Shown here: positions 1 through 64,000 of the stretch, piece by piece
Position numbering within the stretch: the first letter of the stretch is position 1
Layout: every line of letters begins with the position of its first letter
Source of the DNA: a virus
Virus record (IMG/VR): IMGVR_UViG_3300031975_001631
Reading direction: 5' to 3' (one strand)
Length of the DNA stretch: 64,000 nt
Notes under the pieces: model-generated
The model's input: only the letters and a program-made list of their open reading frames with translations
The model's database searches: none
What the model was told of the DNA's origin: nothing
Position numbers and translations under genes: made by a program

Positions 1-1051
1 GAGCGATAATCTTAGATACAGCATCAAGAGGTTTCGACATAGCATCTTCAATTTCATCCAGAATTGCTCCAACAAAAGCACCAGTAAACTGTGCTCCCAT
101 ACATCCAGCATAGTTTCTTCCACTATCAATGAGATCAAAAAGTAAATCTTCGATAGTACCAGATAAACCTTCTACAGCTTTATTTGCAGCACATCCAATT
201 GCTGATTGTAAAAAAGAAACTGGAGACAACAGTGCAGTTTGTGCAGCAACACCAGCAGCATGAGCGATAATTGCAGATTGAGTTGCAGCAAGAACTTTAG
301 CGTAAACTGCAGCATATAAAGCTTTAAGACCTTGTTGTCCTAAACCTTCTAATTTATCAAATAACTTTTCAATCATTGTGCCAACGAATCTGTTGGCTTG
401 AACTTCAATAAGATCAGCTGCTAGTCTAACTTCATTAGATAAGTTAGTACCAGCAAGAGCAAGACTTTCTACTTTACTAGCAAGATTTTCTACTACATTT
501 GCAATCTGACTAATAGGATTAGTTTGACAAGTATCAGCAGTTAGAACTTTTATTTTTGCTGCAGCAACATTGTCTGGTTTTGCAGTGTTTGGTGATGTGT
601 TAGGAGTTGGCTGTGATTCTTCGTTCTGTTCGTTTGTTTGTGATCTGGGTACTCTAGCACTTTCTGGGGTAGATTTTGTGTATGATCCAAACAGTTCCTC
701 CACGAGTGAAGTTCTAGGAAATTGTCCTAGAATCATTGGGATTTGTTCTTCATCATCAAGAAAAAATCCAAAAACTAAATCATTCTGCTGAATTACAGTG
801 GACTGAGCATAATTTGCACCACCGGCACCAGAAGTTGTTGGTAAGATTGCACATGCATACGGCAATTCTTTATCAGGTATGTCACCCTCATTATCATGAA
901 GACCACAGACTCTAATTTTATACCTATTACTAAGTCCCTTACCATTAACTACTTGCTCTTCTTGAGCACTAATAGGAGCAACTCTTGCAATAAAGGGTTT
1001 AAATGGTAATTTAGTAGTATAGTTGTAAAATAAATTGCTAGCGTCTGTCAT
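1..1051 (-). CDS. gp5: Baseplate hub subunit gp5-like, N-terminal part (runs off the left edge)
   Basis: Manual translation from ATG at 1051: MTDASNLF...RYKIRVCGLHD...LPYA..ILPTTSGAGG....V.GFFLD..EQIPMILG, the gp5 N-terminal OB-fold pattern; not in the ORF track because it is truncated. Confidence 0.8.
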   Translation of the reverse strand, partial: MTDASNLFYNYTTKLPFKPFIARVAPISAQEEQVVNGKGLSNRYKIRVCGLHDNEGDIPDKELPYACAILPTTSGAGGANYAQSTVIQQNDLVFGFFLDDEEQIPMILGQFPRTSLVEELFGSYTKSTPESARVPRSQTNEQNEESQPTPNTSPNTAKPDNVAAAKIKVLTADTCQTNPISQIANVVENLASKVESLALAGTNLSNEVRLAADLIEVQANRFVGTMIEKLFDKLEGLGQQGLKALYAAVYAKVLAATQSAIIAHAAGVAAQTALLSPVSFLQSAIGCAANKAVEGLSGTIEDLLFDLIDSGRNYAGCMGAQFTGAFVGAILDEIEDAMSKPLDAVSKIIA

Positions 1052-1278
1052 CAGTCCTCGTAAATCCTACATTCATCTGCATCTGGTTCCATCTCACAAA
1101 AAAGTTCTAATGCAGTAGGATCATGATGATCTCCTGCCTCAATTTCTTTTTTATGGTTTTCTGCATAGACTTCTAGCTCATGAAGTTCTCCCTCAATGTG
1201 CCTCCGTTGATTTGGAGAAATCAGAGGATTATCAAGGATTTCTTTGTCCTTTGCAATGTGAGTTTCGATGTTTTTCAT
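1051..1278 (-). CDS. cp12: Phage CP12 (Calvin-cycle inhibitor)
   Basis: C-terminal CP12 motif DPTALELFCEMEPDADECRIYED with a Cys pair; 75 aa. Confidence 0.9.
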   Translation of the reverse strand: MKNIETHIAKDKEILDNPLISPNQRRHIEGELHELEVYAENHKKEIEAGDHHDPTALELFCEMEPDADECRIYED

Positions 1279-2571
1279 TTAACTTTTTGTTTTAATTCCG
1301 GGATTGTCTTTAACCAACCGCATAGCCGTATATGACTTATTAGGGAAAAACTTATGGGTAATTTCCTTAATAATATATAGACCGCTTTGCCTACGGTCAA
1401 TGTCAGGAGATTCACTTGATACTTTTGGGAACTCTAGATGTACAGCATCCCCAGCACATAAATTAGTGTTGACAGGAACCAGGATATGGCAATCAATATT
1501 CGTAAAAGAGCTATATCTAGCAGCTGATTGACCAACAGAATCTAAGGGATTGTAAGCTCTGCTAGTAGATACTCCCACATCTAGAGTACCTACATTATAC
1601 ATCCCAACGAAGGTTCTGGAGTTATTTGGGGGACTTTGTTTTGGATCGACAATTTTTGGTATAGGACTTTTTTCCCCCAATTTGGTCCCACCTTTTGGTT
1701 CAAATTTAGATACTGTTCGTGGAGTAGTCTCATAATTATATGGATCGATAAAAATACGATTTGAAGAATACTCTCCTTTAGATATCGACTCCGAAAGATC
1801 GATAGTTTTATTTACACGAAAATCAAGCAGTGATGTAGCTTGATATTTGGGATTTCTATGACCATCTTCAAAAGTTTGTCTATAGTAATATCTCTGAACG
1901 ATTTTTTTGTTTTTTATCGCAGTTTTAGATAATCCATCCATGGATTTAAAGTTAAATCCTCTCTTTGTCTGCCAAAAGAAAAATCCTGCAGAATTACTTT
2001 TAGCACCTACAGGAACTGCTCTAGCTGCTAACTTAATAGCCCACCAAAAAGGTAGTTTCATATTGCCAGTAAGAGGCCATACAGTTTCTGTTTGCTCAAA
2101 ATCAACTGGTTGTGTTGGTTGCACTAATCCAATAATTTTTGACAGAGTTTTATCAATTGTCATACCTGTGTATTTTCTACTTACCCTGATTTGTCTTGCA
2201 GAAATTGCTTCTCTTGAAGTTAAATGTAAAACAAATCCCTCCATCTGTCGATTACTAATATAATTAGTGACTTTATCGACAACCATTGTATACTCAAATG
2301 ATCCGGGTTTTTCAAAAATCGCATCAAATGGAGTTTTGATCTTAATATTTACCTGTTCTCCACCAATTATAGGTAATCCATGATATAGCCCTTGACCATC
2401 GATAGTATTACCAGTATTTGAAATTACCGCCAGTGCTGTTACAATTGGTGAATATAGATCCTCAAAATATTGAAAATCAATCACACCATTAATAATAGAT
2501 ACAGTCTTATCTTGTTCTTTCGATGTTATGTCAAATTTCTCATAGATTGATGCTCCAGTTGATGCAGACAT
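1279..2571 (-). CDS. Baseplate hub/tail protein (gp27-like)
   Basis: 430-aa ORF within the baseplate operon; position and size only. Confidence 0.5.
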   Translation of the reverse strand: MSASTGASIYEKFDITSKEQDKTVSIINGVIDFQYFEDLYSPIVTALAVISNTGNTIDGQGLYHGLPIIGGEQVNIKIKTPFDAIFEKPGSFEYTMVVDKVTNYISNRQMEGFVLHLTSREAISARQIRVSRKYTGMTIDKTLSKIIGLVQPTQPVDFEQTETVWPLTGNMKLPFWWAIKLAARAVPVGAKSNSAGFFFWQTKRGFNFKSMDGLSKTAIKNKKIVQRYYYRQTFEDGHRNPKYQATSLLDFRVNKTIDLSESISKGEYSSNRIFIDPYNYETTPRTVSKFEPKGGTKLGEKSPIPKIVDPKQSPPNNSRTFVGMYNVGTLDVGVSTSRAYNPLDSVGQSAARYSSFTNIDCHILVPVNTNLCAGDAVHLEFPKVSSESPDIDRRQSGLYIIKEITHKFFPNKSYTAMRLVKDNPGIKTKS

Positions 2572-4103
2572 TATCCCAACCTCACTACTTTTTGGATATC
2601 AGTGATTATATTAGAGTTGGAACTTTGACCAAAACTTTCTATGGTTCCCGAATCAGATCCCATATCACTTGAAGCTTGACCACTACTAATATTTAGAGAT
2701 GCAAGATCAAATGGAACTACTATAGGTTCTTGTAAAGATCCAGCAGATGCTACCGTTGATGATCTTTTTACTCCCTCTAAAGATGAGACAAGCCTCTTAG
2801 GAGCAGCAACAACTTCTCCAGTAAAAGGAGCAGTGCCAGGGAATCCATATTCCATGGGATTAATTGCATTCTTTCTAGGATATCCGGTAATACCCTCTGC
2901 TTTACCGAGTTCCCAATGCAAGTGTGGTCCACGAGATTTTCCAGTTGATCCTACTCTACCAATGATATCGCCTGGCTTAACCCTGTCTCCTTTCTTATAT
3001 GGGGTCCTTTCCATCATGTGTCCATAAAAATGCTCCAGTCCATTTGCATCCACGAACACAACATAGTTACCATAATTCTTTTCAAATCCTCCATCAGTGA
3101 TAGTAGAATTTGACGGAACCGTGAGCGCAGAACCAAACTCCGCAGGAATATCTAATCCCATATGGCCGCGGTTAGCACCAATACCATCTCCTATCCTATA
3201 TCCAGGAGGTTTTTTCCCAGTATCTTGGAATATTAATCCAGATGTTTGTGGTTGTACTCCAGAAGAAGGTGCGGGTCTAGCTTGAACAGGAGGTGAAGGA
3301 GGAAGAGTAGTTGGAGGCTGCATAATAGTCTCTACTTGCTGATTGTACTCTTGTTGAGTAATTTCTCCACTGTCTAGTCTTTCCTTAGCTTCTGCAATTT
3401 GAGTCTGCTGTTTAACACTTCGTCCAGTAGGTATTGCAGATGTTGTTGGCAAAGGATCTAATCCTAGTTTTTTTCTAGCATCAGCAATTTCTGCTTCACT
3501 CTGTGCTTTTAAATCTTCTAGATCTCTAACAGTATCTTTGAATGTAATGTCAACATCTTTTTGAAGTTGGGAGAAATCGTTACCTAAATCTTCCAACTCT
3601 TTTGTAACTTCCCTTTCACTTGTAAATATTTTTCCAGATATTAAATCTCTGCTTAGTGCAGCAGCTGTATCCATAATGCCTCGCAAGACATTTCCAAAGC
3701 TATTGAAAACTTTAACAATATTATCATACAAATTCTTAACGAAATTAGTTACATCCTCAACAATTACAATAATTCTTGGGAGATTTGCCAATAACCAATC
3801 AAGAAGAATCCAACCAGCTGCTTTCAGTAACCCAGAGAATATACTCTTAGATCCTTTAATAGCAGAAGAAATTCCACCTTTAATAAAATTCTGAGGTTTT
3901 TTTGCCTCTACAATTTTTTCTGCATCTTTTGTTCTTGCAGTGTCAACTTCTAATCTATCAAGACTTAACTTAGTCGTTTCTCTTTGCTTATCTTTTCTAA
4001 TCTCCTTACCTAAAGACTTCCTAAGACCTTGAGTGGTCTGCCTAATAGAGAGCAAACCTACATCAACAATATTTAAAGCTTCGTTGGTTGGAATTAATTT
4101 CAT
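2571..4103 (-). CDS. Virion-associated protein with M23 metallopeptidase domain
   Basis: HMGLD (HxxxD), YGHM and GPHLHWE motifs after a coiled-coil N-terminus and a Pro-rich linker. Confidence 0.85.
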   Translation of the reverse strand: MKLIPTNEALNIVDVGLLSIRQTTQGLRKSLGKEIRKDKQRETTKLSLDRLEVDTARTKDAEKIVEAKKPQNFIKGGISSAIKGSKSIFSGLLKAAGWILLDWLLANLPRIIVIVEDVTNFVKNLYDNIVKVFNSFGNVLRGIMDTAAALSRDLISGKIFTSEREVTKELEDLGNDFSQLQKDVDITFKDTVRDLEDLKAQSEAEIADARKKLGLDPLPTTSAIPTGRSVKQQTQIAEAKERLDSGEITQQEYNQQVETIMQPPTTLPPSPPVQARPAPSSGVQPQTSGLIFQDTGKKPPGYRIGDGIGANRGHMGLDIPAEFGSALTVPSNSTITDGGFEKNYGNYVVFVDANGLEHFYGHMMERTPYKKGDRVKPGDIIGRVGSTGKSRGPHLHWELGKAEGITGYPRKNAINPMEYGFPGTAPFTGEVVAAPKRLVSSLEGVKRSSTVASAGSLQEPIVVPFDLASLNISSGQASSDMGSDSGTIESFGQSSNSNIITDIQKVVRLG

Positions 4104-4106
4104 AAT

Positions 4107-5792
4107 TTATGCTTCATATACTGATCTTGCAAAATTAATCCATTCATTATTTGGATTCGTTGTACGAATATCAGGCAATGCAGTTCCAGATGGAGTGGAT
4201 GAAACGGGTTCTCCACTATCACCACTAGGAGATCCAACAGGTTGTACAACTACAAGTGGCACCGATGCTACAGTGCCTTCTACATTATTAAATCGTGAGC
4301 TAACTGGTTCAAGTGAAAACCCAAAATTTGGAGGAATTGGTGCAACTTGCTCTGGTGTTATATTTGTTGGTCCATTCGATTGTGGCATCTGTTGCACAGG
4401 AGGAGCAACAGTAGATGCAGCAGGAGCACTACTAGTAGGTGGAGTCTCAGCTTTACCAAGACCCTTATTCATTTGCTGAACAATATCGTTTAGATCAGAC
4501 AATCTGTTTGGATCCGGTTCACCTCCAAATCTCGGTATTCCTAGAATTCCAGGTTTATCAAGGAACATAGCCTCATCAAACATCCCCACTCTAGCATTAA
4601 AGAAATTCTTTCCTTGCTCCGTTAACTTAGTATCTCTAATACCCTGGATAAATTCCATAGATTTTATCATACTGGTCTTCAATTTTTCATATTCATCATA
4701 TTTTCTCTTATCTTCTGGACTCAATTTAGACACATCTTTTTGCACCTTTGATAAAGCAAGTCCTACATCTTTATTCAAAGTTTCATATCTACTAGTATTT
4801 TGGCGCAATACCTTAATAGCAGCAATTATATGATTAAGTTGAACTTTATCTTCATCAGTAATATTCTCACCAATTGCATTTCCATATACTCCATCTATAA
4901 GTTGCTGTCTTTGGTGCTCAATTTCATTAAGTATTCCAAATGGATCTAAGTAAATTCTTTCAGGAGAAGCTGTAGTTGTACCTCTTAAAGCGGGTTTTTG
5001 CTTGTATATTTTTTCTTCTTCCTCATAAAGCATTTCTAATGTACTCTCTCTTCCATGTTTCAAATAATGATCGATAGTTTTTCGTTTTGATTCTGAAAAA
5101 CTACTTCGACCACTTCCGAACCTATCATTTTTAATAATATCAAAAAGTGTGACACCAGCTGCCACAGCTATAGCACCTATCAAAAGATATGGGTTTGCCA
5201 ATAACCCTAGGATCTTTGGAATGTTGAGCAGCATTGATGTAAGAACACCACTAATTGTTCCAGTAATTGCACCAATGCCACCATTCAGAGCAAGTGCAAC
5301 ACCACCAGCAATCGCCAATCCCTTAATAAGATCGTTCTTTATCTTTTCAAAAGCATCATTATCACCCTCTGACCATGCTTCTAAGGCATCTAATCCTTTT
5401 ATTCCTAACCACCCTAAGAACAATGCCTCAAGTGCTTTCATAAAGCGACCAAAAGGTCCCATTGCCCGTTTCTTTAAAGCCTCAATTGGTTTAACTAACC
5501 CATTCTTAAGAGCAGATTCAATAAAGTTTTCTTTTGTACCTTTTTTAAGACTATCTGCGGATTCTCTCTTTTGCTTTATCTCTCTCTTATCTTCTTCTGC
5601 ATCTTGAGCGTTTCTACCACTAATCAGATCTGCAATTGCAGTTAGATTTCTTTGGATTGCAAAGATGTTTTTGTTTAACGAATTATATTGCTTGACAGTC
5701 AAGTTCCCCTCAGGAACTCCTGGGTTGTCAACATTACCCTCGGGAGTTCCCTTCTGACCTGGTGGAAGTAGCTTTGTAGGGTCAATAACCAT
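4107..5792 (-). CDS. Baseplate hub/tape-measure-like protein
   Basis: 561 aa, helical with a hydrophobic Gly/Ala stretch, between gp51 and the M23 protein. Confidence 0.45.
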   Translation of the reverse strand: MVIDPTKLLPPGQKGTPEGNVDNPGVPEGNLTVKQYNSLNKNIFAIQRNLTAIADLISGRNAQDAEEDKREIKQKRESADSLKKGTKENFIESALKNGLVKPIEALKKRAMGPFGRFMKALEALFLGWLGIKGLDALEAWSEGDNDAFEKIKNDLIKGLAIAGGVALALNGGIGAITGTISGVLTSMLLNIPKILGLLANPYLLIGAIAVAAGVTLFDIIKNDRFGSGRSSFSESKRKTIDHYLKHGRESTLEMLYEEEEKIYKQKPALRGTTTASPERIYLDPFGILNEIEHQRQQLIDGVYGNAIGENITDEDKVQLNHIIAAIKVLRQNTSRYETLNKDVGLALSKVQKDVSKLSPEDKRKYDEYEKLKTSMIKSMEFIQGIRDTKLTEQGKNFFNARVGMFDEAMFLDKPGILGIPRFGGEPDPNRLSDLNDIVQQMNKGLGKAETPPTSSAPAASTVAPPVQQMPQSNGPTNITPEQVAPIPPNFGFSLEPVSSRFNNVEGTVASVPLVVVQPVGSPSGDSGEPVSSTPSGTALPDIRTTNPNNEWINFARSVYEA

Positions 5793-5961
5793 TAGATTGT
5801 TGTGCCTTTAAATTCTGCTCTTCAATAAATGTCTCTAATAAACTAAGATAAATGTCCCTTTCCCAAGGGATCATATTTTCAATATCACTCAAGGAGTATT
5901 TATGATGCTGCATGAGGGCGAAATTAACTTTGTAGTAAGCTACAATATCCTCATGTAACAT
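5782..5961 (-). CDS. gp51: Baseplate hub assembly catalyst gp51
   Basis: Manual translation MLHEDIVAYYKVNFALMQHHKYSLSDIENMIPWERDIYLSLLETFIEEQNLKAQQSNGY; follows gp26. Confidence 0.85.
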   Translation of the reverse strand: MLHEDIVAYYKVNFALMQHHKYSLSDIENMIPWERDIYLSLLETFIEEQNLKAQQSNGY

Positions 5962-5963
5962 CG

Positions 5964-6677
5964 CTAGCTGAAAAAAGATGCTAATCCCTCAAGTACGATC
6001 TCATTTTCTACATTAGTATTCGGGTTCTCAAATTTAACAGTATGAGAAAGCTTAGGCATAGTATTAAAGAAGGATTCGATTTGTTTGAACTGAGAAGAAT
6101 TCAAACCCTCAATAAATTCAATCCATTCCTTCTTAGGTGTATCCTTTGACTCCCAAGTCTCATCATCCGAGTAAATCATATCAACACAGGATGCAATGAC
6201 ATCGAATGATGCATTGAGATCAAGACCGGCACCAAAATTTTGACTGATGAACTCTCCAAGAGATGGATACTTCATCCTCAGAGTTAAAGTATCATCTAAT
6301 TTGATATCTCGATTATGTTCAGGATAATCAATAACCTGAATTTCATCAATATAGACTGTCAAGGGAACTTTAGTTTCTCCATCATCCTGACAGGTAACAA
6401 TAACATCAATAGATTCTCCAACTGACTTTCCACGAACATTCAAAAATAGATATTCGATATCAAAAGTAGAGAGTTCATTTACTTTCACACCACGAGTGAT
6501 GATACATGCGGTGAGAACATCTTTGATAGCTCTCGCAATCTGTTCAATGTCCTCGCTCTCCATAGCCAAAACAAGAACTTTTTCTTCTTTGACTAGGAAT
6601 GGGCGATACTTAATTTTTTTCTTTGTGGACGGAATAACCAACTCAAATGTCGGAGTTGCAATCTTTGGTAAAGACAT
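5964..6677 (-). CDS. gp26: Baseplate hub subunit gp26
   Basis: MSLPKIATPTFEL...KYRPFLVKEEK, DIEYLFLNVRGKSVGE, FFNTMPKL. Confidence 0.9.
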   Translation of the reverse strand: MSLPKIATPTFELVIPSTKKKIKYRPFLVKEEKVLVLAMESEDIEQIARAIKDVLTACIITRGVKVNELSTFDIEYLFLNVRGKSVGESIDVIVTCQDDGETKVPLTVYIDEIQVIDYPEHNRDIKLDDTLTLRMKYPSLGEFISQNFGAGLDLNASFDVIASCVDMIYSDDETWESKDTPKKEWIEFIEGLNSSQFKQIESFFNTMPKLSHTVKFENPNTNVENEIVLEGLASFFS

Positions 6678-6702
6678 AATAATTGTTCAGTAATTTTATT
6701 TA

Positions 6703-7506
6703 TTAGGGTCTAAAAGGTATTACCTCAAGAGGTTGAACCCTAGGAGGGTTATTTTGATCAGTTTTTGCAGCTAGTCCACTATCTCCATTAGGATCACTGG
6801 AGTATTCTCTCCCCGTCGTTCTCTCATATTCTTTCTTATCCTCCACAGACCATTGAGTTGAAACCTCTCTCTGATCTGAACGGGTATCTAAACTACCAAT
6901 ACTTCCAAGAACATACCTATCATAACTGAAAGTCACAGTAATTTCTAGAACTCGATTAGTTCCATAATCTACTGCAGATGGGACGATATTAACTGGGAAC
7001 GCATTGATAAAGGTATAGTCTATCTTCTGGAAGTGGTCTTTGTCAAACTTACTTACACCCATTTGACTACACTTATAGTTGTCGGGAAACAACATTCTAC
7101 TGTAATAGGCTCTTTTATCTTGACTTACTTCTCCACCACTTGCAATAAATTCTTGCCATAGTTGGAAGAACTTTAACACAAGATAGTTCTTATCAACAAT
7201 AAAGGTGAATGAACTATCGGTAAAGACTCTTGTGTGGGCATACTTTTGGACAATACCCATGTAATTGCCTTTTATTTGTGCGGTAGCAAAAGCAGCACCA
7301 GGAAGTTCTGCTCCCTTACACAACAAATTTAACTCCCTGGTAAGAAAATACCGAGAAAGTAAAGGTTCCTTCGCTTGAACATAATTTAATAAACCGGTTG
7401 GGAAAGCCAGAAGTTGAAACTCGAAATGATTCGTTGTAGCTACATTCGTAAACAACGATTTTATTTCTGTTGTAGTTCTCTTCCTGGGGTAATTTCGTCG
7501 TGGCAC
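6703..7506 (-). CDS. Tail-tube-like protein (gp19/gp54 family)
   Basis: LCKGAELPG, FQLWQEFI, FINAFP, ITVTFSY tube-family pattern. Confidence 0.65.
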   Translation of the reverse strand: MPRRNYPRKRTTTEIKSLFTNVATTNHFEFQLLAFPTGLLNYVQAKEPLLSRYFLTRELNLLCKGAELPGAAFATAQIKGNYMGIVQKYAHTRVFTDSSFTFIVDKNYLVLKFFQLWQEFIASGGEVSQDKRAYYSRMLFPDNYKCSQMGVSKFDKDHFQKIDYTFINAFPVNIVPSAVDYGTNRVLEITVTFSYDRYVLGSIGSLDTRSDQREVSTQWSVEDKKEYERTTGREYSSDPNGDSGLAAKTDQNNPPRVQPLEVIPFRP

Positions 7507-7535
7507 ACTAAATACCTTAGGTTAAATATTTTATA

Positions 7536-7970
7536 ATGGCGTATAGAGGTAGATTTCAACCTAGCAATATTGAAAAATATCGAGGAGACCATCGCTCTAT
7601 TATTTATCGCAGTTTATGGGAACGAAAGTTCATGGTTTACTGTGATAGAAATGAAAACATTCTTGAATGGGGCAGTGAGGAGATTGTTATCCCATATCGT
7701 TCTCCTCTAGATGGAAGAATTCATAGATATTTTCCAGATTTCTATATCAAAGTTCGCGAAAACACGGGAGATATTAAAAGATATATTATAGAAGTGAAAC
7801 CAAAAAAGCAGTGTATTGAACCAAAGGTACAAAAGCAACGAACTAAAACATACATCCGTGAAGTTGCTGAGTATGCTAAAAATCAAGCGAAGTGGAAAGC
7901 TGCTACTGAATATTGTAAGGATAGATTATTTCAATTTAAAATCTTAACAGAGGACAATTTAGGTGTATGA
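7536..7970 (+). CDS. gp4: Head completion nuclease gp4
   Basis: YRSLWERKFMVYCD, WGSEE, HRYFPDF, IEVKP. Confidence 0.92.
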   Translation: MAYRGRFQPSNIEKYRGDHRSIIYRSLWERKFMVYCDRNENILEWGSEEIVIPYRSPLDGRIHRYFPDFYIKVRENTGDIKRYIIEVKPKKQCIEPKVQKQRTKTYIREVAEYAKNQAKWKAATEYCKDRLFQFKILTEDNLGV

Positions 7971-8314
7971 GTAGGTTACAACCCATAGTAGATGAACTTA
8001 TCGGTTTAGAACAACCAGAAGATATTTTCACTAAGATTATGGAAGTTTTAGACAATCTAGAAATTATTCCAGAAGGAGGAAAATTCTATACTTTTATATA
8101 CAAAGCAAAGACACCAAACATAAAATATGATGAGTTTCCACTAATTGCCTGCACTAGTGTAGATAAATGGGGATTCACTGGATTTAACTTTCATTGGAAT
8201 CTAACAAGAAACTATACTTGGGAAGAATGCCAAAGTCAGTTATATGTTATTGAGGCTAATGAACTTGAAGATGCCAGATCTTTATCATATGCAAAATTCA
8301 AAATGTCCACATAA
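7967..8314 (+). CDS. gp2: DNA end protector gp2-like
   Basis: FYTFIYKAKT..YDEFPLI...GFTGFNFHW; follows gp4. Confidence 0.6.
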   Translation: MSRLQPIVDELIGLEQPEDIFTKIMEVLDNLEIIPEGGKFYTFIYKAKTPNIKYDEFPLIACTSVDKWGFTGFNFHWNLTRNYTWEECQSQLYVIEANELEDARSLSYAKFKMST

Positions 8315-8333
8315 ATAACTAATAAAAAAACGG

Positions 8334-9257
8334 ATGGCTCATCCACAACTGCTTAGATATCCTCTCGATATTATAGACTCCACAACAGACTATATGTTTT
8401 TGGAGGTTATGGAATATGTGCCTTCAAAAGTACCTACTTTTGACCCAGGTAGTGGTAGAAGAAAACCGGGAACAGGAACTGATGTTTTTAAATCGGCAGG
8501 TACGAAAGCAAAACAAAGTATTATCTTACCAATACCAAATTCTATCGCATCAGTAAACAGAACTGGTTGGGGAGAAAGTAGAATATCTGCACTTGCTGGT
8601 TCAGGACTCAAGGCAGCAGGATTGTTAGTTGATGCAGCTACGGGTAAACTTCCTGAGGGTAGCAGTTTAGGTGAAACAGCTGCTGATTTTGCCGCCAGCG
8701 AAGCTTCAGGGTTGGGTGGCGGTACCGGTACTGGATTTGATTTGTATAGAAAATATTTTAAAACACAAGCTCAGAGAGCGATTGTTAATGCAGTTGCAGG
8801 AACTTCGATTGGATTAAATGATGTTCTTGGTAGACAAGAGGGTCAGATTATAAATCAAAATGTAGAACTACTGTTCAATAGTGTGTCTATTAGACCTTTT
8901 GGATTCAACTGGGATTTGACTCCTAGAAATATAAATGAGTCAAAATCAGTCCTACAAATCATAAAAACTCTTAAAAGGACATCTGCAGCAAAGTCAATAA
9001 AAGGTAAAAACGCATTCTTACAAGCACCGGATGTTTTTAGACTCAGCTATAAGAAAGGAACTGCAGATCAAAAATATCTGAATAAATTTAAATTATGTGC
9101 CCTAACAAGTGTTGGAGTAGATTACACGGGTTCTGGTATTCACGCAACATATAATGATGGGACACCGATTCATTATAGGTTGAATTTATCATTTACTGAG
9201 CTTGAACCAGTATATGCCGAAGATTATGACGACAACTACAACGACGCAGGATTCTAA
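8334..9257 (+). CDS. gp48: Baseplate tail-tube cap gp48
   Basis: LRYP, ILPIPN, NQNVELLFNSV..RPFGFNWDLTPRN, CALTSVGVDY, FTELEP. Confidence 0.85.
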   Translation: MAHPQLLRYPLDIIDSTTDYMFLEVMEYVPSKVPTFDPGSGRRKPGTGTDVFKSAGTKAKQSIILPIPNSIASVNRTGWGESRISALAGSGLKAAGLLVDAATGKLPEGSSLGETAADFAASEASGLGGGTGTGFDLYRKYFKTQAQRAIVNAVAGTSIGLNDVLGRQEGQIINQNVELLFNSVSIRPFGFNWDLTPRNINESKSVLQIIKTLKRTSAAKSIKGKNAFLQAPDVFRLSYKKGTADQKYLNKFKLCALTSVGVDYTGSGIHATYNDGTPIHYRLNLSFTELEPVYAEDYDDNYNDAGF

Positions 9258-9898
9258 TGGCTAGTCACTCATACTTCAATCTTTTACCAAACTTCCAATA
9301 CCTCAACCCCAATCAATCTGGTGGTAGAAAGAAGCAATATGTAGAGGTAAAGAATCTTTTTACGCGAATGAAGATCAGAGACTCTGTTTCTGAGTTTGCA
9401 ACTAACCTGACAAAATACGATATTGATGAAAATCAACGACCTGATGATGTCGCTAATGAATTATATGGCGATCCAAATTATGATTGGGTAGTTTTATTGA
9501 CTGCCAATATCATCAATGTCAGAGATGAATGGCCATTATCATCTAGACAACTATATGATGTTATGTATGACAAGTATGAGGAAAATCTAAATTCTACTCG
9601 TCACTATGAGACAAAAGAAACAAAAGATTCTCAAGGAAGACTTTTAATTCCTGGCGGTCAGGTTGTTGATTCCACATTTAGAATCCCAAACCCAGACTCT
9701 CCTGGTCAAGATATTAACCCAACTGTTGGAGTTTCTAATTGGCTAGTGGAAGTAAGAAAAAACAATAAAAAACGAACGATAAGAGTACTCAGAAGTGAAT
9801 ACTTAACATCGTTCGTTAATGAATTTAGAGATTTTCTAGAATATCAAGAATCTTCTCAGTTTGATCCTCAGACTGGAATTAAAATTGCTTCTGACTAA
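9257..9898 (+). CDS. gp53: Baseplate wedge gp53
   Basis: YFNLLPN, RPDDVANELYGDPNYDWVVLLTANI, HYET. Confidence 0.9.
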   Translation: MASHSYFNLLPNFQYLNPNQSGGRKKQYVEVKNLFTRMKIRDSVSEFATNLTKYDIDENQRPDDVANELYGDPNYDWVVLLTANIINVRDEWPLSSRQLYDVMYDKYEENLNSTRHYETKETKDSQGRLLIPGGQVVDSTFRIPNPDSPGQDINPTVGVSNWLVEVRKNNKKRTIRVLRSEYLTSFVNEFRDFLEYQESSQFDPQTGIKIASD

Positions 9899-10299
9899 AG
9901 AAGTGCTTCTAGTTGTGATGCCGTAGTTGCAGAATTAATATCAGAATAGGGTACAACAGGATTATCTTTCAGTACTGGAGATTCTCCCTTCATTTCTGCT
10001 AGTGCTGTAATCTCTTGATTCTCGGTTCTGATCTGCAGATACCGACTTTCCAGCTCTTTCTGGCACAGATTTTTTGCACTTACAAGATCCACATCCACAG
10101 CTGAATTTGAGTGGTTGTATTTCCATGCGTTTCTGAATACTGTAGAGGGCAATTCGGTATGAGAGATCATCGAGTACTCTGATGTAGGTACATCCTTAGA
10201 GATGATATCTATATCAGAGAGAATGCACTGATCTGACGGAATGACGACATTACAAAACCCGTCAGGGCCATTATAAACAATTACTTGAGTGCGTGACAT
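9895..10299 (-). CDS. Hypothetical, tail-fibre-assembly-like
   Basis: 134-aa ORF with an FRNAW motif. Confidence 0.4.
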   Translation of the reverse strand: MSRTQVIVYNGPDGFCNVVIPSDQCILSDIDIISKDVPTSEYSMISHTELPSTVFRNAWKYNHSNSAVDVDLVSAKNLCQKELESRYLQIRTENQEITALAEMKGESPVLKDNPVVPYSDINSATTASQLEALL

Positions 10300-10301
10300 T
10301 A

Positions 10302-10460
10302 TCAGGCAGAAACAACTACAATATTCTGAGCAGACGGGAAGAGTTGCGTTACTCTTGTTTCTGCCATACTAGCAGATTCAGCAATTACTTCAAGTCTTTG
10401 AGTATTGGTATTGTCACCATCATCGTATGTGACAATATATCTATTACCGGAGAAAGACAT
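10302..10460 (-). CDS. Small hypothetical protein (52 aa)
   Basis: Manual translation MSFSGNRYIVTYDDGDNTNTQRLEVIAESASMAETRVTQLFPSAQNIVVVSA; fills the gap downstream of a late promoter. Confidence 0.6.
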   Translation of the reverse strand: MSFSGNRYIVTYDDGDNTNTQRLEVIAESASMAETRVTQLFPSAQNIVVVSA

Positions 10461-10471
10461 TTTTAGCTAGA

Positions 10472-10502
10472 AAAAAACTACGAAAGGGAGGTCTCCCTCC
10501 CT
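10472..10502 (-). terminator. Rho-independent terminator after gp32
   Basis: GGGAG-GGAGAC-CTCCC hairpin followed by a T-rich tract. Confidence 0.55.
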
Positions 10503-10503
10503 A

Positions 10504-10511
10504 TATTTATA
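10504..10511 (-). promoter_or_regulatory. T4-type late promoter TATAAATA
   Basis: Exact TATAAATA on the minus strand directly after the gp32 stop. Confidence 0.7.
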
Positions 10512-11393
10512 TCATTCCTCTGCAAGACGCTGGAAATAGGACAGAGCGTCATCATCTTCTGTAGATCCACCCATATCAACCTTACCGGCGATTGGGTCAT
10601 TTACTACAGGTTGTGCTTCTTCATCCATAACCTCAGGGTCAGGAGCTTTAGGAGTAGAAGATCCAAGAACATAGTTCAAACGAGTCTTCAGTTCATCATA
10701 GGATTTGAACTGAGAAGGATCAACTAACTCTGCAAGAGAATACTCTTTCTTCCAAATTGCTTCCATAGCATCATCATCATCCAGGAGAGGTGCTTGACGA
10801 GCAAACTCACTAGAATCATAATTCCAGTAACCTGCAACTTTTTTGATTTTGATCTTAAAGTCGGCACCCTGCCAGAAGTCGAATGGGTTGATTGGTTCTT
10901 CGTCTTCAAACTCAGGTTGCATGGCAGACATAACCTTATCAAAGATCTTCTTACCAAACTTATAAAGGAAGACCCTACCCTCGTTATCAGGGTTTGCAGG
11001 ATCTTTTACAACATAGATGTTGGAGTAGTAAGAAAGCTTACGCTTCTGCTTACGAGCAGTCTCTTTGTCAGAATCAATGCCACTGTTCCAGAGACTAGAA
11101 TTGAGTTCGGAAACAGGATCTTTGGCACCACTAGTGGTCAAAGAGTTTTCAATATACCAACCACCAGGACCTTGGAAGGCATGGGAGTACATCTTTGCCC
11201 ATGGGAGATCTTCACCATCAGGGGCAGGAAGAAAACGGATAACAGCATATCCATTGCCAGCTTTATCGACCTCTGGTTTCCAGAGACGCTCGTCAGCTGA
11301 GTTGCCACCCTTATTGGTTTTCTCTACTTCCTTAACCAGTTTAGCGGTTAGTGAACCAAGGGAGGACTGTTTTTTAAGTGATGCGAATGACAT
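10512..11393 (-). CDS. gp32: Single-stranded DNA-binding protein gp32
   Basis: DERLWKP, GYAVIRFLP, YKFGKKIFDK, acidic C-terminal tail. Confidence 0.97.
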   Translation of the reverse strand: MSFASLKKQSSLGSLTAKLVKEVEKTNKGGNSADERLWKPEVDKAGNGYAVIRFLPAPDGEDLPWAKMYSHAFQGPGGWYIENSLTTSGAKDPVSELNSSLWNSGIDSDKETARKQKRKLSYYSNIYVVKDPANPDNEGRVFLYKFGKKIFDKVMSAMQPEFEDEEPINPFDFWQGADFKIKIKKVAGYWNYDSSEFARQAPLLDDDDAMEAIWKKEYSLAELVDPSQFKSYDELKTRLNYVLGSSTPKAPDPEVMDEEAQPVVNDPIAGKVDMGGSTEDDDALSYFQRLAEE

Positions 11394-11433
11394 TAGATTT
11401 GGCCTGTAATTGGATTTGGCTTGTTACTGGTCT

Positions 11434-11463
11434 ATTATAGGGCGACAGTGCTCCCATTGTCAA
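11434..11463 (-). promoter_or_regulatory. Sigma70-like promoter for gp32
   Basis: TTGACA-N18-TATAAT on the minus strand. Confidence 0.8.
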
Positions 11464-11789
11464 GAGATCTGCTCTCTGACTTTTGTTAAGGTTTTCTGCA
11501 TGTTGCCGAAAAGGACTGCACAATCAACATCTTTGGGGAACCCCATCATGATAGCTGATTTGCGGACACTCTCACGCATTTCTTGTGCGCGAGGATCATC
11601 AGACAGTGACATTCTCGTATACAGAATTCTCTGTTTTTCTAATAGTAGATCGAGTTTATCGATATGCTCAATTTTCTCTTCACGATCTAATTCGCCAAAA
11701 GAAAATACTTCAGTGTAGATTTCTTCCTGAAGTTCATTAATTTCCTGTAACTCCTCTTGAACAAGTTCTGAGTCGAAAAAATCTGACAT
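11460..11789 (-). CDS. Conserved cyanophage/cyanobacterial protein (DUF1825-like)
   Basis: FFDSELVQEEL...LLEKQRILYTRMSLSDDPRA. Confidence 0.65.
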   Translation of the reverse strand: MSDFFDSELVQEELQEINELQEEIYTEVFSFGELDREEKIEHIDKLDLLLEKQRILYTRMSLSDDPRAQEMRESVRKSAIMMGFPKDVDCAVLFGNMQKTLTKVREQIS

Positions 11790-11812
11790 CTTTCTAATTT
11801 ACCTTGGCTTAT

Positions 11813-12067
11813 TTAGAGAGGCAACTTTGCTCTAGTGGTCTTCTTCATAAAATTAAGATCTTGAGCATCACGCTTCAATTTCTCTTTCAATGGCTTTGAA
11901 ATTAACTTACTAATTGAGTCTATTTCAATACCATTCTCCTCACAGAAAAGCACAATGGCTTCAATGTAATTCATTTTTTCTTTTAGTACAAGAGTCTCTA
12001 TTTCTAAAGAGAACTTTGCAGCATTCATGAACTTTTTGCCCAATGCCTTTGTTAATTCATTTTCCAT
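11813..12067 (-). CDS. gp33: Late-promoter coactivator gp33
   Basis: YIEAIVLFCEENGIEI..ISKLISKPLKEKLK.DA..LNF. Confidence 0.9.
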   Translation of the reverse strand: MENELTKALGKKFMNAAKFSLEIETLVLKEKMNYIEAIVLFCEENGIEIDSISKLISKPLKEKLKRDAQDLNFMKKTTRAKLPL

Positions 12068-12716
12068 TTAAGTGATACTCCGCGAAGTTTCTGATGTATT
12101 TGGTAAGTAACTTCATGTACTTAAGTTTATCATATTCTTGATACACTTTGCAAGACCCATCTTCACATGCCATGATAATGACAAATTTTTTGACAGGTGT
12201 GCCAGTCAGTTCATAGTACATACAAGCATAAGCAGCACATTGAACAAGATAACCTTCAATCCACTTATATGGTTTAGGTTTTGCCGATGTTTTAAAGTCA
12301 ATAACTGCTAATTCACCATCATACTCAGCGATACAATCTACAGTTCCAGCAACTCCTAATTGCTCACTATACAAAGATCCTTCTAGAGTGTGAATGTTAC
12401 TAATCCGATTTAGATCGGGTTTGGCAATTTTAAACAAAAATTCAGGAAGAGGCTTTACCTTGGGGAGATCATCATTCTTTAGATAATGCTCTGTAAGAGT
12501 GTGCATATCTGTACCACGACTCGTAGAGAGTTTAGTCTTTAGATTTGCTGCTTCTTCTCCAACTCTTTTCCGCCATTTGATGAAAATTTCTCTATTATAA
12601 AAACTGATAATAGAGGTAATGGATACCATCTTTGTGTCAGGTGTTTCATAATATCGTACACCATCAATGGTGTTCCTCTCTAACCGAGGAAGTTCAATTT
12701 CAAGATGATTAAACAT
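12057..12716 (-). CDS. PD-(D/E)XK exonuclease (RecB/Cas4-like)
   Basis: RGTDMH, AGTVDCIAEYDG..AVIDFKTS, Q.AAYA. Confidence 0.85.
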   Translation of the reverse strand: MFNHLEIELPRLERNTIDGVRYYETPDTKMVSITSIISFYNREIFIKWRKRVGEEAANLKTKLSTSRGTDMHTLTEHYLKNDDLPKVKPLPEFLFKIAKPDLNRISNIHTLEGSLYSEQLGVAGTVDCIAEYDGELAVIDFKTSAKPKPYKWIEGYLVQCAAYACMYYELTGTPVKKFVIIMACEDGSCKVYQEYDKLKYMKLLTKYIRNFAEYHLNGK

Positions 12717-13468
12717 TACATACCGAGTGCCAATTTAGTAGCAAGATATTCTTTACAGAGACCAGAACGAACAATATCATCAACACCAAATTCAATTGAT
12801 GCGAATGATGGCATTTGCTCTAGAATCTTCATAAAGTCTAGGATGCCATTTTTTTCGTAAGTCTTAGTCAAATCAGTCTGGGTAGCATCACCACAGAAAT
12901 GAATTTTAGAATTCTCCCCAACTCTAGTGATTATACTATCAAGTTCATGAAAATTCAAGTTTTGGCATTCGTCTACAATGACAATTGCATCATCAAGAGT
13001 AGTTCCACGAATGAATGATGTTGACCAGAAAGAAATAGTCTCTTGCTGCTTTAGATTGCCATACAACATCTCAAAGTCAGAATCAGTAGGCATCTCAAAC
13101 ATATATTTTACCATATTCTTATAAGGAATTTGGTAAAGAGCTGACTTATCCTCATGATCTCCGGGAAGGAAACCAATTTCTCTAGTGGATACTAAAGAAC
13201 GGACAATATAGATTTTTTGATAAGGAGAGTATTCGTCAAGAACATCTTTAATAGCATTATACAGTACGATAAAGGTTTTGCCCGTACCAGCTGCTCCATA
13301 AGCAAAAATATTTTTCCCCTGAGAATAGTCCTTGAATAGGGTTTCTTGATTATCTGTTAAGGGTTGAATATCAACCAGGAAGTCCGTATTAATAGGTTTC
13401 TTCCTTCTCATCTGCTTACTGGTCATTCCAGCACCGGCACTTGGATCGGACTTTCTCTTCCTAGGCAT
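12716..13468 (-). CDS. phoH: PhoH family protein
   Basis: Walker A GAAGTGKT, GFLPG, FIRGTT, DECQN, CGDATQTD. Confidence 0.95.
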   Translation of the reverse strand: MPRKRKSDPSAGAGMTSKQMRRKKPINTDFLVDIQPLTDNQETLFKDYSQGKNIFAYGAAGTGKTFIVLYNAIKDVLDEYSPYQKIYIVRSLVSTREIGFLPGDHEDKSALYQIPYKNMVKYMFEMPTDSDFEMLYGNLKQQETISFWSTSFIRGTTLDDAIVIVDECQNLNFHELDSIITRVGENSKIHFCGDATQTDLTKTYEKNGILDFMKILEQMPSFASIEFGVDDIVRSGLCKEYLATKLALGM

Positions 13469-13471
13469 AAT

Positions 13472-13726
13472 TTAGTCTAAAGTGAGTTTTTGGCAGTTTT
13501 TACCAGTTTTTTGTGCATTAGCTAATACTTCATTCCAACCGGGTTTAGATTTAAGAAGTTTATCTTTCCATTCTCCAACTTCACCAACACCGGGCATGGT
13601 TGATGGATCAGAATAATCACGAGTCCAGTCAGGATTATCTTCACGCCAGGAGTCCCAAGCATGAACACTCATCACTACTTCTTTTTGTTCACCGGTTTCT
13701 TTGTGTACTACAGGATAAGTTGCCAT
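13472..13726 (-). CDS. Conserved cyanophage hypothetical protein
   Basis: 84-aa ORF MATYPVVHKETGEQKE preceded by ATAAATA. Confidence 0.7.
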   Translation of the reverse strand: MATYPVVHKETGEQKEVVMSVHAWDSWREDNPDWTRDYSDPSTMPGVGEVGEWKDKLLKSKPGWNEVLANAQKTGKNCQKLTLD

Positions 13727-13752
13727 ATCAAAATATTATGCGAAGTTATTTA

Positions 13753-14391
13753 TCAAAACCAATTGAGTGCCTTGCCGACAGTAGGATATTGTTCGCAGAA
13801 AATACTCTTAGCCTGAACTGCGATATCCATATGTTCTTTCTGAGTACCATGAGCACTTCTAAGATCTATATAATGCACCCACGAGCGACATGAGCCTGTC
13901 ATATAGATTCTTGTGGGGGTTGCTAAGGGAAGCACCATTCTAGCGCACTCCTTGGCGATTCCAGCGTCTAGCATGGTCTGATATAGATCCATACCTTCAG
14001 TAAAGTATTTCTGTATAGCAATCTCAAAAGTTTGTCTTTTAAATGCATCAACATTGTCAAGACTATTTTGGCGATTCTTGTAATCTTGGCCACGCAATTC
14101 AGGAATAGGAATACTACTAGCTAACATAGAACTGTCAGCATATCTTTGTGAAAATTCCTGGAATGTAAAAGAACGGTGACGAAGCACTTGAGCTGCGATT
14201 GCCCTAGAAGTTTCAATTTCTAAAGTCATGTATGCTTGCTCAAACACAGACCAATGTCCATGATTAATACAATACTTTAAGAGACCTTCAAAGCTAGGAT
14301 TATCCTGATTATTAGGATTTGAAACCCTTGCTATGTACGCCATCGTCTCCTCTGGATTCGGAGTCGATTGAACTAGTCTCACTTTTTCCAT
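13753..14391 (-). CDS. thyX: Flavin-dependent thymidylate synthase
   Basis: RHRSFTFQEFSQRY signature; HWSVFE. Confidence 0.97.
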   Translation of the reverse strand: MEKVRLVQSTPNPEETMAYIARVSNPNNQDNPSFEGLLKYCINHGHWSVFEQAYMTLEIETSRAIAAQVLRHRSFTFQEFSQRYADSSMLASSIPIPELRGQDYKNRQNSLDNVDAFKRQTFEIAIQKYFTEGMDLYQTMLDAGIAKECARMVLPLATPTRIYMTGSCRSWVHYIDLRSAHGTQKEHMDIAVQAKSIFCEQYPTVGKALNWF

Positions 14392-14527
14392 GATTTCCTT
14401 TCAGTTGTTTTAATTTTAATCCCTTTTTAGCAACTTTCCTTGCTTTCTTCATATACAAAAGTTCTTCATCTGTATATAACCAAGGTTGTTTAAGTGCTTC
14501 CTTGGTTAACCGAATTGTATCCTTCAT
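14312..14527 (-). CDS. Hypothetical protein overlapping the thyX start
   Basis: ORF track; IRLTKEALKQPWLYTDEELLYMKKA. Confidence 0.55.
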   Translation of the reverse strand: MKDTIRLTKEALKQPWLYTDEELLYMKKARKVAKKGLKLKQLKGNHGKSETSSIDSESRGDDGVHSKGFKS

Positions 14528-14738
14528 CCGCATAGTAGACCTCGTAGTATTTTAGTAGTCCGTGAGTTATCATATTTCCTTGGGATACCCAATCATGAGC
14601 ACATTCATATATGCTCTGGTTTGAATATTTAGGAGATCCATCTGGATTCAACTCACTACCAAAATTCTTCAAAAGGATTGATAGAGCAGAGTTTCTAACT
14701 TGCATTTTTTCTGGAGTATATCTCCAGTCAGTCTGCAT
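14490..14738 (-). CDS. Hypothetical protein
   Basis: ORF track; likely start MQTDWRY. Confidence 0.55.
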   Translation of the reverse strand: MQTDWRYTPEKMQVRNSALSILLKNFGSELNPDGSPKYSNQSIYECAHDWVSQGNMITHGLLKYYEVYYADEGYNSVNQGST

Positions 14739-14898
14739 ATCCGTCATCGTCTCCGTCTCCAAAGTATTCTACTGGATCATCATAGTTTTCGCGCTTATCT
14801 TGTTGATAAGCTTCTGCATCGGAGAACACTTCAGATTCTAGTTCTTGCACCAATGCTTTCATGGTCAAGACCAAACCCTTTAAAACTTGTCTGTCCAT
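14728..14898 (-). CDS. Small acidic hypothetical protein (56 aa)
   Basis: Manual translation MDRQVLKGLVLTMKALVQELESEVFSDAEAYQQDKRENYDDPVEYFGDGDDDGYAD. Confidence 0.65.
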   Translation of the reverse strand: MDRQVLKGLVLTMKALVQELESEVFSDAEAYQQDKRENYDDPVEYFGDGDDDGYAD

Positions 14899-14918
14899 AA
14901 AAGAATGAGGTTTTGATC

Positions 14919-14947
14919 ATTATACACAAAAAAAGAGGACTCGTCAA
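14919..14947 (-). promoter_or_regulatory. Sigma70-like promoter
   Basis: TTGACG-N17-TATAAT with TG upstream of the -10. Confidence 0.8.
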
Positions 14948-14958
14948 GAGTCCTCTTT
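14928..14958 (-). terminator. Rho-independent terminator
   Basis: AAGAGGACTC-TTGAC-GAGTCCTCTT hairpin continuing into a T run. Confidence 0.8.
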
Positions 14959-14977
14959 AATTCGTCCAATCTAGTAC

Positions 14978-15121
14978 TCAGCTTTTTGATGCGAACTTAC
15001 GCTCAACTTTAATACCACGATACATTAATTCGTGATTTTGACGAGCAGTTTGCTCCTCAATTACTTTTGCTTTGTACTGGTCTGCGTCATACTTGACGCC
15101 ACGGTATGTGATTGTAGACAT
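14978..15121 (-). CDS. DUF4278-like peptide (47 aa)
   Basis: Manual translation MSTITYRGVKYDADQYKAKVIEEQTARQNHELMYRGIKVERKFASKS with twin YRG motifs; AGGAG RBS. Confidence 0.8.
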   Translation of the reverse strand: MSTITYRGVKYDADQYKAKVIEEQTARQNHELMYRGIKVERKFASKS

Positions 15122-15182
15122 CGGTTTACTCCTGAAGTTGGGTGAAAATTAACCTTCTCAGCTTTCGCTGGATCCGTTTTTT

Positions 15183-15369
15183 CCCGTTCCTTCAGTCGTG
15201 TGCGTCCCAATACCACCGACACTCTGGTGCTGAGTCCTTAAGGGTCTCAACCAACTCAACCTTAACTTGATTGCTAAGGTTTTGATTATTCTCAATCTTC
15301 AGCATGATAGCATCAGTTTGAGTACAGGTGAGTGTTGTGTAGAATAATACTTCTAACATGGGATGAACG
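15183..15369 (-). ncRNA. Glutamine-riboswitch-like aptamer 2, split by an embedded ORF
   Basis: 5' half CGUUCAUCCC (15369-15360) and 3' half GGGACGCACACGACUGAAGGAACGGG (15208-15183); CGUUC/GAACG and UCCCA/UGGGA pairings. Confidence 0.6.
15192..15359 (-). CDS. 55-aa ORF nested in the riboswitch-like element
   Basis: Manual translation MLEVLFYTTLTCTQTDAIMLKIENNQNLSNQVKVELVETLKDSAPECRWYWDAHD. Confidence 0.65.
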   Translation of the reverse strand: MLEVLFYTTLTCTQTDAIMLKIENNQNLSNQVKVELVETLKDSAPECRWYWDAHD

Positions 15370-15372
15370 ACT

Positions 15373-15415
15373 CCGTTCCGCGACTTACTTGCGTCCAGAT
15401 TGCTCTGGATGAACG
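15373..15415 (-). ncRNA. Glutamine-riboswitch-like aptamer 1 (Downstream-peptide/glnA type)
   Basis: CGUUCA-UCCAGA-GCAA-UCUGGA-CGCAAGUAAGUCGCGGAACGG; P1 CGUUC/GAACG; starts at the predicted TSS; upstream of a DUF4278-like gene. Confidence 0.7.
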
Positions 15416-15423
15416 ACAGGTCT

Positions 15424-15453
15424 ATTATAGACCACTATCATTATTTATGTCAA
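15424..15453 (-). promoter_or_regulatory. Sigma70-like promoter driving the riboswitch leader
   Basis: TTGACA-N18-TATAAT. Confidence 0.8.
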
Positions 15454-15463
15454 CCCTATAGGG

Positions 15464-15493
15464 CAAAAAAAACCCGGAGATTTTTTCCCCGGA
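15464..15493 (-). terminator. Rho-independent terminator
   Basis: CCGGGGA-AAAAA-TCTCCGG followed by G and T8. Confidence 0.75.
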
Positions 15494-15514
15494 TTCTTGA
15501 AAATAAAAGTCAAA

Positions 15515-15787
15515 TTACTTTTTAGACTCTTTATTTTTACTTTTATACCCATACATCTTTGGGTTGACTTTCCCATCAGTCTGAGTCCAACCCTTTAATC
15601 CATGCTTATATTCGTCGTAATAATAATCAAAAAGATCTACTTGTTTGTAGGATGAGGCAATATCATACTTTTTATGTCCCTCAGAGTCATAGTATTCGAT
15701 TAAAAAAGCCGAGTATGGCAAAGATTTATCTTTTGCCAACTCGGGATCGCAATCCTTATGTAGGATGGTTACTCTTTCGTTGTTCAA
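15515..15787 (-). CDS. Conserved cyanophage hypothetical protein
   Basis: ORF track, 90 aa, in operon. Confidence 0.65.
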   Translation of the reverse strand: MNNERVTILHKDCDPELAKDKSLPYSAFLIEYYDSEGHKKYDIASSYKQVDLFDYYYDEYKHGLKGWTQTDGKVNPKMYGYKSKNKESKK

Positions 15788-16242
15788 CTACGATTACCCC
15801 ACTCAACATCAGGATATGCTTCCTTGACGACATTGTGAGTGATACGATACTTCTTACCCAAATTCTTATCCTTAACCAAGCAGATAATTTCTGCTTCATC
15901 GGGATGAAGAGACTCTAAAAGTTCAATGAACAAAGATTCTCTACGAGTCCTCTTAAGACTATCATTACCCCCCTTTACATAGTTATAAAGAGTTCTATAC
16001 TGACTAGCTAATTTACTCTGAGATTCTACAGTAGGAGAATCATTTGGAGTGAATGGAACATCTCCTTCAGGAATGGCACTTATGACACTATCATCAAAGT
16101 TCCACACAAATAAAGAGACTAAAGCAGGAGATCTATGCTCTTTGAGCAGATTGATTTTTGCTGCTTTAGTTTTTGCACTCGACACAGCTTGCAAAATTTC
16201 AGATTGGAGTGGATGTGGTGGTAATTTACTCATGATTTTCAA
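15784..16242 (-). CDS. Conserved T4-like phage hypothetical protein
   Basis: PEGDVPF, RRESLFIELLESLHPDEAEI. Confidence 0.7.
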   Translation of the reverse strand: MKIMSKLPPHPLQSEILQAVSSAKTKAAKINLLKEHRSPALVSLFVWNFDDSVISAIPEGDVPFTPNDSPTVESQSKLASQYRTLYNYVKGGNDSLKRTRRESLFIELLESLHPDEAEIICLVKDKNLGKKYRITHNVVKEAYPDVEWGNRS

Positions 16243-16250
16243 ATTAATAA

Positions 16251-16475
16251 TTAGTCTTCGTCATCGGCATCGTCTTCATTAAAACGAAAGGCGATTAATG
16301 AGTCAGGAAGAATATTTCCATTCTCATCATACATTTCAGGGTGGAGAACTTGTTGTTGATCTGAACGATCATGATGGTACATCATATATTCTCTAAGTAC
16401 CCATCCTAGCATACATCCAACGATTAATGCACCTATGACCAAGAACGATCCTGCAACTAAACTTACAGCTAGCAT
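16251..16475 (-). CDS. Small membrane protein
   Basis: N-terminal TM segment; HPEMYDENGN. Confidence 0.65.
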   Translation of the reverse strand: MLAVSLVAGSFLVIGALIVGCMLGWVLREYMMYHHDRSDQQQVLHPEMYDENGNILPDSLIAFRFNEDDADDED

Positions 16476-16479
16476 TGTT

Positions 16480-16722
16480 TTACTCCGAGGAATTATTTTT
16501 TCTGATATCCAAATAAAAATTCAGATGTAGAACAATATCTCTCCTGAAGAAAGATAACATGTTACCGAACTTTATTTGAAAAGTTTTTGGTTGTTCTTTC
16601 TTTTTTCCTCCGCTGAGAATGAACTCCACCCCCCGATTTCCGTGGGTATCTTTATTTAGTTCTGGTTCAGACAAGATTCTGCTCTTTAAAATACTGTACT
16701 GTTTCAGCAGCTCCTCCAACAA
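16480..16722 (-). CDS. Hypothetical protein
   Basis: ORF track; start uncertain, overlaps glutaredoxin. Confidence 0.5.
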   Translation of the reverse strand: MLEELLKQYSILKSRILSEPELNKDTHGNRGVEFILSGGKKKEQPKTFQIKFGNMLSFFRRDIVLHLNFYLDIRKNNSSE

Positions 16723-16897
16723 CTTTATCGTTGTGAACTACCTGAGGAAAATACTGCGTATTAAATTCATTTTGAAATTCTTCAATAGTAAAATCCTGAT
16801 TTAATGTGTAGACTACATGCTTTTGCTCTGTAATCTCCATGAGCTGTTTTACTTGACGACAGTGACCACACCCTGGCATTGAGTAGATTGTAAACAT
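16667..16897 (-). CDS. nrdC: Glutaredoxin
   Basis: CGHC, FPQV, VGG motifs; 76 aa. Confidence 0.9.
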   Translation of the reverse strand: MFTIYSMPGCGHCRQVKQLMEITEQKHVVYTLNQDFTIEEFQNEFNTQYFPQVVHNDKVVGGAAETVQYFKEQNLV

Positions 16898-16934
16898 AAC
16901 TTACTGCTTTACCTACAAGTAGATTTATAAAAAA

Positions 16935-17495
16935 TTAAATTGCTCTATTATATCCCCGGAGCTGTGGGGGCACATGATCAACATTTGCAGAAATAACTAT
17001 TCTTCTTCCCTCATGATTATCAGGAACCCAATGCGGTAAGCTAGCGTCAAACACTAAAACTAATCCATTTTCTACAGGTCTACATGAGTCTCCAAAACAA
17101 ATAGGGGCAGAGTTTTCCTCCACATCAATATAAAAAATGAAAGACAATGCTGAGGGAAAGTGACTATGATATTTTGTCCCTTCATTTGGACCATAATCCA
17201 TAGCCCATAGATTAGTTACCTCATATATGCCGTTACTATAAAAGTACTGCTTGCCAATAGAGTTGGCAAACTCCTCAAAGTAATTTGCAATTGAAGAAAA
17301 TCTAGAATCAACCTCATGAAGATTCCAAGCAGATCTCCAACTCGCTTCGACATTACTATCAGAGACACTATCAGGGTTTTCTTTTTTATGATCTAAAATA
17401 TTCTGTTTGAATTCATCCAACCTTTCAGTCCATCTAGACTCAAAAATTGGCATTTGAACAGAGACTTTACTAATTCCGATATCGGTCATAATCAA
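16935..17495 (-). CDS. Putative 2OG-Fe(II) oxygenase (HxH type)
   Basis: NLWAM, HSH, YID, LVFDASLPHWV, RIVISAN. Confidence 0.75.
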   Translation of the reverse strand: MIMTDIGISKVSVQMPIFESRWTERLDEFKQNILDHKKENPDSVSDSNVEASWRSAWNLHEVDSRFSSIANYFEEFANSIGKQYFYSNGIYEVTNLWAMDYGPNEGTKYHSHFPSALSFIFYIDVEENSAPICFGDSCRPVENGLVLVFDASLPHWVPDNHEGRRIVISANVDHVPPQLRGYNRAI

Positions 17496-18052
17496 GATTC
17501 ATCAATAATACTAATGTTCATAGCAACAGCAATCCTTCTCCCCTTCGTAGGCGGAACATGATGTGTAATGAATCCAGGAAACAAAACTAACATCCCATTC
17601 TTTACATGGACTTCCTTATCTTCCAATAAGATAGGAGCAACATCTTCTTCGACATCAATATAGTAAACGCAAGACCATGCTGATGGAAAGTGATCATGAG
17701 GGGTAGCTTGATCACCCTCCTCCATGACTACTGCCCATAAAGAAGCGAGTTTATACTTTGCATGAGTATGGAATACCTGCTCCGTAATGTAGTCTAGCAC
17801 ATATATGACATAATTGCCAATGTCCAAAAACCTATCATCAGTTTGATGTGTATCCCACTTAGTTAACCATGCCTTGACAGAATGGCCTGCGGTCTCATCT
17901 GTATCCAGATATTCTGGATCTTGAGATCTTTTCTCCAGAATTATATCTTTAAATCTATTAAATTCTTCTGGACCATTTTCAATAATAAAGGTGGGCAACT
18001 TAGTGACCACCTTATCATATTGAATAACCCTAGATGTAGGTCCGTTCTCCAT
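17492..18052 (-). CDS. Putative 2OG-Fe(II) oxygenase (HxH type)
   Basis: SLWAV, HDH, VYY, LFPGFITHHV, RIAVAMN. Confidence 0.75.
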   Translation of the reverse strand: MENGPTSRVIQYDKVVTKLPTFIIENGPEEFNRFKDIILEKRSQDPEYLDTDETAGHSVKAWLTKWDTHQTDDRFLDIGNYVIYVLDYITEQVFHTHAKYKLASLWAVVMEEGDQATPHDHFPSAWSCVYYIDVEEDVAPILLEDKEVHVKNGMLVLFPGFITHHVPPTKGRRIAVAMNISIIDES

Positions 18053-21000
18053 CTTGTCCACCAAGCGTCATAATACTAAGTTCGCCCAAGTCTTCAAGGG
18101 CAGGAATTCCATTATACACCCTAACGGTATATCCGTTAACTGTTCTGTCAGAAATTCGTAAATTAACGATACCACCTGGGAAAGCATTTGTACCACTTGC
18201 GATACCAATGACAGCATAGTCAGTATCATTCATTGCATCAGCAAAGTTAACATTGTAGATACCAGTACCGGTTTGAACGATAGAGCTTACATTATGTGAG
18301 CGATCTCCAGGGACATAATCACTGTTACCAACACCAAGGTTAGTGTTCATGTACCAAGAAGTGGCGCGACCTTCATAGAATTGAGTGTAAGTAGCAGTCT
18401 TGAGACCTACAAGATTCTTAAACTCCCCAACTCTGCTGACCTTATGGAAATCATTATTAAACACTTGGATGGAGTTACCCATGCTTCCAAATTGTGTTCC
18501 AATACCAGCACCATAATACAAGAGTTGAGGAGTGTTCTCATCAATGAGAATTTCAGTATAAGTTCCAGTCTCAGTTACATTATCAGAGTACTGATTCGGA
18601 GTTGTTGTACCAAATCCTACTGCAGAACCATCTGCAGCATAGTAGAACCTGATCGGATAGTTTACCTGCTGTGATGCATTCTCAAAGCGATAGGTTTGAC
18701 CTACTTCAAATCTCAGGTAAGGAGATTCATAACCCTGAACATTGATAGAACGATCAGATCCGATGCCATAATATCTGTGATCTGTTGTCTTTGTACCAAT
18801 AGTAGTAGGTAGAGGCTTGTATGTGCCCTCAAACTGCGTATAAAGGTTCTTAGCGGTGTCTGCAGCGCCCGTTAAGGTGGAGAAACTAGAACTATTAGCA
18901 AAGAGTGCATTGTTTGCCTGAGAGGCGAGTCCAGCGAGCGTAGCGTAGGTAGCAATGCCAGCGACAATAGCCTCAGATGCAATACCTGCAAGTGTAGCAC
19001 GAGGTGCCTCGTTAATCGTTACTGTAACGATACCAGCAGAGACTGGACTTACATCGAGACCAGCATTAAAGTTGACTGTTCCTGCTGTACCAACTGCGGA
19101 TCCAGAGTCTTGAATGATGACACCCGAACCAGCAGCAACAATATTAGTTAACTGAGATCCGTCACCAATAAATCTCGGTGCAGTGATGTCATTATTAGAT
19201 GTGATTGTAGCATCAACATCCAATTGAGAAGCTGTTCCTGCAGTTGTTGCACTGTCAGCAGTATTTGCCGAGGTCGCTGTGGTTGCTACCGTAGCCAATC
19301 CAGCAACAGTTGCAAAGTCTGCTTGAGTTGCTTTAGGAACAGAAACCCCAGCGGCAAGACTATTAGCAGTTTGTGCAACACCTACGGTATCTGCAGCAGT
19401 AATAGTGACAATACCAGCAGAGATTTGAGATACTGTCAGATTCTGACCGAAGTTAATAGTAGCAGCAGTACCAACAGTACTATCATCATCCTTAATGATG
19501 ACACCTGCACCAACACCAGTTACACCAGTAATACCAGAACCATCTCCAAAGAATGCAGTAGCAGTAATGTTACCGCTGGTATTAACATTGATGTTTGTAC
19601 CAATACCAGAGGGACCAGGGTCCTGAGGTACAGAGTGAGCAACAAAAGTCAGATTGGGTTTAGAACCACGAACAATCAAGCTCTGACCCTTAGCAAGAGC
19701 AAGGTTGTCGATCTGAACATCCTGCAGAGGAGCCAGTCTTAAACCAAATACCAGGTAGTCAGACTCTTGGAACTGTGCGAGACCACCAGAGGACAGACCA
19801 ACTGACATGCCAACAGTAGAGTCAGAGTTCTGGTTTGTAGCATGAACTGTGACTAGGCTATCTTCTTGTGCTGTAAAAAACTCAAGGTTAGTATTGATCT
19901 GGAAAGGAGGATTGAATCCAAGAGTACCAGATCTTCTTCTACCATGAACCAGAGCAGAGTCAGGACCCAACTTATCAAACTTTCTAGTAGCAAAGGCAAG
20001 GAAAGAGATGTTAGGGTCGAAAGAAGATACGAAGATCTTATCTCCAGGTTTGATACCAACTTTTTCAATCAGTCTCGTACCACCTCTATCAAGGGGAATA
20101 CCATAGGTAATATAGTCACTCCTTTTGAATCCAGGAGTACTAGAAATACCAATAGAGAATGTAGAACGGAAGTCGTTCTGGTTTGCAACACTAATGCTAA
20201 CCTCAAGGAGGTTATCTGCCTCATATAACTGAACCGGCTCAACAACACCGTTCGTTAGTGTTGTTTTAATAGAAGCAAGTCTACCAACCTCAGCAAGAGC
20301 AGCAGAAGGAGTGGTGAAAGAAATTACTGCTGAGAAAGGAGATGTATGTTCAACACCAGATGTACCATCAGCGTTAGAAAGATGACGACATCTTACATAG
20401 AAGGTATGATTAGAGTTAAGTCCTTCAGGAATTATCTGAGATAAAGAAGTATTATTGTTACCAACACTAGTAAATACTATAGTAGTAAATCCAATATCTT
20501 CAGCAACTTCAAACTCAACTGCTTTTAAAGTACCAGATACTGCTTCACTATCAATAGAAACAAATGCACTGGATACAAGAGCAATACCAAATCTCTGATT
20601 TAGAGTAGTTCCACTGATAGGACTAATAATCGTAGGTGCCTGAACACCAGGAGCATTACCTAAGGTAGCGAATGAAACAATACCTGTAGAGTAATTAGAG
20701 GTATATGAAGTAAATGATGTGCCATCATCGTTAGACAGATGTCTTGTACGAGCATAGTGGGTCGTGAAACCTGCTAACTGAACATCAACTGTTTGGATTA
20801 GACTAGTATTATTATCTCCAGTAGATTCCCAGACAATAGAACTAAAGTCAGATGCAGTAGAGAGTTGCATCTCAACTGCTTTTAAAGTACCAGATACGGT
20901 AGTATCTCCAATAGCAACATAGCTACTAGATCTTATCTGTAAGCTTTCAGTACTAACACCAACATCATTATTGATTGGAGATTCAATAGTCGGTTCTGTA

Positions 21001-22970
21001 ATACCAGCAGATTCTGTCAGAATACCAGAAGCAGTGTCAAGATAAACAATCGCTACACTGCCACCAGATCCATCAGGACTTCTTTGGTTGAACTGACCAG
21101 TCCACCACTGAAAATTAGAATCACCATAGTCAGAAGTTGGAAACTGATCAAAGAGTAAATCGGAACCAGTCTGTGTACTACCAGCAGCAACAGTGGAAGA
21201 GTCCGTTGCACCAACACCAACACCCCGACCATAATCATTCAGCAACCACTGTCTCAGTTCCTGAGATGTAGCGTCAGGTTTTCTCTGCAAGTATAAAGCT
21301 ACAAGACCAGTAACTACAGGAGCAGCAGCAGATGTACCGTTGAAGTTAGCGTCGAAATGAGTAGGATTATCATATCTCTGGAAGTCTGCATAAGGTCCAC
21401 TAGGAAGACCAGCAGCTAGAGTGTCTTCAGCAGGTGCATAAATGTCAACACCAGGACCACTATTAGAATATTCAGCTTTTCTTTCTTTGTAGCTAGATTC
21501 CACAAAGTCATCAAGAGCACCAACATTGATAACAGGATGATATCCAGTGGTCTCATCGACACCAATACCCTGAGGATTCATCCAATCCCTATGGGATGTT
21601 GGTGTCCTCTGTCCACCAAACTCAGCCCTTGGATCATTAGAACCAAAGTATTGGTCGGCAACACCATTAAGTCTATGAGGATCTGTTCGTCCAATACCAA
21701 TATACTGGTTGTTATTACCAGCAGCGGCAATCATAATTACACCGGCTTCGATCATCTCAGCGCCAGCAGCATCAGTGGCGCTAGATCTAGATGAAGAAGA
21801 CCATGATTTATAAGCACCTGATACTTGATTATTGAAACCAATAATCATATCTTCAACACCAGCTGGAGCTCCAGCTGCGACACTGCTCATGTCAATGGTA
21901 CTAGTAATACCAGTAAATTTGTATCTTACAGTTCCCGATGGGAGGACAGCAGCCTGATAACCCCAAGAACCATTAACAACCGTAGGATTTCTTACCCCAG
22001 TTTGAGTGTTTACTGGTTTATATTGATGGAAGAACTTAATGAGATCATAAGATGTCTCAATATCCATACCAACATTATCAGACACACAAGGCATTGCCCA
22101 GATGTTTGATTTAAATGCAAGACCAAAGTTCTTACCAGCAGCAAGAGATGCAGCTGCAGTACCGTGACCACTACCTAAGTTATTAGAACCTGCCGTGCCA
22201 ATACCGATAGCACCATTTCTATTGTAACCAGGAGGAATAACTACTTCAGGAAGAAGAACGAACTCAGCAGATCTAGCATTGTTATCTTCCCACCATGCTT
22301 CAGCTCTAGCAGTATCAACACCTACTGATCCGTCTTCTAAGGTATAAACAAATCCACCACTATTAAAGTAACCAGGGTCAAGATAATATGGGAAGTCAAG
22401 AACAAGGTCAAGCACCCTACTTTTCCCACTATCATCCAAGAATTCTGGGTGTGATTGTAGAGTACCAGAGTCTTGAATAACAATATCTACATTTCTACCA
22501 TCATATAAGAAGTTAAAGTTACCCTGCTTGGGTGCAATATCACCGACTACACCAGACCAAAAATCTCCGTTGGTTGCGATACCAGAAAGTCTAGGAAGTG
22601 CCCAGTTTGTTCTATTTAATTCTGCAGAAGTTGGATTTGAAGCTGGTGGACCATTACTATCTAAATCTCTATAGATTTTAACATCACTATCAAACCTTAA
22701 CGGCATTACCAGAGATGGATCTGGAAAGCTTTCTCTATTGTCCTTTAGTGAAAGTTCAATCCACTTAACATGAGGATGACGAGCAATCTCTTGAGCCTCG
22801 TCATCTGTTAACTCATAAGTACCACGAACTGCACTAATTGAGTGCTCATCGGTACAAGTAATTTTTCTGTCTGGAATTCCGTCCTGATTAGAGTCGATAG
22901 TGAGAGACCCATGGATCTCATTCCAATGATCAGCACTAGTAACTGCCAGGGTATATCTTTTAAGAGTCAT
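18030..22970 (-). CDS. Subtilisin (S8) serine protease fused to virion fibre-like repeats
   Basis: Triad motifs DIVIQDSG, GHGTAAASLAAG, FNGTSAAAPVVTG; C-terminal half with duplicated beta domains, GAGVIIKDD hinges, ATLAG repeats and a fibre-tip-like end. Confidence 0.85.
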   Translation of the reverse strand: MTLKRYTLAVTSADHWNEIHGSLTIDSNQDGIPDRKITCTDEHSISAVRGTYELTDDEAQEIARHPHVKWIELSLKDNRESFPDPSLVMPLRFDSDVKIYRDLDSNGPPASNPTSAELNRTNWALPRLSGIATNGDFWSGVVGDIAPKQGNFNFLYDGRNVDIVIQDSGTLQSHPEFLDDSGKSRVLDLVLDFPYYLDPGYFNSGGFVYTLEDGSVGVDTARAEAWWEDNNARSAEFVLLPEVVIPPGYNRNGAIGIGTAGSNNLGSGHGTAAASLAAGKNFGLAFKSNIWAMPCVSDNVGMDIETSYDLIKFFHQYKPVNTQTGVRNPTVVNGSWGYQAAVLPSGTVRYKFTGITSTIDMSSVAAGAPAGVEDMIIGFNNQVSGAYKSWSSSSRSSATDAAGAEMIEAGVIMIAAAGNNNQYIGIGRTDPHRLNGVADQYFGSNDPRAEFGGQRTPTSHRDWMNPQGIGVDETTGYHPVINVGALDDFVESSYKERKAEYSNSGPGVDIYAPAEDTLAAGLPSGPYADFQRYDNPTHFDANFNGTSAAAPVVTGLVALYLQRKPDATSQELRQWLLNDYGRGVGVGATDSSTVAAGSTQTGSDLLFDQFPTSDYGDSNFQWWTGQFNQRSPDGSGGSVAIVYLDTASGILTESAGITEPTIESPINNDVGVSTESLQIRSSSYVAIGDTTVSGTLKAVEMQLSTASDFSSIVWESTGDNNTSLIQTVDVQLAGFTTHYARTRHLSNDDGTSFTSYTSNYSTGIVSFATLGNAPGVQAPTIISPISGTTLNQRFGIALVSSAFVSIDSEAVSGTLKAVEFEVAEDIGFTTIVFTSVGNNNTSLSQIIPEGLNSNHTFYVRCRHLSNADGTSGVEHTSPFSAVISFTTPSAALAEVGRLASIKTTLTNGVVEPVQLYEADNLLEVSISVANQNDFRSTFSIGISSTPGFKRSDYITYGIPLDRGGTRLIEKVGIKPGDKIFVSSFDPNISFLAFATRKFDKLGPDSALVHGRRRSGTLGFNPPFQINTNLEFFTAQEDSLVTVHATNQNSDSTVGMSVGLSSGGLAQFQESDYLVFGLRLAPLQDVQIDNLALAKGQSLIVRGSKPNLTFVAHSVPQDPGPSGIGTNINVNTSGNITATAFFGDGSGITGVTGVGAGVIIKDDDSTVGTAATINFGQNLTVSQISAGIVTITAADTVGVAQTANSLAAGVSVPKATQADFATVAGLATVATTATSANTADSATTAGTASQLDVDATITSNNDITAPRFIGDGSQLTNIVAAGSGVIIQDSGSAVGTAGTVNFNAGLDVSPVSAGIVTVTINEAPRATLAGIASEAIVAGIATYATLAGLASQANNALFANSSSFSTLTGAADTAKNLYTQFEGTYKPLPTTIGTKTTDHRYYGIGSDRSINVQGYESPYLRFEVGQTYRFENASQQVNYPIRFYYAADGSAVGFGTTTPNQYSDNVTETGTYTEILIDENTPQLLYYGAGIGTQFGSMGNSIQVFNNDFHKVSRVGEFKNLVGLKTATYTQFYEGRATSWYMNTNLGVGNSDYVPGDRSHNVSSIVQTGTGIYNVNFADAMNDTDYAVIGIASGTNAFPGGIVNLRISDRTVNGYTVRVYNGIPALEDLGELSIMTLGGQDGERTYI
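20514..20897. repeat. Internal domain duplication in the protease-fibre gene (357-bp period)
   Basis: Identical 27-mer ctcaactgcttttaaagtaccagatac at 20514 and 20871. Confidence 0.8.
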
Positions 22971-23043
22971 GCCTCAAAATCTATAGGTGAGCACCTTTTT
23001 TATATTTAGGTATGGTAGAATATATATTATAAAGAGCCTTACT

Positions 23044-23841
23044 ATGAATATTGTTACTGGAGCGAAGGGATTCATTGGTGGACACTTTGCCAAAAACATG
23101 GATAGTGTGCTTGAAATTGATATTGATAACTGCTTTGACCTGTTGAATAAATTTAATCGTTGGGAAGAGGTAAACACAATCATCCACATGGGTGCTCGCT
23201 CATTCACAACAGATAAAAATGTAGATTTAATTTACAAGTATAATATTGATTATAGCATCAAGCTATTTGAAAAGGCAATTGAGTATGGTATTCCCGTCAA
23301 GTATGCCTCCTCTGCTTCCACTTATGGTCGTTGCATGTCAACTGATGGTATTATTAATCCTCTAAACCACTACGCATTATCAAAAGCAACGGTTGATTAC
23401 TGGGTGCAAGACAATATGCATAGATTCTCACACATCCAAGGATTTAAGTTCTTTAATGTATATGGTAGCGGTGAGGTCCACAAAGGAGAGCAGGCAAGCC
23501 TTGTAAGTAAGTTCAAGTGGCAATCTGCTACAGGCAAAGTTCATCCCTTTGAAGGATCAAATAAGGTACATAGAGATTATATCTGGGTAGGAGACATTGT
23601 AAATGTTGTGCTCACTAATAGTGCAGGTAGTGGTATCTATGACCTAGGAACTGGTGCTGCAATTACTATTCAAGAAGTGGCAGATTTAGTTGCACAAAAA
23701 ACCGAGGCTATGGTAGAGGAAATTCCTTTCCCACCAAACCTCGTTGGTAAGTATCAATACAATACTCAAGCAGATATGAATTGGTTAAACTATAAGTTCA
23801 AAACCGTTGCTGATTATATCAATTACCACGATGAATTCTGA
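23044..23841 (+). CDS. hldD: ADP-L-glycero-D-manno-heptose 6-epimerase-like SDR
   Basis: VTGAKGFIG, YASSASTYG, YALSK, FNVYG..E.HKGEQAS, RDYIWV. Confidence 0.8.
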   Translation: MNIVTGAKGFIGGHFAKNMDSVLEIDIDNCFDLLNKFNRWEEVNTIIHMGARSFTTDKNVDLIYKYNIDYSIKLFEKAIEYGIPVKYASSASTYGRCMSTDGIINPLNHYALSKATVDYWVQDNMHRFSHIQGFKFFNVYGSGEVHKGEQASLVSKFKWQSATGKVHPFEGSNKVHRDYIWVGDIVNVVLTNSAGSGIYDLGTGAAITIQEVADLVAQKTEAMVEEIPFPPNLVGKYQYNTQADMNWLNYKFKTVADYINYHDEF

Positions 23842-24178
23842 TTGAGTCTGAATCAAAGTGTTGCGTTGAGAATTCAAACAGTTCTGAGTCTTCCAACGCA
23901 ATCATCTGATGCTTTAGCCCAGTAGGAACATAAAACTTATCTCCAGGTTCTAAGACTTTAAGTTCTGCTTTACTGAGATCTTCATCCCACCCAAAATACA
24001 ATGAGATGAGACCACTCTGTAGGTAGAAGGTCTCATCTTTTATTTTATGGTAGTGCCACGAGCACCTTTTGTTCTTTTCCAGGAACAAAAGTTTACCACA
24101 GTACATTTCATTATTTACAATCCACTTTTCATAACCCCATCCTTTGGGGACTACCTTAATTGAAGAAGTCTTTGTCAT
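23819..24178 (-). CDS. Cupin (sugar-phosphate isomerase-like)
   Basis: VPKGWGYEKW, SWHYHKIKDETFY, H..IALEDS. Confidence 0.75.
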   Translation of the reverse strand: MTKTSSIKVVPKGWGYEKWIVNNEMYCGKLLFLEKNKRCSWHYHKIKDETFYLQSGLISLYFGWDEDLSKAELKVLEPGDKFYVPTGLKHQMIALEDSELFEFSTQHFDSDSIRIHRGN

Positions 24179-24479
24179 TAATTCCCTTGTCGTCAATGTA
24201 ATAATCTGATGATGGTTTACCTAGATATAAATTATGAAACTTACACCCCCACGACTCTAATTGATTCTTAGTAAATTCGTAGAACTCTTTCTCAGCTAAC
24301 TCACGATTATTATCGTACCTACCCATGCCTCTGGCGGTAAGATAATTTATAGTATGACCTTCATCATAAAGCTTATTTATTTTCTGTATACGATCCCATC
24401 TAGGGGTTGCGAGAGTATACCTAGATTCTCCCTTCCCAGCATAGCAAATTGTTTCATCGATATCAACAGTATATCTCAT
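24156..24479 (-). CDS. HAD-family phosphatase (capsule-biosynthesis type)
   Basis: VDIDETI, YLTARG, GKP..DYYIDDK. Confidence 0.8.
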   Translation of the reverse strand: MRYTVDIDETICYAGKGESRYTLATPRWDRIQKINKLYDEGHTINYLTARGMGRYDNNRELAEKEFYEFTKNQLESWGCKFHNLYLGKPSSDYYIDDKGINDKDFFN

Positions 24480-25270
24480 ATATTTAAAATCCTATCAACA
24501 TTATTCATAGTGAGAATATATGTACCAGGATTCTGTACTGCAATAGCAGCTGCCTTATTAGCAAAACAAATTGCTTCATCCATTGACGGAAGTTGAATGT
24601 AATAGAAAACTAAAGATGCAAGGAAAGTATCTCCAGCTCCAGTCACATCAAATGTCCGAACAAGATCTGCACATGGAAACTTTTTCTTATTCCATGCAGC
24701 ACCCTCAGACCCCATGGTAACAATCATATTCGTAGAGTTTGGAATATGATCTGGATCTAAACTCTCAAATTCTTTCTTGTTAATTTTATAGATGACATTA
24801 CTGTGCTCCGTAGGAAGTATAGTTTTTTTCGTATCCACAAATATCTTAGTATTAGGATACCTACCAGCAATGTCACTGATTGTTTTTGCGTCGGGAATAT
24901 AACCTTTGTTATAGTCCGAAATGACAATAGCATCATATGTTTCATGCAATAAAGCCATCTGCAGTTCAGATGGATGCAAGGGTTTTACATCAGGTTCATT
25001 ATCTACTCGGACAATCTGTTGGTTAGATCTAATATCAATATATCTCGTCTTAGTGAGAGGTTCCTTATTAGTAAGAAAAGTTACATTAATACCAAGAGAC
25101 TCTAGATTTGCATGAACATTAGCAGCCATGCCAGGTGCCTGTTCTTTTTGACTTTGAATCAATATAGGAACTGGTGCCTCTGGGCTTAGTCTATTGCATG
25201 GACCATAGACCCATTCATCAGTACAACTATCCCCGATCAATAATACTTTGTATGGTCTTGCTAGTTGCAT
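24476..25270 (-). CDS. rfaE1: Heptose-7-phosphate kinase (HldE kinase half, PfkB)
   Basis: LSPEAPVPI, PGMAANV, KTRY, SDYNKG, DVTGAGDTF. Confidence 0.9.
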   Translation of the reverse strand: MQLARPYKVLLIGDSCTDEWVYGPCNRLSPEAPVPILIQSQKEQAPGMAANVHANLESLGINVTFLTNKEPLTKTRYIDIRSNQQIVRVDNEPDVKPLHPSELQMALLHETYDAIVISDYNKGYIPDAKTISDIAGRYPNTKIFVDTKKTILPTEHSNVIYKINKKEFESLDPDHIPNSTNMIVTMGSEGAAWNKKKFPCADLVRTFDVTGAGDTFLASLVFYYIQLPSMDEAICFANKAAAIAVQNPGTYILTMNNVDRILNI

Positions 25271-25631
25271 AATCTTCTAACCTAGGGAAAAAATGTAATT
25301 CAGTAGCGTACATAGATCCAATGACTGACTTTCCTTCCCAGTCAGATCCTACTACCATTATATCAGGTGCAGTAACAGCTATGCACTTTTCTAGTTCTTC
25401 ATCAGAACCAAATAGAACTACATGATCTACAGTCTTAAGACTTTGTAGCATGTATGCTCTATCTTCGGCGTTATTTATTGGGCGAGAAGGACCTTTCTTT
25501 TCCCTTACCCGCTCATCACTATCAATACCAACAACTACTACATCACCCATAGACTTTGCATACTCTAAGAGTTGCAAATGTCCAGAATGAAGAATATCAA
25601 AGGTTCCGTTTACAAAAACTTTTTTAGTCAT
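25227..25631 (-). CDS. rfaE2: Heptose-1-phosphate adenylyltransferase (HldE transferase half)
   Basis: NGTFDILHSGH, GIDSD..V..KKGPSRPIN. Confidence 0.9.
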   Translation of the reverse strand: MTKKVFVNGTFDILHSGHLQLLEYAKSMGDVVVVGIDSDERVREKKGPSRPINNAEDRAYMLQSLKTVDHVVLFGSDEELEKCIAVTAPDIMVVGSDWEGKSVIGSMYATELHFFPRLEDYATSKTIQSIIDRG

Positions 25632-27417
25632 TAGATACCTGGATTATTTTACCATATTCAGGAAGATAAAGATACTCGATATCAGAGTTAGCAAGAGTAC
25701 GGCAAGCGTCGTCCAAGGTCTCCACCAGAGGTTCACCACCAAGATTAAAAGAGGTATTGAACAAAATCGGACAACCCGTAGCATCATAGAAGGTTTTGAT
25801 GAGGTCATAGTAATTCTTGTTCTGTTCTTCAGTAACAGTTTGAATACGACATGTTCCGTCAACATGAATAATAGCTGGGATCTTTTCTTCAATACCAGGT
25901 TGACACTTAACAGCATACATCATGAAGGGAGTATCTTCCATCCCACGCAAATCAAACCATTCGTCAGCATATTCAGCAAGAATAGATCCAGCAAAGGGAC
26001 GGAAGTATTCACGATGCTTCACATTATTAACAAAATCTTTACCCTCAGGATCACGGGGATCATAAAGAATAGAACGATTGCCGAGAGCACGAGGACCAGC
26101 TTCTGATTTTCCTTGGAAAAGTGCGACGATATTCTCATTAGAGATCAAATTAATTACATCGTCATTGTTAGCATCACTTACAATACCACTATACTTGTCA
26201 GCAATATCAATAATCTGCTCAATAGTATAGTTATAGTCAGGACCATAGTACAAATCAGTAATTCTAGAGGGAACTGTTGTTTGTTTCTTACCATTCAATT
26301 GATAATGTACATATAAGGCAGCTCCAATAGCAGTTCCACCATCATTACTGACAGGTTCAACAAAGAGATTGATACCATCTTCTTTCAACTTATCAAGATA
26401 CCAATAGTTTGCTACACAATTCAATCCATATCCACCAGAAAGAACAATATTCTTTTTACCAGTGAGTTCAACTGCTTTATAGATTAGCTTCAAAACTGCT
26501 TCTTGCGTTTCAGTTTGCACTGCATAAGCAAAGTCTCTACGATTCTTAAGTTTGGTCAAATCGTCAGAATCATGATTATTTAAAAAAGGATATTCTTGAA
26601 CATTAACATGCCCAGCATTAGGATAAGTAGGAACAATAACATTCCTATCTACTGTTCCAACCTCTTTAAATAGAGTGGGGACTTCTTCGTTAGGTTCTCC
26701 ATATGGAAATAATCCCATAGTTTTACCAGCCTCGATAGCATGCCAACCACAGTATTGTGTAGCAGCTTCATATGCTTTTACGATACCTGCAGTTTCATCG
26801 AGAGTATAAGAGAAGAAACCAGTTTCACCAGGATAAGCCATTGCTGCTTCCATTTCAGGAACATAATTTGTGCAGCAGGGACCACGAGTTCCGAGATGTT
26901 TATATACAGTATTAATGTCGTTTGGGAACTTACAATTAAAAATAGTTTCAGTTTCCCATACAGTTTCAGTATGCCCCATTACATCAAACTGAATGAAGGT
27001 TCCGGCTCCATCAACTACAAGTGCAGCTGCTTCTTCAAATCCAGACCGATAAAAAGCAGCAGCAGCATGAAGTTTATGGTGAACATTACCAACATCAACA
27101 ACTTGAGGATGCATCTTGCTTGGATCTGGTTCTACATCTTTAATCAAACCAAGTTTTCTTGCCATCCCAACATAGATTGCCTCATTGCTATACTCAAGAC
27201 TACCACAATCCCTCTCCATTAATTGAGTGTGACCAACAACAAGATAATCAAGTTTATCAGTGTACTTCTGTATCTCTAATAGTGAGGCAATAGGTCCGCC
27301 ATCATATTTACGACGAGATAATCTCTCTTCCTCAACAGCAAAAATAAGCTCACCATCTTTCAGAAGACATACTCCAGCGTTGTGTCCGCGAGTGATACCA
27401 GCAATCCACTGTGTCAT
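25624..27417 (-). CDS. Carbamoyltransferase (NodU/CmcH family)
   Basis: EEERLSRRK, HHKLHA, DGAG, AGKTMGL, GGYGLNC, GPRALGNRS, RPFA, NTSFN. Confidence 0.92.
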   Translation of the reverse strand: MTQWIAGITRGHNAGVCLLKDGELIFAVEEERLSRRKYDGGPIASLLEIQKYTDKLDYLVVGHTQLMERDCGSLEYSNEAIYVGMARKLGLIKDVEPDPSKMHPQVVDVGNVHHKLHAAAAFYRSGFEEAAALVVDGAGTFIQFDVMGHTETVWETETIFNCKFPNDINTVYKHLGTRGPCCTNYVPEMEAAMAYPGETGFFSYTLDETAGIVKAYEAATQYCGWHAIEAGKTMGLFPYGEPNEEVPTLFKEVGTVDRNVIVPTYPNAGHVNVQEYPFLNNHDSDDLTKLKNRRDFAYAVQTETQEAVLKLIYKAVELTGKKNIVLSGGYGLNCVANYWYLDKLKEDGINLFVEPVSNDGGTAIGAALYVHYQLNGKKQTTVPSRITDLYYGPDYNYTIEQIIDIADKYSGIVSDANNDDVINLISNENIVALFQGKSEAGPRALGNRSILYDPRDPEGKDFVNNVKHREYFRPFAGSILAEYADEWFDLRGMEDTPFMMYAVKCQPGIEEKIPAIIHVDGTCRIQTVTEEQNKNYYDLIKTFYDATGCPILFNTSFNLGGEPLVETLDDACRTLANSDIEYLYLPEYGKIIQVSND

Positions 27418-28394
27418 TTACCAAATCCTTTTGTAGGGGTTTCTGTTGTCTCTTTTTTCTTTACCGGTTTTCCAAGTCTATCTCTACAAGACTTTAACAC
27501 ACTTTCAATATCATCTTCTGTCATTGCCATACATTCATCATTCTGCATGTCAGCATAGTCTTCCATTGTCAATCTAATGGGAGAGAATGTTCTCTTATCC
27601 TCTCCCAAATCAATTATATCAAATTGATCGTCATTTGGATAGCTAATATTGATAGGATATGTTGATCCAATCACTGCTGTTACACTAGTATCAGTTGCAG
27701 CTGCAATGTGTTGACCAACAGAATCGCAACCCAAGAAATGATCTGCCCTATTAATAATAGATGTCCAAATACGGACATCAGGAATTTGAGGTAGAATAAA
27801 CGGATACTTAGAATCTCCATCCTCTGTCTGAAATGGGAACTCAGACATTACAATCACACAGTAATCTTTTTTGAGATCATTAACAATCTTACTAATATCT
27901 CCAAGACTAAAACTTCTAGATGTTGGGTCAAAAATATACCCACCCTCATCCATTACACCTCTACCAAAAGGTTGAATTACAATAACCTTTTCTTTACCAG
28001 TAGCTTTAATTGCGTTATCGACTAGTTGAAGACCCTGAATACCCTCATGCTTTGCTAGTTTAATCGTAGGTTTGGGAAGTTCCCTAGGCTCTTCTGTGCC
28101 ATTGATTTCCATATCAAATGCTTGAGCAATACTACATTTTTGATTGTAGTAATGCCAACGACGATATGGTTCAGGTGTGACACAATCTCTGTCTTTGATC
28201 TTATCTTCAAAAAGATCTTTATGCCAGTTATCGTATGCGTATTTGTGAAGGACTGGATGGGACTTGTAGAAGTTCATCCCACCCTCACACACAATGATAA
28301 AATCATCATGTGTTTCTGCATATTTTTCAAAGGCAGGGATGGAGGTGATAACTCTACCAGCTCCTCCATTAATGAAGAATGCTTTTGATCTCAT
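27414..28394 (-). CDS. GT9 (heptosyltransferase)-like glycosyltransferase
   Basis: GGAGRVITSIPA and ADHFLGCDSVGQHIAAA..TSVTAVIGST resemble GT9 N- and C-terminal motifs. Confidence 0.6.
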   Translation of the reverse strand: MRSKAFFINGGAGRVITSIPAFEKYAETHDDFIIVCEGGMNFYKSHPVLHKYAYDNWHKDLFEDKIKDRDCVTPEPYRRWHYYNQKCSIAQAFDMEINGTEEPRELPKPTIKLAKHEGIQGLQLVDNAIKATGKEKVIVIQPFGRGVMDEGGYIFDPTSRSFSLGDISKIVNDLKKDYCVIVMSEFPFQTEDGDSKYPFILPQIPDVRIWTSIINRADHFLGCDSVGQHIAAATDTSVTAVIGSTYPINISYPNDDQFDIIDLGEDKRTFSPIRLTMEDYADMQNDECMAMTEDDIESVLKSCRDRLGKPVKKKETTETPTKGFGK

Positions 28395-28420
28395 ACTAAT
28401 TTGGTCAACAAAGTATATAG

Positions 28421-29158
28421 TTATAAAAAGAAAACCTGATTCACTCGATCATGTTCGGTGAACATCCCATGATCAATGTTCTGCGAGTGCATCACATCAG
28501 ATTCATAAAAGATACATCTATTATACACCATTTCAGCCTCATATTCAACTCTCCACTCCCTATCACCATACAACCACTTTCTGATGTATGGAAAACATTG
28601 TTCGGGTCTTGTAACCTCATCATCAAATCCCTCGGGTTTGTCAATATATTCCGTTACCTTATATGGAAGAGACATCTGCCCCTTGTACGAATATAAATTT
28701 GTACCACCTTGACATTCTTCTGGAGTATTCAAATAAATCACTGCGCCAAACTGATTGGATTCTGTAGTAAGCTCTTGCAGATATGAATCTTGATGAGGAA
28801 TATTGAACCATGGTGCATGAAATGCACTATCATAATTCATAACATTACACATGAATCCAACAGTATCCCACTGGAATTCATATGATTGTTTATCAATATT
28901 CTTAGACCATAGAGAATTGTCTAAACAATACTCATCAAAAAAGGGTTTAAGATTCTTCTTTACTTCTGAAGTCTCTTTGAATATTCTTTGACCAGGAAGA
29001 TCGCCTATTAAACTCTCATTTGTTTTTCTCTCTAAGCTTAAAGAGAGATTTCTTATTTCGTCTGGATTTTTATAAAAATTATCGGCAATTATAATCGTTC
29101 TATTTTGCGGTCCTACTCTCTTAACACTAACATCAAGATTTTCATTAAGTTCAAACAT
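28421..29158 (-). CDS. 2OG-Fe(II) oxygenase-like (DUF6445-like)
   Basis: DNFYKNPD, PHQD, YLN.P....GGT, YNRCIFY...MHS. Confidence 0.7.
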   Translation of the reverse strand: MFELNENLDVSVKRVGPQNRTIIIADNFYKNPDEIRNLSLSLERKTNESLIGDLPGQRIFKETSEVKKNLKPFFDEYCLDNSLWSKNIDKQSYEFQWDTVGFMCNVMNYDSAFHAPWFNIPHQDSYLQELTTESNQFGAVIYLNTPEECQGGTNLYSYKGQMSLPYKVTEYIDKPEGFDDEVTRPEQCFPYIRKWLYGDREWRVEYEAEMVYNRCIFYESDVMHSQNIDHGMFTEHDRVNQVFFL

Positions 29159-29178
29159 TTTATAAAATCCTAAAAATC

Positions 29179-29207
29179 AAAAAAAATTCCGGGGAAAATT
29201 TCCCCGA
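29179..29207 (-). terminator. Rho-independent terminator
   Basis: CGGGGAA-AT-TTTCCCCG-type hairpin then a T tract on the minus strand. Confidence 0.7.
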
Positions 29208-29236
29208 AATTATGGAATTAAAAAGTCAATTTCGTT

Positions 29237-30118
29237 TCAGGACCAAGTTGTAACAACAACCAGTCCACCACCACCCCAGTCACCCCAGCATTGACTGCCT
29301 TGGGTAGATCCAGAGAATCCACCGCCACCAGGGAACAACGAAGGTGAAGAACAACATCCTCTACTGTTACCATAGGAGCAGCGAGTTACACCAAAGTTTC
29401 TATCTGTGGACCAAGGACCAACTGGAGAAGATGCAACTGCAAAGTCGTCCGAGTGACAACTATACGATTTAAATTCACCACCGGACAAACCACAAATGTA
29501 GAATTCGTTTTCTGGGTTTGCTGTATCAGGCTTAGATTGTCCATCAGGCCAAGAAGCAGAGCAAGCGTTATAACAATTGTTTCTTTGTGCTTGCTTTGCA
29601 CAGGCATAACAAGAAGCAACTGTACACTTTTGGTTAGAGTAAGATCCGCCCTGCATACAGAAGGTTCCTAATCCACCACCTAAGACGAAAGAAGGGCACC
29701 CATAGAATCCACAACCGGTTCTACCGTGACAACAACCACAGCAGGAACACCTACTAGTAGATCCCGAACAAATTGTAAACTGAGTAGATCCAGCGACAAA
29801 ATGACCACAGTTAGCGTACTGCATCTTGGTGGCATAACCACCACCACCGCCACCCATACCAGCACCGTTGCCGCAGCAACGACCACCTGCACCTGATCCA
29901 CCACCAGATACAATTTCAAATTGAATAGTGGTTACTTTTTCTGGTACGGTCCAGAGGTAACAACATCCACCATTACATGGGACATTATGACAACAGTTAT
30001 AATAGAAGCTTCGACAAACATTACCCGTAGATACGCCCGTTACTTTAGTTGGACCTACAGTTCCGTTAATAAATGCATCATCAGCATCAATTTTTTTATA
30101 GGTCTGATAATCCGCCAT
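29237..30118 (-). CDS. Cys/Gly-rich fibre-like protein, copy B
   Basis: 29 Cys in 293 aa; W.VP..V..I.FE..SGGGSG..GGGGGGY and GGGGLVVV Gly-rich fibre motifs. Confidence 0.7.
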   Translation of the reverse strand: MADYQTYKKIDADDAFINGTVGPTKVTGVSTGNVCRSFYYNCCHNVPCNGGCCYLWTVPEKVTTIQFEIVSGGGSGAGGRCCGNGAGMGGGGGGYATKMQYANCGHFVAGSTQFTICSGSTSRCSCCGCCHGRTGCGFYGCPSFVLGGGLGTFCMQGGSYSNQKCTVASCYACAKQAQRNNCYNACSASWPDGQSKPDTANPENEFYICGLSGGEFKSYSCHSDDFAVASSPVGPWSTDRNFGVTRCSYGNSRGCCSSPSLFPGGGGFSGSTQGSQCWGDWGGGGLVVVTTWS

Positions 30119-30123
30119 AATAA

Positions 30124-30867
30124 TTAGGCTCCTACAGTGCTAGTATCAGTAGAATCCAATCCAGTCTCAGGAGAATCTCCAGTAAATGCGTCACGATCAC
30201 CAGGCTCTCTAGGCCATACGATCAGATAAGTATTGTTACCAACACTACTCCAAGTATCTGGCAAGTCTCTCAACTTTTGACGATATGTTGTCCACTCACT
30301 AACAAAACCTGCTGGAGCGTCTGCAGGAATTTTATCATCAGATTGTGCAAGTAAGATATCTCTTGTTCTTCTTACTTCTTCCCATCCAAAGGAATGACTA
30401 GCAGATTCATCTTCTAGATCAATTTCTGTGTGGGGACCAGAGAATCTACCTGTATTCCAAAGACTAGTCTCAAAATTATAACCGAATGAGCACATATCAT
30501 ATACTTCATTGAAGTAAAGATAGTTAGGAATGATTGGGTTAGGCTCCGAATCAGGACCAGCAGGAGTTTCAATCAGTTCTGGAGGAAGAATACCTCCATA
30601 CATTGCAACTGCATTCATAGGATGAGTATCAGCATTAAGCTCAACAACTCTTGCCCCAGCTGGAGGATCTCTGTCTTCACCAGGATCAGATGGGAAAGAA
30701 TGCTCTACTTCCCACTTAGGATCAGCATCTGTTCCATTATTCATATACCAGAAAGTAATCCTATCTGGTCCAGTATATGTACAGATACCACTTCTATTTG
30801 TGTCCTGAGTATCGCCATACCACTCGGTAGGTACAGGATAAACAATTGTTTTAGTAATTTGCGCCAT
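30124..30867 (-). CDS. Tail fibre assembly chaperone
   Basis: VRRTRDILLAQSD...WTTYRQKLRDLP..WP motif. Confidence 0.8.
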   Translation of the reverse strand: MAQITKTIVYPVPTEWYGDTQDTNRSGICTYTGPDRITFWYMNNGTDADPKWEVEHSFPSDPGEDRDPPAGARVVELNADTHPMNAVAMYGGILPPELIETPAGPDSEPNPIIPNYLYFNEVYDMCSFGYNFETSLWNTGRFSGPHTEIDLEDESASHSFGWEEVRRTRDILLAQSDDKIPADAPAGFVSEWTTYRQKLRDLPDTWSSVGNNTYLIVWPREPGDRDAFTGDSPETGLDSTDTSTVGA

Positions 30868-30897
30868 TGCTAAAATGTACTCCGTTGTAAGTATTTA

Positions 30898-31776
30898 TCA
30901 GGACCAAGTTGTAACAACTACGAGACCGCCGCCGCCCCAGTCACCCCAGCATTGACCACCTTGACTCGCACCACTAAATCCACCACCACCAGGGAACAAC
31001 GAAGGTGAAGAACAACATCCTCTAGTGTCACCAGTGGAGCAACGACCTACTCCAAAGTTTCTTCCACTTGTCCAAGGACCAACTGGAGAAGATGCAACTG
31101 AAAATGATCTTGAGTGACAGTTAACATGCTTCAGTTCACCACCGGACAAACCACAAATATAGAATTCGTTTTCTGGGTTTGCTGAATCAGGCTTAGATTG
31201 TCCATCAGGCCAAGAAGCAGAGCAAGCAGTAAGACAGTTGGTTCTTTGTGCTACTTTCAGGCAAGCGTAGCAACTATTAGTGCATCTCTGCGATGCGAAA
31301 GATCCACCTTGCATACAGAAGGTTCCTAATCCACCACCTAAGACGAAAGAAGGGCACCCATAGAATCCACAACCGGTTCTGCCATGGCAACATCCACAAC
31401 AAGAACATCTGCTACTGGAACCAGCACAAACAGTAAACTGAGTAGATCCAGCGACAAAATGACCACAGTTAGCGTACTGCATTTTAGTAGCGTAACCGCC
31501 GCCGCCTCCACCCATGCCAGGTCCATTACCACAGCAACGGCCACCTGCACCTGATCCGCCACCAGATATAATTTCAAATTGAATCGTAGTTACTTTTTCT
31601 GGTACGGTCCAAAGGTAGCAGCAACCGCCATTACATGGGACATTATGGCAACAGTTAAAATAAAAGCTTCTACAAACATTACCTGTAGATACGCCCGTTA
31701 CCTTACCGGGTCCAATGGTTCCATCAATAACTGCATCAGAGGCATCGATTTTTTTATAGGTTTGATAGTCAGCCAT
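30898..31776 (-). CDS. Cys/Gly-rich fibre-like protein, copy A
   Basis: Near-duplicate of 29237-30118, 29 Cys. Confidence 0.7.
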   Translation of the reverse strand: MADYQTYKKIDASDAVIDGTIGPGKVTGVSTGNVCRSFYFNCCHNVPCNGGCCYLWTVPEKVTTIQFEIISGGGSGAGGRCCGNGPGMGGGGGGYATKMQYANCGHFVAGSTQFTVCAGSSSRCSCCGCCHGRTGCGFYGCPSFVLGGGLGTFCMQGGSFASQRCTNSCYACLKVAQRTNCLTACSASWPDGQSKPDSANPENEFYICGLSGGELKHVNCHSRSFSVASSPVGPWTSGRNFGVGRCSTGDTRGCCSSPSLFPGGGGFSGASQGGQCWGDWGGGGLVVVTTWS

Positions 31777-31826
31777 TGTTTATATTCTTAATGGTGAAAT
31801 TCGTAATAGTATTTATGAAAACATAA

Positions 31827-31853
31827 TAAAAAGAAGGGAGATTGCTCTCCCTT
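31827..31853 (-). terminator. Rho-independent terminator
   Basis: AAGGGAGA-GCAA-TCTCCCTT then CTTTTT. Confidence 0.8.
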
Positions 31854-31863
31854 GTGATATGAA

Positions 31864-34800
31864 TCAGATGGTGATGATTCTCCATCCTTGTGATCCATCA
31901 TAGTATACCAATTCAAATGCCGCGCCTTCAGTAGATACAACCAAGTCAGCAGCGTCACCCATGATTGGTTCACCATTTCTACCAATTGTAAGGTTGTTAG
32001 TATCAAATGTCTTGGCGATATCAAAGATTCTAATGGAGTCACCCTTAACAGGAGATAAAGGTAAAGTGACAGTGAATGAACCACCACTAGTATTACACCA
32101 AGCTTGCTGTCTATTTGCCAATGTAGTTCCATCAGCACTGACATCTACATTAGCGTAAGCACCTAGAGGCAACCAACTAGATCCGTTATAGAATTCAAAT
32201 CCATCAGCATCAGTATCGTAACGAAGACCACCTTCGATCAGATCAACACCAGTTGGACGAGAGGCTTGAGCACCACGAGGAGGAACCAGGATACCAGAAG
32301 TGGAATCCATCTTACCGCGAGTGAGGAAGCCACGAACTGCTTTCTCAGTAGGACATGCACTGTTAGAGTCGCCAGACAGGAATTCGTCCGAGGAGAATTC
32401 GTTGACTGCTTCACCAATCTGACCACCAATGGCACCCAGTCTCAGTTCAGAAAGACCTGACAGGTTGAATGCGGAAGCATCCAGGGTAGCAGCACCAGTC
32501 AACTGGTTAACAGAGAAGTATTCACCAACTCTGAAGTTACCGCCTTGGTCAGTAGATACGAAGAAGATCTTACCAGTATTCAGTACAGTTGTCTCGTTAC
32601 CCTGAGAAGCTGTGTTCTCATCAACAGTTGGATAATTAGTTTGTGAGGTGTTACCTGTACCAATTAGCAGGAAGTCATGACCTGTGAGACGAACCTTGGA
32701 GAACTTAGATCTCATCAAGAACTCTTGATCATCAAACGAAGCAGGAGCAGATCCTTTAACTGGTGCAATGTTGATCGTTGCACGACCAGATGCAAAGTCA
32801 TATGCAGAAACTGTTCTAATAATGTAACTAATTGAATCGGAGAATCCCAATCCAACTGTAGTGAATCCAATCGCATCACCAACAAGTGGTGTTGTACTCA
32901 GTCCGACTACTTCAAATAGTCCATCTTTCTGTCCGCCAACGGCGTTAGATGCAGATGCAATCTTAACATATCCTGTAGCACCAGCACCAACACTGTCAAA
33001 TTCAATGAACTCACCAGGTGTGAAGACAGTAGTACCAACACCAACAGCACCGTTAGCACCATCGGGGTTACCAAATCCAGCATTGTACTTAAAGTACAGT
33101 TGATCACCAGCGATCTGATTGTTTGTAACAACAGCACGAGCTCCTGATACAGTACCACGCATCGTAGCACCAACAGAGATAGTACCAGCAGAAGTACCAA
33201 CTTGGGTAGACATCTTGTCACCATAGAGGCGACCAGGACGAGCAGATTCTAGTGTGGAGAATCCAACAGCCAATGCACCGTAGTTACCATAGGAGTTGTT
33301 ACCTGAGAGAGATCTGATTTCAGATCCATCATCAGAAACATAACCGAAAGCACAGTAGTAAGTGAAGGAAGAAACAATTTCAGCAAGAGCATCGTCTTCA
33401 AGCCAGAAACCTACGCCACCGGAGTGAATGTTGGTAAAGGCATCGAATACCATCGATTTACCACCTCTACCCTCTCGTGCTTGCCTGGCTTCGTGAACAC
33501 CACCCTCAATAAAGACACCAATAGCACCTTGATGTCCAGTGCCGTCAATACACAGGTTAGAGAAGGCAGTACAGTCTTTGATGTAGGGTGAACGCTCAAG
33601 GATAGGAGTATCAGGATTAAGTCTGAAGTAAACACCGCAAGATGTAGTACCTACACCAACCTTGGGTTGCCACTTATCAGTATTGAAAGCATCATTAGTG
33701 TCATAATTAAATCCTTGCAGACCACGCATCGTGATTGCCTGAACCGTAGTAGAGTCAGACACGAAGAACATCGTCTGACGGCTATTAGGAACAAGACCGT
33801 CAGTGGAAACACCAGGTGCTGGTTCAACAGTCGTTCCTCTCAGGACATCACCGGCAATGGAGAAGTTCTTAGGTAGAGTAATAGGAAGCTGTTCACTGAA
33901 TACACCAGCAGACAACTTAAGAATGATAGGAGATACATCAGTAACCTCACCACCACTCACATAAGTATGAGCAATAGTAGAGATGCCAACATTAGTTACG
34001 AAACTGTTGGAATCATTAACGGCGTCAACTCTAAAGAAGAATCCTTGTGTACCATCAGGGAAGATAGTAGTTGTAACACCAGCATGTGCCTGAGCACAAG
34101 TGAATGCAATACCCTGAAGTTTAACCTGACCCTGAGGGAACAAACCATGGGCAGCAGCAGTAACTGTTGCAATACCACTGGTTTCATCATAAACAAAGTT
34201 TGTGATATCCCTTCTGGTTTGACCAGCAGTAGAAGCATAAGCAATTGAACCCCAAGCATTGTCTGGGGTAAGACCTGTGTTATTATTACTACCCTGCTGT
34301 GCATCAACATAGTATACCTTGGTGCGAAGACCAGGATACTGCCACTCAATCTCATCGCCAGAAGAGACTCTTAGATATGTGCCTTGCGTACCAATACCCT
34401 GTCTCGTAGGTCCAGTACCATCTCTGGTAAGCAAGTCACCTTTGGTTGTCAGCAGTGCTGCGCTGTCACCGATAGCGAACGCTGCCCACATGCTAACAGC
34501 AGTACCAGGTTGAACATTAATGTTCGATGAAGCTACCGAGATGTAAGCAGAGGATGAATACTCGGCAACATCACCGATCTCATATACACTAGAACCACTC
34601 CAGGTACTTCTCCAGTTAAATCCTCTAGCTAACAGAGACCAACCATTAGTACCAGTATCAATGGTAGTAATAGCAGTACCGACAGGTCGGTTGTCTCCAA
34701 GAATCTTAACTTGGTCAGCAATATAAGTATTACCACCAAGGGTTACAATCTCACCACGAGCATAGATCTCATTAGGATCGTAGGTAGTACCTGCTCCAGT

Positions 34801-35532
34801 ACCAATACCACCAACAAGAACTGACCACTGATCAGCGTTTTCGTTAGGTTGAGCACCTTTAGGGTTAGTACCGATAGCAACATAAGATGCACCGATGTAC
34901 TCTACAATATCCCCCCTTTCATAGCGGGTATTTGCATTGTAAAGACCTTCATTAGTGAAGGCTTTATTAAAGTCTGTAAAATTAGATGCTGGAGGATAGA
35001 AACCATCCGAACCTACTCCAGTAGGATCATGGAAACTAGTAGAAACCCCCTGCATTGTAAAGTCGCTAGCGACTTGGAAGGGAACAATTGTACGATACTC
35101 TTGTCCACCATACTTAACAACATCATTGATGCCATAATAAGTGGCAGTTGTAAAAGCACCTCGGAAGTTCAGTCCCTCAGCATAGAGATCCCAGTATGCT
35201 GGGAAATCAGAACTGTACCAGTTGCTTTGTACACCAACTGACACATGTTGTGCCGTACAGATATATTGATTACCGCCTTCCTTGACGATATCGTTTACAA
35301 CATATCCGGTGCTAACTGTCCACTCGCCAGCATAGTTCTGACCCTCTGTATGGAGGTCCCAGTTGGCACTATCGTTTGGAAATCCAGTAGAACTGGCATC
35401 TGAAGTATGATTTGTTGTACAAACATAACTGCTGGCACCGTATCTAACGATGTCATCAATAATGAATGCGGTAGAAGCTGTCCAGGCACCACGCCAGTTA
35501 AATTTCAGTCTACCAAGTCTAAATTCTGCCAT
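31864..35532 (-). CDS. Large tail fibre/spike protein
   Basis: N-terminal W....Y..(G)D.V.YG..Y repeats, central beta-helix-like region, C-terminal fibre-attachment-like domain. Confidence 0.7.
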   Translation of the reverse strand: MAEFRLGRLKFNWRGAWTASTAFIIDDIVRYGASSYVCTTNHTSDASSTGFPNDSANWDLHTEGQNYAGEWTVSTGYVVNDIVKEGGNQYICTAQHVSVGVQSNWYSSDFPAYWDLYAEGLNFRGAFTTATYYGINDVVKYGGQEYRTIVPFQVASDFTMQGVSTSFHDPTGVGSDGFYPPASNFTDFNKAFTNEGLYNANTRYERGDIVEYIGASYVAIGTNPKGAQPNENADQWSVLVGGIGTGAGTTYDPNEIYARGEIVTLGGNTYIADQVKILGDNRPVGTAITTIDTGTNGWSLLARGFNWRSTWSGSSVYEIGDVAEYSSSAYISVASSNINVQPGTAVSMWAAFAIGDSAALLTTKGDLLTRDGTGPTRQGIGTQGTYLRVSSGDEIEWQYPGLRTKVYYVDAQQGSNNNTGLTPDNAWGSIAYASTAGQTRRDITNFVYDETSGIATVTAAAHGLFPQGQVKLQGIAFTCAQAHAGVTTTIFPDGTQGFFFRVDAVNDSNSFVTNVGISTIAHTYVSGGEVTDVSPIILKLSAGVFSEQLPITLPKNFSIAGDVLRGTTVEPAPGVSTDGLVPNSRQTMFFVSDSTTVQAITMRGLQGFNYDTNDAFNTDKWQPKVGVGTTSCGVYFRLNPDTPILERSPYIKDCTAFSNLCIDGTGHQGAIGVFIEGGVHEARQAREGRGGKSMVFDAFTNIHSGGVGFWLEDDALAEIVSSFTYYCAFGYVSDDGSEIRSLSGNNSYGNYGALAVGFSTLESARPGRLYGDKMSTQVGTSAGTISVGATMRGTVSGARAVVTNNQIAGDQLYFKYNAGFGNPDGANGAVGVGTTVFTPGEFIEFDSVGAGATGYVKIASASNAVGGQKDGLFEVVGLSTTPLVGDAIGFTTVGLGFSDSISYIIRTVSAYDFASGRATINIAPVKGSAPASFDDQEFLMRSKFSKVRLTGHDFLLIGTGNTSQTNYPTVDENTASQGNETTVLNTGKIFFVSTDQGGNFRVGEYFSVNQLTGAATLDASAFNLSGLSELRLGAIGGQIGEAVNEFSSDEFLSGDSNSACPTEKAVRGFLTRGKMDSTSGILVPPRGAQASRPTGVDLIEGGLRYDTDADGFEFYNGSSWLPLGAYANVDVSADGTTLANRQQAWCNTSGGSFTVTLPLSPVKGDSIRIFDIAKTFDTNNLTIGRNGEPIMGDAADLVVSTEGAAFELVYYDGSQGWRIITI

Positions 35533-35544
35533 TGTAGGTTCTCG

Positions 35545-35895
35545 TTAAACAGGTTCAGAGTATGAATGGGTTCCGTTGACCTGAAGGACTAGATATCCAT
35601 CAGTGTCTAGGTAATAAAAAAGGTTGCGCCTATCAAAGCGTATCTGTTGATATTTATCTTGTGGGTTATTGGCAAGTGATTTTTGTTCAGTGGTTTCTTC
35701 AACATAATCGTTGTAGTCCCCGAACTCTTCAACCTGCGTTCCATCTAAACGATGAGGATCAAGAGTTTCACTGGTAGATGCCGTGCTTACTTTACTAAAG
35801 AACAGCATGTCATTTGCATCTCTCCTCAACGCATAAACATAATAACCCGTAGAATCTTTAGGCTGAAAATGTGCGTTACTTAAAGTTAATGCCAT
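35545..35895 (-). CDS. Hypothetical virion protein
   Basis: ORF track; YQQIRFD.RNLFYYLD.DGYLV. Confidence 0.6.
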   Translation of the reverse strand: MALTLSNAHFQPKDSTGYYVYALRRDANDMLFFSKVSTASTSETLDPHRLDGTQVEEFGDYNDYVEETTEQKSLANNPQDKYQQIRFDRRNLFYYLDTDGYLVLQVNGTHSYSEPV

Positions 35896-36365
35896 TAGCT
35901 AATGATTCTCCAATAAGTACCTGTCCACAAGAACATAACAGTCACTCCCGAAACATCTAAGTTAACGGGACCATTATCAATGTTGCCAATCGCATCTTTG
36001 AATTGATGCGCGGATGAGGTCAATATAACATTATTTATATTCCAGTTTTGTCCGCCATCAGCGATCTCAATACTGTCTCCAATAGAGAGATTGACCACGG
36101 GCATTGTAGCGTTAATGGCACCAGCACTAGTATTCGCAAGATATCTCTTGTTAACAACTAACTGGGTAGTAATAGGACCAGTAAGGTCAGTATAGACAGG
36201 AGTGGCACCAGTTGCTGCTTGAGCAACTGTTTCTACATTGTTCCCAGATCTGATATAGATTTTCTGGTCAACTATATTAATAGCCATCTCTCCATCTTCC
36301 AGGTCTACTAAACCAGGAATCTGACCCTGCGTGGTACTTCTTTTTGGTTTAATGCGTGTAGGCAT
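35895..36365 (-). CDS. Small virion/fibre adaptor protein
   Basis: IKPKRST..G.IP..L.DGEMAIN N-terminus; C-terminal domain like the end of the 1222-aa fibre. Confidence 0.6.
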   Translation of the reverse strand: MPTRIKPKRSTTQGQIPGLVDLEDGEMAINIVDQKIYIRSGNNVETVAQAATGATPVYTDLTGPITTQLVVNKRYLANTSAGAINATMPVVNLSIGDSIEIADGGQNWNINNVILTSSAHQFKDAIGNIDNGPVNLDVSGVTVMFLWTGTYWRIIS

Positions 36366-36399
36366 TACGACAAAATGAATATGTGACTCATAGTATTTA

Positions 36400-36885
36400 T
36401 CAGAAGTAACTTACCGATAATACAATTCTAGCTTTTTGATCAGTACAGGTGGTGCTATGGTGTGGTTCAGATCCATCAAAAAGAACAACTCTATTCTCAA
36501 CACTCTCTACTTTTGTTCCATCTTTGAATCCAGTATATCCATTACAAGTATTCAAATATAAAACTGCAGTCTTATGATTGTAATGATAATCCTCATGAAA
36601 ATCATGTTCAATAAATTTACCACTATTGGGATACAAATTAAATCTTACTCTTATAAGAGCTTTTACATTTAAATAATTTACTAACAAATGATCCAGTTCT
36701 TTTATGAAAGAACTCTGTGGTTCAAACCGATCAAATACCCTATGAGTAAAAAAGAAATGGTTATCGTTCATTTCACCTAAGTTAGCAACCTCTTGACAAA
36801 ATACCCAAGGAAACTGTGTACTGAATACACTATTCTTTAGATGATCAAAATAGTCTTGCTCCAAATAATTATCAAGTATCTTCAT
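36400..36885 (-). CDS. 2OG-Fe(II) oxygenase-like
   Basis: FHED, LYLNTCNGYT, NRVVLFDG..PHHS. Confidence 0.75.
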   Translation of the reverse strand: MKILDNYLEQDYFDHLKNSVFSTQFPWVFCQEVANLGEMNDNHFFFTHRVFDRFEPQSSFIKELDHLLVNYLNVKALIRVRFNLYPNSGKFIEHDFHEDYHYNHKTAVLYLNTCNGYTGFKDGTKVESVENRVVLFDGSEPHHSTTCTDQKARIVLSVSYF

Positions 36886-37465
36886 GGTAATATTCATAGA
36901 GATTAAACGCGATTGACATCCGAGGTTCTTTACCATCACTCAAATTTCTATCTACATTATGAGCTAATGATGCAGGAAAAAGAATCATCAATCCATCATC
37001 AGGTTCGACAGAAAAACATGTTTGCTGAGTTAATGATAAATTATGTTCATCTAAATGATGAAAAGTAATACCCCCAGAGTTATCTGGTACATTTATGTAT
37101 AGTACTCCAGCTATAGATGACCCAGGATGAGTGTGTCTTACATTATAACACTCAACATAATTAATATTAAACCACATGTTGGCAAGACGAGGTTGAAAAT
37201 TAACCTCTACGAGTTCATTCTTATAGTACACTTCCAACAAACTCAGGATTCTATCACTTAAATAATTTAGAAAAGGGGTAAAGCTTTTCTCTAGATAAAA
37301 ATCATCAGGACTTTGATATCCATCAACATTACTTCTATGGTTTGGTTGATAAACTTTAGCATAATTTTCCATCCAATCCATGAAATGATCTTGAATATCA
37401 TCAAAGTCATCATCAAAAGATCTTGCCACAACATATGGCAGAATGGAAAAAGAATCTTCAGTCAA
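36872..37465 (-). CDS. 2OG-Fe(II) oxygenase-like (HxH type)
   Basis: WFNIN, HTHP, GVLY, LFPASLAH, RMSIAFN. Confidence 0.8.
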   Translation of the reverse strand: MTEDSFSILPYVVARSFDDDFDDIQDHFMDWMENYAKVYQPNHRSNVDGYQSPDDFYLEKSFTPFLNYLSDRILSLLEVYYKNELVEVNFQPRLANMWFNINYVECYNVRHTHPGSSIAGVLYINVPDNSGGITFHHLDEHNLSLTQQTCFSVEPDDGLMILFPASLAHNVDRNLSDGKEPRMSIAFNLYEYYHEDT

Positions 37466-38120
37466 TGTAATTATTCTCCTCTAACCATTCGCGAGTCATT
37501 GGGGTTGGTTCGTAAACTTCCCACATAGAACCAGTAGCACATGCATCTAGTGCTGCCATAGTCATACCTTCTGTCTTACCTGCCCAGGTTGCTTCTGCTT
37601 CCCAAGGTACAGCAGACTTAGGATAGGTACGCTCTACCATCTCTCTCCAGAGCATAGGAACTTCATCTTCAGGTTTAATAATAGCAATCATACTATTATT
37701 AATTGTTCCTGCCATACAATCTTGTGCAGCATGCCATCCCTCATGTCTCATGACTGCCATAAGAACTCCAGGATCATTCATATAATTTTCATTCAGGAAG
37801 AAGTTATTACTTACAGTATGATAGACACCACGATGACCTACTGGGAAATACTTATCGTCAGCAAGATATACTTTCACACCAACCTGATTAAGGGAGGAAA
37901 GCATATGATTAAACTCGTTCGCAACTACAGTAAAACGAGAGTAGTTTTTATATTCGGATGAGACATCCAATAAGGAGTGTACTTCTTTCACACCATCAGT
38001 ACATTCACCTAATAGCATACATCCCATGGAATCCATAGTCTTATATCCTTTAGTGATTTTATCTTCGTTAGCGAAGACTGGAGATGCTGCTAGAAGCAGA
38101 GCTAAAAGAAGTTTTTTCAT
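37458..38120 (-). CDS. Secreted HEXXH protein (zincin-like)
   Basis: Signal peptide MKKLLLALLLAASPVFA; RHEGWH; later WEAEA. Confidence 0.6.
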   Translation of the reverse strand: MKKLLLALLLAASPVFANEDKITKGYKTMDSMGCMLLGECTDGVKEVHSLLDVSSEYKNYSRFTVVANEFNHMLSSLNQVGVKVYLADDKYFPVGHRGVYHTVSNNFFLNENYMNDPGVLMAVMRHEGWHAAQDCMAGTINNSMIAIIKPEDEVPMLWREMVERTYPKSAVPWEAEATWAGKTEGMTMAALDACATGSMWEVYEPTPMTREWLEENNYID

Positions 38121-38122
38121 AA

Positions 38123-38407
38123 TTAAACTCTAAAGTGAATTGGTTGTGAATCTGATTGAGGTAAAGACTGCTGAATTTCAAGTTCTTGACCCTCAACTAC
38201 AATCTTTGCAGGAGGAAGTCCATGTTGCCCAGGCAACTCTTTATCTGTAGTAGCCGTAATATCAATAACTTGATCGGTAATAAATTTATTTTTTCTATAT
38301 GTTCTACCAGGAACCATGGAACATAAGTTTATTGCATCTTTTTCCCATCCACAGTCAGCATACTTTTTACCAAGAGAATCATATACTGAGTAATATTCAT
38401 TTCCCAT
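38123..38407 (-). CDS. Conserved hypothetical protein
   Basis: ORF track; DCGWEKDA, DQVID. Confidence 0.6.
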   Translation of the reverse strand: MGNEYYSVYDSLGKKYADCGWEKDAINLCSMVPGRTYRKNKFITDQVIDITATTDKELPGQHGLPPAKIVVEGQELEIQQSLPQSDSQPIHFRV

Positions 38408-38443
38408 AAGAGGAGGTGCTATTCCCAACTAATTATAGCATAT

Positions 38444-39382
38444 TTATTTTACTTGTCCAATGACCCATGATCTCATGCCAAATGGTGTATCAGCAATCAA
38501 GCTCTGAGTTAATGTTGCCACCTCTGGCGGCACTACCAGACAGAATCCAATACCACAGTTGAACACATTACGCATCTCCTCTTCGGCAATCTCTCCTGCC
38601 TCCTGAATCTTGTTAAAGAGTTCTGGTCTCTCCCAAGCATCATAGTCAACATCAACTGTAAGACCTGATGGAAGACACCTAGGAAGATTCTCAGGGATAC
38701 CTCCACCAGTGATGTGTGCCATGCCTAAGATAGGAACCTCATCCAACAGGTACTGGATCAGACGGGCATAGATGGTGGTCGGTATCAGAAGCTCTGGCAT
38801 CTCCTTATAGTAAATGTAATTTCTATTAAGCAAATAGTTAACAAGAGTATATCCATTACTATGAAGTCCACTACTCTCAATACCAATGACTACATCACCA
38901 GGTTGAATGTTAGTACCATCAACAATTTCATTCTTCTCTACAACACCAGTACAGAAACCAGCAAGGTCATAATCAGTTTGTCTGAAATGTTCTGCCGTTT
39001 CTCCACCTAGTAGTTCCATACCAGCCATCACACAACCAGTATTAATTCCATATACAATGTCACTCACATTACCGTCAAGGGATTTGGTAGAGATATAGTC
39101 TAGAAAATATAATGGTTTAGCACCACTACAGATTACATCATTAACACACATAGCAACCAAATCTATACCGATAGTAAGGTACATATCGGCAATCCTACAG
39201 ATATTCATCTTAGTTCCGACACCATCAGCACCAGATACTAATACAGGTTTCTCATATCCTGATGGGATTTCCATCATTCCATTGAACCCACCATCAATCT
39301 TAGGTGCCAGTGCTTTGATATATTCTACAAAGGATCTACCCTTGATAATGTCAACACCAGAAGTTTTGTAGTCCATTTTCAT
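38444..39382 (-). CDS. purM: AIR synthetase
   Basis: DYKTSGVD, DGVGTK, DLVAMCVND, GGETAE, HSNGY, HITGGG, FNCGIG. Confidence 0.97.
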   Translation of the reverse strand: MKMDYKTSGVDIIKGRSFVEYIKALAPKIDGGFNGMMEIPSGYEKPVLVSGADGVGTKMNICRIADMYLTIGIDLVAMCVNDVICSGAKPLYFLDYISTKSLDGNVSDIVYGINTGCVMAGMELLGGETAEHFRQTDYDLAGFCTGVVEKNEIVDGTNIQPGDVVIGIESSGLHSNGYTLVNYLLNRNYIYYKEMPELLIPTTIYARLIQYLLDEVPILGMAHITGGGIPENLPRCLPSGLTVDVDYDAWERPELFNKIQEAGEIAEEEMRNVFNCGIGFCLVVPPEVATLTQSLIADTPFGMRSWVIGQVK

Positions 39383-40077
39383 TGAATAGCAAGGGGTTGT
39401 AGTTGGTCAAGAATATAACGATAGGCAGGTACAATATCTCCTTCATCCTTCCTGAATAGATCTTTATCAAATCTTTCATCACTACCAATCTTCCAGAGCC
39501 TCATACTATCAGGACTGATCTCATCAGCCAGTATCAGTTCTCCATGAGCAGTATAACCATATTCAATCTTGAAGTCAACCAAATCAATACCCATGATGTA
39601 GAACATCTGACGAAGGAAATCATTGATACGGAGTGTCATCTCAATGAAAGGTTCTGGATCATATCCCATGAGACGCACACGATCCTTTGTGAGCAGAGGA
39701 TCATGCTTACTATCATCCTTCAGAAAGAACTCAACAATTGGATTTGGTAGTGGATAACCCTCCTTGAGAGTTGTCTCACGAACAATAGATCCAGCAGCAC
39801 GATTCCTACAAATAACTTCTAGAGGAACGATGTCTACATTCTTACAGATCATCTTGTTAGCACCAACCATATTAATATAATGAGTTGGGATAAGCTCTTT
39901 GGCAAGTTTTTCAAAAATGATAGATGAAATACTACAGCAAAGAGATCCCTTTCCTAAAGGATGATCTTCCTTCTCTCCATTTCCTGCAGTCACCTTATCA
40001 TGATACTCAATAATGACTTGCTCTGCATCATCACCTTGGTATACAGTTTTTACCTTTCCTTCTGTAATTACTTCCAT
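39379..40077 (-). CDS. purC: SAICAR synthetase
   Basis: EGKVK, PLEVICRNRAAGS, LVDFKIEYG, LADEISPDSMRLW, FDKD. Confidence 0.97.
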   Translation of the reverse strand: MEVITEGKVKTVYQGDDAEQVIIEYHDKVTAGNGEKEDHPLGKGSLCCSISSIIFEKLAKELIPTHYINMVGANKMICKNVDIVPLEVICRNRAAGSIVRETTLKEGYPLPNPIVEFFLKDDSKHDPLLTKDRVRLMGYDPEPFIEMTLRINDFLRQMFYIMGIDLVDFKIEYGYTAHGELILADEISPDSMRLWKIGSDERFDKDLFRKDEGDIVPAYRYILDQLQPLAIQ

Positions 40078-40102
40078 AAAAAAGAGGGTGTTTAACCCTC
40101 TT
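40076..40102 (-). terminator. Terminator hairpin just before purC
   Basis: AAGAGGGT-TAAAC-ACCCTCTT then TTT. Confidence 0.7.
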
Positions 40103-40131
40103 AGTATACCATCATTCAGTTTGCTTGTAAA
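40103..40131 (-). promoter_or_regulatory. Sigma70-like promoter for purC-purM
   Basis: TTTACA-N17-TATACT. Confidence 0.65.
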
Positions 40132-40327
40132 TGTTTTCTAGTTTCTCTCTACTGAGATCAACATACATCAACTCTTCACCTGCCTGTGGTGCCTCAGGAT
40201 GCTTTGGTTTGGGAGGATTCCTCATCTCTATATTAATAGATTGAATGTTGCACCACATCATAGCGAAGGCACCACCAGCAATGAGAGCGAAGCATATAAA
40301 GTATAGCGTGAACTCGAAACTATTCAT
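40112..40327 (-). CDS. Small membrane protein (DUF2973-like)
   Basis: TM segment, then HPEAP..GEELMYV. Confidence 0.65.
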   Translation of the reverse strand: MNSFEFTLYFICFALIAGGAFAMMWCNIQSINIEMRNPPKPKHPEAPQAGEELMYVDLSREKLENIYKQTE

Positions 40328-40375
40328 GATGCCTTATTTAAGTTTAGGATTGAAATTTTAATAAGAAAATACTTA

Positions 40376-41431
40376 TTAAAGGGCATTACCACGAGGTAAT
40401 ACTTCCTCGGGGAATACGAATGACTCATGTGGTTGATCAACTGGTGCCAACCATGCTCTCAAGCCTTCATTCAATAGGATGTTCTTGGTGTAGAAGGTCT
40501 CAAACTCTGGGTCTTCTGCTGCACGAATCTCCTGACTCACAAAATCATAAGCACGAAGATTAAGAGCAAGCCCAATGATGCCAATAGAAGATGTCCAAAG
40601 ACCCATGACAGGAACAAACAGCATAAAGAAGTGCAACCAACGCTTATTACTAAAAGCAATCCCGAAGATTTGCGACCAGAAACGGTTCGCTGTAACCATC
40701 GAGTAAGTCTCCTCTTCTTGAGTGGAATCAAATGCCTTGAATGTGTTTGCTTGTTCTCCATCTTCATACAATGTATTTTCTACAGTGACACCATGGATAG
40801 CACTGAGCAGTGCTCCTCCCAGGATACCTGCCACTCCCATCATATGGAAGGGATTGAGCGTCCAATTATGAAAGCCCTGGAGGAAGAGAAGGAAGCGGAA
40901 AATCGCCGCGACACCGAAACTCGGCGCAAAGAACCAAGATGACTGTCCCAAAGGATAGATGAGGAATACAGACACGAATACAGCAATAGGACCAGAAAAA
41001 GCAATCGCATTGTAGGGACGAATTCCAATTAACCTAGCCAACTCGAATTGACGAAGCATGAAACCAATGAGGGCAAAGGCTCCATGGAGTGCCACAAAAT
41101 TCCAGAGTCCCCCAAGTTGGCACCACCGCTGGAAATTCCCCTGAGACTCAGGACCCCAAAGTAGAAGAAGAGAATGACCCATAGCATCAGCAGGCGTCGA
41201 GACAGCTGCCGTGAGAAAGTTAGCACCCTCAAGATAGGAACTAGCAAGACCGTGGGTGTACCAGCTCGTAACAAAAGCTGTCCCAGTAAGCCAACCGCCA
41301 ATGGCCAGATAAGCAGTGGGAAGAAGTAGTAGTCCAGACCAGCCCACAAATACAAAGCGGTCGCGTTTAAGCCAGTCATCCAGGACATCAAACCACCCCC
41401 TTGTCGGTGCTGTTAGTGTACTTGTCGTCAT
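40376..41431 (-). CDS. psbD: Photosystem II D2
   Basis: [21 protein letters not shown] ... [10 protein letters not shown]. Confidence 0.99.
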
Positions 41432-41528
41432 TTTTACTTACCGTTTTAATACCTTTTAAGTGAAATAATTGTGGCCAAGTATCACGAATGATCTCGGCAA
41501 GTTTGATAGGTGTATCAGAACTAATCAT
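41388..41528 (-). CDS. Small hypothetical between psbA and psbD (46 aa)
   Basis: Manual translation [46 protein letters not shown]; overlaps the psbD start. Confidence 0.45.
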
Positions 41529-41574
41529 AATAGTAACACACAAAGTATGGGGACTACAAGAGTTAGAATACCTA

Positions 41575-41606
41575 TAAAAAACCCCCCCACATATGTGAGG
41601 GGGTGT
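41575..41606 (-). terminator. Terminator after psbA
   Basis: CCCCCTCACAT/ATGTGGGGGGG hairpin then T6. Confidence 0.85.
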
Positions 41607-41624
41607 AGACTACCGTCAGGCATA

Positions 41625-42701
41625 TTAGCCTACGGCAGGTGCGGTAAGTGCCACAGGTGTGGACTCAGCAGCAGCAAGATCCAAGGGGAAGTTGTGGGCG
41701 TTACGCTCATGCATAACTTCCATTCCAAGACCAGCACGGTTCAGTACATCTGCCCAGGTGTTCAACACACGACCCTGACCATCAAGGATGGACTGGTTGA
41801 AGTTGAAACCGTTCAGGTTGAATGCCATCGTGGAGACGCCAAGGGCGGTGAACCAGATGCCAACAACAGGCCATGCAGCAAGGAAGAAGTGCAAGGAACG
41901 GGAGTTGTTGAATGAAGCGTATTGGAAGATCAAACGACCGAAGTAGCCATGTGCTGCGACGATGTTATAGGTCTCTTCTTCTTGACCGAACTTGTAACCG
42001 TAGTTCTGTGACTCTGTTTCAGTTGTTTCACGAACAAGTGAGGAAGTAACGAGACTTCCGTGCATAGCAGAGAACAAAGATCCACCGAATACCCCAGCAA
42101 CACCGAGCATGTGGAACGGGTGCATAAGGATATTGTGTTCTGCTTGGAATACAAGCATGTAGTTAAAAGTACCAGAGATACCAAGAGGCATAGCATCGGA
42201 GAAAGAACCTTGACCGAAAGGATAGACGAGGAATACTGCACTCGCAGCAGCGACTGGTGCCGAGTAGGCAACACAGATCCATGGACGCATACCTAAACGG
42301 TAAGAAAGTTCCCACTCACGACCCATGTATGCATAGATACCGATGAGGAAGTGGAATACTACCAATTGGAAAGGACCGCCATTGTAAAGCCATTCATCCA
42401 AAGATGCAGCTTCCCAGATGGGGTAGAAGTGAAGACCGATTGCGTTTGAAGAAGGAACAACTGCACCAGAGATGATGTTGTTACCGTACATGAGTGAACC
42501 AGCTACAGGTTCACGGATACCGTCAATATCGACGGGAGGTGCTGCGATGAATGCAACAATGAAGCAGACAGTTGCTGCAAGCAGTGTTGGGATCATCAGT
42601 ACACCGAACCAACCAACATACAAACGATTATTGGTTGAGGTTACCCACTCACAGAAATTCTGCCATGGGGTTGATTGTTGTCTTGAAAGAGTTGTAGCCA
42701 T
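41625..42701 (-). CDS. psbA: Photosystem II D1 (Glu130 type), no intron
   Basis: [31 protein letters not shown]. Confidence 0.99.
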
Positions 42702-42714
42702 TGTTTTGAACAAA

Positions 42715-42825
42715 AAAGTAAGACCATCAGGGAATGGTGGAGTTACTATTTTCCTACCACCCTCAGGTAGGAATATTAAAGACGCTTTTATACACCCTAG
42801 AGGTCTTGGTTTGCGGGGTGTTGTT
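42715..42825 (-). ncRNA. PhotoRC-II-like structured psbA leader
   Basis: AAGACC/GGUCUU closing helix, UUCCUACC/GGUAGGAA and ACCAU/AUGGU hairpins with complementary loops (AGGG/CCCU). Confidence 0.7.
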
Positions 42826-42852
42826 GACCGTTACATTTCGTAACTGTGTCTT

Positions 42853-42886
42853 TATTTATATTAGCACTTCCTCACATATCTGTCAA
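42853..42886 (-). promoter_or_regulatory. Composite psbA promoter (sigma70-like plus late)
   Basis: TTGACA-N17-TAATAT overlapping TATAAATA. Confidence 0.75.
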
Positions 42887-43984
42887 GAGGTGCGTGTTGT
42901 CAATCCAGCTTTTAAAGCTGGTCCCATACCAATGCCCGTAAGAATCGTCATGGTTATAGACAAGTTCATGTCTACTATTGGATTTGGCAGAACGAATGAA
43001 GTCAAAGAAGTACTCATCATAAGAATGATTCTTTGCCATCTGCTCTGCTTCTGACCAGAACATTGTAGCATACTTTGACCCGTTTGCGTAGTGCCAGAGA
43101 ATGAAGTTCTGTATCTCTTCCACATGTGTCACAAGGTCCTGTAGAACTGATCTCTTAGACTCGTTACCCAAAATCCAATCAAGAGCTAAACTAGTCCAAC
43201 GATAATAGGTTTCAACTGAACTTGCTTCTAAAGGCTCAATGAACATTAACCTATTACCATTCAGAATAACCTTATCATTCTGAATAGGTCTCCTAGCTAA
43301 GTAATTTTTAAATTGAAGATGTTCTGTGCCTTGAATACCGTATAGATTTGCTAGGTTTTCTTCTGCCTCAGTCTTTGATGTATAATTTTGATTGTATAGG
43401 TATCCATAATTAGTCTGATCTTTATCAGGTATAGAGAACATCCAACCATCTGGTGTAGCAATACACCTTGTCCAATGCTGATGAACATCTACATCATTAC
43501 TCTTCCCAAGAAGAACACTGTTCAATGGATTTTTCAGGATGTTGTAATAAGAAAAATCTTTTGGGGTTCCCCTACAGTCAAAGACATAATCACAGTCAAG
43601 ATCATTACAGTCCTCAACATTCTGCTCAATGAACTTACATACTTTTTTATCTTTCATATACTCTCTCAATTTACTAGGAGAGTAATGAATAGCTGTGTAG
43701 TTCATAGGGAAAGGATGGAAGAATTTATCCTTCTTCTTCCCCCAGTCTTCATATAGGATTCCAGTTTTAAATGTTGCATCAATTGGATTATTATACCAAT
43801 CAATACCAAACACATCTGAAAGAAGAACCACAAAATTTATTAGTGACCCTTGCCCCACCTTTTCGATAGGAACTTCTGGATCATAGTAAAGCTCAATCTC
43901 CACATCTTGACCGTATGTTTCTGCAAATACGACCATGGCAACAGTCAGTCCAGCGTTACCACCACCAACAACACCAATTTTCAT
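42872..43984 (-). CDS. Flavin-dependent (tryptophan) halogenase-like protein
   Basis: GGGNAG, ATFK, GWMFSIP, FIEPLEAS. Confidence 0.8.
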   Translation of the reverse strand: MKIGVVGGGNAGLTVAMVVFAETYGQDVEIELYYDPEVPIEKVGQGSLINFVVLLSDVFGIDWYNNPIDATFKTGILYEDWGKKKDKFFHPFPMNYTAIHYSPSKLREYMKDKKVCKFIEQNVEDCNDLDCDYVFDCRGTPKDFSYYNILKNPLNSVLLGKSNDVDVHQHWTRCIATPDGWMFSIPDKDQTNYGYLYNQNYTSKTEAEENLANLYGIQGTEHLQFKNYLARRPIQNDKVILNGNRLMFIEPLEASSVETYYRWTSLALDWILGNESKRSVLQDLVTHVEEIQNFILWHYANGSKYATMFWSEAEQMAKNHSYDEYFFDFIRSAKSNSRHELVYNHDDSYGHWYGTSFKSWIDNTHLLTDM

Positions 43985-44145
43985 TGAATATATTCTTGAA
44001 GGAGATTAAGTATTTTATTTAACGAATCGTGAGCACCATCGTGCCAATCACTATTCTTATCGTCTTTTTGACCATCGTAGAGTTCAGTTTTTATTTTATA
44101 AACTCTAGCCAAAATATCATTTTTAGTCACGAATCCATGAGGCAT
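43981..44145 (-). CDS. Small hypothetical (54 aa)
   Basis: Manual translation MPHGFVTKNDILARVYKIKTELYDGQKDDKNSDWHDGAHDSLNKILNLLQEYIQ. Confidence 0.65.
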   Translation of the reverse strand: MPHGFVTKNDILARVYKIKTELYDGQKDDKNSDWHDGAHDSLNKILNLLQEYIQ

Positions 44146-44148
44146 AAT

Positions 44149-44421
44149 TTACATTCCAGGAATGGGAAGTCCAGTACTTTTAGGAAAAGTTGATTGGGCA
44201 GGAGGAACAACACCTCCAGTAACACTAGGAAGTTCGGGCATAGCAGCATCCATCATGCCAGGTAATGCTCCAGTAATTGCTTCTGTTGCAGCTGCTGTAA
44301 CTTGGGATTTAATATTCTCAACAATAGAATCTTTGTTGAGATAAACATAAGCACCACCGCCGATGATGCTTGCAGTTCCAATAAAGGATAGAACTGAAAG
44401 TACATTAATTAGTTTTTGCAT
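44149..44421 (-). CDS. Conserved cyanophage membrane protein
   Basis: N-terminal TM segment, Pro-rich tail. Confidence 0.65.
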   Translation of the reverse strand: MQKLINVLSVLSFIGTASIIGGGAYVYLNKDSIVENIKSQVTAAATEAITGALPGMMDAAMPELPSVTGGVVPPAQSTFPKSTGLPIPGM

Positions 44422-44435
44422 GGTTACCCATCTGC

Positions 44436-44464
44436 AAAAAAGGACACCTTATATAGGTGTCCTT
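44436..44464 (-). terminator. Terminator
   Basis: AAGGACACCT-ATATA-AGGTGTCCTT then TTTT. Confidence 0.8.
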
Positions 44465-44469
44465 AGTTA

Positions 44470-45003
44470 CTATGACAACAACTTTTTTAGTTGTTCATAC
44501 ATGTATTCTGGACTGGAAATATCATACTCATCTAATGCTAGATTATTTTCCATACCATTTTCTGGTAGCATGAGTTTAATTTCACCATCATCAACATAAG
44601 CAGAGTACCTCCAAGAACGAAGACCAAATCCCATGTGTTCCATTTTGACACACATACCCATTGCTTTTGCAAAGGAAGCGTTACCGTCAGGAATCATCTC
44701 TACATTTTTAATCTTCAAGGACTTTGCCCAGGCTTCCATAACATAGTCATCGTTGACACTAGTACAATAGATTGCATCAATGCCAAATTCTTTTTTGAAT
44801 TTATCAAAAAGAATATCATATGTTGGAAGCATCTCATTTGTACATGTGGGAGTAAAGGCTCCTGGCAGTCCAAATAAAATAGCTTTCTTATCGCAGAAGT
44901 ATCCGTAGGAAGTACTTATAGTTTTTCCTTCTAGACTTTCGTCAATAGGATCGGGTACTGGAGATCCGTGAAGAATAAATTCTTGATAGGGAATGCGATT
45001 CAT
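44470..45003 (-). CDS. Peroxiredoxin (Prx5 family)
   Basis: GLPGAFTPTC, SVND.YVM.AW, PDGN..F, RSWRYS. Confidence 0.92.
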   Translation of the reverse strand: MNRIPYQEFILHGSPVPDPIDESLEGKTISTSYGYFCDKKAILFGLPGAFTPTCTNEMLPTYDILFDKFKKEFGIDAIYCTSVNDDYVMEAWAKSLKIKNVEMIPDGNASFAKAMGMCVKMEHMGFGLRSWRYSAYVDDGEIKLMLPENGMENNLALDEYDISSPEYMYEQLKKLLS

Positions 45004-45006
45004 ATC

Positions 45007-45123
45007 TCAAATAGGTTGCATTAGTCCTCCCTGAGGACCATTATCATCATCGTCAGCATCTGTTTCGCTTAATACTGCTCCCATAATAAAAGCTGCAAGC
45101 AAAGTAGTTGCTAACAATAACAT
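45007..45123 (-). CDS. Small TM peptide (38 aa)
   Basis: Manual translation MLLLATTLLAAFIMGAVLSETDADDDDNGPQGGLMQPI. Confidence 0.55.
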   Translation of the reverse strand: MLLLATTLLAAFIMGAVLSETDADDDDNGPQGGLMQPI

Positions 45124-45242
45124 TATAGTACTCCAGGAATGATTTGTCCAGTGGTCAGGTAAGTGCCTACAGCAATGACAAAACCAAGCATTGCCAAACG
45201 AGCGTTGAGGATCTCTGCCTCAGGGGTGAATCCGAATTTCAT
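45123..45242 (-). CDS. hli: High-light inducible protein (39 aa)
   Basis: Manual translation MKFGFTPEAEILNARLAMLGFVIAVGTYLTTGQIIPGVL. Confidence 0.92.
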   Translation of the reverse strand: MKFGFTPEAEILNARLAMLGFVIAVGTYLTTGQIIPGVL

Positions 45243-45286
45243 GATTGTTTTCCTAGTGTAAGATAAAATTTAGTTTGATTTACTGG

Positions 45287-45496
45287 TTAAAGCACACCAA
45301 AAAAGAAGTTGCCGGTGATAGCATATGAAATGAATCCTGCGACAATACCCATCATAGCATAACGACCGTTAAGCTTTTCAGATCTCTCGGCATATGTCTC
45401 AAGACCATGACGCTCTGCGTCAGTCTTTGAGATATACATCTGGGGTTCTTTAGCGAACAGATTCTGTTGTCCGCGATCATTGGTTGTTACAGTCAT
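45287..45496 (-). CDS. hli: High-light inducible protein
   Basis: AERSEKLNGRYAMMG. Confidence 0.92.
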   Translation of the reverse strand: MTVTTNDRGQQNLFAKEPQMYISKTDAERHGLETYAERSEKLNGRYAMMGIVAGFISYAITGNFFFGVL

Positions 45497-45506
45497 GATA
45501 CATTCC

Positions 45507-45552
45507 GTTATAAATCTTTACATATTATATAGTAGATCTAAAGACTTGTCAA
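45507..45552 (-). promoter_or_regulatory. hli promoter with HLR1-like direct repeat
   Basis: TTGACA-N17-TATAAT; plus-strand GTTATAAA-TC-TTTACATA at 45507-45524. Confidence 0.7.
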
Positions 45553-45758
45553 TAGTCTGAGTCAGTACCATATCTGATACAGGTCTTTTTGTTTTCTGCT
45601 GATGATCTACACCACTGTCTCACATAACCATCTGCATCCTTATCCATTGTGAAGTGAGCATGGTTATGTAGTGCCCCTATCAATACTAGCATTCCAATAG
45701 TAATAATATTAAGATGAACTATTGGACTACTAACTATTTTTAGAAAATAATCTTTCAT
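45549..45758 (-). CDS. Hypothetical membrane protein
   Basis: ORF track; TM segment plus Cys pair. Confidence 0.55.
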   Translation of the reverse strand: MKDYFLKIVSSPIVHLNIITIGMLVLIGALHNHAHFTMDKDADGYVRQWCRSSAENKKTCIRYGTDSDY

Positions 45759-45786
45759 AAAAAAAGGGGATGCCGTCGCACCCCCA
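45759..45786 (-). terminator. Terminator
   Basis: GGGGGTGC-GACG-GCATCCCC then T6. Confidence 0.85.
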
Positions 45787-45823
45787 GTATAACATCTAGA
45801 TGTTTATGTGTCTATATGAAGGA

Positions 45824-46195
45824 TCAGAAGCTGTACTTAACGCCCAACTTAGCACCGTAACCACGGTCGAGATCTTCGTCACCAGAACCAACGAAGGAGA
45901 CTTCACCATATGCACCCAGTGCATCGGTCAGTGCAAGACCCAGACCCGCCTTACCAGAAGGAACGCTTTCAGCGTCACCACCATCAGGAGTCAGCACAGT
46001 GGCACCACCCTGGACATAGTACGAAGCAGACTCACCGAGTTCGCCTTCAAATCCTACATGCAGGTCTGTTCCAGCACCATTATACTCGGAGCCAGTCCAA
46101 CCAGCATTGGTTTCGACATTAACATATGGACCTGCAAGGGCAGCGCCAGCAGAAGCGAAAAGAGCAGCGGAAGCTGCGAATACAGATTTAAACAT
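45824..46195 (-). CDS. Outer-membrane beta-barrel-like protein
   Basis: Signal peptide, alternating beta strands, C-terminal KYSF. Confidence 0.7.
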   Translation of the reverse strand: MFKSVFAASAALFASAGAALAGPYVNVETNAGWTGSEYNGAGTDLHVGFEGELGESASYYVQGGATVLTPDGGDAESVPSGKAGLGLALTDALGAYGEVSFVGSGDEDLDRGYGAKLGVKYSF

Positions 46196-46273
46196 TTGAA
46201 AATTCCTTTAAGTATATCTCGTGGAGTGTCCCACGGATGATAGAGAGATCGACATTCTCTCGTTTTAGATACG

Positions 46274-46305
46274 AACTGTCACATGTGACAGTTGTAATAT
46301 TTATA
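46274..46305 (-). promoter_or_regulatory. Late promoter plus 20-bp palindrome
   Basis: TATAAATA (46305-46298) followed by AACTGTCACATGTGACAGTT. Confidence 0.65.
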
Positions 46306-46309
46306 CATG

Positions 46310-47098
46310 TTACTTCCCTTCAAAACCAGGAGGAAGTCTGCCAAGGTAAGGATTGAGATCAAAGAATTGATTCCAATCCTCAACCATATTAGCATCATTC
46401 CTCCAAAAGTTCCAGAGGGCATCATGACATTGACGATGATATACATCAACATGAATGTTATGAATATCTGACCCAAGAGCAATCTTATACATGAGTATAG
46501 GCATTGCGTAGGTCATCCCGCTATTGTAGATGAGATCATCTGCAACTGCACGGGGTTTAATTCTACCATCTAACTTGTACTTACCTTTACGAGTGTAAAG
46601 AGAAAGTAGCTTTTCAGCATACCTACGATTGATAACATAGGCAGCCGTTGAGAAGTCGTTAATGAACCTGTAGTGCATTTGCATCACAGGGACGGCAGGA
46701 TTGATAATTGCGATTTGGAGACAGTCCCATGCAGCAGGTGCATTACGGAAGAAGTCTTTCCAAGAGAATGGCCAATGCTTGACCACCTCAAGATCGCAGT
46801 CATCTTCCATCATTATAGCATACTCTTCGTCGGAATTGTCCAACCAATATTGAATAGCTTTAAGATGGGATGTAACACATCCGATTTCACCAGAGGACAT
46901 GTTGTCAGGGTACTTACCTGCAATGATGTCGCTAAGATCATCATTGCGTCCATCGTAAGCAGAGATTCTGGTGTTCTCCACTTCCCAATATGCAAACTGG
47001 TTCTCCATCCATTGGCGGCGATCTTCTTTGCCGTCAAGGTTCAACCAATATACATGGGGGAGATCTTTGAGTTTTTGTGCAGACTTATTTTTGTCCAT
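46310..47098 (-). CDS. GT25 glycosyltransferase
   Basis: YWLNLD...DRR, GEIGCVTSH, MEDD. Confidence 0.85.
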   Translation of the reverse strand: MDKNKSAQKLKDLPHVYWLNLDGKEDRRQWMENQFAYWEVENTRISAYDGRNDDLSDIIAGKYPDNMSSGEIGCVTSHLKAIQYWLDNSDEEYAIMMEDDCDLEVVKHWPFSWKDFFRNAPAAWDCLQIAIINPAVPVMQMHYRFINDFSTAAYVINRRYAEKLLSLYTRKGKYKLDGRIKPRAVADDLIYNSGMTYAMPILMYKIALGSDIHNIHVDVYHRQCHDALWNFWRNDANMVEDWNQFFDLNPYLGRLPPGFEGK

Positions 47099-48038
47099 GC
47101 TTTGCGATCACTTCTTGTACATTAGGCAGGTAGTGGTTTTGTAAGACTGTTGACCAATCAAACTCTTTTGCATACTCAAGGATCTCATCACGATGAGTGA
47201 TGGAGTATTCCCTATTCTTAATTATAGCATACTCTACAAATTCTACATCATCAATCTTAGATTCTGGGATGACTGTGATGAATTCCCTATCAGTATCAAG
47301 GTTTGCTTGAGCAAACTCACTAACCACTACACCAAGACCAGAAGCAAAAGCTTCCATAATTACAAGAGAGTGTGCCTCACCATCAGATAGAAGGACAAGG
47401 TTGCCATAATCAGTTAGATAATCATGAAGATACTCCTTCTTCCATTCACCAAGATAGTTCTTGTTAGGATTAAATTTTTTATCTGCAATGTTACCAGCAA
47501 AGAACAAGCTATCGATAGACTGAAACTTATGCTGACGCTTACGATAGTCAACCTTAGCAAGGTAGATGCTACGATCAGGAAACTCTGGAGTATCAGTAGT
47601 GCGGAACAGATCTAGATTGACACCATTAGGTACGATGAACAATCTATCATCAGGAATATCACCAAGAATATGATATGCTTTCCTAATACCTTCTGACAGA
47701 CAGAACACATTTGGTTTAGTCTGTTGAAACTGACCAAAGATTTGGCCATACCCATTCATCTTGTGGGACTGCTCAAGGTATGCGAAGTGGGTGGTACACG
47801 CACAAGGATATTGAATATAAGGATAGAGAACAACCCAGTCATCGTAATGAATATGCACGAAATCGGGACTATACGCATTGACTCTTTTTATAATTTCTCT
47901 AGGATCTGAGATATTAATGATGTCAACTTCATGACCGAGTTTCTCTAGGGTAAGTTTATAGTCCCAGATAAGGCTCTCTACTGCCCCCCATCCTACTGGG
48001 GGAATAGCAGTCGCGGGACCAATAATACTAAATCTCAT
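47085..48038 (-). CDS. GT-B (GT4-like) glycosyltransferase
   Basis: IPPVGWGAVE, VPNGV, LVIMEAFASG. Confidence 0.75.
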   Translation of the reverse strand: MRFSIIGPATAIPPVGWGAVESLIWDYKLTLEKLGHEVDIINISDPREIIKRVNAYSPDFVHIHYDDWVVLYPYIQYPCACTTHFAYLEQSHKMNGYGQIFGQFQQTKPNVFCLSEGIRKAYHILGDIPDDRLFIVPNGVNLDLFRTTDTPEFPDRSIYLAKVDYRKRQHKFQSIDSLFFAGNIADKKFNPNKNYLGEWKKEYLHDYLTDYGNLVLLSDGEAHSLVIMEAFASGLGVVVSEFAQANLDTDREFITVIPESKIDDVEFVEYAIIKNREYSITHRDEILEYAKEFDWSTVLQNHYLPNVQEVIAKHGQK

Positions 48039-48997
48039 AGCAAAGATTGCAACTTCGGAATGTATTCATAAGCAAGAATATTTTCAAGACCGAATTCGTT
48101 GATACCGTATTCTCTAATCTCTTTTCTATACTGCTTCGATACTTTTTTATTATTGTCAATCACATTGAGAATGTGATCGATGTTATTTATTTGACTCTCA
48201 GGAATCACATCAATCCATGGTTTGGATGTATCCAACTCGGGAGTAATTGCTTCTGAGCAAACAATACCCAATCCACAAATCAATCCTTCTTTAATAACCA
48301 AAGGAGTAGTGTTCTCTACTTCACTCAACAAAACCATGTTTGAATAACATGTAATGTATTCATTAAGCTTTTCTCGAATAACCTCTCCCTTGTAATTTGA
48401 ATTCTTTCTATCAAACTTACCACCAAACTCCATGCGACCCATGAAATCAACGGTATCAATACCTTCTAAAAGATACTGACGCTTACGATCTACAATTTGA
48501 GAGAAGCATAATGTTCTATCCCAACTGGCAAACTCATCGAACTTATATGGATAAGGACGGACACCAAGTTTGCTCAACCAAACACGATTAGGATTAGCAC
48601 CAAATTCCACCCAAGTGTTAAAGTCTTTCTGAGATGAGCAGAAGATATGAAAGTTTCTGTTAGCAGCATACTTCTGTACCACAGGTCCATAGTTATCTTT
48701 ACCCCACATGTGAGGAGTATTAACATATGGGTAGTGACTAGACACTACTAGTTTCTTACATAGAGGAACCAAGTCATCGATGATATCATGAAAGACATCA
48801 TAATGTAGATGCACTACATCATACTTACCATGTTCCACCTCAAACTTAATCAGTTCTCTGTCTGGAGTATTGATAATTTCTACTCGATGACCAAGCTCCC
48901 TAAGAATCAGAGTGTAATCCCAGATGAGCATCTCAACAGCACCCCACCCCTCAGGTGGAATGTTCATAATACCAGGACCAATTAAAGCAATCTTCAT
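48035..48997 (-). CDS. GT-B (GT4-like) glycosyltransferase, paralog
   Basis: IPPEGWGAVE, PLVIKEGLICG. Confidence 0.75.
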   Translation of the reverse strand: MKIALIGPGIMNIPPEGWGAVEMLIWDYTLILRELGHRVEIINTPDRELIKFEVEHGKYDVVHLHYDVFHDIIDDLVPLCKKLVVSSHYPYVNTPHMWGKDNYGPVVQKYAANRNFHIFCSSQKDFNTWVEFGANPNRVWLSKLGVRPYPYKFDEFASWDRTLCFSQIVDRKRQYLLEGIDTVDFMGRMEFGGKFDRKNSNYKGEVIREKLNEYITCYSNMVLLSEVENTTPLVIKEGLICGLGIVCSEAITPELDTSKPWIDVIPESQINNIDHILNVIDNNKKVSKQYRKEIREYGINEFGLENILAYEYIPKLQSLL

Positions 48998-49851
48998 TGA
49001 TAATCCTCCCAATACATAGTTTTCTTAATCTGATCAATAAATCCAGGACTATGATACTTAAGTGAATCTACATTCTCACATGCACTATGGAATGCAAAGA
49101 TCTTTTTATACTCATCTTCCTGAGGATTCTTCCCATAAAATGTATCATCTTGCATCTTCAAATCTTGCTGATCAGCTGCAGCACAATGATTAAAAGATCC
49201 GTTAGTAAATTTGTATCCACCAACTTCATTGAGGGCAAGACAAAGAACTAACTCATCAGTCACTCCAGTATGGGCACCAGGACGACTAAAGATATCTTCA
49301 AAAATTTCATTATACCTTTCAAATAATTTATCATGCTTTTCTTTTTGGAACATGAATGCCCCAGAAGCTCCATAGACATACTCAGAATGATCATCAGGGA
49401 GATACTTAGATAGTCCTGTCCTATCTACAATCACATTCCTAAAATAATCATCCAGTGTAGGAACCCACCAGTGCTGAGTAAGTAAAAAATCTTCTCCTGC
49501 CTCTTCAATCAGCTCATCAATACGATCATTAACAATAACACAATCAGTATCAAGGTAAATACAATGATCAGTCTCTACATGCTTGTAGAGATTATAACGC
49601 TCTGCCCAGGCATGAGGTTGGAACCAATTACGATCATCATCACCGTTCTTAAGATACCTCTGTTTTAGTTTGTCTTCATCAGTGAAAACAATCTTAACTT
49701 TTGGATCTTCAATATCCAAACGATTGTCCATATCAATGATAAGAATCTCATGGTCCTGCTTAACCCGTTCAAGGGACTCACAAGCTCTCATGAGATTCGT
49801 ATAATACTTATCGTCACCGCCGACGATAAAACCAAAGGTTAGTTTACTCAT
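48994..49851 (-). CDS. GT-A (GT8-like) glycosyltransferase
   Basis: IYLDTD DxD motif, TDE. Confidence 0.6.
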   Translation of the reverse strand: MSKLTFGFIVGGDDKYYTNLMRACESLERVKQDHEILIIDMDNRLDIEDPKVKIVFTDEDKLKQRYLKNGDDDRNWFQPHAWAERYNLYKHVETDHCIYLDTDCVIVNDRIDELIEEAGEDFLLTQHWWVPTLDDYFRNVIVDRTGLSKYLPDDHSEYVYGASGAFMFQKEKHDKLFERYNEIFEDIFSRPGAHTGVTDELVLCLALNEVGGYKFTNGSFNHCAAADQQDLKMQDDTFYGKNPQEDEYKKIFAFHSACENVDSLKYHSPGFIDQIKKTMYWEDYQ

Positions 49852-50780
49852 AGCAATTTAAGGAGTCCGTTAATACGATTAACATATGTATGATGCTCTT
49901 TTGTATAGCGCATCTGTCTGAGAATTAATTCTTTATCTTCTCTATACTTTAATCCTGCTTCAAAAAGATCACTAATGTTTTCTTCACAGATAACTTCAGG
50001 TCCAGCAAATTTAGCAAGCTTGGGTGAGTTGGTAATACCTAAATGCCCGTAACTCATAGACTTAAAAACTCTACAAGTTTTGGTGCCCCACCTCTTATGA
50101 GTATCATTTCTAAGATCTGGATTCATAAAAGATCTTTGCATAAGATCTCTCATGACTGATCCATCTAAGGGATTAACCCACGGATTAGACCAACCAGTTC
50201 TCACATCAATTTTAGCACACAATGTTCCAAACTCTTGAATTAGATGGGCATTTTTAAACCTACCTTCATGAGAAATGCTTCCGATAAAATAGAAAGTATT
50301 CTCTCTTGGAATGTTTACCCACTCTTCATCAAACTCTTCTGGCATTAGATCAGTAGCCCATGCAAGATATACAATATCGTACCCCTTCTCTTGTGAAGAG
50401 ATACGATCAATGCAAACTCCAGTATCTAATTCTTCAAAGTCATTTAAATCATGATGGAACTCATAGTTATCTTTGTCCATACTATCCTGGTGATAGCGAA
50501 CATCAACTAGTTTCTTACAGTTGCCAAGATACTTCTCAGGGTTTACGCATACATGAACATAGTAAACGCAACTAGCAAGGACCGGGATATTTTTATCTGC
50601 GTATCCTTCAGTAAAAAACACACAGTCTTCATAATCAAAGTCCGAGTGTTCAGGATATTCATCATCATGGAACCAATGAACTTGATGTCCTGCTCTTTCT
50701 AGGGCCTTTTTAAATCCCTCATGAACATAAGAGTATGTGTCAGAGTGTAAGGGATACCCCCATAGTACACACTTCATCAT
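49848..50780 (-). CDS. Glycosyltransferase-like protein
   Basis: C-terminal RVFKSMSYG...HHTYVNRI GT-B-like tail; island context. Confidence 0.5.
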   Translation of the reverse strand: MMKCVLWGYPLHSDTYSYVHEGFKKALERAGHQVHWFHDDEYPEHSDFDYEDCVFFTEGYADKNIPVLASCVYYVHVCVNPEKYLGNCKKLVDVRYHQDSMDKDNYEFHHDLNDFEELDTGVCIDRISSQEKGYDIVYLAWATDLMPEEFDEEWVNIPRENTFYFIGSISHEGRFKNAHLIQEFGTLCAKIDVRTGWSNPWVNPLDGSVMRDLMQRSFMNPDLRNDTHKRWGTKTCRVFKSMSYGHLGITNSPKLAKFAGPEVICEENISDLFEAGLKYREDKELILRQMRYTKEHHTYVNRINGLLKLL

Positions 50781-51478
50781 ACCCTCCCTAGCATATAATC
50801 TTCTGCTTTTTTAGTTTCTCCATCTACACACTTCATTGTATCAATAGTATGGGATGGTACAAGATCAGGATGAGCCCACCAATCTTCAAAGGGATGCTCA
50901 TCATCTACAGAAATATTATCAGCGATCAAGATGTAGCCATATGACGAAAGATACTCACGAGAAGCATCTCTAACATCAGTACCGTCATTATACGCATCAT
51001 GTTCAAATGTGATTGTAGCAAATTTATATTTGTCAAGATCAATCTTTTTCAATGCTTCAAATGTGACCGCAGCTGGTTCACAATCTACTTGTAAGTAATC
51101 AAAGTTAGGACCAATACCAACTTCTTCAAACAATGCATCAAAGTCTGCAGTGGTAGCATCCCCTACAGCGACCTTTGCACGACGATGTTGATTATATAAA
51201 TCAGCTTCATGATCTTTGATCTCAAGACCAATACCATTCCACTCGAAGCGAGATTCAAGGAGAGCAGTATTGTTAGAAATTACTGGATGTCCAGATCCGA
51301 TCTCAACAAAAGTTCCTTTTGGACGACCATCAGTCATACTCAAAACAAACATATCCTGGTAACACTGCGAGAAGTTCTGGTGACTTACCAGTTCAAGTCC
51401 AGGGAATTTATATCTGAGTTCATCTGCTTTGTCCGCAGTGAAGAAGGTTGGCATTTGCCATGCATTTGGATCGCTCAT
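50777..51478 (-). CDS. FkbM-like methyltransferase
   Basis: SQCYQD, TFVEIGSG, SNNT..LE, DYLQVDCE. Confidence 0.75.
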   Translation of the reverse strand: MSDPNAWQMPTFFTADKADELRYKFPGLELVSHQNFSQCYQDMFVLSMTDGRPKGTFVEIGSGHPVISNNTALLESRFEWNGIGLEIKDHEADLYNQHRRAKVAVGDATTADFDALFEEVGIGPNFDYLQVDCEPAAVTFEALKKIDLDKYKFATITFEHDAYNDGTDVRDASREYLSSYGYILIADNISVDDEHPFEDWWAHPDLVPSHTIDTMKCVDGETKKAEDYMLGRV

Positions 51479-52170
51479 ACTTGATAAGATGAATTATCTT
51501 TGGATAGGTGTACAATTTTTCTTTGGTAGGGATAGTTAGGATAGCATTCTGGGAATGCATAGTCCGGTGCAACAGCAAACACCCTATCGTTGTTTTCAAT
51601 AAAGAATCTATTGAGATGACTTTCATCATGCCATAGAGCAATTATATCATTACTATAATCTTTGTCAACTCTGTCTTTTAAGAGTTTCATCATAGGAATG
51701 ACTGCTTCAATTTTACCTCCCCAGAGGCATCCTTGATAGTATTGAAGAGGTTCTCCCTTCACATAAGCTTCGGATTCAGGATTAGTTTCAAAGGTTCCCG
51801 TACCAGTCAAGTAATGACATGGATGGTGAACAGCAACAAAGTCTTTATCATCATCGAGAAGTTCTTCAGAGAAGACTACAGAGTCAACTCTCATATCAGC
51901 ATCTAGAAAGAGCAACCATTCATGCTCTTTCAGAAGTTCTTCTGCTGTTAAGATAGTGTGAAATCTTTCTAGTGTGATTGCAGGCCAGTCTTTATGCTCA
52001 ATAGGAACAACCGTCATGTTATCAGGTACATCACCACCAAGTTCCCCATCAGTAAAAACATAATATTGTTTTTTCAGATCAGGAAAAAGAAGTTTTTCGC
52101 AAGTCTCATAATATTTCGGAAGGAAATCTAGATACTTGTTTGTCCCAATGAATATAATAGCTACACTCAT
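51475..52170 (-). CDS. GT6 (ABO-like) glycosyltransferase
   Basis: IGTNKY, YYVFTD, FLDAD, HP, YYQGCLWGG, WHDESHLN. Confidence 0.9.
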   Translation of the reverse strand: MSVAIIFIGTNKYLDFLPKYYETCEKLLFPDLKKQYYVFTDGELGGDVPDNMTVVPIEHKDWPAITLERFHTILTAEELLKEHEWLLFLDADMRVDSVVFSEELLDDDKDFVAVHHPCHYLTGTGTFETNPESEAYVKGEPLQYYQGCLWGGKIEAVIPMMKLLKDRVDKDYSNDIIALWHDESHLNRFFIENNDRVFAVAPDYAFPECYPNYPYQRKIVHLSKDNSSYQV

Positions 52171-52976
52171 ATCACTTTCCATCCTTCACAGTACAAATCT
52201 TTTGTATCATTTGTTTTATCTAGAGGAGGTCCGAACCAGGTTTTAGGAGCGATGACTTTCTTATTCTTATTAGTAGAGAGCCACGCTCCCCACCAACTAA
52301 AAGAACTATTTGCAATAATAAAATCACTGCAGAGAGACATCATACAAAGATCAAGATACTGATCATTTGTTTGAGAAACTAAGAATCTATCGTTATCGAA
52401 AGTTGATTCATCCAAACACCATTCGGGATCATCCGAGAAGATAATCACTTCCCGTTCAGGACCGAAGTATGTTAACGCTTCCTTATAGTAATTTATATCA
52501 CAAATAGGATGGTGCGAATAATTAGCATAATCACTACGGCGAATATGAAGAGCGATAGGATTTGTTACATCCATCAACATCTTCTTACAAGGCTCTAGAT
52601 AATCCTCAGTAAAAGTAAAGTCCTTCAGAATATCTTCCCTGATATGTTTGAAATATTTTTCAGACTGAAAGAATCCAAAGAGACTAACAAAGTCTGGACA
52701 ATTATTAAACAGATTCTCATCAAAGTGATAAAACTCTTCTCTAACAATAGGGCGATCAGAATCAATGTACTGAACTTGAAGAGGATTTAAGTCAGTCAAT
52801 TCAAAAGGAACAAACAACTGGTGCTCATTCCATTCATCATCATTACTCTTAAATTTTGAAGGAGGGACACAATAATTAAATCCCCTGTTAGCAGCAATGC
52901 CTTTTACTGCAGCATACTGAAACATTTGATTGGCAAGACGCTCTTTCATCTTGCCGACATAATTAATACCAATCAT
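52167..52976 (-). CDS. GT11 alpha-1,2-fucosyltransferase
   Basis: LANQMFQYA, GFFQSEKYF, HIRRSDY, FSDD, IIANSSFSWWGAWL. Confidence 0.93.
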   Translation of the reverse strand: MIGINYVGKMKERLANQMFQYAAVKGIAANRGFNYCVPPSKFKSNDDEWNEHQLFVPFELTDLNPLQVQYIDSDRPIVREEFYHFDENLFNNCPDFVSLFGFFQSEKYFKHIREDILKDFTFTEDYLEPCKKMLMDVTNPIALHIRRSDYANYSHHPICDINYYKEALTYFGPEREVIIFSDDPEWCLDESTFDNDRFLVSQTNDQYLDLCMMSLCSDFIIANSSFSWWGAWLSTNKNKKVIAPKTWFGPPLDKTNDTKDLYCEGWKVI

Positions 52977-53911
52977 CTTGTTTGAATATCAGTGTTTGCA
53001 GTATACCATTCATAGGTCTTACGAAGACCATCTAGTAATTTATAGTTCGGCTTCCAACCTTTTTCCAAGAGTTTTGTATAGTCTAAGGGACGCTTTGGAG
53101 TTCCATCTGGTTTAGATACATCCCAACAGATGTCTCCAGGGTAACCAGTAACTTTAGCAATCATCTCTGCTAGCTCTTTAATAGAAACATCTTCACCTGA
53201 CCCCACATTCAGCAACTCTGCCTGACTATAGTTATCCATGGCGAAGAGACATGCATCAGCAAGATCATCTACATGGAGAAACTCCCTACGAGGGTCTCCT
53301 GTGCCCCAGCAGGTGACCGGATCGTTACCTTGAGTCCAGTTATTAAACTTCTGCATCATCGCCGGAATGACATGCCCATTCATGGGGTGGAAGTTATCAT
53401 TAGGACCATATAGGTTAGCAGGCATAAGAGAAACACTCTTGAATCCATACTGCTTGTAGTAGGACTTGAGCATGTAGATACCATGAATCTTAGCTAGAGC
53501 ATATGCATCATTAGTAGGCTCAAGTTCTCCAGACATCAACGACTCTTCTTGTACAGGAGTCTCTGCAAACTTAGGATAGATGCATACACTTCCCAAAAAC
53601 AAAAACTTTTTAACACCGCTTTTCCAAGCATTGTGAATTAGATTGTTTTGAATCTGAGTGTTCTGATAGATGAACTCTGCCGAATATGTATCATTGGCGT
53701 GGATGCCACCGACACGAGCAGCAGCATCAAATACATAATCAATTTGTTCATAATCAAAGAAACTTTCTACAGCATCTTGATCCATAAGATCAAGTTCTTG
53801 CCTAGTCCTAGTAACAATGTTTTCATACCCTTCATGTTCTAAACGACGAACAATAGAAGATCCAACTAAACCACGATGACCAGCGACATAAATCTTTGAA
53901 TCTTTTTTCAT
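52973..53911 (-). CDS. fcl: GDP-L-fucose synthase
   Basis: AGHRGLVGS, AARVGGI, YALAK, NLYGPNDNF, REFLHVDD. Confidence 0.95.
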   Translation of the reverse strand: MKKDSKIYVAGHRGLVGSSIVRRLEHEGYENIVTRTRQELDLMDQDAVESFFDYEQIDYVFDAAARVGGIHANDTYSAEFIYQNTQIQNNLIHNAWKSGVKKFLFLGSVCIYPKFAETPVQEESLMSGELEPTNDAYALAKIHGIYMLKSYYKQYGFKSVSLMPANLYGPNDNFHPMNGHVIPAMMQKFNNWTQGNDPVTCWGTGDPRREFLHVDDLADACLFAMDNYSQAELLNVGSGEDVSIKELAEMIAKVTGYPGDICWDVSKPDGTPKRPLDYTKLLEKGWKPNYKLLDGLRKTYEWYTANTDIQTR

Positions 53912-53922
53912 TGTTCTAAGTT

Positions 53923-55173
53923 TCATGGGGCGATTACAACTTCAGGTTCTGGAAGAGGGAACAAGAAACGCTTTCCTTTAAACTTAGGATTCTTAAGGAA
54001 GAAATTTCTAAAGTGCCAAGGTAGAACAATATGAAGATCATATTCATTCATCATAATGTCTTCTTCATCCTTAATAGGAATCCATGTACCAGGTGTAAAT
54101 GATCCATCCTTATCAGGATTAACATCACCAATAGCCTCTACATCATCAGGACCAATCTCCCATGTTTGAAGAGTCACATTACCTTTAGTACTAGCACCTA
54201 GACAACAGATCTTTGCATTATTTGATTTGTAGAAGTCCATGATCTTCCAGAACTGGTCTTTACAATCATTAATTCTCTGAGCAAATTCTTCCCAAGGCTC
54301 AATAGTATCTAACTTCTTTTCAAGTTCTAGAGCGATGATACCAGTGAGTTTAGTTGTACACTCTTTACGCTCACTATTAGTAGCGTGAGTAACAACAACA
54401 GAGATGCTGCCACCATTGACATCATTGAAATCAAAATCAACAATCTTGAATCCCGCTTTGTCCATGATGTATTTAAGTTGTCTCATACCATAGTAAGACA
54501 GATGCTCATGACACACAGTATCAAAAGAATTCTGCTTCAGCATCTCAGGCATGTAGCTCTGCTCAAGAACCCAGATACCCTGAGGATCAAGGACTTCATG
54601 GACCTGACGAGCAAACTCACAAGGATCCTCTAGGTCATAGAACATAGAGAATGATGTAATGACCTTTGCCTTTTGCTTACCAAACCGCTCACGGAAGGCA
54701 TCAGCAGAGAAGAAGTCTGCAATGTAACTCACATGGTCAGGGATAAAATCTCTAAACTTTTTAGAGGTAGGATCAATACTCATGAGCTGAAGATCATGAG
54801 GGAAACAACTTAGGAAGGTGCCATCATTACCAGCAATATCAACAACAATATCACCCGACTCTAGTTTAGTATCCGCCTTGATTTTTTCTGCTTTCTCACG
54901 CAAGTGACGGATCATAGAACCATTCAAACCAGAACGGTATCCATATTCTTCACCATACATGGTAGGAAGATCAAAGGTATGTTCTAGTTGAACATGCCCA
55001 CATCCACCCTTCTTCTCATCGCATTTGACAAGAGCTAAAGGACCCCTATACATTCCAAAGTCAATCGTTTTTGGAAAAATACCAGAGAGATACTGATCAC
55101 CAAGATCGAGTACCGTAACTAGATGTTCGTTACCACAAACTCTACATTTTTCAATTTTGTAAAATTTATTCAT
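53923..55173 (-). CDS. NDP-hexose C-methyltransferase-like
   Basis: CRVC Zn site, [24 protein letters not shown]. Confidence 0.85.
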
Positions 55174-56162
55174 TGTCCGTAAATACACATGTCTTGTACA
55201 AGTTCCGAAAAACTAATATCTGGTTCCCATCCGAGGACAGTTTTAGCCTTGGTATAATCACCCAGTAGTTGTTCAACTTCTGTTGGGCGGTAATATTTAG
55301 GGTTGATGCGAATGATGTCTCTGTTCATACATTTACAGAAACCAACCTCATCCAATCCCTCTCCACGCCACTCAATACTGAATCCATAATACTGAGAAGC
55401 TTCTTCAACAAACTCCCTAACACTACGCATCTTACCAGTGGCAAGAACAAAATCGTCAGGAGTATCATGCTGAGAGATCATCCACATACCACGAACAAAA
55501 TCTTTAGCATGCCCCCAATCACGCTGAGCATCCAGATTACCAAGCTCTAAAATATCTTGCAGACCTGCAGAGATCTTTGACAATCCCATCGTGATCTTAC
55601 GGGTAACGAAGGTTTCACCTCTCCTAGGGGATTCATGGTTGAATAGGATACCATTACTAGCATGGATACCATACGCTTCACGATAGTTTCTGACCATCCA
55701 GTAAGAGTATAGTTTTGCCACCCCATAGGGGGATCTTGGATAGAAGGGAGTTGTTTCTTTCTGAGGAACTTCTTGTACGAGTCCATACAATTCACTAGTA
55801 GATGCCTGATAGAACTTACAGGGATGATCTAATAGACGAATAGCTTCCAGAAGACGCAGTGTTCCTAGAGCATCAACTTGACCCACATACTCAGGCATCT
55901 CGAAAGACACCTTAACATGGCTCATTGCACCAAGGTTATAAACCTCAGTTGGTTTGATCTTTTGAATAATACTGATAAGATTACCAGCATCAGTCAGGTC
56001 TCCATAATGGAGATGAATACGATCATAGATATGATCAATTCTATGAGTATTAATAAGAGAAGAACGGCGTACAATGCCATGAACTTCATATCCTTTTTCA
56101 AGGAGAAGTTCTGCAAGGTACGATCCATCCTGTCCTGTAATACCAGTTATTAATGCAATCAT
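55170..56162 (-). CDS. gmd: GDP-mannose 4,6-dehydratase
   Basis: [31 protein letters not shown]. Confidence 0.97.
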
Positions 56163-56165
56163 TTT

Positions 56166-56483
56166 TTAATTAAATGTAATAATATCCTGTCCTCCAAGAC
56201 TACTAATAGCTACAGTATCAGCAGCTACAACAGTAGCAGTAGGATTGCCAGTGAAACTAATGCCATCCTGACCCCAATCAAAAGGGCTAGCGGAGGAAGA
56301 ATTGAAAGTAATATTGTCTTCGGAGGACATTGCTTGATCAGCACATGCTTGATCTGCGATAGCACGAAGTCCCAAGTAATGCCGCCAAATTTCTGACAGC
56401 GTTCTAGTATCCTCGTCGTTATTTAGTGCAGAAATAAGTGCATTTTTTACAGAGTCAGCAGCAGTTTGGTAGGAGTTGTACAT
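56166..56483 (-). CDS. Hypothetical protein
   Basis: ORF track; likely start MYNSYQ. Confidence 0.55.
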   Translation of the reverse strand: MYNSYQTAADSVKNALISALNNDEDTRTLSEIWRHYLGLRAIADQACADQAMSSEDNITFNSSSASPFDWGQDGISFTGNPTATVVAADTVAISSLGGQDIITFN

Positions 56484-56485
56484 AA

Positions 56486-56767
56486 TTAATAATTGGATGA
56501 TACGGTATCTTTGGTATAACATGGTACACCATGAGGATCTAGCCACTTAGTATACTCAAAATCTTCTATAGCTAGAAAACACTGGTCGGCATTATCAAAA
56601 AGATAGATGTCAGAGTATTTTTTACTATACTCATCTGCCTTTTGAAGACGCAAGTCAGGCTTATCATTGAGTTGAATGTAACCCTTTTGCACATAGCGAT
56701 AAGGATAACGCTCATGAATAACAAGCGTCTTAGTCGATGCAACAGACTTTGGATCTAGATCATTCAT
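56486..56767 (-). CDS. Conserved hypothetical protein
   Basis: ORF track. Confidence 0.6.
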   Translation of the reverse strand: MNDLDPKSVASTKTLVIHERYPYRYVQKGYIQLNDKPDLRLQKADEYSKKYSDIYLFDNADQCFLAIEDFEYTKWLDPHGVPCYTKDTVSSNY

Positions 56768-56981
56768 TGATAATACCTTCAGTTACAAGATCATTGTACA
56801 GACAGTCTAGCAGAATTTCGTAGTCATCACAAGGATCGTTCTTAAATTGAATTCCCTTTTCCCTGTAATACTTAGTGACCTTACGAAAAACTTTTGGATA
56901 CTGGTGATCTAGATCAACTTGACCTTCAACAGTACTACGAAGAATGTTGATGTGTTTCCTGAACTTAGTAGTGACAGACAT
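56760..56981 (-). CDS. Conserved hypothetical protein
   Basis: ORF track. Confidence 0.6.
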   Translation of the reverse strand: MSVTTKFRKHINILRSTVEGQVDLDHQYPKVFRKVTKYYREKGIQFKNDPCDDYEILLDCLYNDLVTEGIINE

Positions 56982-57049
56982 TGCTCTGTTTGATTACCTT
57001 GTTATTATACCCCATATTTACTGGTTTGAGTAGGACCTATGGACAGTTC

Positions 57050-57241
57050 CTACTTTGGTTTGATCACAAAGGGTGGGTGCCGATCAAACTTATCAATTTG
57101 ATATCCCTCTACCATTGCCTGACGAATGATGTTGTCGTAACTGTGGGAGTGAAGAGGAATGTGACGATGCAATAGAAAATCCTCACAGTCCTCTGCAAGG
57201 CATTCTTTCTGCTCATGAGTCAGGTTATTCAGGTCAATCAT
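57050..57241 (-). CDS. Hypothetical protein
   Basis: ORF track; CLAEDCEDFLLHR. Confidence 0.55.
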   Translation of the reverse strand: MIDLNNLTHEQKECLAEDCEDFLLHRHIPLHSHSYDNIIRQAMVEGYQIDKFDRHPPFVIKPK

Positions 57242-57486
57242 CGTACTTCAAAGTTTAGTTTACGAACTTTGCGTTTGCGTCGGTTCTCTTGGTACTCTAA
57301 GTCATTTCTACTAAGAACATGACTATCCTTAGAATTGTTTTCATTTTTTAACAAAACGACTTCACTAAGATCCATAGCTGTAATTTTGTCATCCAATAAT
57401 GTCATCATATTTGGGCAACCGCAACTCTGACTCTTGGTTGAGCTGGTCAATTCTACATTGCAAATTTTGCATTTGACAGATAGCAT
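57238..57486 (-). CDS. Zn-finger-like hypothetical protein
   Basis: CKIC and CGC; AAGGAG RBS. Confidence 0.65.
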   Translation of the reverse strand: MLSVKCKICNVELTSSTKSQSCGCPNMMTLLDDKITAMDLSEVVLLKNENNSKDSHVLSRNDLEYQENRRKRKVRKLNFEVR

Positions 57487-57541
57487 GTCTTAATAACTCC
57501 TTTATTTCAGATAATTCTTCTTTAATTTTTTTCTTCTTCAT
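57389..57541 (-). CDS. Possible 50-aa overlapping ORF
   Basis: Manual translation MKKKKIKEELSEIKELLRHAICQMQNLQCRIDQLNQESELRLPKYDDIIG; ATGA-coupled to the upstream stop. Confidence 0.35.
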   Translation of the reverse strand: MKKKKIKEELSEIKELLRHAICQMQNLQCRIDQLNQESELRLPKYDDIIG

Positions 57542-58191
57542 AAAAAAGTAACCTCAGTAAATCTAGTTGTTTGTTTAAAGAAGTCGTCTACAATTGTTTG
57601 ACCATGAAACCATTTTCCAGGAAACACGACCCCACAATTAAATCGATCTAAGATACACAAATCTTCCTTGAACTGTTTATTGGTTTTCCAAGGACTTGTA
57701 TGTTCGGTGTCCCTTTTACTAGAATAGCTCTTTGCTTTTGTATTGCAAGGAGTATACAATGAAGTGCCAGATTTCATATGATGAGTTGGATTCAAAAAGA
57801 TAATAAAATTTAATTGACCATCAGTGTGAGGATGCCAGTGTCTCTCTTTTGGAACATCATTAATCAATCTAAACTGATTGATCGTATGGGGTGCAGTTTG
57901 TGGATCTACTTCTAGATTATAATTATTTGCTATCGATTCTAACAAATATTTTCTGTGCAAATCCCACCTATTATCCAATAGCATTTGACCATCCATAAAG
58001 TCAATGCCATTGAGAGATCCCTTACAAGATTTATGAGTTACAATACTATTAACAGAGTTAAGGTATTGATAAATTTTTTCAGGGTACTTATATATATCGT
58101 CAATGAATAAAATCTCAGAATCTTTCCAAGGAACATTCACAATATTCCAGGATTCATTAAGTTGAAAATCTTTATTACTGAAAAAATTCAT
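57538..58191 (-). CDS. 2OG-Fe(II) oxygenase-like (DUF6445-like)
   Basis: IDDIYKYPE, PHTD, IFLN, GTSLY, FN..VVF.G..FHG. Confidence 0.7.
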   Translation of the reverse strand: MNFFSNKDFQLNESWNIVNVPWKDSEILFIDDIYKYPEKIYQYLNSVNSIVTHKSCKGSLNGIDFMDGQMLLDNRWDLHRKYLLESIANNYNLEVDPQTAPHTINQFRLINDVPKERHWHPHTDGQLNFIIFLNPTHHMKSGTSLYTPCNTKAKSYSSKRDTEHTSPWKTNKQFKEDLCILDRFNCGVVFPGKWFHGQTIVDDFFKQTTRFTEVTFL

Positions 58192-58262
58192 GGGAGATAC
58201 AAGGATCGAACTTGTGACAATCTCGGTGTAAACGAGGTGCTCTACCTCTGAGCTAATCTCCC
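58191..58262 (-). tRNA. tRNA-Val(UAC)
   Basis: GGGAGAT/ATCTCCC acceptor stem, TAGCTCAG D-arm, TTTACAC anticodon loop, GTTCGA T-loop; no encoded CCA. Confidence 0.92.
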
Positions 58263-58265
58263 AAA

Positions 58266-58338
58266 CGACTCAGGTTGGGGTCGAACCAACGACCGACTGC
58301 TTAGAAGGCAGTTGCTCTGTCCACTGAGCTACTGAGTC
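58266..58338 (-). tRNA. tRNA-Arg(UCU)
   Basis: GACTCAG/CTGAGTC acceptor stem, ACTGC-CTTCTAA-GCAGT anticodon arm, GGTTCGA. Confidence 0.93.
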
Positions 58339-58934
58339 TTAAACATGAAGGTGTAATTAACTCTTCTGTGATTGGAACCTGGTTTCATCGAAACTCTATT
58401 TGTTTCGTGAAAGTACTTGGAGTTGAATATGAGAAGACGATTATACGCATATGGTATAATCGTCTTCTCTGATCTAGTATACTCCAGATATTTCCGAATC
58501 AACTTGACATCCGTATTATACTCACGCCATGTCCATGTCGGAGGCGGTTTGATATCGTAAAGAATCAAACCATTTTTCTCTGGATCTTCTACAGAAGAAT
58601 CTGGAGTGACCCAGAGATTCACATTATAACATGCTGGGTCAGCATGTGGAGTCACACCTTCGGCATTATTGTCGTAAACAAATGCCCATCCTCTATCAAA
58701 ATGACCAAGGAATGGGAACCTTGTTTCCAACCCTGTTATTATAGCAGAAAGAATGGGAAGGCGCAACCTCTCTTTAGAAAAATTAAGAGAGTAGTAGTCT
58801 TCATAGATATCATCCGGGTCTTCTGCATTGAGAGCGTACTCCCTAAGCTCATCGATGACTTCGGGGAGGAATAGTCCATCCTCCACATGATATCTATGTT
58901 CCTGAATAATCTTCTTTAGAATATTTGAGTGCAT
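58329..58934 (-). CDS. 2OG-Fe(II) oxygenase-like
   Basis: PHAD, NLWVTP, YNRLLIFNSKYFHET, RRVNYT. Confidence 0.75.
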   Translation of the reverse strand: MHSNILKKIIQEHRYHVEDGLFLPEVIDELREYALNAEDPDDIYEDYYSLNFSKERLRLPILSAIITGLETRFPFLGHFDRGWAFVYDNNAEGVTPHADPACYNVNLWVTPDSSVEDPEKNGLILYDIKPPPTWTWREYNTDVKLIRKYLEYTRSEKTIIPYAYNRLLIFNSKYFHETNRVSMKPGSNHRRVNYTFMFKTQ

Positions 58935-59424
58935 AGGTAAAACGATGATCCGAATTCAAAGGAGTTGCTCTATGCAAAATCCAAGAAGTAAATTTTAATA
59001 AAGTATTAGGGACGGGAGGGACACCAATAATTTTATTGTCCAAGAAGAACTCCGTACATCCCCCCTCATCTACTCCAGTATAATTTTTGTTGGCATAGAA
59101 AATGAAAGTAACTTCATCTTGATCAATATCACAGTCTTTATGAAAGTTTGCGATCTCTCTAGGAGCAAAGCAATTAATGTATGCTCGGTATAATTTATAC
59201 TCCTGAATCTCTGGATATCTAGCATAGATTATGGTTTCTAAGATGCCTACAATGGCATCATCTTCTTCATTTTCTGGATCTAATTCACAAATCAATCCTG
59301 TTGGTTTGTGGGAATCATCGTCTCGCTCACCATATGCATACTCAGCGTCATATGCATACTCACTTACTTCTCTAAAGTCTTCTGAAGATAGAGCTTTGTC
59401 AAGGGAAAGAATGTTTGGTTTCAT
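58894..59424 (-). CDS. 2OG-Fe(II) oxygenase
   Basis: FHKD, TFIFY, GGCTEF, ILHRA, RFTYA. Confidence 0.8.
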   Translation of the reverse strand: MKPNILSLDKALSSEDFREVSEYAYDAEYAYGERDDDSHKPTGLICELDPENEEDDAIVGILETIIYARYPEIQEYKLYRAYINCFAPREIANFHKDCDIDQDEVTFIFYANKNYTGVDEGGCTEFFLDNKIIGVPPVPNTLLKFTSWILHRATPLNSDHRFTYALKYSKEDYSGT

Positions 59425-59987
59425 AATGCGTCGTTGAGCTCCTGTACTCTCCATACCACAGTGTATCTATACACATGAGGATGCCGTGGTCCTAGTCCTC
59501 TATGTTTAATCTCCGATGGGAAAATTAGTACCCTACCAGGTACATATTCATGCTCTTCTATAACATTATCTTCATCATCAAGTAGTTGAAACTGACCACC
59601 CCATTCTAAAGTATCCCATTCCAAATTCGGCATGTACATAATTGTATAGGAACCTTCTTCTCCATCTATATGACTAGTCCCATCACAAAAAGAATGCTGT
59701 AAGTTAAAATCAATTCTATTAAGATAAAATCTTTTATCAAGAAGCTCTTCTAATTCCTCCAACATATCAAAGAAAATCTCACTGTCATCCATGAGATTTA
59801 CTACTTTGTTTATTGACTCCCTTTCAAATATGTTTTCCCCCATCAATCTATGAGTTCCATTCTCTCCATAAGGAACTGAAGTACCGTTCGCAATGTTAGT
59901 AGCAGTTACTGGTAGGTTTTTGATTTGCGTCTCAACCTTAACCATATACGAAAGCTCAAATTGCTTATCAATTACTGTTGCAATCAT
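59421..59987 (-). CDS. 2OG-Fe(II) oxygenase
   Basis: SHID, WGGQF, PGRVLIFPS..KHRG, RYTV. Confidence 0.8.
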   Translation of the reverse strand: MIATVIDKQFELSYMVKVETQIKNLPVTATNIANGTSVPYGENGTHRLMGENIFERESINKVVNLMDDSEIFFDMLEELEELLDKRFYLNRIDFNLQHSFCDGTSHIDGEEGSYTIMYMPNLEWDTLEWGGQFQLLDDEDNVIEEHEYVPGRVLIFPSEIKHRGLGPRHPHVYRYTVVWRVQELNDAL

Positions 59988-60123
59988 CTAAAGTCCTATT
60001 ATAAATCACAACTCGACCATTCTCATGCGTAAAAACTAACTCATCATCTGGATGCCACATTAGTTCTTCAAAAAGAGCATTGAGCTTGTCCATATCCTCA
60101 TAAAGTTGATTAGGATTTGTCAT
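59968..60123 (-). CDS. Small hypothetical protein
   Basis: ORF track; likely start MTNPNQ. Confidence 0.5.
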   Translation of the reverse strand: MTNPNQLYEDMDKLNALFEELMWHPDDELVFTHENGRVVIYNRTLDDCNSN

Positions 60124-60319
60124 TGTTTTCCTCCTTTGTTTTGTGGTTGAATTCAATTACAATTTTTTCGTGAGTTGTTGTTCTATCAGAACAATAATAA
60201 TGCATTAATTCACCGTTCAATATTTTACAAACATTATCTAGTTGTAATTGGGTGACAAACTCTTTAAACCCATCATCCATCCAAGATTTATTCGATCCTG
60301 GTGTGTTAAAATCATCCAT
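60110..60319 (-). CDS. Small hypothetical protein
   Basis: ORF track. Confidence 0.5.
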   Translation of the reverse strand: MDDFNTPGSNKSWMDDGFKEFVTQLQLDNVCKILNGELMHYYCSDRTTTHEKIVIEFNHKTKEENNDKS

Positions 60320-60324
60320 TATTA

Positions 60325-60531
60325 TTACCAAAAATTATGTTTGAAAGAGTTCTTTTCGAGATCTTCATAATATTTTATCAATCTCTCTACTTGTTTTTTA
60401 TCAGTACCACAGGGAGCATTCTTTAAACAAATAAGAATACATTTTTCATCACCGATAGGAGGTTTAATAGAAAACCCCCACTTATCTACTTTACCCCTCG
60501 GTGCTTCGCATGGATCAAATTCATGTGGCAT
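60325..60531 (-). CDS. Small hypothetical protein
   Basis: ORF track; TAATG-coupled. Confidence 0.55.
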   Translation of the reverse strand: MPHEFDPCEAPRGKVDKWGFSIKPPIGDEKCILICLKNAPCGTDKKQVERLIKYYEDLEKNSFKHNFW

Positions 60532-60845
60532 TAGTCTCGCTGTCTCCAATCATCAGGTTTGTCTTGGTGAAACCAACTCTTGATATCGTCAGCATCAGTA
60601 AATCCCTTCTTGTGATTGGATGGATCGGGATCTCCTAAACCCATCCTATTCAGAAAATCGTCTGTGCTACCTTCTTCGATATTTTGAGATGCTTGGCGTC
60701 TTGCCATCTTTAACATCTCATTAGCAGATGTATTTGCCTTAGCAAGTTTCTGTGCCCAAACCATATCATCTAATTTAACTTTTTCTCCATTAGCAATACA
60801 TTTACAAATAAACTCCAGCTTTAGTCGGTACTGTGTGGAAAGCAT
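60531..60845 (-). CDS. Conserved cyanophage hypothetical protein
   Basis: MLSTQYRLKLEFIC, WFHQDKPDDWRQRD. Confidence 0.65.
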   Translation of the reverse strand: MLSTQYRLKLEFICKCIANGEKVKLDDMVWAQKLAKANTSANEMLKMARRQASQNIEEGSTDDFLNRMGLGDPDPSNHKKGFTDADDIKSWFHQDKPDDWRQRD

Positions 60846-60872
60846 TCGGAACCCCTAGCAAACTTATTTAGT

Positions 60873-61538
60873 CTATACTTGGACCCAGTGATGTGGTGAA
60901 GTGACGACATTTTCGTAGTTGTGGTCTACATTTACAGTAGAGGTCACGAAGATATCATAAACGATTGAAGCTCTAAAGTCAACTCCATTAAACTCTGTTA
61001 CCCTATGCAAAATATTAGATGGAAAAATAATTAGATCACCATCTTCTGGATCTAAACTGTAAATACCATAATCATCATTAACATTCAATGGAAGATTATC
61101 CATATAACCTTCAGAGGCAAGAGTCAATGTTCCACCATTCCCCTGAGTTCTTAAGTAGTAGATACCACTAAAGTGAGATCCCTTATGCAAATGATCTGGA
61201 TTGCCACCCTCGTCTGGTCTACACACATTGGGCCAGGACTTTTGAAAGAAGATGTCATGATCATAATCCTTGTCATCTTCAGTTTGTCTACACATACCAG
61301 ATAGATACTGCCTCGTAGCATGTGCCATCTGAGCATTCAACCAATAAAATTCTTTAGTTTTATGTAAGAGAAAAAACTTTGGTATGTCTTGGTCACCAGT
61401 AAAGTTACCATTATCTTCAATCTCTTCTAAGTTTTTATAGTAAAACTCTTTACATAGATCCATCATTCCTTTCCACTCTTTTTGTGGACAGGGAACATTT
61501 GATCTGTAAATTGCTGTTGGAAAGATATGTTCTATCAT
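60873..61538 (-). CDS. 2OG-Fe(II) oxygenase-like (HxH type)
   Basis: SWPNV, HLH, SGIYYL, IFPSNILHRV, RASI. Confidence 0.8.
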   Translation of the reverse strand: MIEHIFPTAIYRSNVPCPQKEWKGMMDLCKEFYYKNLEEIEDNGNFTGDQDIPKFFLLHKTKEFYWLNAQMAHATRQYLSGMCRQTEDDKDYDHDIFFQKSWPNVCRPDEGGNPDHLHKGSHFSGIYYLRTQGNGGTLTLASEGYMDNLPLNVNDDYGIYSLDPEDGDLIIFPSNILHRVTEFNGVDFRASIVYDIFVTSTVNVDHNYENVVTSPHHWVQV

Positions 61539-61545
61539 AAGCCAA

Positions 61546-62184
61546 TTACAGGTTTTGAGCCAGAGATATCACGGGAAGATGTAACCAATTATTTTTACAG
61601 TAATTGCAATTATCAGGGACTTCTACATCATATGGGGATATTTTAATACCAAACTGAACCCCTTCGGGCAAATCCATTAAGGTGCGATATACATTTTTCC
61701 CCCAGTCCTCAATATCATTTCCTTGACTAGAACAATAAAAAGAATACCGGGATCGTTTTTTTGCCAGATGTTTAAAACATTTTAATATAAAGAAAGTGAC
61801 TGCACAATTATTAATACAAATATTAGAGGTATCCCCCTCTAAGTATGGGTCAAAGAAAAAACAATCAAACTTTCCCAATCCACTTATATCAGGCCATGCT
61901 TGTTTGATAACTGTAGTATTAGGATATTGTTTAGACCACTCCAAAGCTTTTTCATAGACTACAGGATCTGGTTCCAGTACAGTATATGATTTAGGTTTCC
62001 ACTTCATAATTTGATCAGCAGAATATCCCATACCAAATCCAATCTCTAGAACATCACCATAAGGTTCTAAGAAATCTATACAATCTATCATATACTTATG
62101 TTCCCATTCCATCATGTACTGATGGTCTCTGGAGGAACCGTAAAGTATATCGTTATCGTTTATGTCTCTTCGATATTCGGCCAT
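61546..62184 (-). CDS. Class I SAM methyltransferase (GAMT/Rmt2-like)
   Basis: MMEWE..YM, DVLEIGFGMGYSA, FD.FFFD. Confidence 0.75.
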   Translation of the reverse strand: MAEYRRDINDNDILYGSSRDHQYMMEWEHKYMIDCIDFLEPYGDVLEIGFGMGYSADQIMKWKPKSYTVLEPDPVVYEKALEWSKQYPNTTVIKQAWPDISGLGKFDCFFFDPYLEGDTSNICINNCAVTFFILKCFKHLAKKRSRYSFYCSSQGNDIEDWGKNVYRTLMDLPEGVQFGIKISPYDVEVPDNCNYCKNNWLHLPVISLAQNL

Positions 62185-62606
62185 GAATAATAATCTTTTT
62201 TATAATAACGACCCAAGATATTACTATTGTAATACTTGGGGTCACCGTTTTCAAGAGATTCTGTTAGGACAGAATGGACAAATAATTGTTTGGTTTCTTC
62301 GTAGTTAACTTTACCCTTTGTTAATTGTAACGAAAGTATTTCTCGTTTGAAGGAACTATTTCCAAGTCCACGGCGGTCCCGATTAAGTTCGTCAGAGCTT
62401 CCGTAGTATCTTTTCCAGTCGCTCTCACTCTTAACTCGCCTACCTCCACCTCTAGGCTTTCGTAGTTGGTGAAAGTACTTCCTACCGATGTATTGCCTAC
62501 CTGATTCGAGATTAGTAATCCGGTAGACAAAACCGACAAACTCACCAATGTTCTCAGATAAAAAAGGTTGTCCTTCAAAAATCCAGGGGTTTTCATAATC
62601 AACCAT
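62160..62606 (-). CDS. GIY-YIG-like domain protein
   Basis: GFVYRITN..SGRQYIGRK, WKRYYGSS, YYN.NI. Confidence 0.7.
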   Translation of the reverse strand: MVDYENPWIFEGQPFLSENIGEFVGFVYRITNLESGRQYIGRKYFHQLRKPRGGGRRVKSESDWKRYYGSSDELNRDRRGLGNSSFKREILSLQLTKGKVNYEETKQLFVHSVLTESLENGDPKYYNSNILGRYYKKDYYSWPNIEET

Positions 62607-62633
62607 GATGTATTTAAACTACATTATATAGTC

Positions 62634-64000
62634 TCAGTTGTTCATGAATTCATCAATGATCTCAACAATCTGAGCACCAGTGAGTTGCATCATGATCTCT
62701 TCTGCTTCCTCTACACTCTCAATGAGGTTGTTCTCACTGAGAAAAGCAAGGATTACATCATAGTGACTAACATCTTCAAAGTGAGGGTTCTTCTGACCCT
62801 TCACTTTATCCATATCCTTACGAGCCTTCTCGTTATTCTCCTGACGCTTCTTCATATCTGTTTCCAGATACTGGGGATGGTCATCTACTTTCATGCCACG
62901 CTTCTTCTCAAGGCGTTCCTTTCTCTCCTTAGTACCCTTTTCAGAATCCTTATCCCTAATACCTTCTAACAATTTACCTTCTGGTTCGTAACCAGCCGTT
63001 TGAGTGGTTGGTTTAGCTTTTACTCTTTTTGGTTCTGGACCAATCCAAGGAGGTAAGAAAACACCTTGCTTTTTACTCTTGTCTCTCGCATCTTTCATAC
63101 GCTCATTATGACTCTTGGGAACCATAGGATCTTGATTAGGTGATACACCATATGGTGCTTCCGAGAGATCCTCTTCCTTTACACAGTTAGGAACTTCCTT
63201 ACCGTTCTTTTTCTTAGTACCCTTTGCCTTGTAACCATCCCAACAGGTAGAAGCACCAACATTCTCGCGGGCTTTCTTCAAACTTTCAAAGACACTGCCC
63301 TCAAGCATGGGGTTTTTTGTCTTTGGCTTTAACTGATTACCAAACTTTGCCTTTGATGCAGCCATACCAAACTTCGCTGCAGCACTACCTGATTTTTTTC
63401 CACCAGGTTGATTTCTTAAACGGTCATACTCGGCGTTGCTTGCAGTATCTTTCGCAGAAAGTGCAGGTTTTGCTTTAGGTGCAGGTGAAGGACTGGATGT
63501 AGAAGAAGATGATGAAGAAGATGATGAAGGATTCATTCTAGAATCACCTTTCATTTGTTGTCTAGTTTTTGCCTGCTGTTCTGCTGCCTTCTGTCTCATC
63601 TGTTCTGGTGTAGGACCAGAAGGACTAGTTTTAGTTGCTGATGGGTCTCCGTAGACCTTACCTTTCTTCATGTCATCAGGACGGTCTTTATCAGGGATAG
63701 TTGGAAGTGATGCGTCTCCGTAGACCTTACCTTTCTTCATGTCAGCAGGACGGTCTTTATCAGGGATTGTTTTTGATGAAGTATTTTTTCTGGTAAACAG
63801 ATTTTTGATCGCTGTACCAAGCTTGCGAAGTTCTGGTCCTTCAGAAAGATGCATTACAATCGCCTTCGCTTGCCTCTTCTCAGTAGACTGAAGGTTCTCA
63901 TGCAAGCGGGGGTTTACTGCCTTCAGAGCAGAGATAAACTCATACCCAACCATCTCGGGAGGAAATGCCTCTACAATATTATCAATAAGTCTAGAGTTCT
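62634..64000 (-). CDS. Modular low-complexity protein (5' partial), possible capsid-internal protein
   Basis: Frame stays open from 63953 to the window edge; Lys/Glu/Pro-rich modules. Confidence 0.55.
   Translation of the reverse strand, partial: NSRLIDNIVEAFPPEMVGYEFISALKAVNPRLHENLQSTEKRQAKAIVMHLSEGPELRKLGTAIKNLFTRKNTSSKTIPDKDRPADMKKGKVYGDASLPTIPDKDRPDDMKKGKVYGDPSATKTSPSGPTPEQMRQKAAEQQAKTRQQMKGDSRMNPSSSSSSSSSTSSPSPAPKAKPALSAKDTASNAEYDRLRNQPGGKKSGSAAAKFGMAASKAKFGNQLKPKTKNPMLEGSVFESLKKARENVGASTCWDGYKAKGTKKKNGKEVPNCVKEEDLSEAPYGVSPNQDPMVPKSHNERMKDARDKSKKQGVFLPPWIGPEPKRVKAKPTTQTAGYEPEGKLLEGIRDKDSEKGTKERKERLEKKRGMKVDDHPQYLETDMKKRQENNEKARKDMDKVKGQKNPHFEDVSHYDVILAFLSENNLIESVEEAEEIMMQLTGAQIVEIIDEFMNN
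63645..63767. repeat. Direct repeat, 2 x 54 bp (53/54 identical, 69-bp period)
   Basis: Copies at 63645-63698 and 63714-63767 encode IPDKDRP(A/D)DMKKGKVYGD. Confidence 0.9.

Follow-up and report, generated by a model that had tools for sequence, protein, structure and literature searches.

Among described regulatory RNAs, the glutamine riboswitches come closest to the leader reported here. The glnA motif was first described in PMC2864571, and its type-1 form (Rfam RF01739) includes the leader of Synechocystis gifB (IF17), for which it has been proposed that glutamine binding melts a helix between the 3′ end of the aptamer and the ribosome site, turning translation ON (PMC6212724). In the solved glutamine aptamer, a loop E is located in the junction (PMC12510878), and a long-range G23-C60 pair forms upon ligand binding, as related in PMC6212724, which cites Ren 2015 on this point. 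The type-2 form, known as Downstream-peptide (RF01704), occurs in marine Synechococcus and Prochlorococcus, and it is this type that the hosts of the phages considered here use (PMC6212724). In phages themselves, glutamine aptamers have seemed scarce. A survey of the field counted only two of them in cyanophage genomes and concluded that phages use riboswitches rarely (PMC5473149), and cyanophage genome papers give single Rfam glnA matches (PMC9964418).

In this study, we describe a leader of a marine cyanophage in which a conserved protein gene lies inside the aptamer, a domain usually treated as compact and non-coding in riboswitches. With a probability of roughly 0.6, a single type-1 glutamine aptamer (glnA class) of nested architecture makes up the leader and works much as proposed below. 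The arrangement of a gene within an aptamer is real and conserved, and a nested description suits the fold better than a tandem one. The author of a preliminary description of this DNA had known of no described open reading frame (ORF) within an aptamer; a literature search likewise turned up no paper in which a glutamine aptamer contains a gene or has interlocked cores, its scope being without Ames and Breaker 2011 and Ren et al. 2015, so that an earlier mention of a nested core is possible.

Locus and anatomy of the leader

The window, by which we mean the whole stretch of 64,000 nucleotides that was analysed, comes from an IMG/VR virus record of 94.8 kb, and the unit is encoded on its minus strand, which is the coding strand of all genes surrounding the leader. 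The virus is assigned to the T4-like cyanophages on the presence of the PhotoRC-II RNA and on its closest relatives, S-RIM44, Syn1 and ACG-2014h. Along the minus strand, a terminator-like hairpin, a promoter, the RNA element, a structured spacer, a ribosome site, a 47-aa gene and a terminator follow one another (Table 1), and together they make up a two-gene unit consisting of a leader with the nested ORF1, followed by the DUF4278 gene ORF2. Every element that the preliminary description had listed is present on the minus strand: the promoter, first unit, repeat, flanking strands and ORF between 15453 and 15122, and the downstream gene after them. The terminator-like hairpin is read as closing the preceding gene and isolating the two-gene unit.

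The −10 box lies at the centre of a perfect palindrome, and the corresponding inverted repeat in relatives has a mean stem of 6.4 bp, compared with 4.9 bp when shuffled. No NtcA box (GTA-N8-TAC) is visible by eye near the promoter at 15453-15424. The promoter spacer contains ATAAATA (15448-15442), which to the eye resembles a T4-type late promoter.

Within the RNA element, GUCGUUCAUCC is present in two copies, the strands UCCCA and UGGGA enclose about 150 nt, and the ORF1 stop codon UGA (15194-15192) falls within GACUGAAGGAACG. The spacer that follows the element is of a long form shared by 16 of the 167 unique spacers, and its inner hairpin covaries.

Table 1. Features of the two-gene unit in transcription order (window coordinates; all on the minus strand)
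Feature	Position	Strand	Basis
Terminator-like hairpin with U-run	15465..15492	-	Read from sequence; aligned as terminator stem
Sigma-70-type promoter TTGACA-18-TATAAT	15424..15453	-	12/12 match
Perfect palindrome GGTCTATAATAGACC with the −10 box in its middle	15419..15433	-	Covarying inverted repeat in relatives
RNA element, whole	15417-15183	-	Match to model built from relatives
First unit CGUUCA-[UCCAGA GCAA UCUGGA]-CGCAAGUAAGUCGCGGAACGG	15415-15373	-	Read from sequence
Outer P1, 5′ strand CGUUC	15411..15415	-	Model match; aligned by Rfam RF01739 as P1 in no-ORF relatives
P2 hairpin UCCAGA-GCAA-UCUGGA	15394..15409	-	Covariation
Junction CGCAAGUA with 5′ loop-E strand (AGUA)	15386..15393	-	Invariant in 169 unique elements
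P3, 5′ strand AGUCG	15381..15385	-	Pairs with CGACU 15198-15194
Inner hairpin GAACG-GAGU-CGUUC	15365..15378	-	GC to CG compensatory change in relatives
GGAG in inner hairpin, likely ORF1 Shine-Dalgarno (SD) sequence	15374-15371	-	GAG loop only with ORF present
P2′, 5′ strand UCCCA, overlapping the A of the ORF1 AUG	15359..15363	-	100% paired; covariation
ORF1, 55 aa, small two-Cys family (phrog_504), inside P2′ loop	15192..15359	-	tblastn; codon analysis; PHROG match
P2′, 3′ strand UGGGA (Trp codon and start of Asp codon of ORF1)	15205..15209	-	Covariation; codon analysis
Inner junction strand CGCACA	15199..15204	-	CGCA(A/C)A in 167/169 unique elements
P3, 3′ strand CGACU	15194..15198	-	Pairs with AGUCG 15385-15381
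CUGAAG: 3′ loop-E strand (GAAG), ORF1 stop and ORF2-SD-masking strand	15190..15195	-	Covariation; MFE
Outer P1, 3′ strand GAACG	15185..15189	-	Model match; Rfam alignment of no-ORF relatives; pair counts
Long-form spacer stem GGG...CCC	15140..15184	-	Folded in MFE structure
GNRA hairpin CAGC-GAAA-GCUG inside spacer stem, flanked by invariant ACGGAUC and AGAAGGUU	15170-15159	-	Covaries
CUUCAG (15137-15132), overlapping ORF2 SD AGGAG (15133-15129)	15129..15137	-	Complementary to CUGAAG; covariation; MFE
ORF2, 47-aa DUF4278 (IF17-like), phrog_5049	14978..15121	-	Pfam and PHROG match
Intrinsic terminator ending the unit	14932..14958	-	11-bp stem and U-run

Conservation, class membership and fold

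Relatives of the leader were sampled as 20 divergent named phages, 80 IMG/VR loci reached via the protein and 119 reached via the invariant junction string. The gene-in-helix layout is found in all 20 named cyanophages, in each of which CGUUCA lies 10 nt upstream of the AUG and GGAACG comes directly after the stop, and in 205 parsed loci; Syn1, S-RIM2 and S-SSM5 are examples of isolates that have it. A covariance model trained on seven relatives, of which four are no-ORF and three ORF-bearing, without use of the window itself and with the ORF interior treated as an insert, matches the window end to end over the whole RNA element (91.2 bits, E about 6e-23; 23 of 23 pairs canonical), and a default-filter search of the whole window with this model returned a single copy. 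Since the window matches a model made from relatives only and the relatives share the layout, the arrangement is far beyond chance. By blastn, the region occurs in 419 phage records. The exact junction string, searched against about 185,000 species genomes, was found in only 6 contigs; as several of them come from MAGs and have a phage-like size, the string is read as phage DNA and not as a host element.

Pairing was counted on an alignment (A5) of 100 elements with 98 distinct sequences, whose fitting to the nested model biases the counts in favour of that model: 98.0% of the cells are paired in the nested structure, versus 93.3% in shuffled and 33-55% in slid controls. In nine pairs both partners change, and none of the measures is reached by any of 500 shuffles. 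In the 98 distinct sequences, pairing amounts to 100% for P3, for the inner hairpin and for P2′. All four counted pairs of P2 change on both sides, with a mean of 6.2 contiguous bp versus 3.2 with shuffled partners, and all four counted pairs of P2′ show such compensatory changes as well. Across the 169 unique elements, the first five P2′ pairs are 91-100% paired, with several pair types per position, and the helix takes forms such as UCCUAUG/CAUAGGA, GAUUAUGGU/ACCAUAAUC and CCCCA/UGGGG. The helix UCCCA/UGGGA, which the preliminary description had drawn around the ORF as a P2, is thereby upheld by covariation. Variants of P3 (CGGCU, CGAUU and GGUCG) all keep a wobble pair, and none is a double change.

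At gathering threshold, Rfam reports nothing at the locus. A permissive scan matches unit 1 of the window at 23.7 bits on RF01739 (gathering score 35) and 20.3 bits on RF01704 (gathering score 33), and in 20 relatives it gives sub-threshold matches to unit 1 only, with 24-30 bits on RF01704. No-ORF relatives, by comparison, pass RF01739 at 38-44 bits, and they do so only in an alignment in which the first CGUUC and the last GAACG form P1, CGCAAGUA precedes P3 and GAAGGAACG follows it, AGU/ACU form P3 and the entire second unit is a 38-48-nt insert in P3. The likeness to the glnA and Downstream-peptide models suggested earlier is thus present in unit 1, below both gathering scores, and is carried over the RF01739 threshold by the no-ORF relatives. 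The window itself stays below that score because its 143-nt insert is too long for the short model; our own model of no-ORF variants alone (R1) was also unable to span the insert. As the insert exceeds the model window, standard scans miss the layout, and since it occurs in more than 300 phage records, riboswitches in phages have probably been undercounted.

The features that define RF01739 can be recognized one by one in the window. A CGUUC/GAACG P1 (15415-11 with 15189-85) closes a three-way junction, a covarying P2 hairpin comes directly after CGUUCA, the loop-E strands (A)AGUA and GAA(G) flank P3, and a P3 helix is present, which encloses an extra junction that is atypical of the family. 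The junction CGCAAGUA agrees with the RF01739 consensus CGGAAGUA. Membership of RF01704, which calls for a score of 33 bits together with a CGUUC/GGAACG pseudoknot, is not reached by the window. The nucleotides of loop E and of the long-range pair are assigned here partly by assumption, the pair presumably mapping to CG[G]AAGUA and GGAACG[C]. In the phage, C and G are swapped at these positions (CG[C]AAGUA and GGAACG[G]), and the swap would keep the mapped pair. Judged by these sequence features, a leader of the glutamine-riboswitch class is supported.

The same C in place of the type-1 consensus G, along with the sub-threshold scores of the window, could also mean that the conserved fold has ceased to sense glutamine and serves as an mRNA-stability, processing or protein-binding element that couples the two small genes. 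The extreme sequence invariance could then reflect a protein-binding site, and the long-form spacer has an invariant internal loop of its own. We consider such a loss of sensing quite improbable, because every other highly conserved position of the RF01739 consensus is kept, the C is accompanied by a G following GGAACG, which is also what type 2 has in its consensus and which allows the long-range pair to persist, the no-ORF homologues are threshold-passing members of the family, and the downstream DUF4278 gene is the family's usual partner (PMC6212724).

In the nested fold that we favour for this glutamine aptamer, P1, the P2 hairpin, loop E (AAGUA with GAAG) and P3 (AGUCG with CGACU) would form an outer core, and a second three-way junction would sit within P3, its first arm being the hairpin GAACG-GAGU-CGUUC and its second arm (UCCCA/UGGGA) closing around ORF1. 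The four strands CGUUC, GAACG, CGUUC and GAACG allow two pairings, of which the nested one joins the first with the last and the second with the third. Cross-pairing among these identical strands, to which the preliminary description had drawn attention, turned out to be central to the structure. That description had nevertheless preferred a true tandem, with two glutamine aptamers that each have their own CGUUC/GAACG P1, ORF1 lying in the P2 loop of the second and ribosome transit melting aptamer 2 only.

Several lines of evidence bear on the choice. Of the two loop-E strands, AGUA is confined to ‘unit 1’ and GAAG to ‘unit 2’, and it takes the nested reading to bring AAGUA (15390-86) opposite GAAG (15193-90). 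With the loop-E strands split in this manner, neither tandem unit has a complete type-1 core, although each alone resembles the type-2 consensus CGUUCA-hairpin-CGCA...GGAACGG. Nor does a tandem give any role to the fully paired P3 (AGUCG/CGACU). The scores of single units offer it some help, since unit 1 of the window and of 20 relatives reaches 20-30 bits with the RF01704 and RF01739 models and unit 2 of one no-ORF locus (L131) reaches 34.0 bits by itself on RF01704, and tandem glnA RNAs have been reported (PMC2864571); against this, the RF01739 threshold is passed in the nested alignment only. In five loci, close relatives of the window's ORF1, the middle strands read CAACG...CGUUG and the outer strands are unchanged. 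This is a GC-to-CG swap without any unpaired cell in the nested fold, but in the tandem fold two P1 pairs gain three unpaired cells each, and both P1 helices mispair; the change is seen in three distinct rows and probably stands for one or two events. Nearest-neighbour energies of the bare helices are −24.6 kcal/mol for the nested and −16.2 kcal/mol for the tandem fold, whose helices are thus 8 kcal/mol weaker, and constrained MFE values are −81.0 and −76.4 kcal/mol, respectively. Because the four P1-type strands are nearly invariant, the topology rests on this one compensatory change, the wobble-only P3 variants, motif logic and the Rfam alignments. What endures of the tandem claim is a leader of the glutamine-riboswitch class with an ORF in a helix; the side-by-side arrangement of two aptamers is unlikely in view of the Rfam alignment, loop E, the CAACG/CGUUG variants and the energies.

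The order of transcription adds a further consideration, as unit 1 is made about 170 nt ahead of the last GAACG and a tandem-like P1 can form first. Apart from a lasting tandem, this order would suit a kinetic switch, in which the RNA starts out tandem-like, with only unit 1 folded while transcription and a first round of ORF1 translation proceed, and later rearranges into the nested fold, both folds being functional states. The four interchangeable P1-type strands, the partial matches to both Rfam families and a difference of only 4.6 kcal/mol between the constrained folds would fit such a switch. From the CAACG/CGUUG variants it is evident that at least one lineage can do without the tandem P1 pairs; we hold the kinetic switch to be improbable and retain the nested aptamer as the working description.

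The genes inside the helices

The product of ORF1 was found by tblastn in 315 phage records, each with at least 80% coverage and with identity down to about 35-40%. Its PHROG match, phrog_504, is of a function unknown to PHROG, no Pfam family was matched, and in the atlas it matches its own clusters only. An AlphaFold2 model based on 57 sequences has three helices with a pLDDT of 80, and Foldseek found no match to it in the PDB at E 0.001 or better. Metatranscriptome contigs of relatives, which give no transcript ends, strand or level and so are no proof of expression, extend over the element and the ORF1 within it; an abundant variant lacking the ORF is also found among them.

Codon usage was analysed in 133 distinct aligned ORFs of 53-56 codons. 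In the interior, conserved residues use several synonymous codons (codon entropy 0.7-2.2 bits), an invariant Glu being GAG in 57%, while the last five codons (W-D-A-N/H-D) are devoid of synonymous variation, with GAC, GCA, AAC/CAC and GAC each at 100% (n=133). This contrast between a varying interior and a frozen tail places the interior under protein selection and the tail under both protein and RNA selection. Length changes come as whole codons (53-56 aa), and in 186 of 195 elements with an insert an uninterrupted frame links the AUG of the 5′ strand with the stop that lies within CGACU(G/A)A. The inner hairpin has a GAG(N) loop in 157 of 161 ORF-bearing elements and in 0 of 8 no-ORF elements, and given its absence from the latter, GGAG, which includes the preceding G, is best read as the SD sequence of ORF1.

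ORF1 is thus a real protein-coding gene. That it is untranslated and that the 150-nt insert is merely a variable RNA domain could be argued from the lack of a Pfam family and the long SD spacing of about 10 nt, but is hardly credible beside the conservation at the protein level, the synonymous codons, the whole-codon length changes, the frame kept up to a fixed stop, the SD-like GAG that tracks the presence of the ORF and the confident helical model. The 55-codon ORF described earlier, with its AUG overlapping the 5′ strand of a helix, is accordingly confirmed by the 315 records and the codon pattern, as is the identity of its last codons (W-D-A-H-D) with 3′ aptamer nucleotides, where synonymous variation is lacking. 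With five codons and the stop codon made of sensor nucleotides, ligand sensing and translation must compete for the same bases.

The number of genes held in the leader varies: one in 130 of the 169 unique elements, two in 31, none in 7 and, in 1, a gene in the first hairpin only. In the natural versions without a gene, the closing helix is a plain CCC-UUCG-GGG hairpin. The gene of the first hairpin, ORF0 (phrog_6471), is found in 32 elements; in 29 of these the 5′ strand has the AUG at offset 4-5, in 24 the stop falls within the 3′ strand, and the stop covaries with the bases before the AUG (UCUUAUG/CAUAAGA, UCCUAUG/CAUAGGA and UCUCAUG/CAUGAGA). Profile comparison of ORF0 with ORF1 (probability 82-92%, E 1e-5 to 7e-7, both cysteines aligned) shows the two proteins to be distant paralogues.

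A tentative extension, possible but somewhat doubtful at present, is that the P2-type hairpin is a reusable ‘gene-holding’ module, used once or twice per leader, whose helix would pair the start-codon region of a two-Cys gene with its stop-codon region. The RNA might then act as a three-way device, with the glutamine level of the host and ribosome traffic jointly choosing among two or three small phage proteins, namely the two-Cys proteins and the IF17-like protein, and termination at a stop within loop E would link the genes and set the sensor back. If this were true, the leader would be the first natural riboswitch with a translated ligand-binding domain.

Proposed control of ORF2 and relation to known systems

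ORF2 matches Pfam DUF4278 (PF14105) at 28.2 bits (cut-off 25.3, E 2.5e-6), so that the downstream DUF4278-like gene of the preliminary description is secured. Short marine DUF4278 homologues are without the C-terminal residues that IF17 needs for glutamine-synthetase (GS) binding (PMC6212724). ORF2 is related to the factor that inactivates GS in the host. With this unit, the phage may be able both to sense the nitrogen status of its host and to adjust it.

In the unconstrained MFE structure, a helix CUGAAG:CUUCAG replaces the outer P1 and P3, and the two hairpins and the ORF-closing helix are kept. This helix, which would mask the SD sequence of ORF2, has only 6 bp and covaries at one position, where the stop codon supplies one of the bases. 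The stop-codon base and its partner are A/U in 58 unique elements, G/C in 46, G/U in 29 and A/C in 0; a UAA stop is thus always faced by U (58) and a UGA stop by C (46) or U (29). Among tree-independent pairs that differ in the stop, taken from a tree built on the ORF interior, 5.9 show a partner change in the same direction and 0 a change in the opposite direction (p about 0.03 by sign test).

These observations can be cast as a mechanism for the nested aptamer. Without glutamine, CUGAAG would pair with CUUCAG and mask the SD sequence of ORF2; with glutamine, the outer P1, loop E and P3 would form, consume CUGAAG and free that SD sequence, and the leader would act as an ON switch for ORF2, like the host gifB leader. 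The closed fold should hinder initiation on ORF1, whose SD sequence would lie in the loop of the inner hairpin and whose AUG would lie in the closing helix. Conversely, a ribosome on ORF1 would have to unwind P2′, the inner junction strand, P3, loop E and the outer P1, and on halting at the UGA inside CUGAAG it would have the outer P1 in its footprint, resetting the sensor and briefly exposing the SD sequence of ORF2.

Since translation of ORF1 would have to unwind the sensor, the geometry should make sensor folding and ORF1 translation mutually exclusive on any one molecule at any one time, and since it would also expose the SD sequence of ORF2, a clean ON switch that responds to glutamine only is not guaranteed. 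The two-input switch put forward in the preliminary description, with glutamine and ribosome transit as the inputs, is plausible in that it follows from the geometry. The anatomy of the leader, its conservation, the covariation and the coding signal are shown computationally; glutamine binding, the direction of switching, the effects of the ribosome and a strict logic gate are what we infer. In practical terms, the nested leader is a naturally occurring model for building sensors into which large inserts fit.

The phage leader shares with the type-1 glnA RNAs, such as the gifB leader, the CGUUC/GAACG P1, the P2 following CGUUCA, the AAGUA and GAAG strands on either side of P3, a DUF4278 gene downstream and the proposed translational control through pairing of the aptamer 3′ segment with the ribosome-binding site (PMC6212724). 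It differs from them in that its P3 carries a second aptamer-like three-way junction and not a simple hairpin, that one arm of this junction encloses a protein-coding gene with its stop codon in a loop-E strand, that the consensus G and C are replaced in CG[C]AAGUA and GGAACG[G], and that it is found in phages, the window itself scoring below threshold. With the type-2 Downstream-peptide RNAs, it has in common the succession CGUUCA-hairpin-CGCA...GGAACGG and small genes downstream, for DUF4278 or other peptides, whereas type 2 is without loop E, P3 and a nested gene, and the phage units taken singly are below, or barely at, its threshold.

Tandem riboswitches, including those for glycine, tandem glnA (PMC2864571) and SAM-II/SAM-V, likewise have two sensor-like cores per leader and repeated elements. 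In the phage, by contrast, the cores would be interlocked, one inside a helix of the other, with a gene within.

In trp and his leader-peptide attenuation, as in uORF-dependent riboswitches, the set of helices that can form depends on where a ribosome stands on a short upstream ORF, and a ribosome on an upstream ORF would have the same role here. The ORF of those systems encodes a disposable sensor peptide and is part of the expression platform, whereas ORF1 is a conserved gene placed inside the ligand-binding domain. Group I and group II introns can carry a complete ORF for a mobility or maturase protein in a peripheral loop, outside the strands of the catalytic core. As in the phage leader, the gene occupies the terminal loop of a helix in a structured RNA, and the helix closes over more than 150 nt; in the phage, however, the ends of the ORF would overlap the core strands of a metabolite sensor.

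Nested genes in the riboswitch-class leader

In the relatives that share this layout, the glutamine-riboswitch-class leader can hold more than ORF1, the 55-aa two-Cys gene inside it. A second nested gene of 66 aa (phrog_6471), whose product is a distant paralogue of the ORF1 protein, occupies the first riboswitch hairpin at loci L085, L092, L093 and L098 and at 28 further IMG/VR loci. A single helix pairs the start codon of this gene with its stop codon. The S-RIM2 locus (L083) looks like it carries a deletion remnant of this gene.

ORF1 itself varies. At two loci of the S-CAM1 type (L085 and L127), it ends in …WYWSDHE about 30 nt upstream of the 3′ core strand, which looks like a duplicated tail; this arrangement is a natural separation of the protein C-terminus from the RNA strand. 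In the lineage with the CAACG/CGUUG swap (L015, L016, L018, L020 and L065), the loop sequence GUUC replaces GAG, and ORF1, lacking the GGAG signal, keeps an intact frame and 91–93% identity to the window's protein. Two other loci (L176 and L215) carry an insert of 60–100 nt in the inner-hairpin loop, where it separates the two middle strands, GAACG and CGUUC.

Spacer and neighbouring features

The long form of the spacer, found in 16 of 167 unique spacers, contains a GNRA-capped hairpin (CAGC-GAAA-GCUG), which shows covariation and is flanked by the invariant sequences ACGGAUC and AGAAGGUU. Its GAAGG repeats the loop-E strand of the aptamer. From its sequence, the CUGAAG copy within ORF1 could serve as an alternative partner for the CUUCAG beside the Shine–Dalgarno sequence (SD) of ORF2, the downstream DUF4278 gene. 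The second near-consensus promoter overlaps the terminator of the unit and would drive the next gene downstream.

Positions of the additional features in the window
Feature	Position	Strand	Remark
Second CUGAAG	15297-15302	-	within ORF1
Perfect palindrome GGTCTATAATAGACC	15419-15433	-	centred on the -10 box
ATAAATA in promoter spacer	15442-15448	-	resembles T4-type late promoter
Long-form spacer, aptamer to ORF2 SD	15140-15184	-	GGG...CCC stem around inner hairpin
Second near-consensus promoter TTGACG-17-TATAAT	14919-14947	-	11/12 match
PhotoRC-II RNA	42738-42833	-	72.4 bits (gathering score 39)
Two adjacent tRNA genes	58191-58338	-	69.3 and 64.8 bits

Promoter region of the unit

An inverted repeat is kept at the place matching the -10-box palindrome in relatives (L101-L219), with differing sequences (TGGTA/TACCA, GGGGTA/TACCC). 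A dimeric protein could use the palindrome as its operator; alternatively, if the transcript begins further upstream, the palindrome could form a 5′ RNA hairpin. The ATAAATA motif is present in 40 of 160 unique upstream regions and is similar to the T4-type late promoter TATAAATA; on this basis, transcription of the unit may take place early as well as late.
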